Source of the DNA: a virus
Taxonomy: Duplodnaviria > Caudoviricetes
Strand: one strand, 5' to 3'
IMG/VR virus record: IMGVR_UViG_3300043567_000723
DNA: 64,000 nucleotides
In this document: positions 1 through 64,000 of the stretch, piece after piece
How the letters are laid out: every line of letters begins with the position of its first letter
Numbering within the stretch: the first letter of the stretch is position 1
Notes under the pieces: generated by a model
What the model was told of the DNA's origin: nothing
What the model saw: the letters and a program-made list of their open reading frames with translations, nothing else
The model's database searches: none
Program-made: the position numbers and the translations under genes

Positions 1-1
1 A

Positions 2-241
2 GAAGACGGCCTGTACGCAATTGGCGCTGATTCGTTTGAAGAGTACAAAGAAAAAATGCTAGCGCTTTTTCGGGCTCTCTCTACGCGCATAATGTCGAAC
101 GTCATGCAGGAAGGTGTTCGGCGAGGTTTAGTAGACGCTGAATACGATTGCGAAAACGATCGTTTTGACTTTGAATTAACCGAAAAGGGGAAACAACTTG
201 CCGTCTTCGGATACGACGCCGACGTCGATAGTGAAGCTTAA
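2..241 (+). CDS. hypothetical protein, 5'-truncated at window edge
   Basis: Frame is open from base 2 (EDGLYAIGADSFEEYKEKMLALF...) to the stop at 241. Confidence 0.6.
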   Translation, partial: EDGLYAIGADSFEEYKEKMLALFRALSTRIMSNVMQEGVRRGLVDAEYDCENDRFDFELTEKGKQLAVFGYDADVDSEA

Positions 242-542
242 CGAGTTAATTGCCGCGTTTGAAAAAAAACAGCAAAAGTATCGCAGTTTTGGCGCAACAG
301 ATACTGAACCTGACAGGATATTTCAGCGGCTGCTCTGCGATGCTGTTAACGGTGAGACGCCGTGGATTCCGCGCACGGCTGACGCGTGGGAGTTGTACGC
401 CGACTCAATGAATTGCGACGAGGCGACCGCGGCACTAGAAAAGGCCGCCCGCGCAGTCGTGGACGCTATCGAGGCGGTCCCGATCAAGTCAGCGGGGCCC
501 ATACGAAAGCGGATCAAGGAATACTGCTGGCGGTTGCACTGA
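231..542 (+). CDS. hypothetical protein
   Basis: In the frame of track ORF 198..542. The GTG at 231 overlaps the upstream stop, as in coupled phage genes. Confidence 0.6.
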   Translation: MKLNELIAAFEKKQQKYRSFGATDTEPDRIFQRLLCDAVNGETPWIPRTADAWELYADSMNCDEATAALEKAARAVVDAIEAVPIKSAGPIRKRIKEYCWRLH

Positions 543-561
543 AGACGCACAGATTCAGTTA

Positions 562-2481
562 TCAATATCCAAAATAACTAGATCCAATTGCGTCATCGGC
601 CCAATCGTCATCATCAACAGGCGTTTGGGCTCTTACAGTGCGTTCGCTTAACCGCGCAACACCTGCAATCTCTGCAAAGTTGGGCCACGCGTTGTTTACA
701 TGCCAAAGAGCTGAGCAGCCTAAATTGACAGCCTGCGCAAAGTCGTCTGTCAATAACGTATTGCGCGTAATCGTGTAAATGTCGCCGCCCAATCGCGACT
801 CTGCTTTCTCTTCCACCAACGCAAGAAAATCTGAAATCAAACCCGGCGAATCTTGCGACGCCCAGTCGTACTGAAAGAACCGGACTTGTTTTAGTTTAAT
901 AGCCTGACACGTGTACAACAGCGATCTCGTTTTATCGAGGCTGTAGTGCGCGCGATGGTTAATTTCTGTTGGTGGTTTATAGACCATCAAATCCTGCGAT
1001 GCGGAGCGAACAAGCCGCAACGCAAGGACTCGCTCAAGATTAAACCCAGCCTGCACCATGACCGTTTCACGGACCGTGCCGGCGCCAGTGTAATCGTGAG
1101 CGACAAAATCGCAATTAAACAAATTAGACCAGCGCATACACTCAACGGCTTCGGCTAAGTGATCTCCACCAATAAGGAGACGTTTAGCCCAAAGCACATC
1201 GATTGTTCCATCGGGCCGGAATCCCAGCACAGACAGCACGGTAAAACTGACACCTGCTTCTCCGCCACCGCCCCAGTCGATCGCTAAAATGCGGTGTTTG
1301 TAATGCGACAGATTTGTAAAACACTTGGGATCTGGTTCTTTTTTGTTTTCCCAGTCTAGCAGGCATGCAGCTTTCAAATCAGTTTCGCTGATGAGCTTCT
1401 GACCGGTATCAACACTTTCTCCCATAACTTCGTTGTAGAACTGGGCTTGGGTCATATTCCCAAAGCCCTCACGTTTCAACAAAAGCGTAGACCACTTTTC
1501 AGGGTCGGAGAAATGAAGTGGCAGAATCATCTGCGGTACATGATATCCGGAAAACTGCCAGCGGCGTTCGGGATATCTGTGCACCCAGCGACCGTGTCGG
1601 GGGCTTACAGGCTTCCGGCATTTCGCGCATACGGTGCCCGGATACTTCTCGCTGATTTGATCACTGTACGGGCCGATCATTGCGTCTAAATCATATTCAA
1701 GCGCTGGAATGTTCCAGTGCTTACATGAATGACACGGAATGAACCATTCGGCTTGTGATGACCGTTTATACAAACCATAGATTAAGTTATCTAGAGTTTT
1801 TGGTGTACCCGTGTAATAACTAGTTGCCCAGCGCGAGTAAGACATGGTTTCTTGAATGATTGGCACATGATCAGGATCCATGTCTTGAACTTCGTCAATG
1901 CATACGCGGTCTGCAGACACACCGCGAATTCTGTCCGAATCAAGCAACGCGAAACTAAACAACATCATCGAGTTGTTTTTGAAAGAGCGTTGCAACACAG
2001 AGTTCTCTGTTGACGTTCCACTCCACTGCGCTTTCACCGGCGACTGATCTATAAATGGACGCACATAGTTGTTTGAAAACCGCCTAATTTGTTCATACAG
2101 CGGTGTAATAAACAACGTCTTAAAAAACGGTATAGAGTTGGCAACTACAACTCCATGCGCTGCTAGACTGGTCGATTTTGATACCTGCCGACCCGTGCAC
2201 CACACTTGATTTTTAGGGGTGAGTAACCTAAAAAGGGGGGCAAACGGAAAATGGTTCTGGAGACTATATGGCCGCCCATTAAGATTCAGAACCATCGGCA
2301 AAATTGGCTCCAACGACGGAAACGCGTGTTGCTGAGCCAATTCCTTTAATACAACCGCGCGTGCTTGTACAGAAGCCGCGTCTGTTGGGTTGATTGAGAT
2401 TAATTCCTGTATGAGCGCTTGAACGCCGGCGGACGGCATCTCAAGCGCACTATTTGCATGATCTGGTTTAACCATGACCAA
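562..2481 (-). CDS. terL: terminase large subunit, lambda GpA-like
   Basis: Walker A-like TGRQVSKS, Walker B RVCIDEVQD, TGTPKT coupling motif, CxxC pair (PCHSCKH, VCAKCRK) typical of GpA-type enzymes, and RNase H-like nuclease AIDWGGG...DDFAQA. The true start may be the ATG at 2439. Confidence 0.88.
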   Translation of the reverse strand: MVMVKPDHANSALEMPSAGVQALIQELISINPTDAASVQARAVVLKELAQQHAFPSLEPILPMVLNLNGRPYSLQNHFPFAPLFRLLTPKNQVWCTGRQVSKSTSLAAHGVVVANSIPFFKTLFITPLYEQIRRFSNNYVRPFIDQSPVKAQWSGTSTENSVLQRSFKNNSMMLFSFALLDSDRIRGVSADRVCIDEVQDMDPDHVPIIQETMSYSRWATSYYTGTPKTLDNLIYGLYKRSSQAEWFIPCHSCKHWNIPALEYDLDAMIGPYSDQISEKYPGTVCAKCRKPVSPRHGRWVHRYPERRWQFSGYHVPQMILPLHFSDPEKWSTLLLKREGFGNMTQAQFYNEVMGESVDTGQKLISETDLKAACLLDWENKKEPDPKCFTNLSHYKHRILAIDWGGGGEAGVSFTVLSVLGFRPDGTIDVLWAKRLLIGGDHLAEAVECMRWSNLFNCDFVAHDYTGAGTVRETVMVQAGFNLERVLALRLVRSASQDLMVYKPPTEINHRAHYSLDKTRSLLYTCQAIKLKQVRFFQYDWASQDSPGLISDFLALVEEKAESRLGGDIYTITRNTLLTDDFAQAVNLGCSALWHVNNAWPNFAEIAGVARLSERTVRAQTPVDDDDWADDAIGSSYFGY

Positions 2482-2641
2482 CTATAACAATTCGGGTAGC
2501 GAGTTTGAATTTCAATGGGTAGAGGAAGCCGTAAAATTTACAGGTTATGTGTTCCTTGCCGGCCTCGTTGGCCTATCGCACGCGGCTAGCTCGGCATACG
2601 AGATAGCCCGTGATGCGATCAAAGAAACAACTCGCAAGTAA
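2474..2641 (+). CDS. small putative membrane protein (55 aa, not in ORF track)
   Basis: Read by hand: MTNYNNSGSEFEFQWVEEAVKFTGYVFLAGLVGLSHAASSAYEIARDAIKETTRK*, with one hydrophobic segment. Confidence 0.45.
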   Translation: MTNYNNSGSEFEFQWVEEAVKFTGYVFLAGLVGLSHAASSAYEIARDAIKETTRK

Positions 2642-2699
2642 ACAGTTCGCGTCGGAGTATACTAAACGGTGACTCTGACGCTTACTCATAGGAGCAGTT

Positions 2700-2924
2700 A
2701 TGGCTACAGTTGGACGATCTGCCAAGCTCTATCAAGAGCGCAAACGCATTTACACAGAAGGTACCTTGCGCGGTCCCGGCCCGCAAATCTACCTTCCCGA
2801 TAACGCCGTAAACCATCTTAAACTTGAGGCGCCGTTGCCGCTACCCAAATTTCAAAATAACCCCAGCGCGCCGGACAACGCACTAACACAGGTGTGGCCC
2901 CACGGCGACAAATACATAACATAA
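2700..2924 (+). CDS. hypothetical protein
   Basis: SD-like AGGAG upstream; first gene of a tightly packed run. Confidence 0.6.
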   Translation: MATVGRSAKLYQERKRIYTEGTLRGPGPQIYLPDNAVNHLKLEAPLPLPKFQNNPSAPDNALTQVWPHGDKYIT

Positions 2925-2927
2925 TCA

Positions 2928-3113
2928 ATGGCGCAGCCTGACCCGAATACGACGTTTGCTGGTTACGCTGCTTTGCTGCTAATCGGCGGAATTATTGCAA
3001 TTCCGCAAATTGGCGCAGCCGGCTTGATTGCGGCTAGTGCAGCAATCTATAGTGGCGCATGCTTCATGCGAGGCTATAACGAACAACCGGTTAAACGAAG
3101 AAAGAAAAAATGA
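2928..3113 (+). CDS. small membrane protein with basic C-tail
   Basis: Two hydrophobic stretches followed by KRRKKK; ATGA overlap with the next gene. Confidence 0.55.
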   Translation: MAQPDPNTTFAGYAALLLIGGIIAIPQIGAAGLIAASAAIYSGACFMRGYNEQPVKRRKKK

Positions 3114-3454
3114 TCTCGGTATTGGATTTTCTTGCGGTCACGCTTGCTTCTGGCGCGGTAATAGACGTCTGGCACAAGGGCTCTATTTTCGAAACGCCGC
3201 GCGCATATGCGCAAGCTATGCAAGACATAACCCCACGAGAAACAATAAAGGGACGGCTGCTTGAGCTAATCAATTGCCCTTTTTGCAAATCGTACCATAT
3301 TCCCTTCTATCTGTTTTTAGCGCTCTTGGCAGGAAATTGGTTTGGGGGTATTGTGGGTTTTTGCGTGACGTTAGTGATCTACAGCTGGGCCGCGACCCGG
3401 CTCGGCAATATCGTCAACGGCATGCTACCGACAGACGCCCGCTACGACCAATAA
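3110..3454 (+). CDS. DUF1360-like membrane protein
   Basis: LINCPFCKSYH motif between transmembrane segments, resembling the DUF1360 CPxC motif. Confidence 0.55.
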   Translation: MISVLDFLAVTLASGAVIDVWHKGSIFETPRAYAQAMQDITPRETIKGRLLELINCPFCKSYHIPFYLFLALLAGNWFGGIVGFCVTLVIYSWAATRLGNIVNGMLPTDARYDQ

Positions 3455-3472
3455 CACGTAAGGATTGACTAG

Positions 3473-3871
3473 ATGGCTTCAGAACAAATTCAAACGCAAG
3501 CTGAAATTAGTGTAGAGCGCCTTCCGTTTGATGCAGAGTTTTTTAAACGTAGCGAAGAATTTTGCAACGACGTATTGGCCGCGGTTCCTGAACTTTCTGG
3601 TATTGCATTAGTCCCGCTTTGGCAAAATCAACCAGAAAAAATGCCCGCAGGTCTTCTCAGGCTCCGAAACTCGCAACCGCCGTTTTTGGCTAGTTTGCTG
3701 GGTTTGCTCGGCCGACTCACTAGTTTTGGCGTAGACGTTCATAAGGATCTGATTGGTCAACTCAAGATGTACGACCAATATGCCGCAGAACTTGCAGAAC
3801 GCATTAAATCGCAAACTGACGAACTAAACAAACTCGCAGAGTCGGCAAATACAACAACTAATGAACAATGA
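3473..3871 (+). CDS. hypothetical protein with C-terminal coiled coil
   Basis: Intact ORF in operon; heptad-like C-terminus. Confidence 0.6.
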   Translation: MASEQIQTQAEISVERLPFDAEFFKRSEEFCNDVLAAVPELSGIALVPLWQNQPEKMPAGLLRLRNSQPPFLASLLGLLGRLTSFGVDVHKDLIGQLKMYDQYAAELAERIKSQTDELNKLAESANTTTNEQ

Positions 3872-4175
3872 TTTATCGGCAAACATTCCAGTAGATACAA
3901 CAAGACAAACGCTTATCAACGTTTTACGCGAACAATTTGCAACACGCGACGCAGAAGAATTGCGCAAATTGTTAGAGACGCAGTACGGCGAGCAGATGTG
4001 GGACAGCGAGCAGCTTCTTAACGAATTTGAAGTTTCGCATTTCGACCCGCCGTACGTTCACGTCATTAGAAAAGTAGACGGCGTTGCTGGTACCGTCGCA
4101 TTTAACGAAGAACCACGATTCTATTTCTCATTCAAACCAATAAAGGCCGAAAACCATGTCAGAGGGTCGACATGA
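3861..4175 (+). CDS. hypothetical protein
   Basis: Intact ORF overlapping both neighbours. Confidence 0.6.
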   Translation: MNNDLSANIPVDTTRQTLINVLREQFATRDAEELRKLLETQYGEQMWDSEQLLNEFEVSHFDPPYVHVIRKVDGVAGTVAFNEEPRFYFSFKPIKAENHVRGST

Positions 4176-4518
4176 GTACGATACCGGCGCTGTTCGTAGC
4201 GATGATTGCGATCAGGTACGTTACGATTTGATTTCTCCCATTGGTTTGCGCGCGTTAGCCAGAACGTACGACGAGGGCGCAAAAAAGTTTGGGCCGTACA
4301 ACTGGGAAAACGGTATGCCGGTTGCGGATCTACTGAATCACGCAATTGCGCATATCTTCAGTTTCTTGAACGGCGATCGCACAGAGGAACATTTGGCGCA
4401 CGCCACATGGAATCTAATCGGCGCTGTCCACTCATACGAAAAGTGGCCAGAACTAAACGCCGGTATGCTGCGCGACGCAAAAGGCGATGTTCCGCCCGCC
4501 TATAAAACAAGCAAGTAA
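4156..4518 (+). CDS. dATP/dGTP diphosphohydrolase domain protein (DUF5664-like)
   Basis: TGAVR...RYDLISP..LRALARTYDEGAKKFGPYNWENG...NHAIAH...HLAHATWN matches the family pattern. Confidence 0.8.
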   Translation: MSEGRHEYDTGAVRSDDCDQVRYDLISPIGLRALARTYDEGAKKFGPYNWENGMPVADLLNHAIAHIFSFLNGDRTEEHLAHATWNLIGAVHSYEKWPELNAGMLRDAKGDVPPAYKTSK

Positions 4519-4621
4519 CCGGCATATTTTGTCGGGGGTTGCTTTTGATTTTGGGCGGTGTATTTTTCATTTAGCCGCGCGAACTGATTTGTTTCGGTCG
4601 CGGCATTACTAGGAGGAAGTT

Positions 4622-5503
4622 ATGGCTAAAGCTGATGACTTTATCAGCCCTGCGAATTTGTGGGGTAAACCGCTCCCCGGTTCCATGAGCAAATCCGCAG
4701 CCACGGAAACTACAAAGAAAAAGGCGACAGGGATGAGAGCCGAAGACGAAGATTACGAAGACGACGACGAGACCGCACAAGAAGTTGACGACGCTGAAGA
4801 AGACGTTGACGTAGAACTTGAAGACGCTACACCCGTAGCAGAACTCGACGAAGTGGATGACGAAGAAGCCTATGTCGAGGCCGAGGTAACGGAAGAAGAG
4901 GAAGAAGACGACGACGAGACGGAATATGCGCCCGAAGAGGGCGATGAAGACGATGTAGAAATTGCGGCAGAAAACGAGGAGGAAGTCGACGCCACTGTGG
5001 ACGCCGACGAAGAAGAAGTTTCCGAAGAAGCAACTGCGCCGGTTAATTCCGGCACTACAAAGAAGAAGGTGCGAGATATGGCTACTAAGCTGAGCGGTGC
5101 TGATCACATTCGTAATGAAATTGCGAAGCGGCAGGAAACTGGCGCATCGCTTCGCGGCGTTGATATCGTGGCCGCACTGGCCAAGAAGAACATCACGGTA
5201 AGTCCGGCACAGGTGAGCCAGTTGCTGAAGAAGTCTGGCGCGCCGGCCAAGAAGCCCGCGGCTGCAAAGCCGGAGGGTAAGAGTTTTGTAGCAGCGCGCG
5301 TTGGTAGGAAGACGGCTGAAGTTGAGCAGCCGCGGAAGGCGAACCGCACGCCCGCTCCGGCCGCTCCCGCGCGGTCGACAAATCTGCCGATGACGCAGAT
5401 CAAGGCCGCAGGTGCGTTTCTGGAAGCCTGCGACGGTTGCTACGACACAGCGCGCGATATCCTCAGCGCGCACAAGCAGCTCGCCACAGAATTCGGCGGC
5501 TGA
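4622..5503 (+). CDS. putative nucleoid/DNA-binding protein: long D/E tract plus basic HTH-like domain
   Basis: AGGAGG SD; about 95-aa acidic tract, then IRNEI...IVAALAKKNITVSPAQVSQLLKK and K/A/P-rich linker. Confidence 0.65.
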   Translation: MAKADDFISPANLWGKPLPGSMSKSAATETTKKKATGMRAEDEDYEDDDETAQEVDDAEEDVDVELEDATPVAELDEVDDEEAYVEAEVTEEEEEDDDETEYAPEEGDEDDVEIAAENEEEVDATVDADEEEVSEEATAPVNSGTTKKKVRDMATKLSGADHIRNEIAKRQETGASLRGVDIVAALAKKNITVSPAQVSQLLKKSGAPAKKPAAAKPEGKSFVAARVGRKTAEVEQPRKANRTPAPAAPARSTNLPMTQIKAAGAFLEACDGCYDTARDILSAHKQLATEFGG

Positions 5504-5516
5504 GCCGTTTTCGGCG

Positions 5517-5568
5517 ATCTACCCGCGCGGCGTTAGTCAGGGAGGGCTAACGCCGTAGCGGGGTAGAT
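5517..5568 (+). terminator. long GC-rich hairpin after gene, probable terminator or processing stem
   Basis: ATCTACCCGC-GCGGCGTTAGTC / GGCTAACGCCGT-A-GCGGGTAGAT arms with AGGGAG loop. A second perfect 10-bp stem lies at 5578..5600. Confidence 0.55.
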
Positions 5569-5674
5569 AATCTCTTCGTATCCGCTACGCTAGCGGATAC
5601 CCACCACGGAGCACGATATGGCTACGGCCAACGTATGCCCGTTGCCAACGGTTAGGCTCCAGCGAGCTTTCGTT

Positions 5675-5911
5675 ATGCCAGCGGGCACAATTAAACGGGT
5701 TCACGTCAACCAACACATCGTCAGAGCCAACAAAAAAACCGGAGCGCAAGATTCGGTCATTACAGTGCAATGGCGAAATAAATCATACACGGCCAAACGT
5801 TTAAAAATTCTTGGCGAGTCAACCGCAATTTACTCACCAGAGAAGCCGTTGAAATGCGGAGCACACGTGTGGATTGAAACCACAGCACCAATCGAGATTG
5901 ATAACCGATGA
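5675..5911 (+). CDS. conserved phage hypothetical protein
   Basis: IKRVHVNQHIVRANKK...YSPEKPLKCGAHVWIET motif, recalled from aquatic phage proteins. The ATG at 5675 is in frame with track ORF 5618. Confidence 0.65.
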   Translation: MPAGTIKRVHVNQHIVRANKKTGAQDSVITVQWRNKSYTAKRLKILGESTAIYSPEKPLKCGAHVWIETTAPIEIDNR

Positions 5912-6228
5912 GTGCTTACGACGACCCAAAAGAAATAGCAGCTGATCGCGAACGTATATTGACCGCGCTAGATGCATTAAACAATTTACGCGAACGTTAT
6001 AAAGACGTTATTGCAATTCCCGAGGTCGTCGCATTGCACGACATAACGGAATACCACTTAGACACGCCGCGCGGTCCAAAACAGTTTAAAAAAATCTACA
6101 ACAGAGCAGCAGCCGTTGCTGTGCTTGAATATTTTGCGGGCACTGATTACATATCGCCCGAGCTATTTGAAAGCACAATCATGTGCGCACTACAAGATTA
6201 CCCACAAAGAAAGGTTAACAAAGGCTGA
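5908..6228 (+). CDS. hypothetical protein
   Basis: ATGA overlap; intact ORF. Confidence 0.6.
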   Translation: MSAYDDPKEIAADRERILTALDALNNLRERYKDVIAIPEVVALHDITEYHLDTPRGPKQFKKIYNRAAAVAVLEYFAGTDYISPELFESTIMCALQDYPQRKVNKG

Positions 6229-6231
6229 CCC

Positions 6232-6594
6232 ATGAGTCACATTGTTCAGATCAAGACGGAAGTAAAGGACGGCGCCGCGGTGCAGGCGGCTTGCCGTCGA
6301 CTGGGGCTGAAGGAGCCGACCAGCGGTAAGTTTCGCGTGTTCTCGGTGGAGCGCGAAGGTCTCGGCGTTATGCTGCCCGGCTGGCAGTACCCGGTTGTTT
6401 GCAACCTGACGTCCGGCGCCGTGGATTTTGATAACTATAACGGTTCGTGGGGCAAGCAGGAGGAGCTGGACAAGTTCCTGCAGGCTTACGCCGTTGAGAA
6501 GGCCACCTTTGAAGCCCAGAAGGGCGGCTACTCGGTGTACGAAGAAGTTCTGGCTGACGGTTCGATCAAGCTCAACCTGACCGGAGGATTCTAA
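6232..6594 (+). CDS. DUF1257 (Ycf35-like) protein
   Basis: MSHIVQIKTEVKD...FDNYNGSWG...FLQAYAVEKA..EAQKGGYSVYEEVLADGSIKL signature. Confidence 0.8.
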   Translation: MSHIVQIKTEVKDGAAVQAACRRLGLKEPTSGKFRVFSVEREGLGVMLPGWQYPVVCNLTSGAVDFDNYNGSWGKQEELDKFLQAYAVEKATFEAQKGGYSVYEEVLADGSIKLNLTGGF

Positions 6595-6596
6595 TT

Positions 6597-6788
6597 ATGA
6601 CGAAGACTATCGAAATCACGATCACGCCCAAGGGCGAAACCAAGATCTCAACCAGCGGGTTTAGCGGTAGTTCGTGTCAGGACGCCACGCGCGAACTCGA
6701 AAAGGCGCTAGGCGCGCAGATTGATGAGCAGCTGACCGGCGAGTATTACGCCGCCGCAAACGAGCAGCAGATCGAAACGCAGAACTAA
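6597..6788 (+). CDS. DUF2997 protein
   Basis: IEITITPKGETKISTSGFSGSSCQDATRELEKALG...LTGEYY signature. Confidence 0.8.
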   Translation: MTKTIEITITPKGETKISTSGFSGSSCQDATRELEKALGAQIDEQLTGEYYAAANEQQIETQN

Positions 6789-6801
6789 CCAAAGGGAACA
6801 C

Positions 6802-8286
6802 ATGTCGCTCGACAAAGAGATCAAAGAACTTGTGTGCGCTGGTTTCAGCGGTATCTGGATCGAATCGCAGGAGTGCGACGATGCAATTGCGACGGTGAAG
6901 GCCGCCGCCGAATCGAAAGATTGGGGTTTTGATATCTGGGACATTGATCGAAAGCTGTATTCCGGCACGTTCTCGGCGCCCGGCCCGCTGCAGGCGCTAC
7001 AGTTTCTTGATCAGCCAAAAATGAAGCCGACCTCGTTGCTGGTCCTAAAGAACTTTCACCGGTTCTTGGGCAACCCGGAGGTTCTGCAGGCGCTGGCCAA
7101 CCACGTCGTTAAGGGCAAGGGCGAGGGCCAGCACATTATCATTGTGGCCCCGGTGCTGCAGCTGCAGCCCGAGGTAGAGAAGCTGTTTACGGTTGTGCAC
7201 CACGAACTCCCTGACACGGAGCAGCTGAAGTCGGTGTGCAACGCGTTGTTTGAAGAAGAGTCGGCGTTCGCGAAGCCGACTGAGGAAGAAGTCGCGGCGG
7301 TTGTTGACGCGTCTCGTGGCCTAACGCGGCTGGAGGCGGAGAACGCCTACGCGCTGTCGTTGGTGCATAACAACAAGTTAGTGCCGGATACGATCTGGGG
7401 TATCAAGGCCCAGACGCTTGAAAAGAGCGGCACGATGACGCTATATCGCGGCGACGCTAACTTTGAAAACCTTGGCGGCCTTGAAAACCTCAAGTCGTTC
7501 TGTCTACGCGCCATGCGGCGACAGGGCGAAACAAACGTGGACAAGCGCCCCAAGGGTGTACTTTTGCTGTCGCCTCCGGGCTGCGGCAAGTCGCAGTTTG
7601 CCAAGGCGTTGGGCAATGAAGTCGGTCGGCCGACTGTCATGCTAGACTTCGGTAGCTTGATGGGTAAGTTCGTGGGCGAGTCCGAGGGCAACATGCGTCG
7701 GGCGCTCAAGCAGGTTGACGCGATGGCGCCGTGCGTGCTGTTCGTCGACGAGATCGAGAAGGGTTTGGCTGGCGTCGGTAGCTCCGGCCAGACTGACTCT
7801 GGCGTATCTGCTCGCCTGTTCGGTACGTTGCTGACGTGGCTCAATGACCACACCAGCGACGTGTTCTTCATCGGCACCTGTAATGACGCCAGCCAGCTGC
7901 CGGCGCCGTTCGCGCGTGCTGAGCGTTTCGACGGTGTGTTCTTTGTGGATCTGCCGTGCGCCGAGCAGCGCGCGGCAATCTGGAATATCTACATGACGCA
8001 GTTTGGTATCGAAGAAGCGCAGGATAAGCCTGACGACACCAACTGGACTGGCGCCGAGATCAAGTCCTGCTGCCGACTGGCGGCGTTGCTTGAGATCCCG
8101 CTTGTAGAAGCTGCTTTGAATGTTGTGCCCGTGTCTGTAACGTCAGCCGAGCCAATTGAGAAGCTTCGCCAGTGGGCAGAAGGTCGGTGCCTCTCGGCTG
8201 ATAGTCGCGGGATCTACAGTCGCGTGGGAAAGGCCGCGGCAACGGCTAGCGGCCGGCGCCGTGTGGCGTCGCCGTCGAAAAATTAA
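6802..8286 (+). CDS. AAA+ ATPase, Ycf46-like
   Basis: Walker A SPPGCGKS, Walker B LFVDEIEK, second region of homology RAERFD; degenerate N-terminal AAA module. Confidence 0.88.
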   Translation: MSLDKEIKELVCAGFSGIWIESQECDDAIATVKAAAESKDWGFDIWDIDRKLYSGTFSAPGPLQALQFLDQPKMKPTSLLVLKNFHRFLGNPEVLQALANHVVKGKGEGQHIIIVAPVLQLQPEVEKLFTVVHHELPDTEQLKSVCNALFEEESAFAKPTEEEVAAVVDASRGLTRLEAENAYALSLVHNNKLVPDTIWGIKAQTLEKSGTMTLYRGDANFENLGGLENLKSFCLRAMRRQGETNVDKRPKGVLLLSPPGCGKSQFAKALGNEVGRPTVMLDFGSLMGKFVGESEGNMRRALKQVDAMAPCVLFVDEIEKGLAGVGSSGQTDSGVSARLFGTLLTWLNDHTSDVFFIGTCNDASQLPAPFARAERFDGVFFVDLPCAEQRAAIWNIYMTQFGIEEAQDKPDDTNWTGAEIKSCCRLAALLEIPLVEAALNVVPVSVTSAEPIEKLRQWAEGRCLSADSRGIYSRVGKAAATASGRRRVASPSKN

Positions 8287-8292
8287 GTTATG

Positions 8293-8339
8293 GCAACACT
8301 GCGGCTGCGGGGTGTAAAAACCCCGCAGCTGTGGGTTGC
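8293..8339 (+). terminator. hairpin after AAA gene
   Basis: GCAAC..GCGGCTGCGGGGT-GTAAAA-ACCCCGCAGCTGT..GTTGC. Confidence 0.5.
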
Positions 8340-8360
8340 TGAAAAACACAAAGGTAAAAA

Positions 8361-9305
8361 ATGTCTACAGTAGAAATGTCGGATACAGAAAACCAGTCGG
8401 TTGCGCAGACGGCCAACGAACTGCGTCAGACAATGGGCGCGGTTAAGTTATCATTCTCGTGGCTTGGAACGCAGCGAAAGCTTTCTGACGCGCAGACAAA
8501 GCAGGCTGCAGATACTTTTGACGCGGCTACAGATCTTGTTACCGCGTCCAAGCGCTTGATCGATACCAAGCATCCGGCGTATCGCGCTGCCACAGCCATC
8601 AAGAGTCAGGCGTCTGCTTTCTGGCGCGGTATTACGTTGCCGTATCCGCAAGAGGGTACGCGGCTAATCAAGCAAGACGACATTGCGCGTTTTGAAGAAA
8701 CGATGAGCGGCTACAAGGAACAGCTCGCAGCGGCTGTTTCCAACCTGCAGCTTGAATACGAGACGATCAAAAATGCTGCCCGCGAAAAGCTTGGTAGCCT
8801 GTATAACGCGAATGACTACCCGGCAACGCTAGAAGGCGTTTTTGATATCTCTTGGGAATATCCGCCGGTCGAGCCGCCGCGATATCTTGTAGCCTTGAAT
8901 CCCGGTGTATATCAGGCCGAGCAGGGTCGCGTACAGCAGCGTTTTGAGACGGCGGTCGCCATGGCCGAAAACGCGTTTGCGGAAACACTGCAAGAGTTGG
9001 TCAGCCACCTTATTGAGCGGCTAACCGACGAACCTGACGGCACAAAGAAAACATTCCGTGCCAGTGCTGTCGAAAACTTCAAAGAGTTTTACGACAATTT
9101 TCGCCGCATGAATGTGCGCTCAAACGCGCAGCTTGAGCAGCTGATTGAAAACGCAAACGCGCTTGTCGCTGGAGTCGACCCCAAGGAGTTGCGCAAAAAC
9201 GAACAGCTGCAAACCCAGCTGCGCACACAGATGGGCGACCTAAAGAATTCGCTGGATAATTTGATCACCAATGCGCCTCGTCGGCGTGTTATGCCGATGG
9301 AGTAA
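8361..9305 (+). CDS. DUF3150-like helical protein
   Basis: 314-aa helical/coiled-coil protein (TLPYPQEGTRLI, YNANDYP) of the kind that accompanies DUF1257/DUF2997/AAA loci. Confidence 0.55.
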   Translation: MSTVEMSDTENQSVAQTANELRQTMGAVKLSFSWLGTQRKLSDAQTKQAADTFDAATDLVTASKRLIDTKHPAYRAATAIKSQASAFWRGITLPYPQEGTRLIKQDDIARFEETMSGYKEQLAAAVSNLQLEYETIKNAAREKLGSLYNANDYPATLEGVFDISWEYPPVEPPRYLVALNPGVYQAEQGRVQQRFETAVAMAENAFAETLQELVSHLIERLTDEPDGTKKTFRASAVENFKEFYDNFRRMNVRSNAQLEQLIENANALVAGVDPKELRKNEQLQTQLRTQMGDLKNSLDNLITNAPRRRVMPME

Positions 9306-9307
9306 GT

Positions 9308-10291
9308 ATGTTGTTAGTAGACATGGAGCCAAACTTAGAGGTAAAAGCAGCCGCGGTGACAGGAGAAGTCACGCCGGCTAAACCCAGAAAGAAACGCGCA
9401 TCTAAACACGACTTTAAAGACGGTTGCGGTCGCGTGTTTGCGCATCGACATATAAACGGCGGTGGTTGGGTTGCAGACACCGCAGTAGTAGACGATAGAG
9501 TCGAAGTAGACAAAATGGCGCAAGTGTATCATTTCGCCAAAATTACCGGCAACGTAAAAATCAAACACAGAGCGAAAGTTGGCGGAACAGCTGTGTTGCG
9601 CGATTCTGTGCAGATCTTAAACCGTGCAGAAATTTTCGGAACTGCGCGCATAGAAGAAGAAGTTGTTGTCTCAAATAACGCGTCTGTTTTCGGCGGAACA
9701 ATCTGCGGAACGACGCAAATCAAAGAAAACGCGCAGATTCGAAATAAGCCGCTTATTCGTGACAGCGTGATTAGCGGATCAACGTCGATCAACGGATACG
9801 CGTCGTTGTTTGAGGTAACGTGCGAAGAGAATGTATTTATCAGCGGAGCTGCATTTATCGCTCATTCTGGTTTGCGTGGTTATATTTCTGTCGGCGGCGA
9901 TGCACGAATAATGTATAGTCAGCTTCGGCACAGTATTTACTTGCGTAATGATGTACCAGAAGACGATCAACGCTTAAAAGTTTGTGAACACGCAACAATT
10001 TGTTCGTGTGAACATATTAACGGTTATATTGCATTTACTGGTCATTCAAACACAGTTAATTGCCATATTGCGCTTTTGGCGCCAAATAATATCCGGTTAC
10101 AAACTGACGAGCAGGCATTTTTTGCCGGGCTGCGAATAAACACGCCGGCTATGTTTAACACGTATAACGTGCCGCCAAATGCGCGACCAGCTATGGGTAG
10201 TCAGCCTATGCAGCCGCTCAACAGACCAGTCGACATGTCGGTACTTTCTCCTCCGCGTCGTCTAATGTCCGCTAACGAGGCCCCGGTATGA
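9308..10291 (+). CDS. hexapeptide-repeat (left-handed beta-helix) protein
   Basis: HRHINGGGWVADTAVV followed by repeated 6-residue units (AQVYHF, AKITGN, AKVGGT, AEIFGT, ASVFGG). Confidence 0.75.
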   Translation: MLLVDMEPNLEVKAAAVTGEVTPAKPRKKRASKHDFKDGCGRVFAHRHINGGGWVADTAVVDDRVEVDKMAQVYHFAKITGNVKIKHRAKVGGTAVLRDSVQILNRAEIFGTARIEEEVVVSNNASVFGGTICGTTQIKENAQIRNKPLIRDSVISGSTSINGYASLFEVTCEENVFISGAAFIAHSGLRGYISVGGDARIMYSQLRHSIYLRNDVPEDDQRLKVCEHATICSCEHINGYIAFTGHSNTVNCHIALLAPNNIRLQTDEQAFFAGLRINTPAMFNTYNVPPNARPAMGSQPMQPLNRPVDMSVLSPPRRLMSANEAPV

Positions 10292-10551
10292 ACATCTTTA
10301 TCCGACCAAACGGAAACGCACAATGTTTATATGGCGAAAATATCAATCTCGCCAAGTTGGGGCAACTGGATATCAAACGTGCAAGTCACGTAGAACCAAA
10401 CGAAAACAAACCCGGTGAATGGATTGCAGACTTAGCCCCTGTGGGCGGTCCGCTTTTTGAGGGTTTTGATTCTCGTGCCGCGGCTCTTGCGGCGGAAGAA
10501 AAATGGCTCAACGCAAAAATGGCGCAGTTTAATATACATGTGGTGACGTAA
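10288..10551 (+). CDS. conserved small protein of the DUF1257/DUF2997/AAA locus
   Basis: IKRASHVEP...WIADLAPVGGP...SRAAALAAEEKWL motif, recalled from planctomycete loci. Confidence 0.6.
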   Translation: MNIFIRPNGNAQCLYGENINLAKLGQLDIKRASHVEPNENKPGEWIADLAPVGGPLFEGFDSRAAALAAEEKWLNAKMAQFNIHVVT

Positions 10552-10946
10552 TGCACCCTGTAACGTGGACTGTCGAAGATTCGTCGACCTCTAATCCGCT
10601 TGGGAAGTCAGGCGAATTTGAATTTGAAGTCGATTTTATTTTTGAGCCAGAAGAACAACAAGTTCGATATGACAGTGATCTTGGTGGTTATCCGGGTAGT
10701 CCCGCGCGCGCAATTGTCTCTGACGTTTGTTGCACGCACGTGTCTTTAACTGGCGAAGAACCAAGAGAACCCGAAAAGGTAGAAAATAAAAAACTGCAAC
10801 AGTGGTTTTTTGATTGGCTAGAACAACATCCAAAAGAAGAGAACGCGTTGTGCTCGCGTGCACTTAAACTCAATGACCCGTCTAACGATGTGACAGACTG
10901 GGAAATAGAGGCTGAAGAGCGCGACCGCTTAGATGATTATTTTTAG
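10551..10946 (+). CDS. acidic hypothetical protein
   Basis: Intact ORF; TAATG overlap. Confidence 0.6.
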   Translation: MHPVTWTVEDSSTSNPLGKSGEFEFEVDFIFEPEEQQVRYDSDLGGYPGSPARAIVSDVCCTHVSLTGEEPREPEKVENKKLQQWFFDWLEQHPKEENALCSRALKLNDPSNDVTDWEIEAEERDRLDDYF

Positions 10947-10954
10947 TTTTGGAT

Positions 10955-11099
10955 ACCCCGCCGGTAGGATTGCCGGCAAATTTGGGGTTGCATAAAAATT
11001 CGAATCGGCTATACACATGTAGCCGTGCAATACTGCGACGCACACTTGGTGGAACCAACGTGCGCCGCATTTGAAAAACGGACGCGTGTCCGTTTTCAA
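10955..11099 (+). promoter_or_regulatory. four-hairpin structured 5' leader
   Basis: Stems: GCCGGTA/TGCCGGC inside ACCCC/GGGGT (10955-10988); CGGCTA/TAGCCG (11006-11025); TGCG.CGCAC..TTGG/CCAA.GTGCG.CGCA (11034-11069); TTGAAAAACGGAC/GTCCGTTTTCAA (11071-11099). Confidence 0.5.
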
Positions 11100-11123
11100 T
11101 GTTCGGTGGTTTTAAAGGAGTTC

Positions 11124-11459
11124 ATGATGAAGTCTTTCTTTGCTGCTTTTGTTCTTTCTTTCGTCTCGTTCGTTTCGGCGGCCTCTGCCGGCGAGGGCCC
11201 GCAGAGCGTGCTCCAGCAGCCAACGGTTGCTGAGTCCGTTGCTGCGGCTCCGGCCTGTGAGACCGTCGTTGCGAGCCAGCCCGCCGTGGTTTGCGCTTCT
11301 GGCAACTGCCAGCGGCTCTACACCGCGGACACCAAGTCCACCGAGAGCTGTCGGAATCGGCTGTTCGGTGGTAAGGTGGTGAAGAAGGTAAGCCGTACGG
11401 TTGTTCGTCCGGTTCGTGAGCGCGCTCGCGACTGCGGCGGCAACTGCGCTTGCCGTTGA
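11124..11459 (+). CDS. secreted Cys-rich small protein with signal peptide
   Basis: AAGGAG SD at 11115-11120; MMKSFFAAFVLSFVSFVSAASA signal peptide; CASGNC and CGGNCAC motifs. Confidence 0.75.
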   Translation: MMKSFFAAFVLSFVSFVSAASAGEGPQSVLQQPTVAESVAAAPACETVVASQPAVVCASGNCQRLYTADTKSTESCRNRLFGGKVVKKVSRTVVRPVRERARDCGGNCACR

Positions 11460-11488
11460 ACATCTGACAGCATTTAGGCAGTACGCCA

Positions 11489-11527
11489 AGGAGGGCGTCG
11501 AGCTTGCTCGGCGCCCTCCTGCTTTTT
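11489..11527 (+). terminator. intrinsic terminator
   Basis: AGGAGGGCGTCGAG-CTTG-CTCGGCGCCCTCCT followed by GCTTTTT. Confidence 0.8.
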
Positions 11528-11540
11528 ACAAGGATACAGA

Positions 11541-11765
11541 ATGAAATACTACTGCGTGCGAATCAATGTGACGTCTACGGAAGAATATCTAGTTGCCGCT
11601 GAAGATATCAATGCAGCCAGTTTGATTGCCGGCGATCTTGACCCTAGAAACGCCAACGACGCCGACGCATTTATGACACGCGAATACCAAAATACGAGCA
11701 CAGATATTTCCGAGGTTGACAGCGCTGTGTGGGAAGAAGAAAAACTCAATCGGGGGATCAAATAA
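11541..11765 (+). CDS. hypothetical protein
   Basis: AAGGA upstream; intact ORF. Confidence 0.6.
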   Translation: MKYYCVRINVTSTEEYLVAAEDINAASLIAGDLDPRNANDADAFMTREYQNTSTDISEVDSAVWEEEKLNRGIK

Positions 11766-12274
11766 TGGGTATTGATATTTATTTGGAATGGGACAACATG
11801 TCCGAAGAGGACCGGAAAGCGCAAGCTACCGGATTTTCGATCACATCTGGAAATGTTGGCTATTTGCGAGAAGCGTACCACGGCGGGCCATACGCCACGC
11901 GTATCCTTGTGCGTGAAGCGTTTGAGGCCGACAACTGTAAAGCGCCTATTCCAGCCGCAATAATGCGCGAGCGGCTAACCAGCCTGACAGAACCTGATTA
12001 CGGAGCTACCGGCGGACACAAGCTTGCCGCCGCGGTAGTTGAGCTACTCAGCAGTATGAACGGGCCAGACGACAATCACACGTTTGTTCAAGCAGATACG
12101 ACACGCCCGATGAGCGTAGAAGAAGCTGTACGCGAACGTATGCGCCGGTTATACCCCGACGCTACACCAGACTTTGTCAACGAGGTTGTTGAGTCGTTTC
12201 GTGCGTTTGTCGCACTCGCAGAAGACAAGGAAAAAAAGACTGGCAAACCATGCACCGTGTTGGCGTCTTATTGA
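11765..12274 (+). CDS. hypothetical protein
   Basis: TAATG-coupled start MGIDIYL, in the frame of track ORF 11729. Confidence 0.6.
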   Translation: MGIDIYLEWDNMSEEDRKAQATGFSITSGNVGYLREAYHGGPYATRILVREAFEADNCKAPIPAAIMRERLTSLTEPDYGATGGHKLAAAVVELLSSMNGPDDNHTFVQADTTRPMSVEEAVRERMRRLYPDATPDFVNEVVESFRAFVALAEDKEKKTGKPCTVLASY

Positions 12275-12280
12275 GCAATC

Positions 12281-12730
12281 ATGGCAAAAACTAAAACAAC
12301 AAAAACCCCGGTTGAGCAGATTAAAGATTTTTGCACTGTGCTTCATGCGTTTGGCGTTTCACGCGTTGAAGCTGAGTACTGCGGCAGCGGAGACTCCGGC
12401 GATTTTGACACGATAATGTACGACTTTAATGATACCTCTGCCGCAAATACATCGCAGATAAGAGACACGGGCGTGGCTCCGCACAATTCACCACTGCGAA
12501 TGGTGCACAAGGACGGTCTCCTAGAAAAATTAAATAACCCCGGCGGAGACATCATTACAAAAAAAAAGTTAGATGTGTTCGAAAATAACTTGTTTCATTT
12601 GCTGCCCGGTGGTTGGGAAATAGATTCCGGTAGTTTTGGCAGCATTGTCGTCGACGTGGCAAGGAAGACAATTCACGTCCATCACAACGAACGAATCGAA
12701 GAAGTAAATTCAACAACATATGATTTCTAA
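12281..12730 (+). CDS. DUF6878-like protein
   Basis: VEAEYCGSGDSGD...GWEIDSGSFG...IHVHHNER pattern. Confidence 0.6.
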   Translation: MAKTKTTKTPVEQIKDFCTVLHAFGVSRVEAEYCGSGDSGDFDTIMYDFNDTSAANTSQIRDTGVAPHNSPLRMVHKDGLLEKLNNPGGDIITKKKLDVFENNLFHLLPGGWEIDSGSFGSIVVDVARKTIHVHHNERIEEVNSTTYDF

Positions 12731-12975
12731 TGCCACGTAAATTTTCGCCTGACCTGCATTGCGCTACGGTCACAGTTCTTGAGTTTATTCGCGTTGCGGT
12801 AACGCATTTTCCGAAAACAACGGACAAGATCCTTACACATATGGATCTATCCGACGAGGGTTTTGACGAAGAAATCGACGTGCTCGAAAACATGCTGGCG
12901 GCCGCTGACGAGAAGGACAAAAAGCACGAACGAATTGTGCCGCGGCTGGCAGAGCAAAAAGAGGACGAAGATTAA
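12730..12975 (+). CDS. hypothetical protein
   Basis: TAATG overlap. Confidence 0.55.
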   Translation: MPRKFSPDLHCATVTVLEFIRVAVTHFPKTTDKILTHMDLSDEGFDEEIDVLENMLAAADEKDKKHERIVPRLAEQKEDED

Positions 12976-12995
12976 ACAAGAAAGACAACACAACC

Positions 12996-13271
12996 ATGAC
13001 ACCCGGAACACAGTATCGCGTAATCAAGCCTGATGCTCGATTGCAGTGGTGGAAGCCTTGTGGGCCCAACTGTCAGCAGGGCGCAAGCCTAAAGCTGGCC
13101 GTCGGCGACATCATTACATACGAACGTAACGCGTATGGCGGCGGGAGCGACGACGTTAATTACGACTACTTCAGCAAAGACGGCAAGTGCGGCGCGTTCT
13201 GGCCTAACAACTGGGGCTCGTGCGACAAGAGTTTCTTTGAGCCCGTAGATGAACCTGTCGGTGCCGCATGA
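12996..13271 (+). CDS. hypothetical protein
   Basis: Intact ORF in run. Confidence 0.55.
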   Translation: MTPGTQYRVIKPDARLQWWKPCGPNCQQGASLKLAVGDIITYERNAYGGGSDDVNYDYFSKDGKCGAFWPNNWGSCDKSFFEPVDEPVGAA

Positions 13272-13477
13272 CTATAGACGACGCAATTAGAAACCTAGAG
13301 TCGGCCAAACGCGGCGGCACAAAAAGCATCATCCTTGCGTGGTGGTCAGCCGATATGTTTGACCGAGAAGATAACGACGAATGGGAACACGCCACCGAAG
13401 TCGTTGAGGACAAAATGGATTGGTCAGCTGCGCACAGCGATTTACATCAAGTTCTTGACCTTTACACAAACGAATAA
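13268..13477 (+). CDS. hypothetical protein
   Basis: ATGA overlap. Confidence 0.55.
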   Translation: MTIDDAIRNLESAKRGGTKSIILAWWSADMFDREDNDEWEHATEVVEDKMDWSAAHSDLHQVLDLYTNE

Positions 13478-13947
13478 TGAACGTGCACAAACAACTGTGC
13501 ACACCAACTGGCGTGCAAGAAGCGGCTAAAGAATGGTGGGATTGCAACGTCTCCACAGAAATAGCAGAAAAGCTCAGCGCAAAGTACGTAAAACAGCGCA
13601 AAAAACCGATGGAAGCAAGTATTAAAACCGGCAGCACAAATAGCGCGTTGGCCGGCGGCCACCTTGTTTGGCTTAAAAATATGTTAAACGAAGCCGGTTT
13701 ATTGCCGGTGTCGGGCTCGCCGCCGCCGGACGATAAAGCTGTTGCCGTGACAGCTGTTTTGCACGTTGGTTTTATTACGCTTGCTGAAACCGAAAAGATG
13801 ATTGAGCGACTTCAAAACGAAGAACAGCTTGAAGAAACAAACGCGCCGGCCAGATCAAAGATATTTAAAACAGCACAAAAACAAACAATCACACCGATTG
13901 ATGCAACGGCTAGCATAGTGACGCACAGTACGCAAGAAGACAAATAA
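13477..13947 (+). CDS. hypothetical protein
   Basis: TAATG overlap. Confidence 0.55.
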   Translation: MNVHKQLCTPTGVQEAAKEWWDCNVSTEIAEKLSAKYVKQRKKPMEASIKTGSTNSALAGGHLVWLKNMLNEAGLLPVSGSPPPDDKAVAVTAVLHVGFITLAETEKMIERLQNEEQLEETNAPARSKIFKTAQKQTITPIDATASIVTHSTQEDK

Positions 13948-13957
13948 AGGACGAATA

Positions 13958-14341
13958 ATGGCACACCCATATCACCACGCACTGTCGTCAGTACGCAAGT
14001 GGGGCGGCTGCGTAGAAGACTACCAGCCAATCCACGACTGGTTCGATGAGTCCAAAGCGCACATGGCTGATTTCAGACACAGGGCGCTCAGGCATCATTC
14101 CGAAGGGATTTTCTTATCAGAAAAAATCTTTGGCAAAACAATCACAAATAGCGACGGCCGCGTTGTGCCCGTCCGGTACGTTGGCGAGCAACACGTAAAC
14201 GAAGACCTTGGTCGAATTCCGTCAGTCGCGGACTGGCTGCGCTGCATTCGTCCTAGCGACGACGCCGCGTGGATGTTTGGTCGCGGTAAAAACCTAGAGA
14301 AGGAGTTAGCTGATGCCGATTTGTCGGTTCAAAGCGTCTGA
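13958..14341 (+). CDS. DUF6915-like protein
   Basis: MAHPYHHALSSVRKWGG...IHDWFDESK...HRALRHHSEGIF...VGEQHVNEDLGRIPSVADWL. Confidence 0.75.
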   Translation: MAHPYHHALSSVRKWGGCVEDYQPIHDWFDESKAHMADFRHRALRHHSEGIFLSEKIFGKTITNSDGRVVPVRYVGEQHVNEDLGRIPSVADWLRCIRPSDDAAWMFGRGKNLEKELADADLSVQSV

Positions 14342-14777
14342 GCTAAAGCGCTGCATTAATCACGCCCGCGCATCGACAGAATGGGAAATGGGTTACGAAA
14401 ATATGACTGACGAGCAGTTAGCAGAAGTTGGTTTACCGCCAATAGCGAATCGCACGCCAGTCGGCCCGTGTCTTTTATTTGTGCACGATAGCGGTGTGTA
14501 CCTGATGAGCAACGGTATTCCGCGAGACTTAGATGAAAGCGAACGGCGAGAAAAGTCATACGCTGTATACGCCGAAGATTGTAACCCGATACACAACGAA
14601 GACTGCTGGGAAACTAGCCGCGCATTAGTTGGCGGCGACGACTTTGTGGAAACAATTCCGATTCCTAAAAGCTGGCTAGATGCCTGCGATCAGTTTGAAA
14701 CGTTTGAAATTAAGATTGACAACGCCGTCATAGATTGCGGCTTTGCTGACCCCATCCTTTCTTCTCCAACTAATTAA
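14313..14777 (+). CDS. DUF3085-like protein
   Basis: LLFVHDSGVYLMSNG...VYAEDCNP...GGDDFVE. Confidence 0.75.
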   Translation: MPICRFKASELKRCINHARASTEWEMGYENMTDEQLAEVGLPPIANRTPVGPCLLFVHDSGVYLMSNGIPRDLDESERREKSYAVYAEDCNPIHNEDCWETSRALVGGDDFVETIPIPKSWLDACDQFETFEIKIDNAVIDCGFADPILSSPTN

Positions 14778-14778
14778 C

Positions 14779-16206
14779 ATGAAGTCCAAAATTTCCAAGG
14801 CTCACCGCGCAATTGTACGAAACACGCTTGATCGCTGGGTGCAGAACTTAACAGACGGAACGCCTGACGTTCATAAAGCTGAAGAATATCTTCGCGCTGG
14901 TTACAACAACGGTATTGGCTCGTTTCGCCGAGACAAATACAAGAAAATGGACGTGGATTTTCATGTAGTCCCGTCACCTATTGCATTTATGATTGCCGTA
15001 ACTGTAGCGCGTGGGCGTATGAGCAAACGGGCAGGAAAAGATCTGTGTCACGAGCTGGGCATTGAGTCCGGGTTTCTACGAGATATTCACCGAGACTCGT
15101 TGCTGAAGTGGAACCCGGAGACTAGCCGTTGGCGGCAAGAAGCAAACAACGAATTTACGCGTACGTGGCTCAGGGCTATTCGAGAAGAATATTTGTCTGA
15201 CGAACAATTGGTAGCGTCGGTCAATGGCGTAGCGCGACGATGGTGGCGAAATAGCAACCGGGATGACAATCTTGTGCAGATGATGTACCGCACAAATGAC
15301 CTAGCGCAGGTTATACCAATACTGCACTCGCTTCTTAATGACTCTCTTGGCTTAGAGAAAGTAAATCAGACTGCGCGATCGTGGGACGGTCGTCAGACTA
15401 CTTTCCAACGTTCCAAGGCAGAAAGTCGCCGCAACGAGCTAGTTAATAAAATCATCTGGGACAGCGGTACGACCAGAGGATCGCTTGGAGAGTTGCGGCG
15501 CGCTGTCGATATAAACGATCTTATGCGGGCGGACACAAGCGATAACGTAAATCCGTGGTTAGGTTCAGTGCCGAAAGCTGTTGACGCAGAAATCCTCTGC
15601 AAAATTCTAAAGATTGACGACGCTGAAATGACGTGGGAGCATGAAGTGTTTCATCACTGCACAGCTTTTGCAGCGTTTCAGCGGTCGTGCATTGTTTTAT
15701 CCGCGCGTCCGCAACTCAGCATGAACGAAGAAGGTAATTTGCATAATACAACTGGCCCGGCTGTGTCGTGGGCTGATGGCACACAGCTCTGGTACAACGA
15801 CGGTCACTACCTCAACGAATGCGGCAAGCGTATTGTCGCTGAACCACATAAGCTGTCGACGGCGCATATTCTTGAGATTAACAACGAAGAAACACGCCGA
15901 GTTGCCATTGAAAAGTTTGGATGGGATCGTTTTATCGCAGAAGCTGATTGTCCAGTTATTGATCGCCGTGTAAATGACATTGATAACACAATCGAAATGC
16001 TGGTCGGCCCACCCCGCGCTGATGAGGGTCGCGCCCGTCAAAACCGAATGGTTCTGTTCTGTCGGTCAACCGGTCGCCGTTACTTTTTAGGCGTACCGCG
16101 AAACGTTGAATCGTGCGAGGCGGCTCAGACGTGGATGTCTGATTCTGGTAGCAACCCGCTTATTCCCTATTCGGCCATGCCAATGCGGCTGGTCGGAGCA
16201 TCGTGA
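14779..16206 (+). CDS. DUF6745-domain protein
   Basis: C-terminal LHNTTGPAVSWADG..LWYNDG...INNEETRRVAIEKFGWDRF...CRSTGRRYFLGVP..VESCEAAQTW. The ATG at 14779 is in frame with the track ORF. Confidence 0.65.
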   Translation: MKSKISKAHRAIVRNTLDRWVQNLTDGTPDVHKAEEYLRAGYNNGIGSFRRDKYKKMDVDFHVVPSPIAFMIAVTVARGRMSKRAGKDLCHELGIESGFLRDIHRDSLLKWNPETSRWRQEANNEFTRTWLRAIREEYLSDEQLVASVNGVARRWWRNSNRDDNLVQMMYRTNDLAQVIPILHSLLNDSLGLEKVNQTARSWDGRQTTFQRSKAESRRNELVNKIIWDSGTTRGSLGELRRAVDINDLMRADTSDNVNPWLGSVPKAVDAEILCKILKIDDAEMTWEHEVFHHCTAFAAFQRSCIVLSARPQLSMNEEGNLHNTTGPAVSWADGTQLWYNDGHYLNECGKRIVAEPHKLSTAHILEINNEETRRVAIEKFGWDRFIAEADCPVIDRRVNDIDNTIEMLVGPPRADEGRARQNRMVLFCRSTGRRYFLGVPRNVESCEAAQTWMSDSGSNPLIPYSAMPMRLVGAS

Positions 16207-16226
16207 TTTTCACAGGAGTTTTAGAC

Positions 16227-16844
16227 ATGAGTACTGCAGTTCTCGACGATCGCACCATCAACCACCCGGCTGTCCTCGCTTTGCGTGAGGCGCAGGCTAC
16301 GGTGGAAAGTATTAAGAATGACGCGCCGCAGTATTTCCCGGAGGCTGCGAGCGTTGGCGACGCCGTTCGGCAGGGCGACATCTATATCCAGCTCATCGAG
16401 CCGGTGACCAAGACGCCGTTTTTATACCGCAACGCCTTTCCAACGTTCCCAATGCAGCTGGCTGACGGTAACACCAAGGGCAGCCGACACTGCCTTGCGC
16501 GCGGTAACGGCGTTACGGTGTACGCCCCGGTTGGCGTTAACAGCTTAGAAATGCTGTCGGACGTTGCTGCGCAATTTGGTATCAAGCCGTCAGATGTCGA
16601 CTGGACCACAAAGCTACGCAACGCCGAGTGGGAAGAACGTCGTACGGCTTCACCGCAGAAGAACACACATACCGTGAATGCCGCGCAAATGCTCACGTTT
16701 GCCGGACCGATCTTCAACCTGACGGAAACTAACACTGTAACGCACCCTGAGCACGGGGACTGGATTCTGCCGCCCGGCTCATACCGTGTCACTTATCAGC
16801 GAACCGTGGCGCGTGACAACACGGTCACGCGAGTCCTCGACTGA
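16227..16844 (+). CDS. conserved partner of DUF6745 proteins
   Basis: AGGAG SD; VRQGDIY...GSRH...VTHPEHG..ILPPGSYRVTYQR motif. Confidence 0.6.
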   Translation: MSTAVLDDRTINHPAVLALREAQATVESIKNDAPQYFPEAASVGDAVRQGDIYIQLIEPVTKTPFLYRNAFPTFPMQLADGNTKGSRHCLARGNGVTVYAPVGVNSLEMLSDVAAQFGIKPSDVDWTTKLRNAEWEERRTASPQKNTHTVNAAQMLTFAGPIFNLTETNTVTHPEHGDWILPPGSYRVTYQRTVARDNTVTRVLD

Positions 16845-16865
16845 TAGATATCTAAATGCAACCAC

Positions 16866-16902
16866 ACCCGGACGGTAGCCTCAAAAACTACCGTCCGGGT
16901 TT
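16866..16902 (+). terminator. perfect 13-bp hairpin
   Basis: ACCCGGACGGTAG / CTACCGTCCGGGT followed by TT. Confidence 0.6.
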
Positions 16903-16918
16903 ATCTAAGAGTAGACGA

Positions 16919-17293
16919 ATGACAAAAACAGAAATGCTTTGGACAGACGTATCGCCGGACGTAGTAAAAGCAGCCGCAGAACTGTGTGACGGGCACAGCA
17001 TCTTTGACCCGGAAGCGCTGCGGGAAGTTGGCGTGCCACCAGCACTAGTCGAGCGCTTTACCGAGATCTTTGAGAGCGATTTCAGCAATCCAAAGGCCAC
17101 GATCTTTGATAACAAAACCGGTAAGCCGGTCAATCAGATGAGCGGCGTCTACGGCTACAACGTGCTGTCGGGAATGGTTCGCGACTTGCAGCTACTGTGT
17201 GCACCAAAGTTTGGGCGCGGGTTTCAAGCTGAAGTATGGAAAAAAGCAATTTTTGACTACTGTGACGGCGCAAAGCCGGCGGAGAATTTATGA
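16919..17293 (+). CDS. hypothetical protein
   Basis: The ATG after the hairpin is in frame with track ORF 16856. Confidence 0.6.
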   Translation: MTKTEMLWTDVSPDVVKAAAELCDGHSIFDPEALREVGVPPALVERFTEIFESDFSNPKATIFDNKTGKPVNQMSGVYGYNVLSGMVRDLQLLCAPKFGRGFQAEVWKKAIFDYCDGAKPAENL

Positions 17294-17757
17294 ACGAGGC
17301 CGACCTGCAACTGCAATACATGGTGGCGAATAAAGAACCCGTAACAGCAGAAGTTATAGAAGCATTAATCTTGCGAGCTTTTGCGAATCACTTCTGCGAC
17401 GTGGATAACGCAGAGACGGCTGGCAACGTTATTTCCAGTTTATGCGGCTGCCTGTGCGACATGCGGCTTGGCGAAGCTTACGCAGCCGGCGAAGAACAAG
17501 AAACAGTTGTTGAGACGCAAATCCTAAGTGGCTCAGACGCAGAAACATGCTACTGCAACGAAGTTATTCGGCTGTACTGTGAGCGCGGGTTTGACAGGCT
17601 GTACGCCGAAGAATCTGCATCATGGCCAGATGTACTTCCAATGAGCAGCGAATATCTAGAAAACACGCTGCACAAGCTGGCAGCACTAGAAGTTGGGCAT
17701 GACCTTATCGTGCTTGATTACCTTCGCGCAACGGCAGCACGTAAACGTAAAGGTTAA
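17290..17757 (+). CDS. hypothetical protein
   Basis: ATGA overlap. Confidence 0.55.
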   Translation: MNEADLQLQYMVANKEPVTAEVIEALILRAFANHFCDVDNAETAGNVISSLCGCLCDMRLGEAYAAGEEQETVVETQILSGSDAETCYCNEVIRLYCERGFDRLYAEESASWPDVLPMSSEYLENTLHKLAALEVGHDLIVLDYLRATAARKRKG

Positions 17758-17759
17758 AA

Positions 17760-18032
17760 ATGGTCTCGATAAATAGTAATTTTGAATTAGATCATCCGTC
17801 TGACGACGTTTTGGAATTCTGCAAAAACATCGTGCGCGTTATTGCGGACGGCGGTGTGTGGGGAATTCCAAGATCTAACACAATCTTTCGTTTAGACCAC
17901 AAAAACAAACGACTGGTACTTATAAACGCCGGCAACGACGATGACGCAGATTTTCTTGCAACGCAGCGAGTATTTAAACACATTGGCTGGGACGTAGTAG
18001 AAAAAGAAGACCATGGAACAACAAAATCATGA
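17760..18032 (+). CDS. hypothetical protein
   Basis: Intact ORF in run. Confidence 0.55.
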   Translation: MVSINSNFELDHPSDDVLEFCKNIVRVIADGGVWGIPRSNTIFRLDHKNKRLVLINAGNDDDADFLATQRVFKHIGWDVVEKEDHGTTKS

Positions 18033-18543
18033 ATTGCTTGGTCTCGTTGTAGCCCGGCAACGCGCTCTTTGTGACGCGCTACGAAATACAGAGAAGAAAG
18101 AAGAAGACCAACTAGCTTTGCGGCACGCAGCGTTTATAGATACATGCCTGCCGCAAATATGGAATAGCATAATCGCGCTAGACATTCTTGTGCCGCACTA
18201 TAATGACGACAGGCGCGCGCTTACAATCCCGGCGCGGCGTTACGGTCGTTATGTACGCGCAAATGACGTCATTGTTGGGATTACGCTTAAACGGCACGGC
18301 GGCGGAGAAGCCACGTGGAAATGTCGTCGAACCAAGAGCGGCGAGATTAAATATATGGGCGATCTTGTAGAGGTTGACGACCGTTTAGAGTGCAACAAAG
18401 AATTTACAAAACAGCAATTTGAGCAGACGTTTATAAATCACGTCGCGCAGATTATCCCAGTTGATAAGCTGGAACACATCGAACCAGTTGACACAATTGA
18501 AAAGAAAGGGCGGCGTCGCGTTTTAGCGCCGCTAGCGCAGTAG
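18013..18543 (+). CDS. hypothetical protein
   Basis: Intact ORF in run. Confidence 0.55.
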   Translation: MEQQNHELLGLVVARQRALCDALRNTEKKEEDQLALRHAAFIDTCLPQIWNSIIALDILVPHYNDDRRALTIPARRYGRYVRANDVIVGITLKRHGGGEATWKCRRTKSGEIKYMGDLVEVDDRLECNKEFTKQQFEQTFINHVAQIIPVDKLEHIEPVDTIEKKGRRRVLAPLAQ

Positions 18544-18544
18544 C

Positions 18545-18817
18545 ATGAAACTGACAGAGCAAGAAACGCAGTTAGTTTATCAATTGTTGCGCGTTTCAAA
18601 TGCAGCGGTAAGCAAACACAAAATCGAGCTAATCCGCCAATACATTAAAGACACCAAAAACGACGAATGCGCGGATTCAGCGGAATTAGACGCCACATTT
18701 GACTTCCACGAAAAAATATGGCAACTTCTCCAAAAAGTTGAAAAACGCGTAAAAAACAGCGACAAAAAATCGTTGAATAAGAAACCAAGGAACGGTAATC
18801 GTGAGAGACGAACTTGA
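18545..18817 (+). CDS. hypothetical protein
   Basis: Intact ORF in run. Confidence 0.55.
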   Translation: MKLTEQETQLVYQLLRVSNAAVSKHKIELIRQYIKDTKNDECADSAELDATFDFHEKIWQLLQKVEKRVKNSDKKSLNKKPRNGNRERRT

Positions 18818-19265
18818 GCAGCAATTGGTCACGAAGTTTCCTGAGCTGTTTGGAGATCGGGACAAACCGCCCACGGAAACGCTGATTTGTTTTGGCTGCG
18901 AGTGCGACGACGGCTGGTTTGACCTGATCTACACAGCCTGCCACGTGATTCAAAATCACATGGAATACAAGCCTGAAACTCCGCAGTTTCGGTTTAGCCA
19001 AATCAAAGAAAAGTTTGGCGGACTGCGGTTGTACTTCTACGGCGGCGATGACTACACACGCGCGGTGTGCGTCGTGGCTGAAACTATGTCGTACAAGATC
19101 TGCGAGATCACTGGCGACCGCGGGCAGCTGTGTTCAACCGGATACTGGCTGCGCACTTTGTCACCAGCAATGGCAGAAAAACACGGATACAAGCTGCTGT
19201 CAAAGGATGACGACGATGACGAAGAAAAAAACAATAGCGACAGCGCCGAGCAAACAGAAAAGTGA
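18801..19265 (+). CDS. conserved phage hypothetical protein
   Basis: CDDGWFDLI...QIKEKFGGLRLY...SYKICEITG motif, common in phage proteins. Confidence 0.65.
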   Translation: MRDELEQQLVTKFPELFGDRDKPPTETLICFGCECDDGWFDLIYTACHVIQNHMEYKPETPQFRFSQIKEKFGGLRLYFYGGDDYTRAVCVVAETMSYKICEITGDRGQLCSTGYWLRTLSPAMAEKHGYKLLSKDDDDDEEKNNSDSAEQTEK

Positions 19266-19596
19266 GCGGGCTCCGCGCGTGTCAGTGCCCGAGCTATTTC
19301 GGTTGTGGCACGAAGAAATAAACACAACCGATATCTGCGTGCGGCTTGGTATTAGCAAATCAGCTATTAGCCGGCTAGCTAAAAGATACGGATTGCCAAA
19401 ACGAAAAAACGGCAATAACGGAAAAACTAAAAACGTTGACCCGTCGCCAGAAGAAATAGCAAAGTTGGCACTTGAAACACGCGCAAAATGGTCGGATAAA
19501 GAACTAGACGATCGCTATCAAGGTCCGAGTCGCAAGAACTGGTGCGCGCCTGCGTATACGTATAACGCTAGCAGCGGCAGCTTTTTACCAAAATGA
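19207..19596 (+). CDS. HTH DNA-binding protein
   Basis: LFRLWHEEINTTDICVRLGISKSAISRLAKRYGLPKR helix-turn-helix; start at ATG 19207 or 19216. Confidence 0.65.
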   Translation: MTTMTKKKTIATAPSKQKSERAPRVSVPELFRLWHEEINTTDICVRLGISKSAISRLAKRYGLPKRKNGNNGKTKNVDPSPEEIAKLALETRAKWSDKELDDRYQGPSRKNWCAPAYTYNASSGSFLPK

Positions 19597-19605
19597 GCAA
19601 CGCAA

Positions 19606-19839
19606 ATGACACTACCTTACGAGCGTTATCGCGCGGTGCAACACGCCCGGGAATTGCTGCAAGACTTACTAGACGCAAAGAAAACGCCAAAAGTACCAAG
19701 AAAAATTCGCCTGCGTGCGCTCAGTGTGTTGCGGCACTATCCGTATAAATATGACATGGAGAATGCGGCACAAGCAGCGCCAGACGTATTTGCAGTAACA
19801 AGCCCGCTGTGTAAAGGAGACACGCGCGAAGATGCTTAG
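19606..19839 (+). CDS. BPSL0761-like small protein
   Basis: MTLPYERYRAV...TPKVPRKIRLRALSVLRHYP. Confidence 0.6.
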   Translation: MTLPYERYRAVQHARELLQDLLDAKKTPKVPRKIRLRALSVLRHYPYKYDMENAAQAAPDVFAVTSPLCKGDTREDA

Positions 19840-20161
19840 AACAAATAAAAAGTACGACGGTTACGAACCGTCAGACCAAGATATTGTTATCAATAACTAC
19901 AGGCTCGTCTGTACGTGCCCCGCGTGCCCTGAGCAATATGACGTATTTGACGATACCACTGGCGGGCTTATGGGCTACCTGCGTTTGCGCCACGGCGACT
20001 TTCGCGCTGACTGCCCAGACGTTGGCGGCGAAATTGTCTACTCGTCAAATCCAAAAGGCGACGGAATATTTGACGAAGACGAACGGTTACCAGAACTCAT
20101 AAAAGCCGTAGTGGCAATAAAAAACTGGTGGGACAAACTTAAGGAGGAGCAAAATATATGA
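19832..20161 (+). CDS. hypothetical protein
   Basis: TCPACPEQYD...GYLRLRHG motif; intact ORF. Confidence 0.6.
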   Translation: MLRTNKKYDGYEPSDQDIVINNYRLVCTCPACPEQYDVFDDTTGGLMGYLRLRHGDFRADCPDVGGEIVYSSNPKGDGIFDEDERLPELIKAVVAIKNWWDKLKEEQNI

Positions 20162-20421
20162 AAAAACAACACGACGATGCCGGCATTTGGTCGCTGATGG
20201 CAATAGTGTTTATTATCGGCACATTTGTATCTATGGTAATCGGCGGCGTTACAAATACAAGCAGCACGCCAACTCCAATGTTCAACCCCGACGCAGGCTC
20301 GTTTGAGCATCGGTACGTCAAAGAGCGCGTCAAGTTAGAAGGCTATAGCGACAAAGAAGCAAGCCAAGCCGCAGACGCGATCATGAAGTTTCACAACGCT
20401 CAACAGGCGCGCAAGAAATGA
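20158..20421 (+). CDS. single-pass membrane protein
   Basis: N-terminal transmembrane segment. Confidence 0.6.
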   Translation: MKKQHDDAGIWSLMAIVFIIGTFVSMVIGGVTNTSSTPTPMFNPDAGSFEHRYVKERVKLEGYSDKEASQAADAIMKFHNAQQARKK

Positions 20422-20555
20422 AAACGTACATTGTGTACGACCCCAAGGGCGATGAGATGCCCGAACTAATTAAAGCGGCAAGCCATAACGCAGCCGAAAA
20501 GAAAGCCGTAAAAAAATACGGCGCAGGTTCAAGCGTCTCTTACACTGAGGTTTAA
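20418..20555 (+). CDS. small hypothetical protein (45 aa, not in track)
   Basis: MKTYIVYDPKGDEMPELIKAASHNAAEKKAVKKYGAGSSVSYTEV*; fills the gap with an ATGA overlap. Confidence 0.55.
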   Translation: MKTYIVYDPKGDEMPELIKAASHNAAEKKAVKKYGAGSSVSYTEV

Positions 20556-20556
20556 C

Positions 20557-20883
20557 GTGACCCAGAAATACAAATATCTGGACAAAGGATTTCTCAACCG
20601 CATCAATCGCATGTCGCGCGACGTGCTGCAGTACAACAGGTCGCTACCGCAGTCGCTAGTAGACGCGCTACCAGAAGAGCGGTTTTACGTTATCACGTGG
20701 TCAATGTTGCACGAGCACATTGCCGGAAAGCCGGCTGACCCGCATATGCGCTGCCTGATCTATGGCGGCCCAGACGTACCAAACCCACTAATCCTCGATA
20801 TGGAAATGGGATTGTACGAGATTCTGCCTGAATACGAAGTGCGTGAAAAAGAAAACGGCGAAATTGAAACCGTGCAAGTTTAA
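20557..20883 (+). CDS. hypothetical protein
   Basis: GTG start; intact ORF. Confidence 0.55.
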   Translation: MTQKYKYLDKGFLNRINRMSRDVLQYNRSLPQSLVDALPEERFYVITWSMLHEHIAGKPADPHMRCLIYGGPDVPNPLILDMEMGLYEILPEYEVREKENGEIETVQV

Positions 20884-20896
20884 TGAAAGGATTTAT

Positions 20897-22324
20897 ATGG
20901 GACGAGGGAGCAATAAGCGAATGGCCAAGAAACGCGCTGCCCGGCAAGTTGCGGCAGCAAGAAATGAAAGCTATCTAGACGCGCAAGACGTAGATCTTGA
21001 CGACGAAGATATGGTTGTGGCAAATGTTACAGTCAAGCCAAAGCAGTTGTCGTGGAAGCACCGCAAGTCTGGAGAGACGGGTGTATTCGCAGCGCTGTTT
21101 GAAGAAGTGCTATACGACGTACCAGAAGGATTGAGCGCTACACCGGCGACACGTATTGCAAAATACAACGCCATTATGCGGGCTATTAATTCAACGCCGG
21201 CAAACGCGGACAAGACTGGAACCATCACAGTCCGCATTCCGTGGACGATGTTGGACTTCCCGCCAGACGGCGTGGGCCGTGAGGTGCGCGTTAATAAAGG
21301 CCACATCGGCCATATTGTGCGGCATTATCACGAGCCAAGCTGGTGCCCGCCAATGGTTACAATGCTGCCAATCTATGACGACAACGGGCAGCTTATTACC
21401 GTGCGCTTTTATGTACCAGATGGCTGGCATCGCACACGTATCCGGCTAGAGATGCATTACGCGCAAAACCCGGAGAATCTGCGCACAGGTAAAAATCCTG
21501 TCGAGATCGAAGTGAGTGCGGCGCCAGTAAAGTCTATTGTTGAAGTAGCAGAGGCGTTTGCTGCTGCTAACGGCAAAGGCACGCAGCCGATGGCCGGCAG
21601 CGATTCGTGGCGCAACGACTACATTGCCGGCGAAGAAAACGTTGTCAAGGCAGTTGAGCTGGCGGCTGAGTATGGGCTTGATGCATCTGCGTCCCCAAAC
21701 AAGCGCGGTTGGCCGCGGTTTACAAACGGCAAGATCATCATGCATATGTGCAATGGCGCGCGTTATCATTTTCCGTGGATCACAGAAAAAGACGTACGCC
21801 GAGCACTGCAGCTGATTACAGATCCGGCGTGTGAAGGGCTGTACGGTCACAAAGACGCCTTGAAGCAAAACTTCTTTGGCGGACTGTGCCACCTGATTGC
21901 TTATTACGAGCGACCGGGTTACATGCACGACGCAGGGCTAAAGCACGTGTTCTCTCGACCTGACGTTTTGTCGCGCGTCGAAGAGCTGGCCAAGGAAATG
22001 TCGCCAGCGTTGCTCGTAGTTGAAATGCAGATTCCAGAAGCGTCAATCTCGCGTGACGAGTCAAAGCGCTATCACAACTACGCTGCGGCAATGCGCCGGC
22101 TATACTTAGCCAGCGTACCGGCACCAAAAGCGCGCAACAGCAACTGGATGGAATGCCCGCCAGAGCTGCGACAGTTGTTTCACGTAGCGCCCGGCATTCA
22201 AGATGAAAACGAGCGTAAGCGATTCATTGCCGAAATGAACGCTGCGCTTATTAAGAAAACAGGACCCAAGAAAAGGGCCAACAAGAGCAAAATTACCGAT
22301 GAAGATAAAAACTTCACACGGTAA
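20897..22324 (+). CDS. ParB/Srx-like (DUF6551-like) domain protein
   Basis: AAGGA SD; PPMVTML...FYVPDGWHRTRIR corresponds to the ParB/sulfiredoxin DGxHR motif. Confidence 0.55.
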   Translation: MGRGSNKRMAKKRAARQVAAARNESYLDAQDVDLDDEDMVVANVTVKPKQLSWKHRKSGETGVFAALFEEVLYDVPEGLSATPATRIAKYNAIMRAINSTPANADKTGTITVRIPWTMLDFPPDGVGREVRVNKGHIGHIVRHYHEPSWCPPMVTMLPIYDDNGQLITVRFYVPDGWHRTRIRLEMHYAQNPENLRTGKNPVEIEVSAAPVKSIVEVAEAFAAANGKGTQPMAGSDSWRNDYIAGEENVVKAVELAAEYGLDASASPNKRGWPRFTNGKIIMHMCNGARYHFPWITEKDVRRALQLITDPACEGLYGHKDALKQNFFGGLCHLIAYYERPGYMHDAGLKHVFSRPDVLSRVEELAKEMSPALLVVEMQIPEASISRDESKRYHNYAAAMRRLYLASVPAPKARNSNWMECPPELRQLFHVAPGIQDENERKRFIAEMNAALIKKTGPKKRANKSKITDEDKNFTR

Positions 22325-22338
22325 AGTAAGATAAACGC

Positions 22339-22384
22339 GTAGGGGCGGGTGTAATAACCCGCCCCTACCGTTTCTTTTCTTTTG
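22339..22384 (+). terminator. intrinsic terminator
   Basis: GTAGGGGCGGGT-GTAATA-ACCCGCCCCTAC followed by a T-rich tract. Confidence 0.85.
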
Positions 22385-22404
22385 ATATCAGCAGCTTGTC
22401 CGGC

Positions 22405-22553
22405 AGCTTCCTGTCCAGTAAAGCCGGGCTCACTTGTCTGTTCTACGTGCTGTGTTCACTTCCACAGAAAACAGACTGGTAATCCCAAACGCGTGTCACG
22501 ATAGGTTCATGCCCTATTGTGTGACTGTGCAATTCAGTCGTTGGGATCTTTTT
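22405..22553. ncRNA. candidate structured ncRNA, family unknown
   Basis: Non-coding, with nested stems GTCTGTT/AACAGAC enclosing CTGTG/CACAG, and ATCCCAA/TTGGGAT enclosing GTCAC..ATAGG/CCTAT..GTGAC; ends in a T-tract. Confidence 0.35.
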
Positions 22554-22588
22554 AAAAACGTGTAGTACCTACAAAGCTACAACAACAA

Positions 22589-22750
22589 ATGACCAGAGAA
22601 CAAGCAATAAAGTTTATTCTGCGCGTTTTAAACAGCCGAATGTCAATCTTGAGTCCAGACAAAGCAAAAGCATTACAACTAGCAGAAGAACACAAAGTAA
22701 CAACTATAGAGTTGATCGAAGCGTACGAAAAAATAGCTAAACAGATCTAA
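22589..22750 (+). CDS. small helical protein (53 aa, not in track)
   Basis: MTREQAIKFILRVLNSRMSILSPDKAKALQLAEEHKVTTIELIEAYEKIAKQI*. Confidence 0.55.
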   Translation: MTREQAIKFILRVLNSRMSILSPDKAKALQLAEEHKVTTIELIEAYEKIAKQI

Positions 22751-22985
22751 GCTGTCATCTAAAAAATAATCAAACAGCCCCCGATCATCTAATACCCTTA
22801 AAAACGCTTAGAGAGCCTTTTTGGCTCTAAGCTCCGTGTAGGCAAAGCCTACACTAGGTCCGCGTAAATCGGACAAGATTTGTGTTTTGCGCTTGCTCTA
22901 AGTCTTTGGTGCGTAAGACTTTGAAGCGCAATTTTGGGTCATTTTACCCCCTTGGTTTTGCCCTCGCACCAATTTAAATATCAAA

Positions 22986-23876
22986 ATGTCAGATCTCACT
23001 CTTATGCCCGCTAGAAAAAAACGGGCTGCAACGATAGGCTCTGTCCAAGTAGCAGTCAAAACTGTGACGGGCAAAGCGCTACGAGCCAGAAAAAAACGAC
23101 AGCAGCGCCGGCAGACAGCTTCCGGGTGCGTTCTGTACCGCGGGCCGAGCCCGTGGGCGTTAGACGGCCTCCCAGAAGCTGACAGGGCCATTGTGATCCT
23201 GCTGACGTTCTCGTCCACGAACCGCAAGACAGGCGACACGTGCCAGCTGTGGCTTTTTGCCGACAAGCTCAAGCCCACCGAAGCCAAAGCTGCTGGGCTG
23301 AACCAGCTGGTCTGTGGCGACTGCGCGCTGATGCAGGTCTGCTACGTCAAGCTGCATCAGGCTCCGCGCATGATCTGGAACTCCTACAAGAACGGAAACT
23401 ACCCAGATTACCAGCCAGACCAGCACGATTGGATTATTGCTGAGAAAGGCGTTCGGTTCGGCGCCTACGGCGATCCAGTTCTGGTACCGATTGAATTGGT
23501 CCAGCATTTTGTTAGAGTTTCAAATCACAACTACACCGGGTTCACAGAGCAATGGGCCAAACCCGAGTACCAGATGTACCGGCCGTATTTCATGGCCAGC
23601 GTTCACCGCGACGAAGATATTCCCAGAGCCACGGCACTGGGTTGGCGCCACTACAGGGTTGGCACTGACGGCCCGAAAGCCGGCGAAGTCTTGTGCCCGC
23701 ACCAGAACGAAAAACTTACGCAGGTTATTCAGTGCAGCACGTGTCAGGCGTGCAATGGCGCCAGCAGACCAGTGGGCCAGCAGCAGCGTCACAGTATTTT
23801 TGCCTATCCGACTGGCACAAAGTACATCAACACGCGATGGAAGAAAAACCTCGCAAGAACTCAACTAGAAAATTAA
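22986..23876 (+). CDS. Cys-rich phage protein, Gp88/DUF7227-like (radical-SAM-related fold suspected)
   Basis: STNRKTGD...VCGDCA..CYV...VRFGAYGDP...TGFTEQW...MASVH...EVLCP...CSTCQAC. Confidence 0.6.
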   Translation: MSDLTLMPARKKRAATIGSVQVAVKTVTGKALRARKKRQQRRQTASGCVLYRGPSPWALDGLPEADRAIVILLTFSSTNRKTGDTCQLWLFADKLKPTEAKAAGLNQLVCGDCALMQVCYVKLHQAPRMIWNSYKNGNYPDYQPDQHDWIIAEKGVRFGAYGDPVLVPIELVQHFVRVSNHNYTGFTEQWAKPEYQMYRPYFMASVHRDEDIPRATALGWRHYRVGTDGPKAGEVLCPHQNEKLTQVIQCSTCQACNGASRPVGQQQRHSIFAYPTGTKYINTRWKKNLARTQLEN

Positions 23877-23890
23877 TCAAAGAACTAAAA

Positions 23891-24028
23891 ATGAACAACA
23901 TTCATTTTGATCCGGTAGCCGTTATTGACCACCCAGAATTATTGACCTCTGAGCTAGGTAAGGTATGCTGCGCAATATTTTGTATGCGCGATAGCTTTAA
24001 AGACGACTGCCGTTTGCCTAAAGAATAG
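23891..24028 (+). CDS. small hypothetical protein
   Basis: The ATG at 23891 is in the frame of track ORF 23693. Confidence 0.4.
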   Translation: MNNIHFDPVAVIDHPELLTSELGKVCCAIFCMRDSFKDDCRLPKE

Positions 24029-24057
24029 GCCGCGTACGTTTTAACACGGAGGTTTAT

Positions 24058-24588
24058 ATGAGTTTGATTCGTGGCAACATGTCTGTTCGACGCAACGATA
24101 AATGCCCGTGCGACAGCGGCAAGAAATATAAACATTGCCACTCGCCGGAAGCGTCAAAGCATCCAAACAGCCACATGAAGCCGGTGAAGTACATAGACAG
24201 CGGCGAAGAAGCTGTGAAGTACGTAATCGGCGATAGTACAGGCGTAAAATTCTTCTCCGACAAAGATAACAATATCCTTGTCTTTGCCTCGCGCGAAGAA
24301 GCCACGGCAATTGCGCTGCTCGAAGACTTTGCTGACCAAGCGCCCGGCGAGATTAACGTTGCCGGCGTTGGGCAAACCAAGTGGGAGCATTTGCAAACCA
24401 AGCTGCCGTATGTAGAAGTTAAAAGTGTTGAGCACGCCGCGAGCCTCATTCGCGAGCGTATTGAAATTCAAGCCGCCAAACTGGAGAGCATGTCTGATGA
24501 AGTCGACCAACCAGAAGAAGAAAATAGTTCCAAAGAAAAAGCCCAGCCGGAAACCGCAAGCGAAGAAAACGAAATCAACGCGCAGTGA
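24058..24588 (+). CDS. SEC-C motif protein
   Basis: GGAGG SD; RNDKCPCDSGKKYKHCH zinc-binding SEC-C motif. Confidence 0.8.
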   Translation: MSLIRGNMSVRRNDKCPCDSGKKYKHCHSPEASKHPNSHMKPVKYIDSGEEAVKYVIGDSTGVKFFSDKDNNILVFASREEATAIALLEDFADQAPGEINVAGVGQTKWEHLQTKLPYVEVKSVEHAASLIRERIEIQAAKLESMSDEVDQPEEENSSKEKAQPETASEENEINAQ

Positions 24589-24883
24589 TGCCGTTGACGT
24601 AGTCCTTCTTGAAACGCTGGACGAGTTGGTGTCTGTATTGAAGGGTCACCGGGAAGTGCTGGCCGACCTGCAAAAGCATGTAGCTGCGTTATATGCGCGC
24701 AGTAAATACGATAATCAGCCGCAGCAGCCGCAGCCGCAACAATGGCCTAGCTGGCCGTTAGCCGGCAAAGGCACATACACATATGCGGCGCCGTATTACG
24801 TCGACTGCACGAACGGTTCGCAGCATTTGTACGGGTATATCGGCAACCAGCCAGCGGGTTCAAACCAACCTAAGAACAAATAA
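24497..24883 (+). CDS. hypothetical protein with K-rich N-terminus
   Basis: The ATG at 24497 is in the frame of track ORF 24425; start uncertain. Confidence 0.5.
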   Translation: MKSTNQKKKIVPKKKPSRKPQAKKTKSTRSDAVDVVLLETLDELVSVLKGHREVLADLQKHVAALYARSKYDNQPQQPQPQQWPSWPLAGKGTYTYAAPYYVDCTNGSQHLYGYIGNQPAGSNQPKNK

Positions 24884-24885
24884 CA

Positions 24886-25182
24886 ATGGACCTTGAGCCT
24901 ATTTGGGCCGGCGACAAGCAGGCTATTCGGCTTGCCATGGGTGAGTTGAGCGCGCAAGAAATGCGTAGCGTTCTTGCGTTGCTCAATCTTCTTCGCCCAG
25001 AGCACGAGAAGCTGCAATACAAGCTGCGCGAGTATTCATTGGAATTACTCGCGCTGCACGATCAGGCACTATTAACTCAGATGGCTTACCTCAAACAACA
25101 AGGATGCTGTAATGACGTTTCACGAACTGGAAGAGAAGGTGCTGCAGTGGGCGATGGACCGGAAGATCATTCCCAACAGTAA
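24886..25182 (+). CDS. hypothetical protein
   Basis: Intact ORF in run. Confidence 0.5.
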   Translation: MDLEPIWAGDKQAIRLAMGELSAQEMRSVLALLNLLRPEHEKLQYKLREYSLELLALHDQALLTQMAYLKQQGCCNDVSRTGREGAAVGDGPEDHSQQ

Positions 25183-25420
25183 TCCCACAGCGCAACTCAT
25201 GAAGACAATGTCGGAGTTGGGCGAGTTAGCCGACGCCACGCTCAAGGGCGATGACGCCGGCATTGTGGACGGCGTAGGCGACGTGCTGGTGACACTGATT
25301 CTGTACTGCAAATTACAAGAAATCAGCGTAGCGGCATGTTTAGGTCGTGCCTACGATGAGATTAAAGATAGAAAAGGCACTTTAACACCAGAAGGTATTT
25401 TTGTGAAAGAGACAGCATGA
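25112..25420 (+). CDS. mazG: MazG-like NTP pyrophosphohydrolase
   Basis: QLMKTMSELGELADA..KGD...IVDGVGDVLVTL (ExxE...DxxxD) and YDEIKDRKG. Confidence 0.8.
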   Translation: MTFHELEEKVLQWAMDRKIIPNSNPTAQLMKTMSELGELADATLKGDDAGIVDGVGDVLVTLILYCKLQEISVAACLGRAYDEIKDRKGTLTPEGIFVKETA

Positions 25421-25967
25421 TCGATCCAAATAAAGTAATAAGTGACTGCGAGCAAGCCGATCATATTATGCAGGATCAACGGGCCGAAATTGATCGGCTC
25501 AAGGAAGCCCTCCGCCGCCTCGCTGACCAAGACGCCACGCTCTCGGTGTGCAACGGCAACGTAATTGTGACGATGGACGCCACGCTCACCGACGAGGAGT
25601 TGGAGGCGGTGGAGTGGTCGATTAACGATCAGATTGCCGGTGGGCATCAAGATCACCCAACTGTTAAAGCCGTTATCGTCACCCTGCGCGGCCTGCTGGA
25701 GCGGCTTGGAGGTGACAAGTGAGTGACATCGTTTTCGACGGCATGGTGTTTGACAGGCTCCGCGAGATAGGCGACCAGAGCGACAGGATTGCATCGCTGG
25801 AGTCAGAGATCGCCCGCCTGCGCCTCACCGACGATGAACGGGAGACGATCAAGCGGGCGATTGACTCGCAGCAGGACCGGGCTGCCGAAATGCACAGTAG
25901 ATCATGGGACGCAGCCGCCATCGACGAGGACTGCGACACGCTACGCGGGCTGCTGGAACGACTAGGT

Positions 25968-26057
25968 TGAGAACACCGAAGATCAACAGCCGCGAACTAG
26001 GAGGGCGGCGACTATGAGCGATACGAATGAGCAGTCTGTTGCATCGAATGGTTCTCA
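25968..26057 (-). mobile_element. integron attC recombination site
   Basis: Minus strand: TGAGAAC-CATTC-GAT[G]CAACAG[A]CTGC...GCGG-CTGTTG-ATC-TTCGGT-GTTCTCA. It has perfect 7-bp R boxes, 5/6-nt spacers and two extrahelical bases spaced as in canonical attC. Confidence 0.75.
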
Positions 26058-26334
26058 CGGGGAGCCAGTCGCGTGGGGTGTGTTTTACGGCGATGGAAAA
26101 CTTCATTCATTATTGGACTCGCACGCAAAGGCCGAATGCACGGCGTTGACAATGCGAAAGTTCGACCATCTCGGCGTCTATGTTTCGCCGCTCTATTGCC
26201 AGCCAACGCTCACCGAAGCGGAGCAACTCGCAGTTGCATGGGCGGCGAGAGAGGCCGACGAGTGGGACGAGGAAGACACCCCAGAGGTCGCTGCACACGC
26301 CGATGCGTTGCGCGGGTTGGCAAGGCGACTATTC

Positions 26335-26363
26335 TGAGAACGAACAGGATCGCGTGGTTCTGG
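26335..26363 (-). mobile_element. collapsed attC remnant
   Basis: Minus strand CCAGAAC-CACGC-GATC-CTGTTC-GTTCTCA: same R boxes and 5/6 spacers, with the central stem deleted at GATC. Confidence 0.55.
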
Positions 26364-26375
26364 AGACACACACAC

Positions 26376-26543
26376 ATGACAATCACTCAAATAATCGGCG
26401 CTGCACTGATCTCATCACCATTTGCGGGCGTTGCTGTGTTGTGCCACATGCACGGCGGCTGGCCCGCCGTTGCTGTAGTGTTTGGTGCGAGCGGAGCCGT
26501 TGTTGCTGCTATCGCACTTGGGTGTCGACTTCTGGTTCCATAA
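26376..26543 (+). CDS. small two-helix membrane peptide
   Basis: MTITQIIGAALISSPFAGVAVLCHMHGGWPAVAVVFGASGAVVAAIALGCRLLVP*, lying between attC-like sites 2 and 3. Confidence 0.55.
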   Translation: MTITQIIGAALISSPFAGVAVLCHMHGGWPAVAVVFGASGAVVAAIALGCRLLVP

Positions 26544-26567
26544 CACGCAGGATCAGGAGCGGCGAAC
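26538..26567 (-). mobile_element. attC half-site (L'-R' arm)
   Basis: Plus strand CCATAAC-ACGCAG-GATCAGGAGCGGCGAAC parallels AGAAC-ACCGAA-GATCAACAGCCGCGAAC of site 1; no partner arm found. Confidence 0.45.
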
Positions 26568-27004
26568 AATGAGCGATGACAACACGCACATGGCTACGGC
26601 AAAGCTGGCTGCCGCGAACACATGGCTGCAAGAAGAAATCAAGCGGTTGCGGCTCACCGACGCGGAGCGGGAGGCGGTGGAGTGGGCGGAAGAACTCGCT
26701 GGAAACTGCGAAGAGTTTGATCGCGTTGACACGCTTCGCAACCTACTGGAGAGAACGAAGTGACTAAAACACAATGTCAAGTTCCGTCGCAAATAAACGT
26801 GACGCTCACAGACGAGCAGCGAGAGTCATTGCGGGCGTCCTTGTCAGGCGGTGCAGGAGGCCCGCTGGTTCATCCACCGCAGCCCGCGCTCACCGACGAG
26901 GAGCGTGAGGCGATACAGCGGCTGATTGAAGATTACGAACAAGACGGCGAGCCAGCGAGCGCAGTCTGTGTTGCCACGCTGCGTACTTTATTAGAAAGGC
27001 TGAA

Positions 27005-27448
27005 ATGAATCCAATTCGAGAAAACACTATTCCGCTCAACGAGTGTCGCAACGGCTGGGTGTATAGATTGTCCAGTCGAAATCTTGGCTTTGGCGTTTTC
27101 GTGCAGGCCAGCAATGGTTTTATCGGCATCCGCGAGAAATTTAATCACAAATATCTATTCACTGAGTACCACCGTGATACGGGTGTGCCGTTTGGAACAG
27201 TGTGCCCCAAGGAAGAACTGGAACCTGCTCCACCCGGTTTAGTATTGAAAGAAAACGGCCCGCTTATTAATGAGGAAAACGGTCGCGTCGTCGTGCTCGA
27301 AGCGGGAACGGAATATCCGTCACCGCGAACCTATCGGTACGCCGATACATCAGAGATCTGCGATCCGGGTGAAATTGTGTGGTCGTGCAACCAACCGTTA
27401 CACGACTATATGTTGTTAGTTGAAAACAAATATTGCAATAAAACATAA
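27005..27448 (+). CDS. hypothetical protein
   Basis: ATGA overlap; intact ORF. Confidence 0.6.
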   Translation: MNPIRENTIPLNECRNGWVYRLSSRNLGFGVFVQASNGFIGIREKFNHKYLFTEYHRDTGVPFGTVCPKEELEPAPPGLVLKENGPLINEENGRVVVLEAGTEYPSPRTYRYADTSEICDPGEIVWSCNQPLHDYMLLVENKYCNKT

Positions 27449-27670
27449 AAGAGAAAACGACGTGAGGAGCGACCCCAACGACTGCGACGAGACCGTCCTT
27501 TTGACCGCCGAGGTGCGGCGATTGCAGGCGATTATCGCCGCAAGTGATCCTGTACTCACCGACGAGGAGCGGTTCGTCTTGCGAGAGGCGCGAGACTTTT
27601 ACGCCGACGTTGACGATGTCAGGTGCAACGAAATAGCGGCGGTCATCGACGGGCTGCTGGAGCGCACAAA

Positions 27671-28282
27671 ATGAACGCCGACATCCCGACGTTTCGCTGC
27701 TGGGTCAGACTTCCGCACATTTCTCGCCGTGACGGTGTTGAGGAAGCGTATGCCTTTGCAGTTCAAAGCGTTAAGGGGCGGGCGTTAGGATTTCATTGCA
27801 TGCTCAAGTCAGGTGCGCATTATAGAAACGTGCCGATTCACGCGCTGTCTTTGTACCCCGAAGTTCCAGAGCGCCGGTTAGGCGATTTGCAACTTTGGGA
27901 TTGTTTTTCAAGCAAACCAGTTGTCCATGTCTTTGATTACCTCTGCAACCATGAGTGCATCTGCTACTTGAGAAGCGGCGAACAGGCGGAAGGAACATAC
28001 CAATTCACTGTAGATTGGCTGCCTGATTCGCGAGAGTCGCCCGGGTTTGTGCTGCGCCCGGAGCAAAACAAATGCGCGCATATTATTGCCTTGGCAGATG
28101 GCAACATTTGCGCTCTGCCGACAAACCGGATCGCGTGGCGGGATGCGTATTTTATTGGCCGGAACCCAGACCCGAAGTCGGCAGGATATTTAGTGCAGGA
28201 TCTTGTCTACCAAGCAGAAGATTCTCGCTGGGATTTCAGCGGAGACGACGGCGGGTATATGTATGAACCAAAACAAATCTAA
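27671..28282 (+). CDS. conserved phage hypothetical protein
   Basis: MNADIP...GRALGFHCMLKSGAHYRNVPIHAL...LQLWDCFS motif, recalled from aquatic phages. Confidence 0.65.
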   Translation: MNADIPTFRCWVRLPHISRRDGVEEAYAFAVQSVKGRALGFHCMLKSGAHYRNVPIHALSLYPEVPERRLGDLQLWDCFSSKPVVHVFDYLCNHECICYLRSGEQAEGTYQFTVDWLPDSRESPGFVLRPEQNKCAHIIALADGNICALPTNRIAWRDAYFIGRNPDPKSAGYLVQDLVYQAEDSRWDFSGDDGGYMYEPKQI

Positions 28283-28387
28283 AAATTGCAACGCTCCGCG
28301 CGTTGTTGAATCGTTTGATAACGCAGACATTAAATAATGCTGTGTCCGGTATAAACGACACAAACAAACACAGGTGAAAGATTCCCT

Positions 28388-29473
28388 TTGAGTGTATTTG
28401 ATTTTGTTGCGCATGTTCGGCGCTACAAGTTGCGCCCGTGGCGTGTAGCACGCGTTGGTCGACGAATGTCGCAGACGTTTGCGCAACAATTCGGGCTGCA
28501 CTTAGATAGCATAAAAAGCTACAAAGTAGTTGTGGCGCGTACAAATGCTGTACGCAATAAATGGGCGATGCGGTTGAAAGAACTGGCTTCGAGAAACCTA
28601 TGGTTTCCGCATTCAAAAAACCTGAACCCGTATTCCGCCGATTTTGACCTTAAAAAATTTACGCTTACGTTTCAGCGTTGTTTATTCTGCCGCCCGTCGT
28701 ATTTGTATTTTTTCTGGAAGCGTACAAAAGTTTTTAGGCCGTGTAACCGATCGTACTTCTGTCCGTTTTGTTTTGCTCGCGTCAGTCAGGCGCAGTACGT
28801 TCACGTGCGCAAAAAAATACGGGCTATTGGCAATCAGAACTCCAGTACGCCACTTATTGCCACATGTCGCGTAACCAGTCGGTTTTTGCCGGCGCCTGAC
28901 TTTGATCTGATATCTGGCTGCGACAACGATAAAGTCTCGGAGTACTCGCGGTTGTTATGGGGCGAGTTACGGCGAGAGCGTGCCGCGTATCAAAAACTAG
29001 TTAAACAATTGAATCGAAAAACGCGCGGATCTATGTGGCGGCTAGTTGTAGTGCCGCAAGACACCGGCTGGATTATTGAGACGCGTCAATTTCTGTTGCA
29101 TCAGCCAAAAATAAAGATGCCGTTTGTGCGACCCAAGAATGGCAAAGTGGTGTACCTGAAATCTATCAAAGCCGCTGTTTGCTATAACCAGTCCGACACA
29201 GAATTTTATTTTATGCTGGGGCAGTTCAATCGGTATCCAGTCGAGCTATTGACTGGCTACGCTGAATTGACCGCGGCATATCTGCGCGCCGTCGACGGGA
29301 TGCACACTATTTCAGGTACCGGTATTTTTCGCCGGGCTGGGCGGTCGCTTGTTGAGCTTTTCAAAGCGAGGCACGAAACACATGGCGAAGGCGAGAAGAG
29401 GCAGAAAAACAACGTACGCCCAGTACCGGCGGAAAATGCTGCACGACGATCAGCCGTGGCGTCAGCGCCTTGA
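28388..29473 (+). CDS. zinc-binding protein with degenerate rolling-circle Rep (HUH)-like fold
   Basis: CLFC...PCNRSYFCPFCFAR zinc cluster as in pC194-type Rep/IS91. GSMWRLVVVPQDTGWIIETRQFLL aligns with the HUH strand but has no His residues. Confidence 0.45.
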   Translation: MSVFDFVAHVRRYKLRPWRVARVGRRMSQTFAQQFGLHLDSIKSYKVVVARTNAVRNKWAMRLKELASRNLWFPHSKNLNPYSADFDLKKFTLTFQRCLFCRPSYLYFFWKRTKVFRPCNRSYFCPFCFARVSQAQYVHVRKKIRAIGNQNSSTPLIATCRVTSRFLPAPDFDLISGCDNDKVSEYSRLLWGELRRERAAYQKLVKQLNRKTRGSMWRLVVVPQDTGWIIETRQFLLHQPKIKMPFVRPKNGKVVYLKSIKAAVCYNQSDTEFYFMLGQFNRYPVELLTGYAELTAAYLRAVDGMHTISGTGIFRRAGRSLVELFKARHETHGEGEKRQKNNVRPVPAENAARRSAVASAP

Positions 29474-30569
29474 GTATGTTTGTGCGCAGCTTTTTAACAG
29501 CAGTACGTACTATTTTGCCCGCGGCATCGAATTAGACGTAACGCACGTTAAAAAAGTTTTAACTAGCGAGCGCAGCGTCACGGTTAAATTCTTAGCGCAG
29601 GTTTTAAGTCACACGGCTGTTCGAGCTGACTGGTTAATTTGGGGCAACGGCCCTATGCTGTACGCTGAGACTCCGGGCGTATTATCTGTTCCGGCAGATT
29701 TTCAAAGTCTGTACCCGGTTTTTAATACGCTTACTGCAACCATTCCACCGGTGCAAATTATGCCGCTAGCACCAATAGACACGCACACCGAGTTGTCAAA
29801 AAACCATGTTGCAGCAGCAAACGCTATTCACACCGCTCGTTGCGCGAATAGTCGCGTAATGTTGTTTGTTAGCGCGCCGGCCGTATACGCTGGCGCTGGT
29901 ATTGTCGCTGCAGACATGTTGCGCAAAAAATACCTCACGTCTGTTTCAACAACCGGCACAGGTTTGCTGGCTGATATTGAAATGGCTCAAACGCCGCAGA
30001 CAGTTGATTTGAATTACGTGGCGCGGTTAGCTGCAGGGCAGGGCGTTGGCTATGGCGAAGCTGTTGGCCGCTGGGCGTTCAATGCAAAAGATATCAAAAC
30101 GCGCAGTTTGTTCTATACGGCGTATTCGCTTGGTGTGCCGGCTACGGCGCACGTAGAGATGGGCGAACTACGCGCGCATACTGGACCGTCGGCCCGCGGC
30201 GCTGAGTTAGGCGCGGCTATCGGCGCCGCGAGCTATACCGACTTGCTGGTATTCACAGAACAAGTCCGGCAGCTGTGTGAAACAACAACCGGCGTGTTCA
30301 TTTTTGTCGGCGACACTGGCCGCGGCTTGCAGTTGTTCTTGCAGGCTCGCGCAGCAGCTGCAGGAACCGCAAATGAGTTTATTGCAATTTTTATTGACAG
30401 CTACGTTCAACCTGAAACACAAGACTACGTTAAAAGTCAGGGAGGACAAAGCTACACACTGACTGGTACATACCGGTCAAACTTGTCAAATCTTTTACGC
30501 GCATGCGACGCTATTTTTAGCGGAAAGAATCCACATGATGATCAAACAGCAATTATCGACAATTGTTAG
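29382..30569 (+). CDS. HTH fused to deoxyhypusine-synthase-like (GSU2086-type) domain
   Basis: N-terminal CI/XRE-like ...RADWLIWGNGPM; C-terminal GYGEAVGRW...SLFYTAYSLGVPATAHVEMG...GAAIGAASYTDLLVF...GVFIFVG. Confidence 0.6.
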   Translation: MAKARRGRKTTYAQYRRKMLHDDQPWRQRLEYVCAQLFNSSTYYFARGIELDVTHVKKVLTSERSVTVKFLAQVLSHTAVRADWLIWGNGPMLYAETPGVLSVPADFQSLYPVFNTLTATIPPVQIMPLAPIDTHTELSKNHVAAANAIHTARCANSRVMLFVSAPAVYAGAGIVAADMLRKKYLTSVSTTGTGLLADIEMAQTPQTVDLNYVARLAAGQGVGYGEAVGRWAFNAKDIKTRSLFYTAYSLGVPATAHVEMGELRAHTGPSARGAELGAAIGAASYTDLLVFTEQVRQLCETTTGVFIFVGDTGRGLQLFLQARAAAAGTANEFIAIFIDSYVQPETQDYVKSQGGQSYTLTGTYRSNLSNLLRACDAIFSGKNPHDDQTAIIDNC

Positions 30570-31680
30570 GAAGTTTTTGAATGATTTTGAAGGCGTAGAT
30601 ACAGCACACAAACTTGTCCTTGCCGCTTGTACGTTAGAGTTATTTCGGCAGGCGCAGACTCCAGAAAAACGTGCGCCCTTTTTTCGGGCATTGTCTGAGT
30701 TTGCAAAAAATGCTCACGATGTAAATTGGGGCGCTGTTCCGTTTTCGTTTACAAAATACGCGCTGACAGACGGCCGCCGGGTTGCCGTGGAGTATGGCGC
30801 AGATCCCGAGCAGATCGACGACATCTTGATTGAGGCGTTAGCCGTATTTTCAGATTTAATCTGTGACGGCTTTGCAGATTCGGATGTAAAACCCGAAGCG
30901 CTTTTTGACGCCGTTATCGCTGAACTAACAGAAGCAAAAAAGACGCAGACGGTAAAGACAAAATTTAATGCTCCCGAGATTCACGCAGAGCGTATGTTGT
31001 CGCGAGTATTTAAACCGGCTGAGTTCACAGACGACGTTGCAAAAAAGTCTGGCGCAAGCCTTGTGACCTTTCGAGACAGTCTCCCAAACGGCGATCCCGG
31101 CCCGTCTTTGCGCGGTATCGCGTTTGACAACGGAACGAACCAGTGGCTCGTCTTGCTTGAAACAGGCGAATTCGTGCGCCGGACGAAAGGCGACGAGTCA
31201 ATTACGGCCACAAACACGGCTGAAGATTATGCGGCTGTTTGTCCGGCGTTGCTGTTGTTTGTTTACGTTGCCGCCAAAGAACTACATACGTGGGCGATAC
31301 TAGACGACGCGCAGTATGACTTCATATCAAAACAAGCTGGCTTTGGGTCGCTCGTTAAACAGCACGCTGCTGTAGTGGCGCGGCAAGAAATGGTCGCGTC
31401 GCTTGAAAACGTTATTGACGCAGCGACCGAAGACGTTAATCTAGGCTTAACTGGTGCCACGGGGCCACACGGCGCGTCCGTTCGATTTGCGGTCCCCGAG
31501 ACTGATTTCGTAATTGTGCTTGACGCTATGACGTCTACTACAGGCCCATACGTCGTTGCTCGACTTATGCAGCATGAGCGTGTCTTAATGCGGTTGGAAC
31601 ACCCGCGGCAATTCTCTACGCGCGGTGTGTATTTGTTCCCGCTTGCCGGCCATGCTGTCTCCCTCACCGTAATTCACTAA
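30535..31680 (+). CDS. hypothetical protein (381 aa)
   Basis: Long intact ORF; no motif recognised. Confidence 0.65.
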   Translation: MMIKQQLSTIVRKFLNDFEGVDTAHKLVLAACTLELFRQAQTPEKRAPFFRALSEFAKNAHDVNWGAVPFSFTKYALTDGRRVAVEYGADPEQIDDILIEALAVFSDLICDGFADSDVKPEALFDAVIAELTEAKKTQTVKTKFNAPEIHAERMLSRVFKPAEFTDDVAKKSGASLVTFRDSLPNGDPGPSLRGIAFDNGTNQWLVLLETGEFVRRTKGDESITATNTAEDYAAVCPALLLFVYVAAKELHTWAILDDAQYDFISKQAGFGSLVKQHAAVVARQEMVASLENVIDAATEDVNLGLTGATGPHGASVRFAVPETDFVIVLDAMTSTTGPYVVARLMQHERVLMRLEHPRQFSTRGVYLFPLAGHAVSLTVIH

Positions 31681-31688
31681 GGTATTAA

Positions 31689-31961
31689 ATGACTAACTTT
31701 GATTTTGGCGGATTTCTCAATGAAGAAAATCCCTACGTGCACGAAAACGAAGAGTCTGGTTTTGAAGAGTACTTAACCGTCAAGGCGTTGCTGTGTTTGA
31801 AATTTGGCGACGTTCGCGGCGGCGCTATTTATCGCATGCTGACGACGTATGCGAAGCGCGCCACGAAAGGCATGTCTGGAGAACCCGGTATTTTGTTTAA
31901 CGGGGAAGGCGGTGAGTTCGTGAGCTTTAACGACAACGCTAGAACCGCTGACGACGAGTAA
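31689..31961 (+). CDS. hypothetical protein
   Basis: AAGG upstream; intact ORF. Confidence 0.6.
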   Translation: MTNFDFGGFLNEENPYVHENEESGFEEYLTVKALLCLKFGDVRGGAIYRMLTTYAKRATKGMSGEPGILFNGEGGEFVSFNDNARTADDE

Positions 31962-32002
31962 CTTGCATACCGGTCAAACAACACCGCAAGGAACGCGCAT
32001 AA

Positions 32003-32596
32003 ATGTATTTGTTCTTCGACACGGAAACAGGTGGTCTAACGCCAGACCATAGCTTGCTGACGTTGTCTGCAATTGTGACCGACGACAAGTTTAATATCAT
32101 TCCAACGTTAGGTTTTGATCCCGGCGTGTATGTGCGCGTGAAATACGCTAATTACGTCGTGCATCCAAAAGCCATGGAAGTCAACGGCATTAAACTAGCT
32201 GACAACGACGCAAACGGTTTTACCGTAGCGGAGACAAAAGAAATTTTTGTGTCGTTTATCAAAGAAGCTTTAGCGACAACTGGCTGCAGAAAATTAATCC
32301 CAGCTGGACATAATGTGCCGTTTGATACGCGGTTTGTCCAAGCGCATTTGCTGCCAGAGCGCGACTGGGGTCTGTACTTCACACATCCGGCTTTTGATAC
32401 CTGCGCTATTGCGCGGTTGCTGACAGCGGCTAACGTCATTTCTGGCGGCTGCGGCTTGCCGAAGTTGTGTACCGCTTTTGACATTGATCCCGGAACAGCG
32501 CATAACGCCGAAAGTGATAACCTTGCGACCATAGAGCTGGCAAAAAAATTCACGGCTATCGTGCCGCCGTCATTAAAAAAACGTAGCGGGATGTAG
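32003..32596 (+). CDS. DEDDh 3'-5' exonuclease (DnaQ-like)
   Basis: ExoI FFDTETGGL, ExoII AGHNVPFD, ExoIII AHNAESD. Confidence 0.9.
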   Translation: MYLFFDTETGGLTPDHSLLTLSAIVTDDKFNIIPTLGFDPGVYVRVKYANYVVHPKAMEVNGIKLADNDANGFTVAETKEIFVSFIKEALATTGCRKLIPAGHNVPFDTRFVQAHLLPERDWGLYFTHPAFDTCAIARLLTAANVISGGCGLPKLCTAFDIDPGTAHNAESDNLATIELAKKFTAIVPPSLKKRSGM

Positions 32597-32600
32597 CGGT

Positions 32601-32671
32601 TGCCCGATGGTGTAACGGTAGCACAAGAGATTTTGGCTCTCTTAGTCTAGGTTCGAATCCTAGTCGGGCAT
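32601..32671 (+). tRNA. tRNA-Gln (anticodon TTG)
   Basis: Acceptor TGCCCGA/TCGGGCA, anticodon arm AGAGA-TTTTGGC-TCTCT, T arm CTAGG-TTCGAAT-CCTAG; CCA not encoded. Confidence 0.93.
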
Positions 32672-32711
32672 TACGGAGGCTGACGGTTGAGTTACGGTAA
32701 AGGAGTGCGGT

Positions 32712-32984
32712 GTGAGTGACTTTAATTGGTGGACAGCGTTGACGGTGTTTGTGGTCTACGTGTTTTTTGACATTCTGTACGCGCTGTACGTGATCTGCGT
32801 CAGCCGGCAGCAAGCACTAGCCGCGAGCGCTATCAGCGCTGTTTTGTATAGTCTGGGTGCGTACGGTGTCATGAACTATTTGCACAATCCTTGGTATTTG
32901 ATTCCACTCGCTGTTGGTGCGTTCATTGGCACCTACATCGCTGTTCGATATATGGGGAATTTTAACTGCAACAAGGAGGTTTAA
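32712..32984 (+). CDS. small multi-pass membrane protein
   Basis: AAGGAG SD; three hydrophobic helices. Confidence 0.65.
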   Translation: MSDFNWWTALTVFVVYVFFDILYALYVICVSRQQALAASAISAVLYSLGAYGVMNYLHNPWYLIPLAVGAFIGTYIAVRYMGNFNCNKEV

Positions 32985-32985
32985 A

Positions 32986-33240
32986 ATGACTGGCGCTTTT
33001 TTGCGCGTTGAGCGCGACGGCAAGTTTGAAAATGTTGAAATTGAACACCTGACAGAAGCAGAACTGGAAGAAAAGTTTTTAACAAGATCGCCAGAAGAAT
33101 TGGTGAGCTGGTTAAAACTGATGTGTTACGCACTGCAAAAGGTTGAGCCGCTGTTGGAGCAATTAGAGCGCGACGGTATTATTCAAAGTATGTCCAAAGA
33201 AGAATACGACAAGTTACAGCAGGAAGACGACCTGCGATAA
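32986..33240 (+). CDS. hypothetical protein
   Basis: AAGGAGG SD before the ATG at 32986. Confidence 0.65.
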   Translation: MTGAFLRVERDGKFENVEIEHLTEAELEEKFLTRSPEELVSWLKLMCYALQKVEPLLEQLERDGIIQSMSKEEYDKLQQEDDLR

Positions 33241-33273
33241 TACGCCGCAACCGAAACAACGAATCAAACACAA

Positions 33274-33918
33274 ATGTTCGACCCAAATAAAATAACGCAG
33301 GTAGAGCTTGCGTTTATTGGCGCGTATGTTTCGGCTATGAAACGTGAATACGCTTTGCTGTATTCTGTTTTAGACTTGATGGATCCGCGCAACCTAGCAA
33401 TTAAAGATGTAGTGTCCGCGGCTAAACTGGCGCTCGAACTGCAGACTATGCAAAAGTCGTTTGACGAGTCGTTGCACACAATAGGAACAAAGCACGGGTC
33501 TAAACTGAAATCTATGACAACTGCGCCATCAGCAGACGAGCTGGCGGATTTATTTACGTTGTCGTTTTTTAAACTAGTCTCGGCTACATCCAGCGGTAAA
33601 AAAGACGACGGCTGGTTTAGCGGTGAGCCGGGGGCTATGAAGAAGTTTTTTGCGGCGCTTCAAAACATTGAAAATCAAAAATTACCGCAATTGCTTTCTC
33701 CGTATTTAGCGGCGGCATTCAAACTATTTGCGCATAACGCAAAGAAGTATCCTCTGAACGACAACCCGTTAAATCCTTGGATTGTAAATTTACCGCCGCA
33801 GACATTTAAGTTCAAAGGACACCTCCTGTACGAAAGCGATCAGGAGGAGTACGAGGAAGACGACGAAGATGAAGACGATGATTATTACTACCAATTTGGC
33901 GAAGACGACGACAATTAA
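33274..33918 (+). CDS. hypothetical protein with acidic C-tail
   Basis: Intact ORF ending in a D/E tract. Confidence 0.6.
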   Translation: MFDPNKITQVELAFIGAYVSAMKREYALLYSVLDLMDPRNLAIKDVVSAAKLALELQTMQKSFDESLHTIGTKHGSKLKSMTTAPSADELADLFTLSFFKLVSATSSGKKDDGWFSGEPGAMKKFFAALQNIENQKLPQLLSPYLAAAFKLFAHNAKKYPLNDNPLNPWIVNLPPQTFKFKGHLLYESDQEEYEEDDEDEDDDYYYQFGEDDDN

Positions 33919-33927
33919 GGTTTTCTT

Positions 33928-35100
33928 ATGACTCCGTTGTTTGTTTTCTGCGCTGATCTTCATTTGGAAGACGGCGCGTGGTCAACGCGGCCGGGTATCT
34001 ATGGCGACGCGTACTACAGCTTTAAACAGATTATCGATTACTGCATTGAATATCGCTTGCCGTTGATTCTGGGCGGCGACGTGCTTGAGAAGAAAAGCAA
34101 CTCCGCCCGACCTATCGCGAAACTTTGCGAGGGTCTGACGCGCATGCAGTCAGTTGGTCTAGACGTGTACTATATTCAGGGTAATCACGAGTATGACCGG
34201 AATGCGCCGTGGCTAAGCGTTCATTCGTGGCCCGTGCATATGCACAAGAATACGTACAACATTGGCGGCGCAAACGTATACGGCCTCGACTGGTTACCAA
34301 AGGGCGAGATTCAGACAGCTTTTACGGAAGTCCCAAAAGACACGCACATCTTGATTGTGCATCAGGTCTGGAAAGACTTCATGGGAAACGTAGGCCGCAC
34401 CGAGTGCGAGCTGACTGACGTGCATCATGTGCAGACTGTACTGGCCGGCGACTTCCACGTAACAAAGACAGTGGAAAGCACGAACGCGCAGGGCCAGCCA
34501 ATTAAGATGCTTTCGCCCGGCTCTATTTGCATGCAGGACTGCGGAGAAGAAGCCAATAAGTTCTTTTTTGTAATCGGCGCAAATGACGACGGCACGTTTG
34601 AATTTCGACCTGTACCGTTGAAGACCAGACGGTTTCTGGACTACACGGTGAAAGAACAGGAACTGCTCGATAATCTATGCGCCGGCTATTTGACCAATGA
34701 TATCAAAGACGCGCGGTCGCAGATGCCGCTACCTGACGAGATCGCCAAGCCGATCGTGCGTATTAAGTTTAACAAGCAGTTGCCCGACGCGTTTCTAAGA
34801 CTGACGACAACCATCGGTGACGCAGCGCACGTCTTTTGCGAGGCGCTTACTAACAAGTACGACGTCGAGAAAAGATCATCAGGCCGCGAGGGTTCTAAGA
34901 ATGACCTGCTTACGGCCATTGCAGACCTGTTAGGAGAAGACACTGACGCATACAAACTAGCCGCGGCAATGTTAAACGCGGACGATGCTGGAAAAGAGCT
35001 TGATGTACAGTTTTCTAAGTTTATGACGGGAGAACAAGAAGATGCAGCTCTTGAGACTGGAAGTAAAGAACTGGGTGCACCACCGCTATCGAGTGTGTGA
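33928..35100 (+). CDS. sbcD: SbcD/Mre11 metallophosphoesterase nuclease
   Basis: ADLH, GGD, QGNHE, VHQ and AGDFH motifs; adjacent to Rad50-like gene. Confidence 0.9.
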   Translation: MTPLFVFCADLHLEDGAWSTRPGIYGDAYYSFKQIIDYCIEYRLPLILGGDVLEKKSNSARPIAKLCEGLTRMQSVGLDVYYIQGNHEYDRNAPWLSVHSWPVHMHKNTYNIGGANVYGLDWLPKGEIQTAFTEVPKDTHILIVHQVWKDFMGNVGRTECELTDVHHVQTVLAGDFHVTKTVESTNAQGQPIKMLSPGSICMQDCGEEANKFFFVIGANDDGTFEFRPVPLKTRRFLDYTVKEQELLDNLCAGYLTNDIKDARSQMPLPDEIAKPIVRIKFNKQLPDAFLRLTTTIGDAAHVFCEALTNKYDVEKRSSGREGSKNDLLTAIADLLGEDTDAYKLAAAMLNADDAGKELDVQFSKFMTGEQEDAALETGSKELGAPPLSSV

Positions 35101-37195
35101 ATTTACTCGCGGGCTGGTGGCAATCCTTGGCGAAAACGGCTCAGGTAAGAGCAGTCTATTCGGCGCAATCCGCTGGCTGCTAACTGGCGAGAATCCAAAC
35201 TTTGGCGTAAAAGCCGACAACGTTTCGCAATACGCGAAAGAGGGTGAGCCCTCGTACGCGTGTCTTGAGTTTGAGCATAACGGCCACATTGCCGTTGTAA
35301 CGCGCCATCTGTTGCCAGAGAAAGAACAGTCCATTTTAACAGTGGACGGTAAAGAAGTCGGTCGCGGTGACAAGTCAGTCACGGCTGGAATTGAAAAGCT
35401 GCTGGGCGTCGACGCCAAGTTCATCAGCCGCTTCATCATTGTGTCGCAGACCGAGATCTTCTCGTTCATCGACGACAACCAGACTGATACGGATAAATTT
35501 TTTCAGCGATTGTTTAACACCGCAAAGGCTGACAAGTGTCAGGATGCTATCGGCAAGGGTTTGGCGAAACTGACAATCCCTGAGATTGTGCAGACGCCCG
35601 ACGAGTTGGCTGAGCAGCGCGACGACCTTGAGCAGCAAGCAGGTGCGCTATCGGAAAAGATATCAAAACTGCCCAACCCCGATGACCTACTGACACTGAT
35701 GCGCACCGATCAGGGTGTGATTCAGCAATGGGAATCTCGCGAGCGTGCGGCGGGTGAGCTGTCGAAGCTCGAACACCAGCTTATGCAGCAACAGAAGCAG
35801 CTGGACGCTATTACAGCCGCGACATCGCAGTACGAGGCTGATCTGTCGGCGCTGACAGACGCGGCAAACGGGCAGGAAGCATCGCATTCAGCTGCGCGGG
35901 CCGCGTTGGGGCACTGGGCAAGTTACAAGAGCGTGGAAAAGGCCAAGGCAAAGATGCAGGCCACACGAGACGAGATTGCGGATGAACGTGCGCGAAATGT
36001 AAAGCCAGTAGAGCCCGGGTTGTTGAAAGCAGAAGAGATCCGTCGAGACGAAGACGCTAAACGCCGGCAGCTCAAAGAAGTTGAGAAGTTTATAGATATG
36101 TTCTCAGCCGAAGGCGTCGCCGAGTGCCCAACGTGCCACACACCATCGGCTGCGCTAGCGAAACAGGTATCTGATCAGCAGGCTGATATTCCAAATCTGC
36201 GCGAGAAAATCAGTGAGCTAGCTAATGCTGCTAGCAAGCAGACGGCGATTGAAAAAGACTGGCAGAAGTGGCAGATCCGAGAAAAAGAGATCAACGCCAA
36301 AGAGCAGCAGCTTATCTCGTCTGAAAACGAGCTGTTGGCTGTCAAGCCGCCCGCGGCCAGCGAAGACGAGTTGCAGCAGGCTGTTGTGGACTACGAAGAG
36401 TTCCAGCGCGTAAAGAAGGAAATTGAGCCTTTGGCGCAGAAATCTCGCGAGGACAAGGCTAAGTTCTCAGGCGCGATTAACACGATGCACGACCGAAGGA
36501 AACAACTTGAGGACGACATCTCTAATATCGACGTAACGCAGTCTGATGCTCATCTGGCGCAGACCCGGCTTAATAAACTTCAGGAACAATTACGGCAGCG
36601 CACAGAACTAGCCGACCAGCGAACTCAGATTTTGTTTGAAAAGAGGCGGGTGGAAGAACAGTACAATAGTGTTAAAGAACAGGAGCAAGTAGCAGCAAAA
36701 TTGCGGCGGTGGACCGGTGTAGCGGAGATAGCCCGCGAGGCGTTAAAGAACGCGCCTCGTATGGTAGCGCAGAGAAACCTTCAACGGCTTGAATCAGCAA
36801 TCAACGAACTGCTGCAGATTTTCAGAGTGAATTTCGTCGTAAAGGTTGCTACCGATGGAACGCCCACCTTTATCGCCGAATTCTTCGACGGGCGAAAACA
36901 AGTCGCTCAACGATTATCTGTTGGGCAGAAAACGGTCTTGGCTCTTGCGTTTCGAGTCGCCGTCAACGCCATGTTCGCCGAGGAGATTGGACTGCTTGCA
37001 CTGGACGAGCCGACTGCGTCTTTGGATCAACCGCGTATTCAGGCTCTCGCGCCTGTTCTAGAAAAACTGCGAGAGCTATCTACGGCAAAAGGGTTGCAAT
37101 GTTTACTAGTCACTCATGCCACGAACCTATCCCACCTGTTTGAGTCAGCAATCGAACTAGAAGCGCCGGAGTTACGCCATGTACAGCGTTCTTGA
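35042..37195 (+). CDS. sbcC: SbcC/Rad50 ATPase
   Basis: Walker A GENGSGKS, coiled coils with CPTC zinc hook, signature LSVGQK, Walker B LALDEPT, H-loop VTH. Confidence 0.92.
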   Translation: MQLLRLEVKNWVHHRYRVCEFTRGLVAILGENGSGKSSLFGAIRWLLTGENPNFGVKADNVSQYAKEGEPSYACLEFEHNGHIAVVTRHLLPEKEQSILTVDGKEVGRGDKSVTAGIEKLLGVDAKFISRFIIVSQTEIFSFIDDNQTDTDKFFQRLFNTAKADKCQDAIGKGLAKLTIPEIVQTPDELAEQRDDLEQQAGALSEKISKLPNPDDLLTLMRTDQGVIQQWESRERAAGELSKLEHQLMQQQKQLDAITAATSQYEADLSALTDAANGQEASHSAARAALGHWASYKSVEKAKAKMQATRDEIADERARNVKPVEPGLLKAEEIRRDEDAKRRQLKEVEKFIDMFSAEGVAECPTCHTPSAALAKQVSDQQADIPNLREKISELANAASKQTAIEKDWQKWQIREKEINAKEQQLISSENELLAVKPPAASEDELQQAVVDYEEFQRVKKEIEPLAQKSREDKAKFSGAINTMHDRRKQLEDDISNIDVTQSDAHLAQTRLNKLQEQLRQRTELADQRTQILFEKRRVEEQYNSVKEQEQVAAKLRRWTGVAEIAREALKNAPRMVAQRNLQRLESAINELLQIFRVNFVVKVATDGTPTFIAEFFDGRKQVAQRLSVGQKTVLALAFRVAVNAMFAEEIGLLALDEPTASLDQPRIQALAPVLEKLRELSTAKGLQCLLVTHATNLSHLFESAIELEAPELRHVQRS

Positions 37196-46866: not shown

Positions 46867-48246
46867 ATGCCACGTTACAGTGCGCAGAATCTGGCGGCGA
46901 TTGATCCCGAGTACCGCAAGGCCAACAACATTGGCTCTGGCGGAACCGGAGGTAAGAAAAGCCGTTACGCTTACGGCAAGCAGAACAACGTTCTCGTTGC
47001 TGCTGGTAAAGAACTTCTTGATAACGGCATGTGCTTGCGCCTGCTTCCGATTTATGCGGAAGGCGGCGGTGAGCAGCGGGAGTTTGTAAACTTCCGCGAA
47101 GGCCGCGGCGGGGTCGCGTTTGGCGACTGGAGCCGTTTGATGACGTGCGCACACTGGGTGGGTAACCCGGGCGTTTGCTTCATCATTCACGACGGTAACC
47201 CCGAAGTGAATCTTTACGACAGCCCGCTGCACGTGCTGCGTAAAGCGGCGTGGGACAACAAGGATACTCCGGGTATTGGTCGGCTATTTTCGGATCTGCT
47301 GTCGAAGAACTTCGTCAGGGATTCGCATATTGGTTCACTCAAGAAGCCTGAGAAGACTTTGTTTATCTCGGCCAGCGTTGTGTACGTTGACGAGCACGGG
47401 CAGGTGGTTTTGGGCGCGTTCTCCGACGACGAGAAGGAGAAGCGCAAGGCACGGATTATTGGTCTGAAGACCAGTGCGACGCAGGCTATCTACTCTGCGC
47501 TTAGTGTCCGTGATGATCAGACGGGTGATTTCGCTAGCGGCGACATGTTGTCGTTTGGCGCGTCGAAGCTTATTACCTTTCTGCCTGAGAACTACGTCAG
47601 TGGCGCTCAGAACGTGATTGCAACGAGTGCTGCAGGTCCGGCAACTTTTCAGTGCCCCAAGTTTGCGCGCAGCGCAGATAAGGGTGCGCAGTATATTGTC
47701 GGTTATCCGCAGTCTCGTAGTGACTTCACGCACTTTGCTGTGCTTCATGACACGTATCAGGGTCAGGAAGTTATTCTAGAGCCGTACGCTGAAAAGCTTT
47801 TGGCTGAAACTCAGTCGTGGGACGACTACCTCTGGGTTCCCAGTTACGAAGAGCAGGCTGAGTTGCTGTCGACGGCGTTTCCTCGCGAGGCGCTGGACTT
47901 TGCGTGGCGTGAGTACCCGGGATACCTACGGGCTATTCCGAAGAATACTTCAACGTTCACGGGCGCAAATGTTGACGTCGACGATCTGGAAGAGTCGCAC
48001 ATGGAGCGTCCCGCTCCTGTGCAGAAAGCTCGCGTAGCTCCGAGCGCTAAGCCGCAGCCGGTTGATCCGCCGGCTCCGTGGGATCCGCAGCCTGAAGCCG
48101 AAATCTCTGCAGAGGCCGCGGAGAGCGTTGCGGATATCTTCTCCAGCGCTCCTCCCGCCCAGCCGGCGGCTTCGCCAGCAGCAGCGCCCAAGCGCGATTC
48201 TGCGGACATCCTAGCGCGTGCTAGGGCCCGCGCTGCCGCGAAGTAG
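46867..48246 (+). CDS. probable single-stranded DNA-binding protein (gp32-like position)
   Basis: Between polA and recA; LRLLP strand, highly biased codons, P/A-rich flexible C-terminal tail. Assignment is mainly contextual. Confidence 0.45.
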   Translation: MPRYSAQNLAAIDPEYRKANNIGSGGTGGKKSRYAYGKQNNVLVAAGKELLDNGMCLRLLPIYAEGGGEQREFVNFREGRGGVAFGDWSRLMTCAHWVGNPGVCFIIHDGNPEVNLYDSPLHVLRKAAWDNKDTPGIGRLFSDLLSKNFVRDSHIGSLKKPEKTLFISASVVYVDEHGQVVLGAFSDDEKEKRKARIIGLKTSATQAIYSALSVRDDQTGDFASGDMLSFGASKLITFLPENYVSGAQNVIATSAAGPATFQCPKFARSADKGAQYIVGYPQSRSDFTHFAVLHDTYQGQEVILEPYAEKLLAETQSWDDYLWVPSYEEQAELLSTAFPREALDFAWREYPGYLRAIPKNTSTFTGANVDVDDLEESHMERPAPVQKARVAPSAKPQPVDPPAPWDPQPEAEISAEAAESVADIFSSAPPAQPAASPAAAPKRDSADILARARARAAAK

Positions 48247-48256
48247 TTTTTTCTCT

Positions 48257-48309
48257 GGCTCCGGCACCACGTTGTTCTCTGGGTACGTGAGTGCCGGAGC
48301 CGGGGTTTT
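48257..48309 (+). terminator. hairpin after the SSB-like gene
   Basis: GGCTCCGGCAC / GTGCCGGAGCC arms with inner CACGT/ACGTG; T runs on both sides. Confidence 0.55.
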
Positions 48310-48375
48310 AATTATTTGCCGCAACATTTGTTAGGCAAAAGTTGCAATTGAACAGTAACACGCAGAAGGGAATTT

Positions 48376-49746
48376 ATGGGTAGGAAACGTAAAGAAGAAA
48401 CAGAAGAAGTAAACATCCACGCACGCAACGGCGAGCACCCGATGTTTACAGAAGTCCTCAAGGCTACCGCCGAGGATCAGGATCCGCTTATCGGCTTACC
48501 GTTGCCGACGCTCGCTGCCCGTTATCTCTTGCAGGCGAACATCTTTCCGCTTAGCCGATTTACGCAGCTCCGCGGAGAGTTTAGCGCCGGCAAGTCGGCG
48601 ATGCTTATAGAGATTATGCGCTGGTTCCATGTTTATGGCGGCGGCGCCATTATGATCGACACTGAGAACAAGGGTTCTCCGACAATGATGTCGGGCATCT
48701 TTGGTCATAACCAGCAGTACATGAATCGTACGCGCGTCGAGACAGCCGCGAGCGTAGAAGAATGGCAGAAGAAGTACATGGGCTTCTGTCAGGCGATTCA
48801 CAAGCAGATCGACGCAGACAACGCGCCTGACCGCGTTATCCCTATTTGTATCGGCGTCGACTCTATTTCGGCTGTTGAGGTTGATAGGCGCGTCGAGAAG
48901 GTTGCAGACGAAGGTCATGCGGCCGCAGGTCATCCGTACCTTGCGCGTAACTTGTCGGACTTTATGCGGACGGCGCTTGTTCCGACGCTGCGACATTACC
49001 CGATTGCGCTGGTGGCCACGAACCATCTCAAAGAAGAGATTAACTCAATGGGCTTCGGCCCGCCCAAGAAGTATGCTCCGGGCGGCGCGAGTCTGGACTA
49101 TTACCCGACGCTCATTCTTGATATGTCCAAGGCGTCGGCCAAGAACATCACAGGTAGGTACGAGGGTCAGTCAGTTCGTATCGCAGCGACTAAGAATAAT
49201 CTCGGCGCTCCCGGGCGGAAGATCGTTGTAAACCTACTCTGGTACAACGAAATCATTGAGGCCAAAGACGCCAAGGGTAATGATACTTATAGGAATCAGC
49301 AGTTTCATTTCTGGGACTGGCATACGGCATCTATTCGGTTGCTGATGGATCTGCAGACCGGCGACGGCAAGTTAAGTCCGGGCATGGACCCCAAGCTTCC
49401 GGGCTTGATCAAACAGGTCTGTGATCTTGAGTACAAGCACGGCACCAAAAACTCAGATACACCGCTCGTCTATTCGACGGCGCTTGGCATCACCAAGCAG
49501 CAGGCCGTATCGGAAGTTGAGGCTTCCGTAATTCTCGAAGATAACAAAAAGGTTCTGGGCATGCTTCACGGCTTGCTTGGAGTCAACGAGTATCTGGTAT
49601 GCGATCCGGCTCGTCGCTATCGAGAGCAGGTTATGGAAGAGCTGAAAACCCGGCAGATGACCGACGTGCCTGAACTGATGGCAGCATCAAGCGTGGTTGG
49701 CGAAGTGGTGTCGACTGATTTCGATCCTCTTGGACAGGTGGACTAA
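48376..49746 (+). CDS. recA: RecA/UvsX-like recombinase
   Basis: QLRGEFSAGKS, IDTEN, GVDSIS, LVATNHLKE, PGGASLDYY, ATKNNLG. Confidence 0.88.
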   Translation: MGRKRKEETEEVNIHARNGEHPMFTEVLKATAEDQDPLIGLPLPTLAARYLLQANIFPLSRFTQLRGEFSAGKSAMLIEIMRWFHVYGGGAIMIDTENKGSPTMMSGIFGHNQQYMNRTRVETAASVEEWQKKYMGFCQAIHKQIDADNAPDRVIPICIGVDSISAVEVDRRVEKVADEGHAAAGHPYLARNLSDFMRTALVPTLRHYPIALVATNHLKEEINSMGFGPPKKYAPGGASLDYYPTLILDMSKASAKNITGRYEGQSVRIAATKNNLGAPGRKIVVNLLWYNEIIEAKDAKGNDTYRNQQFHFWDWHTASIRLLMDLQTGDGKLSPGMDPKLPGLIKQVCDLEYKHGTKNSDTPLVYSTALGITKQQAVSEVEASVILEDNKKVLGMLHGLLGVNEYLVCDPARRYREQVMEELKTRQMTDVPELMAASSVVGEVVSTDFDPLGQVD

Positions 49747-50093
49747 TGATAAAAGCCGAAGATTGCCGCGGCTGGTCGCTAATGACATGTTTTGGCGGGC
49801 CACTCGACGGTCGCGATATACCGGTCATGGAGCCGGAAAACGTAGAGGAGCTTTACCCAGATATTTATTACGAAGCGCCAGCTTTGTTCTATCAAAAAGT
49901 GCAGGACGAAAATGGCAATGACGTGTGCCACTGGTATTGCATGTTTCAGCAACCAGACCCGGTTAGAGCAAATCGCTGGTGGAATTTTTATGCGTATCGC
50001 GGCGTTCACGCAGAAGACGCTGACGTTGGTGACATAATTAACTCCAATCCGGTGATCCCGTTGGTATTTCCGCAGCAGGAAAAGGAGGACTGA
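49746..50093 (+). CDS. hypothetical protein
   Basis: TAATG overlap. Confidence 0.55.
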   Translation: MIKAEDCRGWSLMTCFGGPLDGRDIPVMEPENVEELYPDIYYEAPALFYQKVQDENGNDVCHWYCMFQQPDPVRANRWWNFYAYRGVHAEDADVGDIINSNPVIPLVFPQQEKED

Positions 50094-50278
50094 TGCCAGC
50101 CCCGACAGGCATAACGATATCGTTTACAAAAGAAGAGGTAGCGTGGCTGGCGTGGGTTGTGCGTGATGTACTTGCAACACATCAGTGTGTAGAACCCGGA
50201 GAAAGCGCTTGTGACAAAATCATCGAGGCTGAAAAACTACTGCAAGAAACTGCAAAGGTGTTAAATGAAGGAACCTAA
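50093..50278 (+). CDS. hypothetical protein
   Basis: TGATG overlap; AAGGAGG upstream. Confidence 0.55.
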   Translation: MPAPTGITISFTKEEVAWLAWVVRDVLATHQCVEPGESACDKIIEAEKLLQETAKVLNEGT

Positions 50279-50477
50279 GTTTGGACGATGGACTCATGTA
50301 AATGACCGCCTTCCCGGCCGTGACGAAAAGGTGCTGGCCGCGGATCCTATAACGGGTGAGCAGGTTATAGTCACGGGCGGCGAGGTCGCTGCGCGGGCTG
50401 AGCTGCTTTTGTGGATGCCGTTGCTGAGCCACTCGGCTATCGGCTCTTGGTTCGACGCCCTGACGTCCGAGGCTTGA
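50265..50477 (+). CDS. DUF551-like small protein
   Basis: WTHVNDRLP...VLA...WMPL. Confidence 0.55.
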   Translation: MKEPKFGRWTHVNDRLPGRDEKVLAADPITGEQVIVTGGEVAARAELLLWMPLLSHSAIGSWFDALTSEA

Positions 50478-50478
50478 C

Positions 50479-51057
50479 GTGGATCATCGCGATCAGTTTT
50501 TTGGCAATCTGTTCAACGAGTCTGGCGCTGGCGCTGAAGAAATTAGAATTCAGCGCCAGCTCTCGTTTGAAGAGCGGATTATTAAACGTGTATTTAACGA
50601 GTGCGGCGCCAAACGCGCTTTATGGGGTCGGCTCGTAAACGAATGTCGCGACATGACAGGGCATCACAAATTAAACTTCAACTGGTTTAATGCGGCCTAT
50701 CGTCAGTTTCCGGGCATTTTATGCGGGAAGCGAATACCGCGACTTCACGAGTTGACCATTGTTGATTTGTTTAAAAACCCGGATAAGTCAAATAGGCTAG
50801 CTAAAGCGATAGCTAAAAATTTGCAGCGTGTTGAGATAGACTGTGCCCGCAATTTTATTTTTGTTTTTCCTATTGTGCGGACCATGTTTTGCGCGCACAA
50901 TCTGGAGTTAGAGCGTGGGCCTGATATGTCGTGCGTTCAGTGGCGCGTTGACTTGCGGCGTGAGGGTAACGTGCCTACGGCTGCAACCCGTTTGATCGTA
51001 GAACCGACCACCACCTTGTTTCGAGCAATCGGTACAGAGTGGTGCGAGGCCGGCTAA
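50479..51057 (+). CDS. hypothetical protein
   Basis: GTG start; intact ORF. Confidence 0.55.
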   Translation: MDHRDQFFGNLFNESGAGAEEIRIQRQLSFEERIIKRVFNECGAKRALWGRLVNECRDMTGHHKLNFNWFNAAYRQFPGILCGKRIPRLHELTIVDLFKNPDKSNRLAKAIAKNLQRVEIDCARNFIFVFPIVRTMFCAHNLELERGPDMSCVQWRVDLRREGNVPTAATRLIVEPTTTLFRAIGTEWCEAG

Positions 51058-51072
51058 GTAAGGGGTGTTCTT

Positions 51073-52224
51073 TTGTCTTCGGCGGCGTCTGCTCGTAGCG
51101 TTTTTGCGTCTGTGCCTGCATTTTCATTTGCAGCGCACCAGTACGAATCTTGCCGCGATTTCTTAGCTGCCCGAACTGCGAACACGGAGTCTGTGCCGAT
51201 TGTAGATGAGTCGCAGCTTTTAATGAGCGCTGACGGCAGAATAGCCGAGAGCGGATATAGGTTTAACTCAATCGGTTTTCGGGCGTTGGCGTCATATTTG
51301 TCTGTCGGCCTTGCGCAACTCTTCAATGAGTTATCTGGCGAGAACGTTAGAAATATCAAAACGCTGGATCGGGAGACAGACATTGCCGCGGCGGTAAGCG
51401 TTTACAACACGACGCTGCGGGTCAGGTTTGAAGCTCTTCGAGAACGCAGCTTACTGGTAAATCACAAAGAGCAGACAATCGACGGGTTCTTGGGTCTTGA
51501 CCACCGCATGCTCGACAACAGTGTTTTTCTTGACACCGTGATTAGCGAACTACAAGCCAAGCAACCCGGAGTCGAATTTTTTCGCTCTGAGTTGCTGGGT
51601 CGAGAGCTGCGCCTTTATTTCATTGACCCGACGACACAACGTTCTGATATCTATTCCGACAAACGCCACACGTTTGCCGGCGGTTGGTATTGCGCAAATC
51701 GCGAAGACACGGGTAACGCTGTGCGGGCTAATACTTGCTTATACACACGTTTTGGCGTGGCAGTTGAGCCAGCAAAGGCCGGCGCTCGTTTAAACCACAC
51801 GGGAGCCGATCTAATTGGCCGCACGGCTATTCTCGTGTCCCGCGCCGCTGATCGAGCTGTAGACATGGCTCTCGTCGCCAAGCGCGTTAGCGAGCTTTCG
51901 CGGCTGTCGCTGGGTCTATCAGACGACAAGGCTACAAATGATGCCGCGTACGAAAAGTGGGCAACGTATCTCGCGAAATTCAAAATATATCGCGAAGACG
52001 CGTTACAGGTTTTAAAGAATGCGGCGCTTGTTGGTTCAGATTTGGAACCGCGTGACGCATTGACGGTATACACCAAGGAGGTTTTAAAAACTCGGACTGC
52101 GTATGACCTTTTTTGTTCTATGCTTCGTTGTTCTCGCGGTCACTATCATGTGCTCCGCGATCAATTACAGGCTACGGCGTTACAGATATTGCTTCCTGAC
52201 ATCAAAATCAAGAAGCGCAAATAG
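51073..52224 (+). CDS. DUF932-like protein
   Basis: LMSADG...FNSIGFRALA...FLGLDHRMLDNSVFLD...RELRLYF...CANREDTG pattern resembles DUF932. Confidence 0.45.
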   Translation: MSSAASARSVFASVPAFSFAAHQYESCRDFLAARTANTESVPIVDESQLLMSADGRIAESGYRFNSIGFRALASYLSVGLAQLFNELSGENVRNIKTLDRETDIAAAVSVYNTTLRVRFEALRERSLLVNHKEQTIDGFLGLDHRMLDNSVFLDTVISELQAKQPGVEFFRSELLGRELRLYFIDPTTQRSDIYSDKRHTFAGGWYCANREDTGNAVRANTCLYTRFGVAVEPAKAGARLNHTGADLIGRTAILVSRAADRAVDMALVAKRVSELSRLSLGLSDDKATNDAAYEKWATYLAKFKIYREDALQVLKNAALVGSDLEPRDALTVYTKEVLKTRTAYDLFCSMLRCSRGHYHVLRDQLQATALQILLPDIKIKKRK

Positions 52225-52252
52225 TTTAATTTACCAAGCAAGGAGATAAACA

Positions 52253-53149
52253 ATGGGTAGGAAATCTAAAGCGGCACTGGCACTTCAGGCCGAGGTTATT
52301 GACGCCCGCAATTCGCCGTACATGCCAGATGTAGAAAATCTTACGCCGGCTTTGCAGGACGTTGTATCTGAAATCGATAACTTGTTTAGCGATATTCAGG
52401 TTGCCAGTTTGACTTCGTTTTGGCGTGTCGGTCGTTTGATCACAGAAGTCAAGGGTGATCCCGAACGTTATCTGACGCCCTCACAGCAGGCTGCCCACGT
52501 AGATGGTGCTTCGCTGCTGATATCTATTTTCGCGCCCGTTTATACAGCAGAGCAGCTGCGTGGTGCGGTGAACTTCTTTGAAAAATATCCCAGTACAGCT
52601 GAGATCACCCGACTGCTTGGGTTGCGTTGTCCTGACCGTCCGCGGTGGCGCCTTACGACGTCGCACGTGCAGCTGCTGTCGCAGATCCCCGACGATAATC
52701 AGCGGCACGCGATTGAAGACAAGTGTGCCGAAGAGGCGTACACGGCGCGAACGCTGGCAACTGAGCTGCAGGAGATGCGCGGTAAGCAGAAGAGCAGCGG
52801 CCGCACGCATCAGGCGCCAAAGGGGCTGAAGCAGCAGATCCACGATCTACTGCAGCATCAGCGTCGGTTTATCGCCCGCTCGGAAGCTCTTTGGTTGTGT
52901 GAAAAAAGCGACAACATTTACGACGATATCGTAAATGCCTCGCCGACAAAGCTGGATGAAACGGCTCGTGGTTATCTGAATGAAGTGTATGAAAACTTCA
53001 GCAAGCTTTCAGATATTGTGGCCGACCATGTAGCCATGTGCGCTAAGGTGCAAGAAGAACTTAGCGGTAGGGAAGAGAACGAAGAAACTGAGGAAGACGG
53101 CGACGAGCCGGTTTCTCGTTCGCGGCAGCGTTCCGATATCACACGTTAG
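52253..53149 (+). CDS. DUF1016-N (YhcG N-terminal)-like HTH protein with coiled coil
   Basis: FWRVGRLI...LRGAVNFFEKYP...LTTSHVQLL..IPDDNQR...YTARTL, versus YWEIG...LSWSHY..L...R...WS.REL. Confidence 0.55.
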   Translation: MGRKSKAALALQAEVIDARNSPYMPDVENLTPALQDVVSEIDNLFSDIQVASLTSFWRVGRLITEVKGDPERYLTPSQQAAHVDGASLLISIFAPVYTAEQLRGAVNFFEKYPSTAEITRLLGLRCPDRPRWRLTTSHVQLLSQIPDDNQRHAIEDKCAEEAYTARTLATELQEMRGKQKSSGRTHQAPKGLKQQIHDLLQHQRRFIARSEALWLCEKSDNIYDDIVNASPTKLDETARGYLNEVYENFSKLSDIVADHVAMCAKVQEELSGREENEETEEDGDEPVSRSRQRSDITR

Positions 53150-53163
53150 TTAAGGGCCTAAAA

Positions 53164-53712
53164 ATGTTTTCTGTTCGTAATGTTCCTATTGTTATTGAGC
53201 CGGGCGTTGGCGCTTTGGAAGCAGAGTTCTTTGTTTCAGATAAGAAAATGGGTAATCGGTGTTTTCCGCTACAGCTGCAACGTCTTGAAATTACTGAGAC
53301 GCTCGTAGAGAAGTTACCGTTTATTCCGTCAACGAAGTTTCCGCATACCTTTTCGTTAGTAGCTGATATTGACAAATCAGCCGTTCTTGTTATTTATGAC
53401 TTACTGGGGCGGCTTTCGTGTGTATACACACGCGGCGCCGCTGACGCTGCTTGGGAGCGGTGCGATGTTGCTGATGAGCATGCCGGTAAAACTGTCACCC
53501 AGTTTTCTGTTCGTTTTAACTTTGGTTCGTTAAAAGATCGTGAGTCTTTTTTAGACACCATGGAAAGTATGTTAAAAGAAGCAAAGAACGGCAGGGCACC
53601 GGCTTCAAAAGATGTAATGAAGGCCATGACTATTTTAAATCGTACGCGAGTGCCTCCGGTTGTGTTGCCGGTAGCTGTCGCTAGATCTAGTATGCGCCCG
53701 GTAAAACTGTAA
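53164..53712 (+). CDS. hypothetical protein
   Basis: Intact ORF. Confidence 0.6.
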   Translation: MFSVRNVPIVIEPGVGALEAEFFVSDKKMGNRCFPLQLQRLEITETLVEKLPFIPSTKFPHTFSLVADIDKSAVLVIYDLLGRLSCVYTRGAADAAWERCDVADEHAGKTVTQFSVRFNFGSLKDRESFLDTMESMLKEAKNGRAPASKDVMKAMTILNRTRVPPVVLPVAVARSSMRPVKL

Positions 53713-53730
53713 CGTTTTAAATCTCGCCGG

Positions 53731-54471
53731 ATGGAGCCGGATATGGCGGAAGGAACCGCTGACGTTTGTGTGTGCGTCTTGTTTTACGGCAACGACGCTA
53801 CATGCTTTAAATTGGCGCAACGCGTTTTAAACGAACCGATGCGGCAATTGGCGCGGCACAACGTAGAGTTTCGTTTTGGCTGCAATGCAGTCAGTGACGA
53901 CACACGGCAATTTTTACAGCAGCAGGTTGCAGATACGTTTAAAGGCGCTGTTGTAATTGACTCGGCAGATAACGCACAGAAATACCCAATGATGCGGCGG
54001 CTTTTTTATACAAAGCCGGTCACAGCCCCGGTGACAGTGTGGTTTGACGATGACTCTTGTTTAGCGCCAAATAACAATGTCGATAAGTGGTTGCCGCGAT
54101 TACAGCAGCAATTGCGTTTTCACGCCATGGTCGGGTCTATTTACCGAACCCGTTTGGTTGGCAATCAGGCGGAGTGGATTAAAAATCAGGCATGGTATTC
54201 CGGCAAAGAACCGCAACCGTACGTGCAGCACGCAGCTGGAAGTTGGTGGGCGGCTCAGACGCCAATTCTGCAGCGCTTTGATTGGCCACCTGACGTAGCT
54301 ACGCACCGCGGCGTGGACGTTATGTTTGGAGAGTTGTGCCGGCAGCAAGATTTAGTACTCTGCCACTTTCGCGACGGCGTTTGGATCAACGCGAACGCTG
54401 ACGGCGTAGAAGCCGCCGGATCTCAACGCGGCAAAGATGAAACACCCATTGGATTTAGTTATCAATCATGA
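53731..54471 (+). CDS. GT-A fold (family 2-like) glycosyltransferase
   Basis: VCVCVLFY N-terminal strand, VWFDDDS DxD motif, AGSWWA, HRGVDVMFG. Confidence 0.65.
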   Translation: MEPDMAEGTADVCVCVLFYGNDATCFKLAQRVLNEPMRQLARHNVEFRFGCNAVSDDTRQFLQQQVADTFKGAVVIDSADNAQKYPMMRRLFYTKPVTAPVTVWFDDDSCLAPNNNVDKWLPRLQQQLRFHAMVGSIYRTRLVGNQAEWIKNQAWYSGKEPQPYVQHAAGSWWAAQTPILQRFDWPPDVATHRGVDVMFGELCRQQDLVLCHFRDGVWINANADGVEAAGSQRGKDETPIGFSYQS

Positions 54472-54872
54472 AATTACGGGTTGAACGAGTCGACCTAGAT
54501 AGAACACGGGCGTCGTGGCCGGAAGGCTTGCCGTTTGAGCCGGCGCTGGTTACCCCTGTGGAAAAAATTGGCGGTTCTCGCTGGATTGTTTTGTCCGCGC
54601 CCCTGATGCCCGGCGACGACCCGAACTGGGCATATTCAGACAGCGATGAATACTTACGTATCCCGCTATTTCCGTACGACCTCAATCCGGCGGCTGACCT
54701 TGCAATGGCTTTTATGCTTCAGCTTGGTCTTTCTTGTGCTGCTCGTTTACCCGGTAAAATTTCGCAATTTTTTGTTGTGACCGGTAACCCTGTTGCGCTC
54801 TTGTATGATTCTGATACAGATATTAATACTGGTATTCGTTATTGGGTTGGTTTTGCAGTAATGCTTTCATAA
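54468..54872 (+). CDS. hypothetical protein
   Basis: ATGA overlap. Confidence 0.55.
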   Translation: MKLRVERVDLDRTRASWPEGLPFEPALVTPVEKIGGSRWIVLSAPLMPGDDPNWAYSDSDEYLRIPLFPYDLNPAADLAMAFMLQLGLSCAARLPGKISQFFVVTGNPVALLYDSDTDINTGIRYWVGFAVMLS

Positions 54873-54882
54873 AGGAAAAAAA

Positions 54883-55497
54883 ATGGCAAAAGTTGTAGAT
54901 GCAGTTAGTTGTTCAAATACCGGCTCCACCAACGTTTCCGTTCCGATCAAGATGGATACGTCTGGTCTTGTCAAAGCTATTCAGATGGCCACGCAATCTC
55001 AAACGCAACCGACCATGACGCGTATCAACCCGGCGGATGTAATCAAAGCAGCCGCTGCGCGCATGGAAGATATGTACACGCGTTTCAATGCTTTGAAGCT
55101 AATTGGCGCCGAGCTTCACGGCAAAGCAATGAGTGATCCGGTTCCTGAGTCGTTAAAGATTGAGGAAGTTACTTTCAAATTCAAAACGGTTAAAGACGGC
55201 AAGGAATCTGATTCGACAACTGCCGTCGTAAAAAATGTAATCTGCGTTGGTGACATTGCCAACCTGCTCTCGACAGAGCTTGGTACGATTATTCTGACGC
55301 TGCAGCAGGAAGCTGCGGCAGTCAAAGAAACGGCGAAGAGCACTGAAGAGACGTGCGCTAAGGCGCGCGAAAGCTGGGAAGCAAATAACCCGGATCGTCG
55401 CGTTATCTCGAACGACCAGATTGAAACTCCTGCCGCTCCGCTGGCTAACGCCGGGTCAGTAACACTTCAGGCGCAAAATGAAACCGGCTCCGTTTAG
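54883..55497 (+). CDS. coiled-coil hypothetical protein
   Basis: AAGGA SD; biased codons. Confidence 0.65.
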   Translation: MAKVVDAVSCSNTGSTNVSVPIKMDTSGLVKAIQMATQSQTQPTMTRINPADVIKAAAARMEDMYTRFNALKLIGAELHGKAMSDPVPESLKIEEVTFKFKTVKDGKESDSTTAVVKNVICVGDIANLLSTELGTIILTLQQEAAAVKETAKSTEETCAKARESWEANNPDRRVISNDQIETPAAPLANAGSVTLQAQNETGSV

Positions 55498-56329
55498 TTA
55501 CAAGCGGCTTCGCGAGCGCAGAGATCGAATAACGACAGTTGCATTGCGTCCTTATATTGACGCCAACATTGTCGGTGACACCCTACGGGATATGTGTCGC
55601 GACATACTGGCTGAGATGCCGGACTCAGTATCGCAGCTGGCGGTGTTCGACTCTGTGCGCGCGTTAGCCGGCACCAAACTGACGCGTAAAACGGCAAGCG
55701 AGCTGGCTTGGCGATTGGCGGGCAATTTAGATAAGTTAACCGCCGGCCAGTGCGTCTTGCCGTGGACGCGTCAAATCGACGACGAGATTGTTCCGATAAT
55801 CGTGGAAAATGTACGGCCGTTTAAACGAAAGAATACTCCGGGCTTTATCTTCAATTGTCGTGTCTTGGCCGGTTCTTCCTGCCCCATGACATTTACGCAA
55901 TTTCTATCAAAAGCAAGTTGCGGCGCTATATCGCAAAGCATCGGGTTCTCGAAATCTTGGGGTCCGTATCCGTACACGTCCGCGTTGCATTTCGTTAATC
56001 TTCTATTTTTTGCGCACATAGAAGCTGCCCGTAGCCGCGAATCGCCTTTCTTCTTGAAGGTCAGCGCTAGCAGTAGCATGATCAAAGAGAACCGCGGCCG
56101 CATAGAAGTCCGTACGCGTGCCCGACCGTGTCCTGATCAATACGAGCACGCTTGCGTACACTGCTGGCTTGGGTACGATCAGTGCGCTTACGCAACACAT
56201 CCCAGAACCTATGAAAGTCGGCATTGCTCAAATTGCAACGCTGATGGCTTTTTTGATCCCACGGATAACGGTTTATTATGCGTTCGTTGTCGGTATAGGG
56301 CGGCGCAGCACGTTGAACCCACTCATTGA
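55478..56329 (+). CDS. hypothetical protein with C-terminal Cys-rich zinc-binding region
   Basis: CP...CVHC...C...CSNC...CVRC. Confidence 0.65.
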   Translation: MKPAPFSYKRLRERRDRITTVALRPYIDANIVGDTLRDMCRDILAEMPDSVSQLAVFDSVRALAGTKLTRKTASELAWRLAGNLDKLTAGQCVLPWTRQIDDEIVPIIVENVRPFKRKNTPGFIFNCRVLAGSSCPMTFTQFLSKASCGAISQSIGFSKSWGPYPYTSALHFVNLLFFAHIEAARSRESPFFLKVSASSSMIKENRGRIEVRTRARPCPDQYEHACVHCWLGYDQCAYATHPRTYESRHCSNCNADGFFDPTDNGLLCVRCRYRAAQHVEPTH

Positions 56330-56340
56330 AAGAAACTTCT

Positions 56341-56976
56341 ATGGCCAGTATTGGATACAGGCAGAAAGGTGACAGCGGTCCTCTGTATAATCCCGAGCGC
56401 GACTACGCGTATGTCACGCCGACGCTGATGGTTCGCGCCATCGAGAATCTTGACGAGAGTGCGCGATCTGAAGAAGCAAAAATTTGGTATGAGCAGAACA
56501 ACATATCGCAGGAAGAGATCGTTCAAGTCGCCGAAGCGCTAGCAAATGCGCAGCGCGACTTTATTAACGCGGCTGATCCTGTTAGTAGCTTTGAGCAGGC
56601 GTTAAACCGGCGCAATTTATTCAACTTTCGTTACCCACTGCGGTTAGCGCTATTCGCGGCGATTGGCGAAGTATTTTGTGCCGCGTGGTTTAAGGCTGTT
56701 AGAGAAGTCTCCGCAATCGGCGAAGATTCTCCTGCAGCCGGCGGCATGGCTCGTTTTTCTTCCGCTGTTGTGGAGTTCGCTAGGCGCAGCGGTGCGCCCG
56801 CCTACAACGCTGACTATATGGCGGAGCATCTCCAGCTTCGTCATGATGTATTGCAGACACGGTTGAATCTGGTGTATAAGGAGTTGCAGGCCGCGCAAGA
56901 CAAACTTGCTGAGTACGCGGCGAAGGAACAACAAACAGCTGCTACACCACCGAGTAAAAAATGGTGGTTCTGGTAA
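56341..56976 (+). CDS. hypothetical helical protein
   Basis: In the frame of track ORF 56326. Confidence 0.6.
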   Translation: MASIGYRQKGDSGPLYNPERDYAYVTPTLMVRAIENLDESARSEEAKIWYEQNNISQEEIVQVAEALANAQRDFINAADPVSSFEQALNRRNLFNFRYPLRLALFAAIGEVFCAAWFKAVREVSAIGEDSPAAGGMARFSSAVVEFARRSGAPAYNADYMAEHLQLRHDVLQTRLNLVYKELQAAQDKLAEYAAKEQQTAATPPSKKWWFW

Positions 56977-57009
56977 TGCGCCAACTTGGTTGTAGCTAGA
57001 AAGTAAATA

Positions 57010-57648
57010 ATGCCGAAGTACAGGATGTACAAAGACCCCAAGACATTTGGGGCCAAGCTTGATAAAAAGCCGGCTGACGCAATCCGATTCCTTGGGCTTG
57101 ATCTTGGCAGTAACTGCGGTGCGGCTGTTTATGACTTTATCCCCGGTAAAAAAATGCTGCAAGACAAGCTGCAGCTTTTTCAATGGGATTTGTCTACGCA
57201 GGGTTTAGAGTCTGGCGCTGCTCGTTTTGTTCGCCTGCGGGCTTTCTTGAACACTGTGTGCCCTGATGTTATCGGCTACGAAGACGTAAAATATACGCCG
57301 CCCCGCGAGTTTTTTGTAAACAAGAAATTCGGTATTCCTGCTGTGTTATCTCGCGTCGCTACGGCATCTGAAGTTCTCGGCGGCATGAAGGTCACTGTAG
57401 CCACATGGGCCGAAGAAGCCGATTTGCTGGCGCAGGGTTTTGCTATCAGTACGATTAAGAAATTCGCTACTGGTAACGGCAAGTCAAACAAGGAAGACAT
57501 GATTGCGGCAGCGAATAAAACGCTGGGTGCCGCGTTTGACGCAGATAAGTATAAATCCACCGGTATTGATAACGTTGTCGACGCTGCGTTTGTATTACTC
57601 TTGCTTATTCAGACAACAAACGCCGGACTAATCAATACAAAGAAATAG
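57010..57648 (+). CDS. ruvC: RuvC-like Holliday junction resolvase
   Basis: FLGLDLGSNCG, IGYE, IKKFATGNGKSNKEDM, NVVDA. Confidence 0.85.
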   Translation: MPKYRMYKDPKTFGAKLDKKPADAIRFLGLDLGSNCGAAVYDFIPGKKMLQDKLQLFQWDLSTQGLESGAARFVRLRAFLNTVCPDVIGYEDVKYTPPREFFVNKKFGIPAVLSRVATASEVLGGMKVTVATWAEEADLLAQGFAISTIKKFATGNGKSNKEDMIAAANKTLGAAFDADKYKSTGIDNVVDAAFVLLLLIQTTNAGLINTKK

Positions 57649-57650
57649 CG

Positions 57651-58295
57651 ATGTCGCGGCCTGACACATTTCGAGAAGCCGACGTCATATCTGGCGCTGA
57701 CGCGATACCGGTAATATCTTTTACGGACGCTCTGAGTCAGCGCGATAACCCGGTAGTTCTTTTTACGCCGGCGCTTCTTTTCACGCACGGTGGTTTCGAC
57801 AGAGATCCGGTCATTGAGTTCGACGCGCGCTTTCCAGCCGAGTCGTCAAACTTGCGGCCGTTCTGTATCGACCTGACGAGAGATCGAGAATTTTTCTTTA
57901 AAGGCTTTGGCAACTTACCGGCGCCCAGTCGGCAAAAAATTATTAACTGGGATAAGCGCGTCTACGGTATTGCAGCGGAGCGCAAAGAAGAGTGTTTCGA
58001 GTTTCTTGGCGGCATTGCGTTTTCAAATCCAAAAACCGGTGTGTTTGCAAATACGTTCTCGCACGTAATACATGTCACAGATCCGACATCGCGCTCAGGG
58101 CAGGTACTGGATATAACTGTATTTGGCGTTATGTCTAACGTGGCTGTCGTGTATGTTGAGCAGCGTTTAAAGGGTCCGGGTATCGTGCGGTCTGTGAGCA
58201 TGAAGGCGTACAACGCAATACCGAAATCAATTCGTGAGGCCGGATTGCTTGGTGGTTTCACCGGCGAAGACCCGTTGAGTATGCGAGATAAATAA
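57651..58295 (+). CDS. hypothetical protein
   Basis: Intact ORF. Confidence 0.6.
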   Translation: MSRPDTFREADVISGADAIPVISFTDALSQRDNPVVLFTPALLFTHGGFDRDPVIEFDARFPAESSNLRPFCIDLTRDREFFFKGFGNLPAPSRQKIINWDKRVYGIAAERKEECFEFLGGIAFSNPKTGVFANTFSHVIHVTDPTSRSGQVLDITVFGVMSNVAVVYVEQRLKGPGIVRSVSMKAYNAIPKSIREAGLLGGFTGEDPLSMRDK

Positions 58296-58729
58296 TGAGC
58301 GATACTGATAACAATGAAACTGTGTCTTCGCCAGTTAAATACTATGCGGTTGTTTTGCATATCGACGGCACGCTCGCCGCGGAAGAGTTTGAGACGCTGC
58401 CGGATTTGGTAGCAAGACTCAAAGCGCTCATAGACCGCGACGTTTCTGTTTTCAGTTTTGCCGGTACGCGGTTTCATATATCAAAACCGCCGTTCAGACA
58501 CCTACTTACGGCAGACGGCCCTGTGCCGCTTTTTGATATTCCAAAAGAGAACTTCGAACCCGATGAAACTGGGTATCTCGGCGTTGATCCGGCGCACCTA
58601 GAAAATCCACCAGAGATTAAATCGCCGACAGTAAACAAGTCGTCTACACCCACTAACGAATTCTTCTCCGACGACGACGAAAACGTAATAAACGTTTTTG
58701 ATGGCATTCTGCCAGACCCGGATAGCTGA
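58295..58729 (+). CDS. hypothetical protein
   Basis: TAATG overlap. Confidence 0.6.
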   Translation: MSDTDNNETVSSPVKYYAVVLHIDGTLAAEEFETLPDLVARLKALIDRDVSVFSFAGTRFHISKPPFRHLLTADGPVPLFDIPKENFEPDETGYLGVDPAHLENPPEIKSPTVNKSSTPTNEFFSDDDENVINVFDGILPDPDS

Positions 58730-59052
58730 GCTAAATTTTTTGGCATATGCGGGCATATTTATTGTGTCCCGTGTTCTTCTGTTTGCCGCGGGCTCAGTTT
58801 AAATACGGTAGCAGTATCGCTGCCCGGGGGTTTTATGCTTGCGCGACGTAATTTGTTTTAGGGGGCGCCCTGTCCGTAGACAGGAGACCCTCGACATTAG
58901 TCGGATACTCGTGCAATTTTTTGACAAAGACGTCTACGGCGCCTGCGAAGAGATTATCGTAACGCCGCGGGAATGGACTTTGTTTTCTTCGAAGAATTTC
59001 AACCGACGTCCAAGTAGGGACAACGGTATAACCTTGTATGAAGGAGCAGAAA

Positions 59053-60255
59053 ATGAACGGAAAAGAAATCGTAAAGATGCAGGCTGCAGGCGTGCAGGCT
59101 TTCGATCGCGTTAGCGCACGGTGCGAAGGACTCGTAGCCGTGAGCTGGCTGGCCGGAGAAGACCGGACGTTCGACGAGAAGTTGCGTCGGTTTGGTGACG
59201 TTGTTCGCCCAACCGCGTTAGTTCTTGAGGTTACTCAGTATGGTGGTTTGACGTTATCAGTTGCGATTGTAAAACCGCAAGATGGTACCCCTGTTTTTGA
59301 AACATTAGGCAAGTGGGATTTTAGAGCGCCAATTTCGCCTCGCGGGAAAAAGTCGCAAATGAATCTCAACCGGCTAAAGCATCGTTTAAACGCTAAGCGT
59401 GCCTGCGATATGCTGCACGTAATTTCTGACTTTGGCTACGCCGACAGGCGCGGCGAAGCTCCAAAGTTGTCTACGGCAAGGTGGCCGCAAGTTTGGGTTC
59501 CGTTTTATACGGGCAGAGAAGTCGTCGACCGTGATCGGTTGACGGCACTGGCTCTTCGGACCGCGCCAGAGTCTCTTCTGGAAATGCAATGCAGTCGGCT
59601 ATACGACGAGCTTGTACGGCCAAATGGCGACACTACTTTAGTAGCCGCTGTTATTGCCGATCCAGAAGACGTGGCTGATGCAGTCCGTCGTGATCGTGCG
59701 CTGGAGGATTTTTCTCCGGTACTTGGTGCCCTAGACCGAAACCCTTTTGTGGGCGTAGATAACTTAGTTATTTCTTTCCCAAATCCAGCCGGCAAAATTC
59801 TAAGCCGCCGTGGAATTGCGGAAATTGATAACCATACGTCGCAAACCGTCGTCGATGAGATTGCAGCCGAGATTCGTTTAACGATGCCTGATATCGAAAT
59901 CTCAGAGTCAGAGGTGGCCGAGGCCATTCTTGATACTGACGCGCCGATTCGGGTGGCGGTGGATGTTAAAACGGCTGTCAACGATATGCCGGATACCGCG
60001 GCGTCTATTTTGCGGTATCAGGCTTCTAAGCGAGCGCAGCGGGAGGCTACGGATCAGGAGCTATTTACAGCTTTGGCAGATCCGAGTAAACCTTTGGTAA
60101 TGCACAGGCTCAGCACTATTCAGGTTAACGACATCGCGGCGTGGCAGAACATGCCGCGTCCGTATGCCGGTGACCTACTAGCGCCCATAGACTGGCAGCC
60201 CGCTTACAGGTTTCATACAGCACCTGTCGAGGAAACTACTGCTGAAGTAGTGTGA
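59053..60255 (+). CDS. hypothetical protein (400 aa)
   Basis: AAGGAG SD before the ATG at 59053. Confidence 0.65.
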   Translation: MNGKEIVKMQAAGVQAFDRVSARCEGLVAVSWLAGEDRTFDEKLRRFGDVVRPTALVLEVTQYGGLTLSVAIVKPQDGTPVFETLGKWDFRAPISPRGKKSQMNLNRLKHRLNAKRACDMLHVISDFGYADRRGEAPKLSTARWPQVWVPFYTGREVVDRDRLTALALRTAPESLLEMQCSRLYDELVRPNGDTTLVAAVIADPEDVADAVRRDRALEDFSPVLGALDRNPFVGVDNLVISFPNPAGKILSRRGIAEIDNHTSQTVVDEIAAEIRLTMPDIEISESEVAEAILDTDAPIRVAVDVKTAVNDMPDTAASILRYQASKRAQREATDQELFTALADPSKPLVMHRLSTIQVNDIAAWQNMPRPYAGDLLAPIDWQPAYRFHTAPVEETTAEVV

Positions 60256-60256
60256 C

Positions 60257-60544
60257 ATGCGCTATTTTATCAAACCGCAAAACAACGTTGCGTTATCGTG
60301 GCTATTAGACATAGACGCGGTACCGAGCACGTTGCCGTTTTTTCCAGAAAACGGTGATAGCGGTTTGGTAGTAGCACAGTTAATCTCCGGCAAAATACTC
60401 GCAGAAGTATTGCCGACGGCTGGGCATGTCAAGCTGGTATGCGGCGGCGGCGTTCCACTTGGTCGGCTGTATTTTCGAATTCCGAAAGAACAGCTATACG
60501 AAGTGTGTGACGATTTGACGCCAGAATCTTTCGGGGGGCAGTAG
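60257..60544 (+). CDS. hypothetical protein
   Basis: Intact ORF. Confidence 0.55.
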   Translation: MRYFIKPQNNVALSWLLDIDAVPSTLPFFPENGDSGLVVAQLISGKILAEVLPTAGHVKLVCGGGVPLGRLYFRIPKEQLYEVCDDLTPESFGGQ

Positions 60545-60585
60545 GGCCCAACTACTCCCCCCTTTTTTTAGCTATTGGAGATTTT

Positions 60586-61527
60586 ATGGACGGTTACGGA
60601 GATCCTTCAACGACGCGGCTCGAAAACGGCCGCTCCATGTCCGAGCTTATGCGCGGCGGTGTTAAGGGTTTGCGTGGTGTCGTTGTTGCGCCGTCAACAC
60701 CCGGCGGCGTACCGATCAATTTTGACCCGCACGACCGCAGCAAAATTCAAATTAATGTGATCGACCCAAACGGCTCAAACGTGGGCGGCTTGCGGCTAGA
60801 CAGCGTAAGCCGAGAGTCCGTAGAGCAGGCAATGGCGCACGCCAAAGAGCAAATACACGGTAATGATATCAATTCAATTAGGGAGCGGGCCGCAATGGTA
60901 TTCGAAGAATTGGCGAAACTGGAGAAATCAAGCGTGCAGCGTGTTCCAGTTAAACAAACCTCATCGCCACGCCCGCGCCAAGTAGTCGCGCCAAGAACAG
61001 ACGATGAGTTTGAGCAGCAGGTTGTGGCCGAGCTGGAAACAGAGTCTGAGCTGCTCGCTGCGGCCCCACAACCGCGTCTACCGCCGATTGAGCAGATTGA
61101 CCGCGGCTACAGTCCTATGGCCGCTTTTGGTCTTAAAAAGCAAGCTATGCAGATTCAAACGCCCGCTATAAATCCGGCGCACAAAGCCGGCCCACCGCAG
61201 AAATTAGTTTACTTTGAGAAAGAGGGTATTGGGACAGTTCCCGCATTTTTCCATGACGTAATAGTGTCTATTTCCCGCAAGGAAACCGACAGCACGGAAG
61301 AGAGCGGGTTTATTGTACTAATCTACGATTTGCGTTTTGAGCAAAATGCCGCACGCTGGTTTCCGCCCTCAAACGATCCGTATCAACGCCCGTGGGCAGC
61401 CAAGATTAGCGATGATCGGCGTTTATACCTTGTTCATACGACGGGATTTCAGTATGTTTATGATAACCGCGAGTATTGCATTTTACTCGTTGAGCGGGCC
61501 CTTCGGGCGAATTACGACGAGGAATGA
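60586..61527 (+). CDS. hypothetical protein (313 aa)
   Basis: GGAG SD; intact ORF. Confidence 0.65.
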   Translation: MDGYGDPSTTRLENGRSMSELMRGGVKGLRGVVVAPSTPGGVPINFDPHDRSKIQINVIDPNGSNVGGLRLDSVSRESVEQAMAHAKEQIHGNDINSIRERAAMVFEELAKLEKSSVQRVPVKQTSSPRPRQVVAPRTDDEFEQQVVAELETESELLAAAPQPRLPPIEQIDRGYSPMAAFGLKKQAMQIQTPAINPAHKAGPPQKLVYFEKEGIGTVPAFFHDVIVSISRKETDSTEESGFIVLIYDLRFEQNAARWFPPSNDPYQRPWAAKISDDRRLYLVHTTGFQYVYDNREYCILLVERALRANYDEE

Positions 61528-61676
61528 AAATGGAAAAACGTGGTGTCATTAAAGCCGGCCTAACTCCGCCAGTTGAACAGGACGAGCCGGTATCAAAAAG
61601 TCAGGAAAAGCGCGCTACAATCCAGCAGCTGGATGACGACTTACGCAAGCGCGCGGCCGAAGCAGCCAGTAAATAA
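61524..61676 (+). CDS. small hypothetical protein (50 aa, not in track)
   Basis: MKMEKRGVIKAGLTPPVEQDEPVSKSQEKRATIQQLDDDLRKRAAEAASK*; ATGA overlap. Confidence 0.55.
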   Translation: MKMEKRGVIKAGLTPPVEQDEPVSKSQEKRATIQQLDDDLRKRAAEAASK

Positions 61677-61687
61677 ACGAGGCTCCT

Positions 61688-63634
61688 GTGTCGCTACAAC
61701 CCACAGCTTCAATGGGCTACAACTCTCTCGGCCGCGGTGCGCAGGCTGACGAGCGGTTCCCAGATCCGTTTTGTGACATAGCCAGCCTGTCGATGCCTGA
61801 GAGCATCCAGTCTGCGCTTCGTTGGACAGAATACATCATGAACGCGAACGGCCCTTATCGGCAGGCCGTTGATCGCGTTGTGTCTTATTTTATTACCGAC
61901 GTCGAAGTTAGCGATGTCGGTGAAAATAAAACAGGGCGCGAAGAGAAAGAAAAATATCAGACGTTTCTTGAAGATACGTTGAGCATAAAGAACGTACTGC
62001 ATTCCGTAGCCATGGATTACATGACTTACGGTAACTCCTTCACGAGCGTCCTTGTTCCTTTCCGGCGCTATCTGTCGTGTAAAAAATGCGGCCTTGAGAT
62101 GCCGCTGGACCGTGTTCATAACTCAAAATCGTGTGCTTTTTCGTGGCAGAACTTTGAATTTCATGCCACGTGCCCGAACTGCAAATATGTCGGCCCTTGG
62201 AAACACATCGACCGGCGCAGCGGAGATACAGGGCATATAACAGTTAAACGCTGGAGCCCGCACGAAATAGATATCTTATGGGATCCGTATACGGGCGAAT
62301 GCAGCTATGTGTGGAAAATCCCAGAAGACTACCGCAATCTGATTAAAGCTGGTCACCTGCACCACATTGAACGCGCAAGCTGGGAGATTATTCAGGCCGT
62401 CAAGAACGGCCAGAATCTAATGTTTGATAAAGGCGTGGTCTTCCACTTGTCTGAAGATCCGCTGGCCGGCATGCGCAATCGCGGTTGGGGTATTTCGCGC
62501 ATACTCGTTAATTTTCGCCAAGCGTGGTATTATCAGATTCTGCAGCGCTACAACGAAGCTATCGCGCTTGACTACATCATTCCATTCCGCGTCATCACGC
62601 CGCAGCCTCGCGGTGGTGACGGACAATCAGCAGACCCAGTCCACACGATTAATCTGTCGAGCTTCACAGCCCGCGTTAATTCGATGATTCGCGCGCGGCG
62701 TACTGACCCGGCGCGCTGGAACGTGCTGCCGTTTCCGGTGAACTATCAGGCCCTTGGCGGCGACGCGTCTCAATTAGCGCCGCGCGACTTAATTGAGCAG
62801 GGCCTTGAAACGTTGCTTAAATGCATCGGCATGCCAGTTGAGCTATTTAACGGTTCGCTGTCGTTCCAGTCTGCGCCAGCTGCGCTTCGCTTATTTGAGG
62901 CAAATTGGAGCCACTTACCGCACAATTTAAATATCTTTTTGAACGAGCTGGTTGGGCAAGTATCGAAGATTATGTCGTGGGATCCTGTAAGCGCCCGGCT
63001 CGTAAGAGTCACGCACGCCGACGATCTCAACCGTCAGATGGCCAAGCTGCAGCTTATGCAGGGCCAGCAGATCAGCAAACGCACTGGTCTCAAGAGCGTT
63101 GGCTTGGATTACCAAGACGAAGTCAAGCAAATGCTCGAAGAGGAAAAGATCTACGCGGACGAGCAGGAGCGCATGCAGGTCGAGATGCAGCAGGCTCAGT
63201 CGATGAAGGACATGAGCCAATCGCCCGACATGATGATGGGCGCTGGCAATACAGGCGCAAGCGCAACTGGTATGCCCGCGCCGCCAGCACAGGGTGCACC
63301 GGCTGGTGGTCAACCGCAAGCCGGCGCTATGCCGGGACAGGCGCCAAGTCCAGTCGATCAGTTCCTCGCACAACGTCAGAACTCGCCGAATGTCCCGCGC
63401 ACGCCGGAAGAATTACAGCAACAAGCGCAGCTGATTGCGAACCAGCTGTTGTCTATGCCGGAGTCGATCAAGGACGGCGAGCTGCTCAAACTAAAACGCT
63501 CGGACGCCACGATGCACGCACTCGTTACAAGCATTATCGACGACATACGCCAGCAGGCGCGTTCGCAGGGCGGCGCTATGGTAATGGCGCAGCAATTTGG
63601 TCAGGGCCAGCCGCAGGGGGCGCCACCGGTTTAA
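61688..63634 (+). CDS. probable portal protein
   Basis: Size (648 aa) and portal-like segments DYMTYGNSF, RWSPHEI, VFHL...RGWGIS and KCIGMPVELF; long Q/P/A/G C-terminal tail. Confidence 0.6.
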   Translation: MSLQPTASMGYNSLGRGAQADERFPDPFCDIASLSMPESIQSALRWTEYIMNANGPYRQAVDRVVSYFITDVEVSDVGENKTGREEKEKYQTFLEDTLSIKNVLHSVAMDYMTYGNSFTSVLVPFRRYLSCKKCGLEMPLDRVHNSKSCAFSWQNFEFHATCPNCKYVGPWKHIDRRSGDTGHITVKRWSPHEIDILWDPYTGECSYVWKIPEDYRNLIKAGHLHHIERASWEIIQAVKNGQNLMFDKGVVFHLSEDPLAGMRNRGWGISRILVNFRQAWYYQILQRYNEAIALDYIIPFRVITPQPRGGDGQSADPVHTINLSSFTARVNSMIRARRTDPARWNVLPFPVNYQALGGDASQLAPRDLIEQGLETLLKCIGMPVELFNGSLSFQSAPAALRLFEANWSHLPHNLNIFLNELVGQVSKIMSWDPVSARLVRVTHADDLNRQMAKLQLMQGQQISKRTGLKSVGLDYQDEVKQMLEEEKIYADEQERMQVEMQQAQSMKDMSQSPDMMMGAGNTGASATGMPAPPAQGAPAGGQPQAGAMPGQAPSPVDQFLAQRQNSPNVPRTPEELQQQAQLIANQLLSMPESIKDGELLKLKRSDATMHALVTSIIDDIRQQARSQGGAMVMAQQFGQGQPQGAPPV

Positions 63635-63640
63635 TCGCAG

Positions 63641-64000
63641 ATGCGCATTGGTATTTACACACACTATGCTCACTGCGACGAGGCGTATTTTGCCATACGC
63701 CTTGCCGATTTTTTACGTGCGCAAGGCATTGACTGCGGCATTTATTCAGATGCGCCGCCAGCAAAGTTACGCACCGCTCACGACGGCGCTGTTTGCCATA
63801 AAAAGAAACGCAGCTTTTCTTCGTGGGTCAAAGACTGCTCTACGATTATTTGGACGCACCCACCAAAACTAGACACGCTGAGTTACACAAAGCGTTTGGG
63901 CATTCGTACGTTTATCGTACCTATGTGGCAGGAACTGTTGCGCCCGTTTCGTAAAGTTCTTCAGCGGGCGGATCACGTTATTGTGATGAGCGCGGAAGAG
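63641..64000 (+). CDS. glycosyltransferase (GT-B/GT4-like N-terminus), 3'-truncated, not in track
   Basis: Open to the window end: MRIGIYTHYAHCDEAYFAIRLADFLRAQGIDCGIY...IIWTH...VLQRADHVIVMSAE. Confidence 0.6.
   Translation, partial: MRIGIYTHYAHCDEAYFAIRLADFLRAQGIDCGIYSDAPPAKLRTAHDGAVCHKKKRSFSSWVKDCSTIIWTHPPKLDTLSYTKRLGIRTFIVPMWQELLRPFRKVLQRADHVIVMSAEE

Follow-up and report, generated by a model that had tools for sequence, protein, structure and literature searches.

What are the three structured elements that lie at consecutive gene ends between positions 25968 and 26590 of this lake-water phage? A preliminary description of the window (by which we mean the whole 64,000-nt stretch of DNA) read them as integron attC sites, inverted relative to the genes, with no integrase nearby, through which the phage might gain and shuffle accessory genes by means of a host IntI.

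Our analysis leads to a similar answer. The three elements are very probably attC sites of the integron type (intact in the first case, without its L stem in the second, and reduced to half a site in the third) that belong to the family of the chromosomal integrons of the Pirellulales (Planctomycetota). They would be the remains of a cassette array without an integrase, that is, of a CALIN (clustered attC sites without an integron integrase; Cury et al. 2016, PMC4889954), located in the early accessory region of the phage, with the + strand folding as the bottom strand of an integron, with the genes inverted, and with exchange carried out by a host IntI.

Geometry of the three sites

Site 1 is an intact attC-type element of 90 nt on the bottom-strand-like + strand (25968-26057), recognized by its sequence, by its match to a covariance model of host sites (model R1, described below), and by homologous sites in related phages. 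From 5′ to 3′ it consists of a left R box TGAGAAC (25968-25974), a 6-nt spacer ACCGAA (25975-25980), the 5′ arm of the L box GAT-CAACAG (25981-25989), an apical stem with a variable loop (25990-26034), an extrahelical T (26035, position 23 counting from the 3′ end), the 3′ arm of the L box in two parts, CTGTTG (26036-26041) and ATC (26043-26045), which are separated by an extrahelical C (26042, position 16 from the 3′ end), a 5-nt spacer GAATG (26046-26050), and a right R box GTTCTCA (26051-26057). The two extrahelical bases are 6 bp apart, and both are on the arm opposite to the AAC.

The fit of site 1, position by position, to the published attC geometry (PMC5027507, PMC7439510), together with a full-length match to R1, supports its identification as attC. 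It has in common with the attC sites of mobile integrons (attCaadA7, VCR2; Nivina et al. 2016, 2020) the AAC/GTT triplets of the R box adjoining the central spacer, an unpaired spacer of 5-6 nt in each arm (the two spacers of site 1 are mutually non-complementary), extrahelical bases in positions 16 and 23 on either side of a 6-bp stem, and a variable terminal structure within a total length that falls in the range of 57-141 nt. Its T at position 23 also agrees with the published geometry, where the last extrahelical base is a conserved T at 23 or 24. Site 1 differs from the mobile-integron sites in that the first extrahelical base is a C and not the usual G, and in that the R box TGAGAAC/GTTCTCA departs from the extended consensus 5′-RYYYAAC-3′ / 5′-GTTRRRY-3′ (PMC5027507), with TGAGAAC agreeing at 0 of the 4 degenerate positions. 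Both departures are common to the sites of the host Pirellulales. Since the R-box departure also occurs in Pirellulales sites associated with IntI (GAAC/GTTC), it is a trait of the lineage and no ground to exclude the site.

The folding energy of site 1 is not significantly different from that of shuffled sequences (z of -1.45 as DNA on the minus strand, and of -0.44 as RNA on the plus strand). Thus, the support for site 1 rests on comparison and not on thermodynamics.

All three sites, as had been proposed, overlap the stop codon of the preceding gene. For site 1, this is the TGA of an 83-aa ORF of the LTDxER...LLERLG type (25719-25970, + strand), which provides the first three bases of the left R box. 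Site 2 (26335-26363, + strand, overlapping a TGA) is a short form of 29 nt with both R boxes and both spacers as in site 1, in which the L stem and the loop are deleted at GATC. Site 3 (26538-26590, + strand) is a half site, with a left R box CCATAAC that includes a TAA stop, a spacer, GAT-CAGGAG, one 4-nt arm of the apical stem, and a loop with an ATG at 26569; the right arm is lost. The reading of site 2 as the frame of site 1 without its stem, and of site 3 as a half site, stands after inspection of the sequence and of full-length counterparts of site 3 in relatives (L001 703-792, L006 7620-7709), and the short form of site 2 recurs behind a homologous ORF in three other loci (L002, L003, and L005).

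One family of sites in phages and host integrons

Is site 1 recognized by a model of bacterial sites? Model R1 is a covariance model built from 13 sites of an IntI-encoding Pirellulales genome only. In the window, R1 has a single match, at 25968-26057, covering model positions 1-88 with 31.8 bits and an E-value of 3.8e-8. The covariance model had been named in advance as a place where the attC reading could fail, and site 1 came through it at full length. Its score is nonetheless low within its family, where scores up to 81 bits are found, and site 2 is below detection by R1. The window contains then one intact site and two relics within 600 bp, of which one alone passes R1, while a CALIN by definition needs at least 2 sites clustered on one strand, with no intI nearby.

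The relatives present a fuller picture. In 923 kb of phage loci, R1 identifies 255 sites in 87 loci. The family that we catalogued has 246 copies in 84 locus strands of phage relatives, and homologous sites are present in at least 76 freshwater IMG/VR stretches, where they lie at gene boundaries, as the preliminary description anticipated. In contigs of related freshwater phages, an array can have up to 14 sites (L006; another, L057, has 12), and relatives such as these two do qualify as CALINs. The AAC/GTT triplets are kept throughout the catalogued family, in which the commonest left boxes are TGAGAAC, ACAGAAC, and GCATAAC. Among 190 unique phage sites, position 16 is a C in 183 and position 23 is a T in 181; the L stem occurs in at least 10 Watson-Crick-compensated variants, the homologues of site 1 also keeping compensated L stems; and the spacer sequences vary, the commonest variants being mutually non-complementary. 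The phage sites come in size classes of 49, 56, and 86-91 nt, the first of them shorter than the published attC lengths.

On the host side, R1 has matches in 24 of 101 genomes of the order Pirellulales, and several of the matches are clustered in arrays. One metagenome-assembled genome (MAG), G017, carries two genes for IntI (435 and 388 bits for a cut-off of 265), and its sites, on at least 10 contigs, are 88-89 nt long with the same L boxes, the same extrahelical bases, and GAAC/GTTC boxes. Two other genomes, G032 and G112, also have an IntI above the cut-off, and in G032 the gene adjoins an array. A strict geometry scan missed the sites of G032, which R1 finds. The Pirellulales chromosomal site reads xxxxAAC, 6 nt, GAT-CAGCGG, apical stem, loop, T, CCGCTG, C, ATC, 5 nt, GTTxxxx; the phage sites have this architecture and much of the sequence in common with it, and the model made from host sites detects them. 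The two sets differ in that host sites adjoin IntI genes and host ORFs are on the opposite (top) strand, and in that the compact 49-nt and the 56-nt forms are found in phages. It is known that attC sites are taxon-specific, and a model for Planctomycetes exists (Ghaly et al. 2021, PMC8352920). From the attC type, the host of a large number of uncultured phages from lakes can be predicted to be the Pirellulales.

Cassettes and their breakpoints

A cassette, as we propose to read it on the + strand, would start at the C of a left R box, continue through the hairpin, the right box GTTxxxx, and the ORF, and end with the xxxxAA of the next left box. With the cassette spanning from the C of one left box to the xxxxAA of the next, the crossover would be placed at AA^C. 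The two complementary box halves that flank an ORF would then form one R box in the excised circle.

The R boxes bear the signature of such cassettes. The outer four bases of the R boxes pair across the ORF, with a mean of 3.61 out of 4 and 92 of 120 cases perfect, versus a mean within the site of 2.28, where random pairs give 2.21 (permutation p<1e-4). In the window, the 107-aa ORF (26014-26337, + strand) starts in site 1, crosses its right R box, and ends with a TGA that is part of the left R box in site 2; the boxes on its two sides, GTTCTCA and TGAGAAC, are complementary at 7/7 positions. The next ORF, of 55 aa (26376-26543, + strand), lies between the site 2 box GTTCTGG and the site 3 box CCATAAC, complementary at 6/7. 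Host arrays, as those in phages, have box halves that are complementary across the cassette.

Homologous cassettes found in different contexts part right after the AAC of the left box. There are only 9 pairs of cassettes with homology at the nucleotide level among 123 unique cassette bodies, and so these breakpoint statistics are based on few pairs. Where two hairpin cores are nearly identical, the flank that they have in common is the downstream one in 9 pairs and the upstream one in 1. Variants of the window itself come from metagenome contigs of four lake runs. Contigs from all four lose their match to the window at 26547, just beyond the AAC of site 3, and lake contigs join other cassettes to site 3 exactly before the AAC at 26542 (that is, between xxxx and AAC). 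Another variant departs inside the right box of site 2, after 26361, and in two lake runs 25615 is joined to 25968, which removes the 83-aa paralog with a junction at the first base of site 1. Lake variants also carry an attC after 27668, a boundary without attC in the window. Taken together, the box halves complementary across ORFs and the breaks of homology at R boxes, in relatives and in lake variants, support the earlier suggestion of CALIN-like cassette shuffling. Some breakpoints are found at or near the right box, or in the loop, and thus a picture with a single crossover is incomplete. The region is also reshuffled by homologous recombination, both between conserved hairpins and between LLER gene ends.

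Could the sites of the window be attC by descent that no longer recombine? They would have come by homologous recombination with array-bearing phages, and would have been kept as intergenic or translation-initiation sequence. The poor state of the array agrees with this, with one intact site out of three and a low R1 score for that one, as do the lack of a recombinase in the window and in a 167-kb relative (see below), and the LLER-type gene ends that recombine nearby without attC sites. On the other hand, in the lake variants the left box of site 3 is the exact point where different cassettes are joined, and these variants have the attC after 27668 that the window is missing; moreover, site 1 has kept every structural feature, both extrahelical bases included. 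We consider such inert remnants a serious but unlikely explanation. In the reading that we prefer, of a CALIN still open to exchange, the array in this particular phage would be largely decayed.

Which recombinase?

A profile of 12 recombinases, searched against all 467 frames of at least 60 aa, reports no tyrosine recombinase in the window at E<=10, which agrees with the preliminary description as to the absence of an integrase. Hence the window does not have an intI gene with the IntI-specific domain adjoining the array, as a complete integron does. IntI is also absent from the frames of at least 150 aa of loci L001-L095, and the 167-kb relative (G005) has sites and encodes no tyrosine recombinase.

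An alternative is that the cassettes are moved not by a host IntI but by a phage-encoded, Xer-like tyrosine recombinase, in a self-contained integron-like system for which the phage of the window would rely on co-infecting relatives. Of the 15 array-bearing contigs searched, 10 encode a tyrosine recombinase, among them each of the four whose completeness is 99% or more. A single family, which has a YLDPRI..LP motif in common near the C-terminus, accounts for 8 of these 10 recombinases. These proteins, however, score at most 18.7 bits with the integron-integrase model TIGR02249 (cut-off 265), their genes are 7-30 kb away from the arrays, and they look like the ordinary lysogeny integrases common to related temperate phages. 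Furthermore, the same attC family adjoins true IntI genes in host genomes, and both the window and the 167-kb relative have sites without such a gene. We regard an enzyme of the phages' own as rather improbable.

We infer instead, from the attC family that phages and hosts share, that the enzyme acting on the phage sites is the host IntI. Possibly induced in infection, it would act on phage DNA in its single-stranded state and catalyze exchanges of the attC x attC type. As neither the window nor the 167-kb relative has a tyrosine recombinase, any activity there would depend on a host that is assigned from MAG binning and attC type alone.

Inverted genes and embedded start codons

The canonical layout, a top-strand ORF followed by its attC, is not that of the phage cassettes. 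In G032:C82, a host integron that is complete, intI and the ORFs of the cassettes are on the strand opposite to the orientation of the model, which is the canonical layout; the phage ORFs are on the model (bottom-strand-like) strand, each 3′ of its own attC. The sites are thus inverted relative to the genes, as it had been stated for the window.

The inversion is accompanied by start codons inside the sites. In site 1, the variable loop includes, on the + strand, both an SD motif AGGAGGG (25999-26005) and the ATG (26014-26016) of the cassette ORF, so that this claim, too, is verified. In 76 of 93 unique long phage sites, the start codon of the next ORF is inside the site, and 68 of the 76 also have an SD-like motif; the corresponding numbers for host sites are 4/42 and, with an SD, 0/42. 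In some phage site types, the SD is within the L stem. Each phage hairpin precedes its own ORF, and the long form (~90 nt) supplies an SD, a start codon, and the first 12-18 codons. In the mRNA, the same hairpin may have a further role, in modulating translation.

Are the elements, then, nothing but RNA? They could be a translational gate in the mRNA, or an RNase III-type processing site (a lower stem, an internal loop, and an upper stem), with a convergent likeness to attC. The folding strand is the transcribed strand, and its wobbles are of the kind compatible with G.U in RNA (25 G.T versus 4 A.C on the + strand, in the 190 unique sites). The presence of SD and ATG in the loop, of the SD in the L stem in some types, and of the stop codon in the lower stem also goes in this direction. 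But the covariation of the lower (R) stem is not within a site; it is between one site and the next, across the ORF, a pattern that an RNA hairpin does not predict. In addition, the same family sits beside IntI in host integrons with the genes on the other strand, and the compact 49-nt form holds neither an SD nor an ATG. There is no Rfam match either; a scan of 24000-29000 by E-value reported nothing relevant. As the sole explanation, an RNA element is disfavored, and we believe it highly improbable.

A chance inverted repeat, combined with similarity left over from the tandem duplication of small genes, is refuted. The neighboring genes are indeed paralogues that resemble each other at their ends and in their leaders, the fold gives weak z-scores, and the window has no excess over shuffled sequences of the left-half pattern TGAGAAC-N6-GATC when 2 mismatches are allowed (only its two exact copies matter), but against it stand the hundreds of catalogued copies with compensatory changes, the R1 match at the exact coordinates of site 1, and a null expectation for the geometry-only scan of 0.33 matches per 64 kb on both strands of shuffled sequences.

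Other candidates were considered and rejected. The guide arrays VIPR or TIGR do not apply, since vrRNAs are GGY/NN repeats unlike the hairpins of these sites. For hairpins of the REP/RAYT or IS200/IS605 type, no HUH gene was seen (in an inspection that used no HUH/Y1 profile), and the R-box cassette signature fits integrons better. A geometry match near a phage integrase gene in locus L016 is of unrelated sequence, and we judge it due to chance.

Relation to known systems and implications

CALINs in phages are already known. Qi et al. (2023, PMC9892861) described them in virulent phages, with IntI1 recombining 5 of 6 tested sites; 17 CALINs were reported in sequenced phages, each with at least 2 predicted sites, and two of the virulent phages had the usual bacterial cassette layout. 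Our sites resemble those in being attC sites without a nearby intI, with a proposed role of cassette access through a bacterial IntI. They differ in forming one homologous family spread over many viral stretches and in longer arrays, in having all genes inverted, and in the fusion of the site to a translation start; ours are known from sequence alone. What is new here is the link that the site family makes between host integrons and phage arrays, the inversion with the embedded starts, and the host prediction that the attC type gives.

A comparable system is reportedly given by the PeSL (promoter-early stem-loop) cassettes of T4-type phages (Arbiol, Comeau, Krisch and co-workers, 2010), promoter-plus-terminator-like repeats that are proposed to act by homologous recombination. 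There, too, structured intergenic elements are repeated on the two sides of small accessory genes, within a phage region that is hyperplastic, and are proposed to bring about gene shuffling. PeSLs are not known to show the geometry of attC or an R-box crossover signature, nor to be linked to integron integrases.

As devices for gene capture, integrons are known from bacteria; the attC clusters described in phages to date are rare and small. Here, the chromosomal integrons in one order of bacteria have an attC family in common with cassette arrays in 76 or more stretches from viral contigs of very different sizes. This suggests that recombination of the integron type contributes routinely to the mosaicism that is seen in the accessory regions of such phages. 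The inversion and the starts inside the hairpin show that a recombination site can be remodeled for expression in a new host replicon, which bears on the origin of cassettes and of attC sites. The system also offers an experimental handle on strand-specific recombination, and on how one hairpin can serve both mobility and translation.

A more general picture is conceivable, which we put forward tentatively, as somewhat less likely than not. The freshwater phages of Planctomycetota may keep a cassette pool of their own, and borrow the host IntI to shuffle small accessory genes, possibly for host takeover or counter-defense, among unrelated phages. The attC site would have been rebuilt into a recombination hairpin with a ribosome binding site, a start codon, and a short N-terminal leader, and the inverted genes would be expressed from phage transcripts and not read from the promoter of a host integron.

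Proteins encoded next to the sites

A blastn search of positions 24000-28000 of the window against 50,697 phage records gave no match, and the protein of the 107-aa ORF matched no known family. It does have protein relatives in 8 viral contigs, with 50-63% identity. The 55-aa protein is hydrophobic, and likely a membrane protein. Finally, the 64-aa ORF whose start codon is in what remains of the site 3 loop (26569-26763, + strand) is a member of the LTDxER...LLER family; its N-terminal codons match those of the L001 site, and then the two sequences diverge.

Sites in the window

Reading the sequence between 25700 and 26900 bears out, to the level of the single base, the preliminary description of three attC-type sites, which are read here on the + strand. 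Site 1 opens with the left R box TGAGAAC (25968-74), followed by a 6-nt spacer and GAT-CAACAG, then a 45-nt apical part, and a right arm made of a T (26035), CTGTTG, a C (26042), ATC, a 5-nt spacer and GTTCTCA (26051-57). The stop codon TGA of the + strand ORF 25719-25970 is part of the left box, and the apical part holds the AGGAGGG (25999-26005) and ATG (26014) of the + strand ORF for a 107-aa protein. Site 2 (26335-26363) has both boxes and both spacers and lacks the L stem, and site 3 (from 26538) consists only of the left half and a loop with an ATG at 26569.

Because the single-sequence fold z-scores of site 1 are weak (-1.45 and -0.44), an Rfam scan around it gives no match, and deposited phage records do not match the site region of the window, chance together with leftovers of paralogues was our first reading; it was overturned by relatives that carry the same element.

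These sites are probably integron-type attC sites that delimit cassettes, as had been proposed; the match to the attC definition, the cassette signature and a model derived from host sites support this reading. In the recombinogenic bottom strand of an attC site, the R box has 5′-AAC-3′ in the 5′ arm, the central spacer of 5-6 nt is unpaired, the opposite arm has extrahelical bases at position 16 (usually G) and 23/24 (a conserved T) with a 6-bp stem between them, and the terminal structure is variable; such sites span 57-141 nt (Nivina et al. 2016, PMC5027507; 2020, PMC7439510). The + strand of site 1 shows all the positional features of this definition. The departures concern the degenerate positions of the R box, the first extrahelical base, which is a C, and, for the compact form only, the length.

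A family of sites in related phages

Searching IMG/VR with the 107-aa protein and a neighboring protein gave 13 loci. There, the anticipated sites at gene boundaries of relatives were found, with compensated L stems (CAGCGG/CCGCTG, CAGGAG/CTCCTG, CAACAG/CTGTTG) and with the bulged C and the bulged T invariably kept. A pattern scan for one subtype added a further 76 viral stretches and 3 MAG contigs. The resulting catalogue lists 246 copies (190 unique) that fall into three size classes, 49, 56 and 86-91 nt long, and the phage arrays have up to 14 sites spaced by 250-600 bp.

The 6-bp upper part of the L stem occurs in at least 10 Watson-Crick-compensated variants among the 190 unique copies. 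In these copies, wobbles on the + strand are G.T (25) rather than A.C (4), position 16 from the 3′ end is a C in 183, and position 23 is a T in 181. A geometry-only scan of shuffled sequence finds 0.33 such structures per 64 kb, counting both strands.

The third size class (55-56 nt, 14 unique copies, such as L029 2563-2618, L079, and L089 3128-3183, all phage loci) combines an AAGCGG/CCGCTT L stem with a short apical stem rich in GC.

Integrons of the presumed hosts

Integrons are present in Planctomycetes (PMC4889954), and an attC model specific to them exists (PMC8352920). One MAG contig from the pattern scan led to a lake-derived Pirellulales MAG, G017, with two genes for integron integrases (435 and 388 bits on TIGR02249, whose cut-off is 265). 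The right-arm motif occurs 12 times on 8 of its contigs, versus one match for a control pattern. Its contigs have 88-89-nt sites with phage-type L boxes, the bulged T and C, and GAAC/GTTC boxes whose halves are complementary across cassettes, as in the phages.

A covariance model, R1, was built from 13 of these host sites and no phage sites. The preliminary description had named such a model as a check on 25968-26057, and R1 does score the full site (31.8 bits, E 3.8e-8), as its single match in the window. In the phage loci (923 kb) it has 255 matches at E<=1e-3, with top scores of 81 bits, and it matches 24 of the 101 Pirellulales genomes sampled, with several of the matches clustered as arrays. 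IntI exceeds the cut-off in two Pirellulales genomes, G032 and G112. One G032 contig (C82) holds a complete integron: six sites in model orientation (the strand that R1 matches) on the + strand at 390-4518, and on the minus strand both the cassette ORFs, two lipoproteins among them, and intI (5564-6505), which is thus co-directional with the cassettes. This layout has been described for Planctomycetes and Spirochaetes.

A contig of G017 (C45, locus L120) has an attC-like site at 120-210, about 1.2 kb upstream of an intI (1376-2317) on the model-orientation strand. The relative arrangement of site and intI is opposite to that in the G032 contig, and both layouts may be present in Pirellulales.

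Cassette signature and breakpoints

In integrons the crossover falls inside the R box, so cognate box halves are expected on the two sides of a cassette but not necessarily within an integrated site. We scored complementarity on the outer four bases for 120 unique adjacent site pairs. Across the ORF (right box of one site against left box of the next) the mean is 3.61 of 4, and perfect in 92 of 120, versus 2.28 for boxes within one site and 2.21 for random pairs (p<1e-4, permutation test). The window boxes follow suit: the right box of site 1 (GTTCTCA) is complementary to the left box of site 2 (TGAGAAC) at 7/7 positions, and the right box of site 2 (GTTCTGG) to the left box of site 3 (CCATAAC) at 6/7. 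Such pairing across ORFs is not expected of an RNA hairpin or of a protein operator.

Homologous cassette bodies occur in differing contexts in 9 pairs, and in most of the informative ones homology stops directly after the AAC of the downstream site's left box. Of the near-identical hairpin cores, 9 pairs have the same downstream flank and one pair has the same upstream flank, so the hairpin travels with the ORF 3′ of it on the + strand. This polarity agrees with recombination at AA^C in the left box, and with a + strand that corresponds to the bottom strand.

Contigs from four other lake metagenomes were compared with window positions 24800-28300. At site 3, other cassettes are attached directly 5′ of the AAC at 26542, and the match to the window ends at 26547 in contigs from four runs. 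One variant diverges after 26361, inside the right box of site 2, and another carries an attC after 27668 that is absent at this position of the window. A contig in two lake runs joins 25615 to 25968; recombination between the LLERLG ends of genes has removed one paralogue there. Some breaks fall in the loop or near the right box, which implies that homologous exchange between conserved hairpins also occurs; a single crossover alone does not account for all breakpoints.

Inverted genes and embedded starts

The longest open frame lies opposite the model strand in 25 host and 26 phage cassettes, and on the model strand in 5 host and 71 phage cassettes. An in-site start, defined in long sites as an ATG or GTG that begins a frame of 50 or more codons reading through the right box, is found in 76 of 93 phage sites versus 4 of 42 host sites; 68 of those in phages, and none in hosts, have a Shine-Dalgarno-like motif. 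Given these differences between host and phage, the sites were correctly called inverted relative to the genes. They had also been called co-opted, and this is supported insofar as they have gained a translation-initiation region in the phages. The frame crosses the right box in one common codon phase in 65 of the 76 phage starts, and in 97 of 122 unique phage cassettes the + strand stop codon takes one of three fixed registers, either within the left box or immediately upstream of it.

Two phage sites, L080 5823-5911 (89 nt) and L085 4193-4241 (49 nt, minus-strand reading), have identical boxes, spacers and L stems and differ solely in a loop block of about 40 nt that supplies the SD, ATG and first codons. 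Judging by this pair, the long form resembles a compact site into which an initiation module was inserted.

Candidate recombinases for the sites

The window had been said to lack an integrase, and a profile built from 12 sequences (10 phage recombinases, 2 IntI) finds no tyrosine recombinase among its 467 frames of 60 aa or more at E<=10; nor is there one in its 167-kb relative, G005. Of the 15 array-bearing contigs searched, ten have a tyrosine recombinase gene. Eight of these ten enzymes make up one family, about 285-350 aa long, that shares a C-terminal YLDPRI...LP motif (among loci L014, L015 and L096-L101; contigs G001, G003, G006, G008-G011 and G015). The members of this family are candidates to act on the sites. 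The phage recombinases are generic Xer-like, far under the IntI cut-off, and kilobases from the arrays, and the YLDPRI...LP enzymes are probably lysogeny integrases. Since the window and G005 have no recombinase and the phage ones are distant and not IntI, host IntI is the most economical candidate, and we lean slightly toward it as the enzyme acting on the phage sites. That the sites of this particular phage are by now only fossils, which is compatible with the family assignment, seems rather unlikely.

Relation to known systems

Seventeen CALINs (clusters of attC sites without an integron integrase) have been reported in phages, and IntI1 recombines attC sites of virulent phages (Qi et al. 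2023, PMC9892861), so this kind of system is already known. New relative to those CALINs, in that we found no published description, are one attC family found both in integrons of a bacterial order and in numerous freshwater phages, phage arrays with a dozen or more sites, the uniform inversion of genes relative to attC, and an attC site fused to the start of its own cassette gene.

Cargo and neighboring genes

The cassette ORFs of the window have no Pfam match and no informative PHROG match. About one fifth of the unique phage cassettes (26-27 of 122; L001-L095) encode LTDxER...LLER(LG/TK) mini-proteins, also present in the window at 25417-27674; the conserved 3′ end of these genes directly abuts the left R box. 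Beside a 14-site array, an open frame (L006 676-1992) has an SPPYWGLRDY-like motif, which we take to be typical of N6/N4 DNA methyltransferases. Predicted methyltransferases are among the phage-associated gene cassettes of Qi et al. (2023, PMC9892861).

A 147-aa gene (27005-27448, phrog_3740) is 99% identical in close relatives, and the gene order around it differs: the homologue of 27566-27674 lies upstream in the relatives (window 26650-27680 versus L010 4600-6400 and L012 4340-6190). The rearranged junctions have no attC site, which seems to indicate a second shuffling route.

The cassette region is flanked on one side by a gene for a MazG-like pyrophosphatase (25112-25420; Pfam PF03819, phrog_1992), and on the other by a match to phrog_3704 (27623-28282), annotated as ferredoxin in the moron/host-takeover category.
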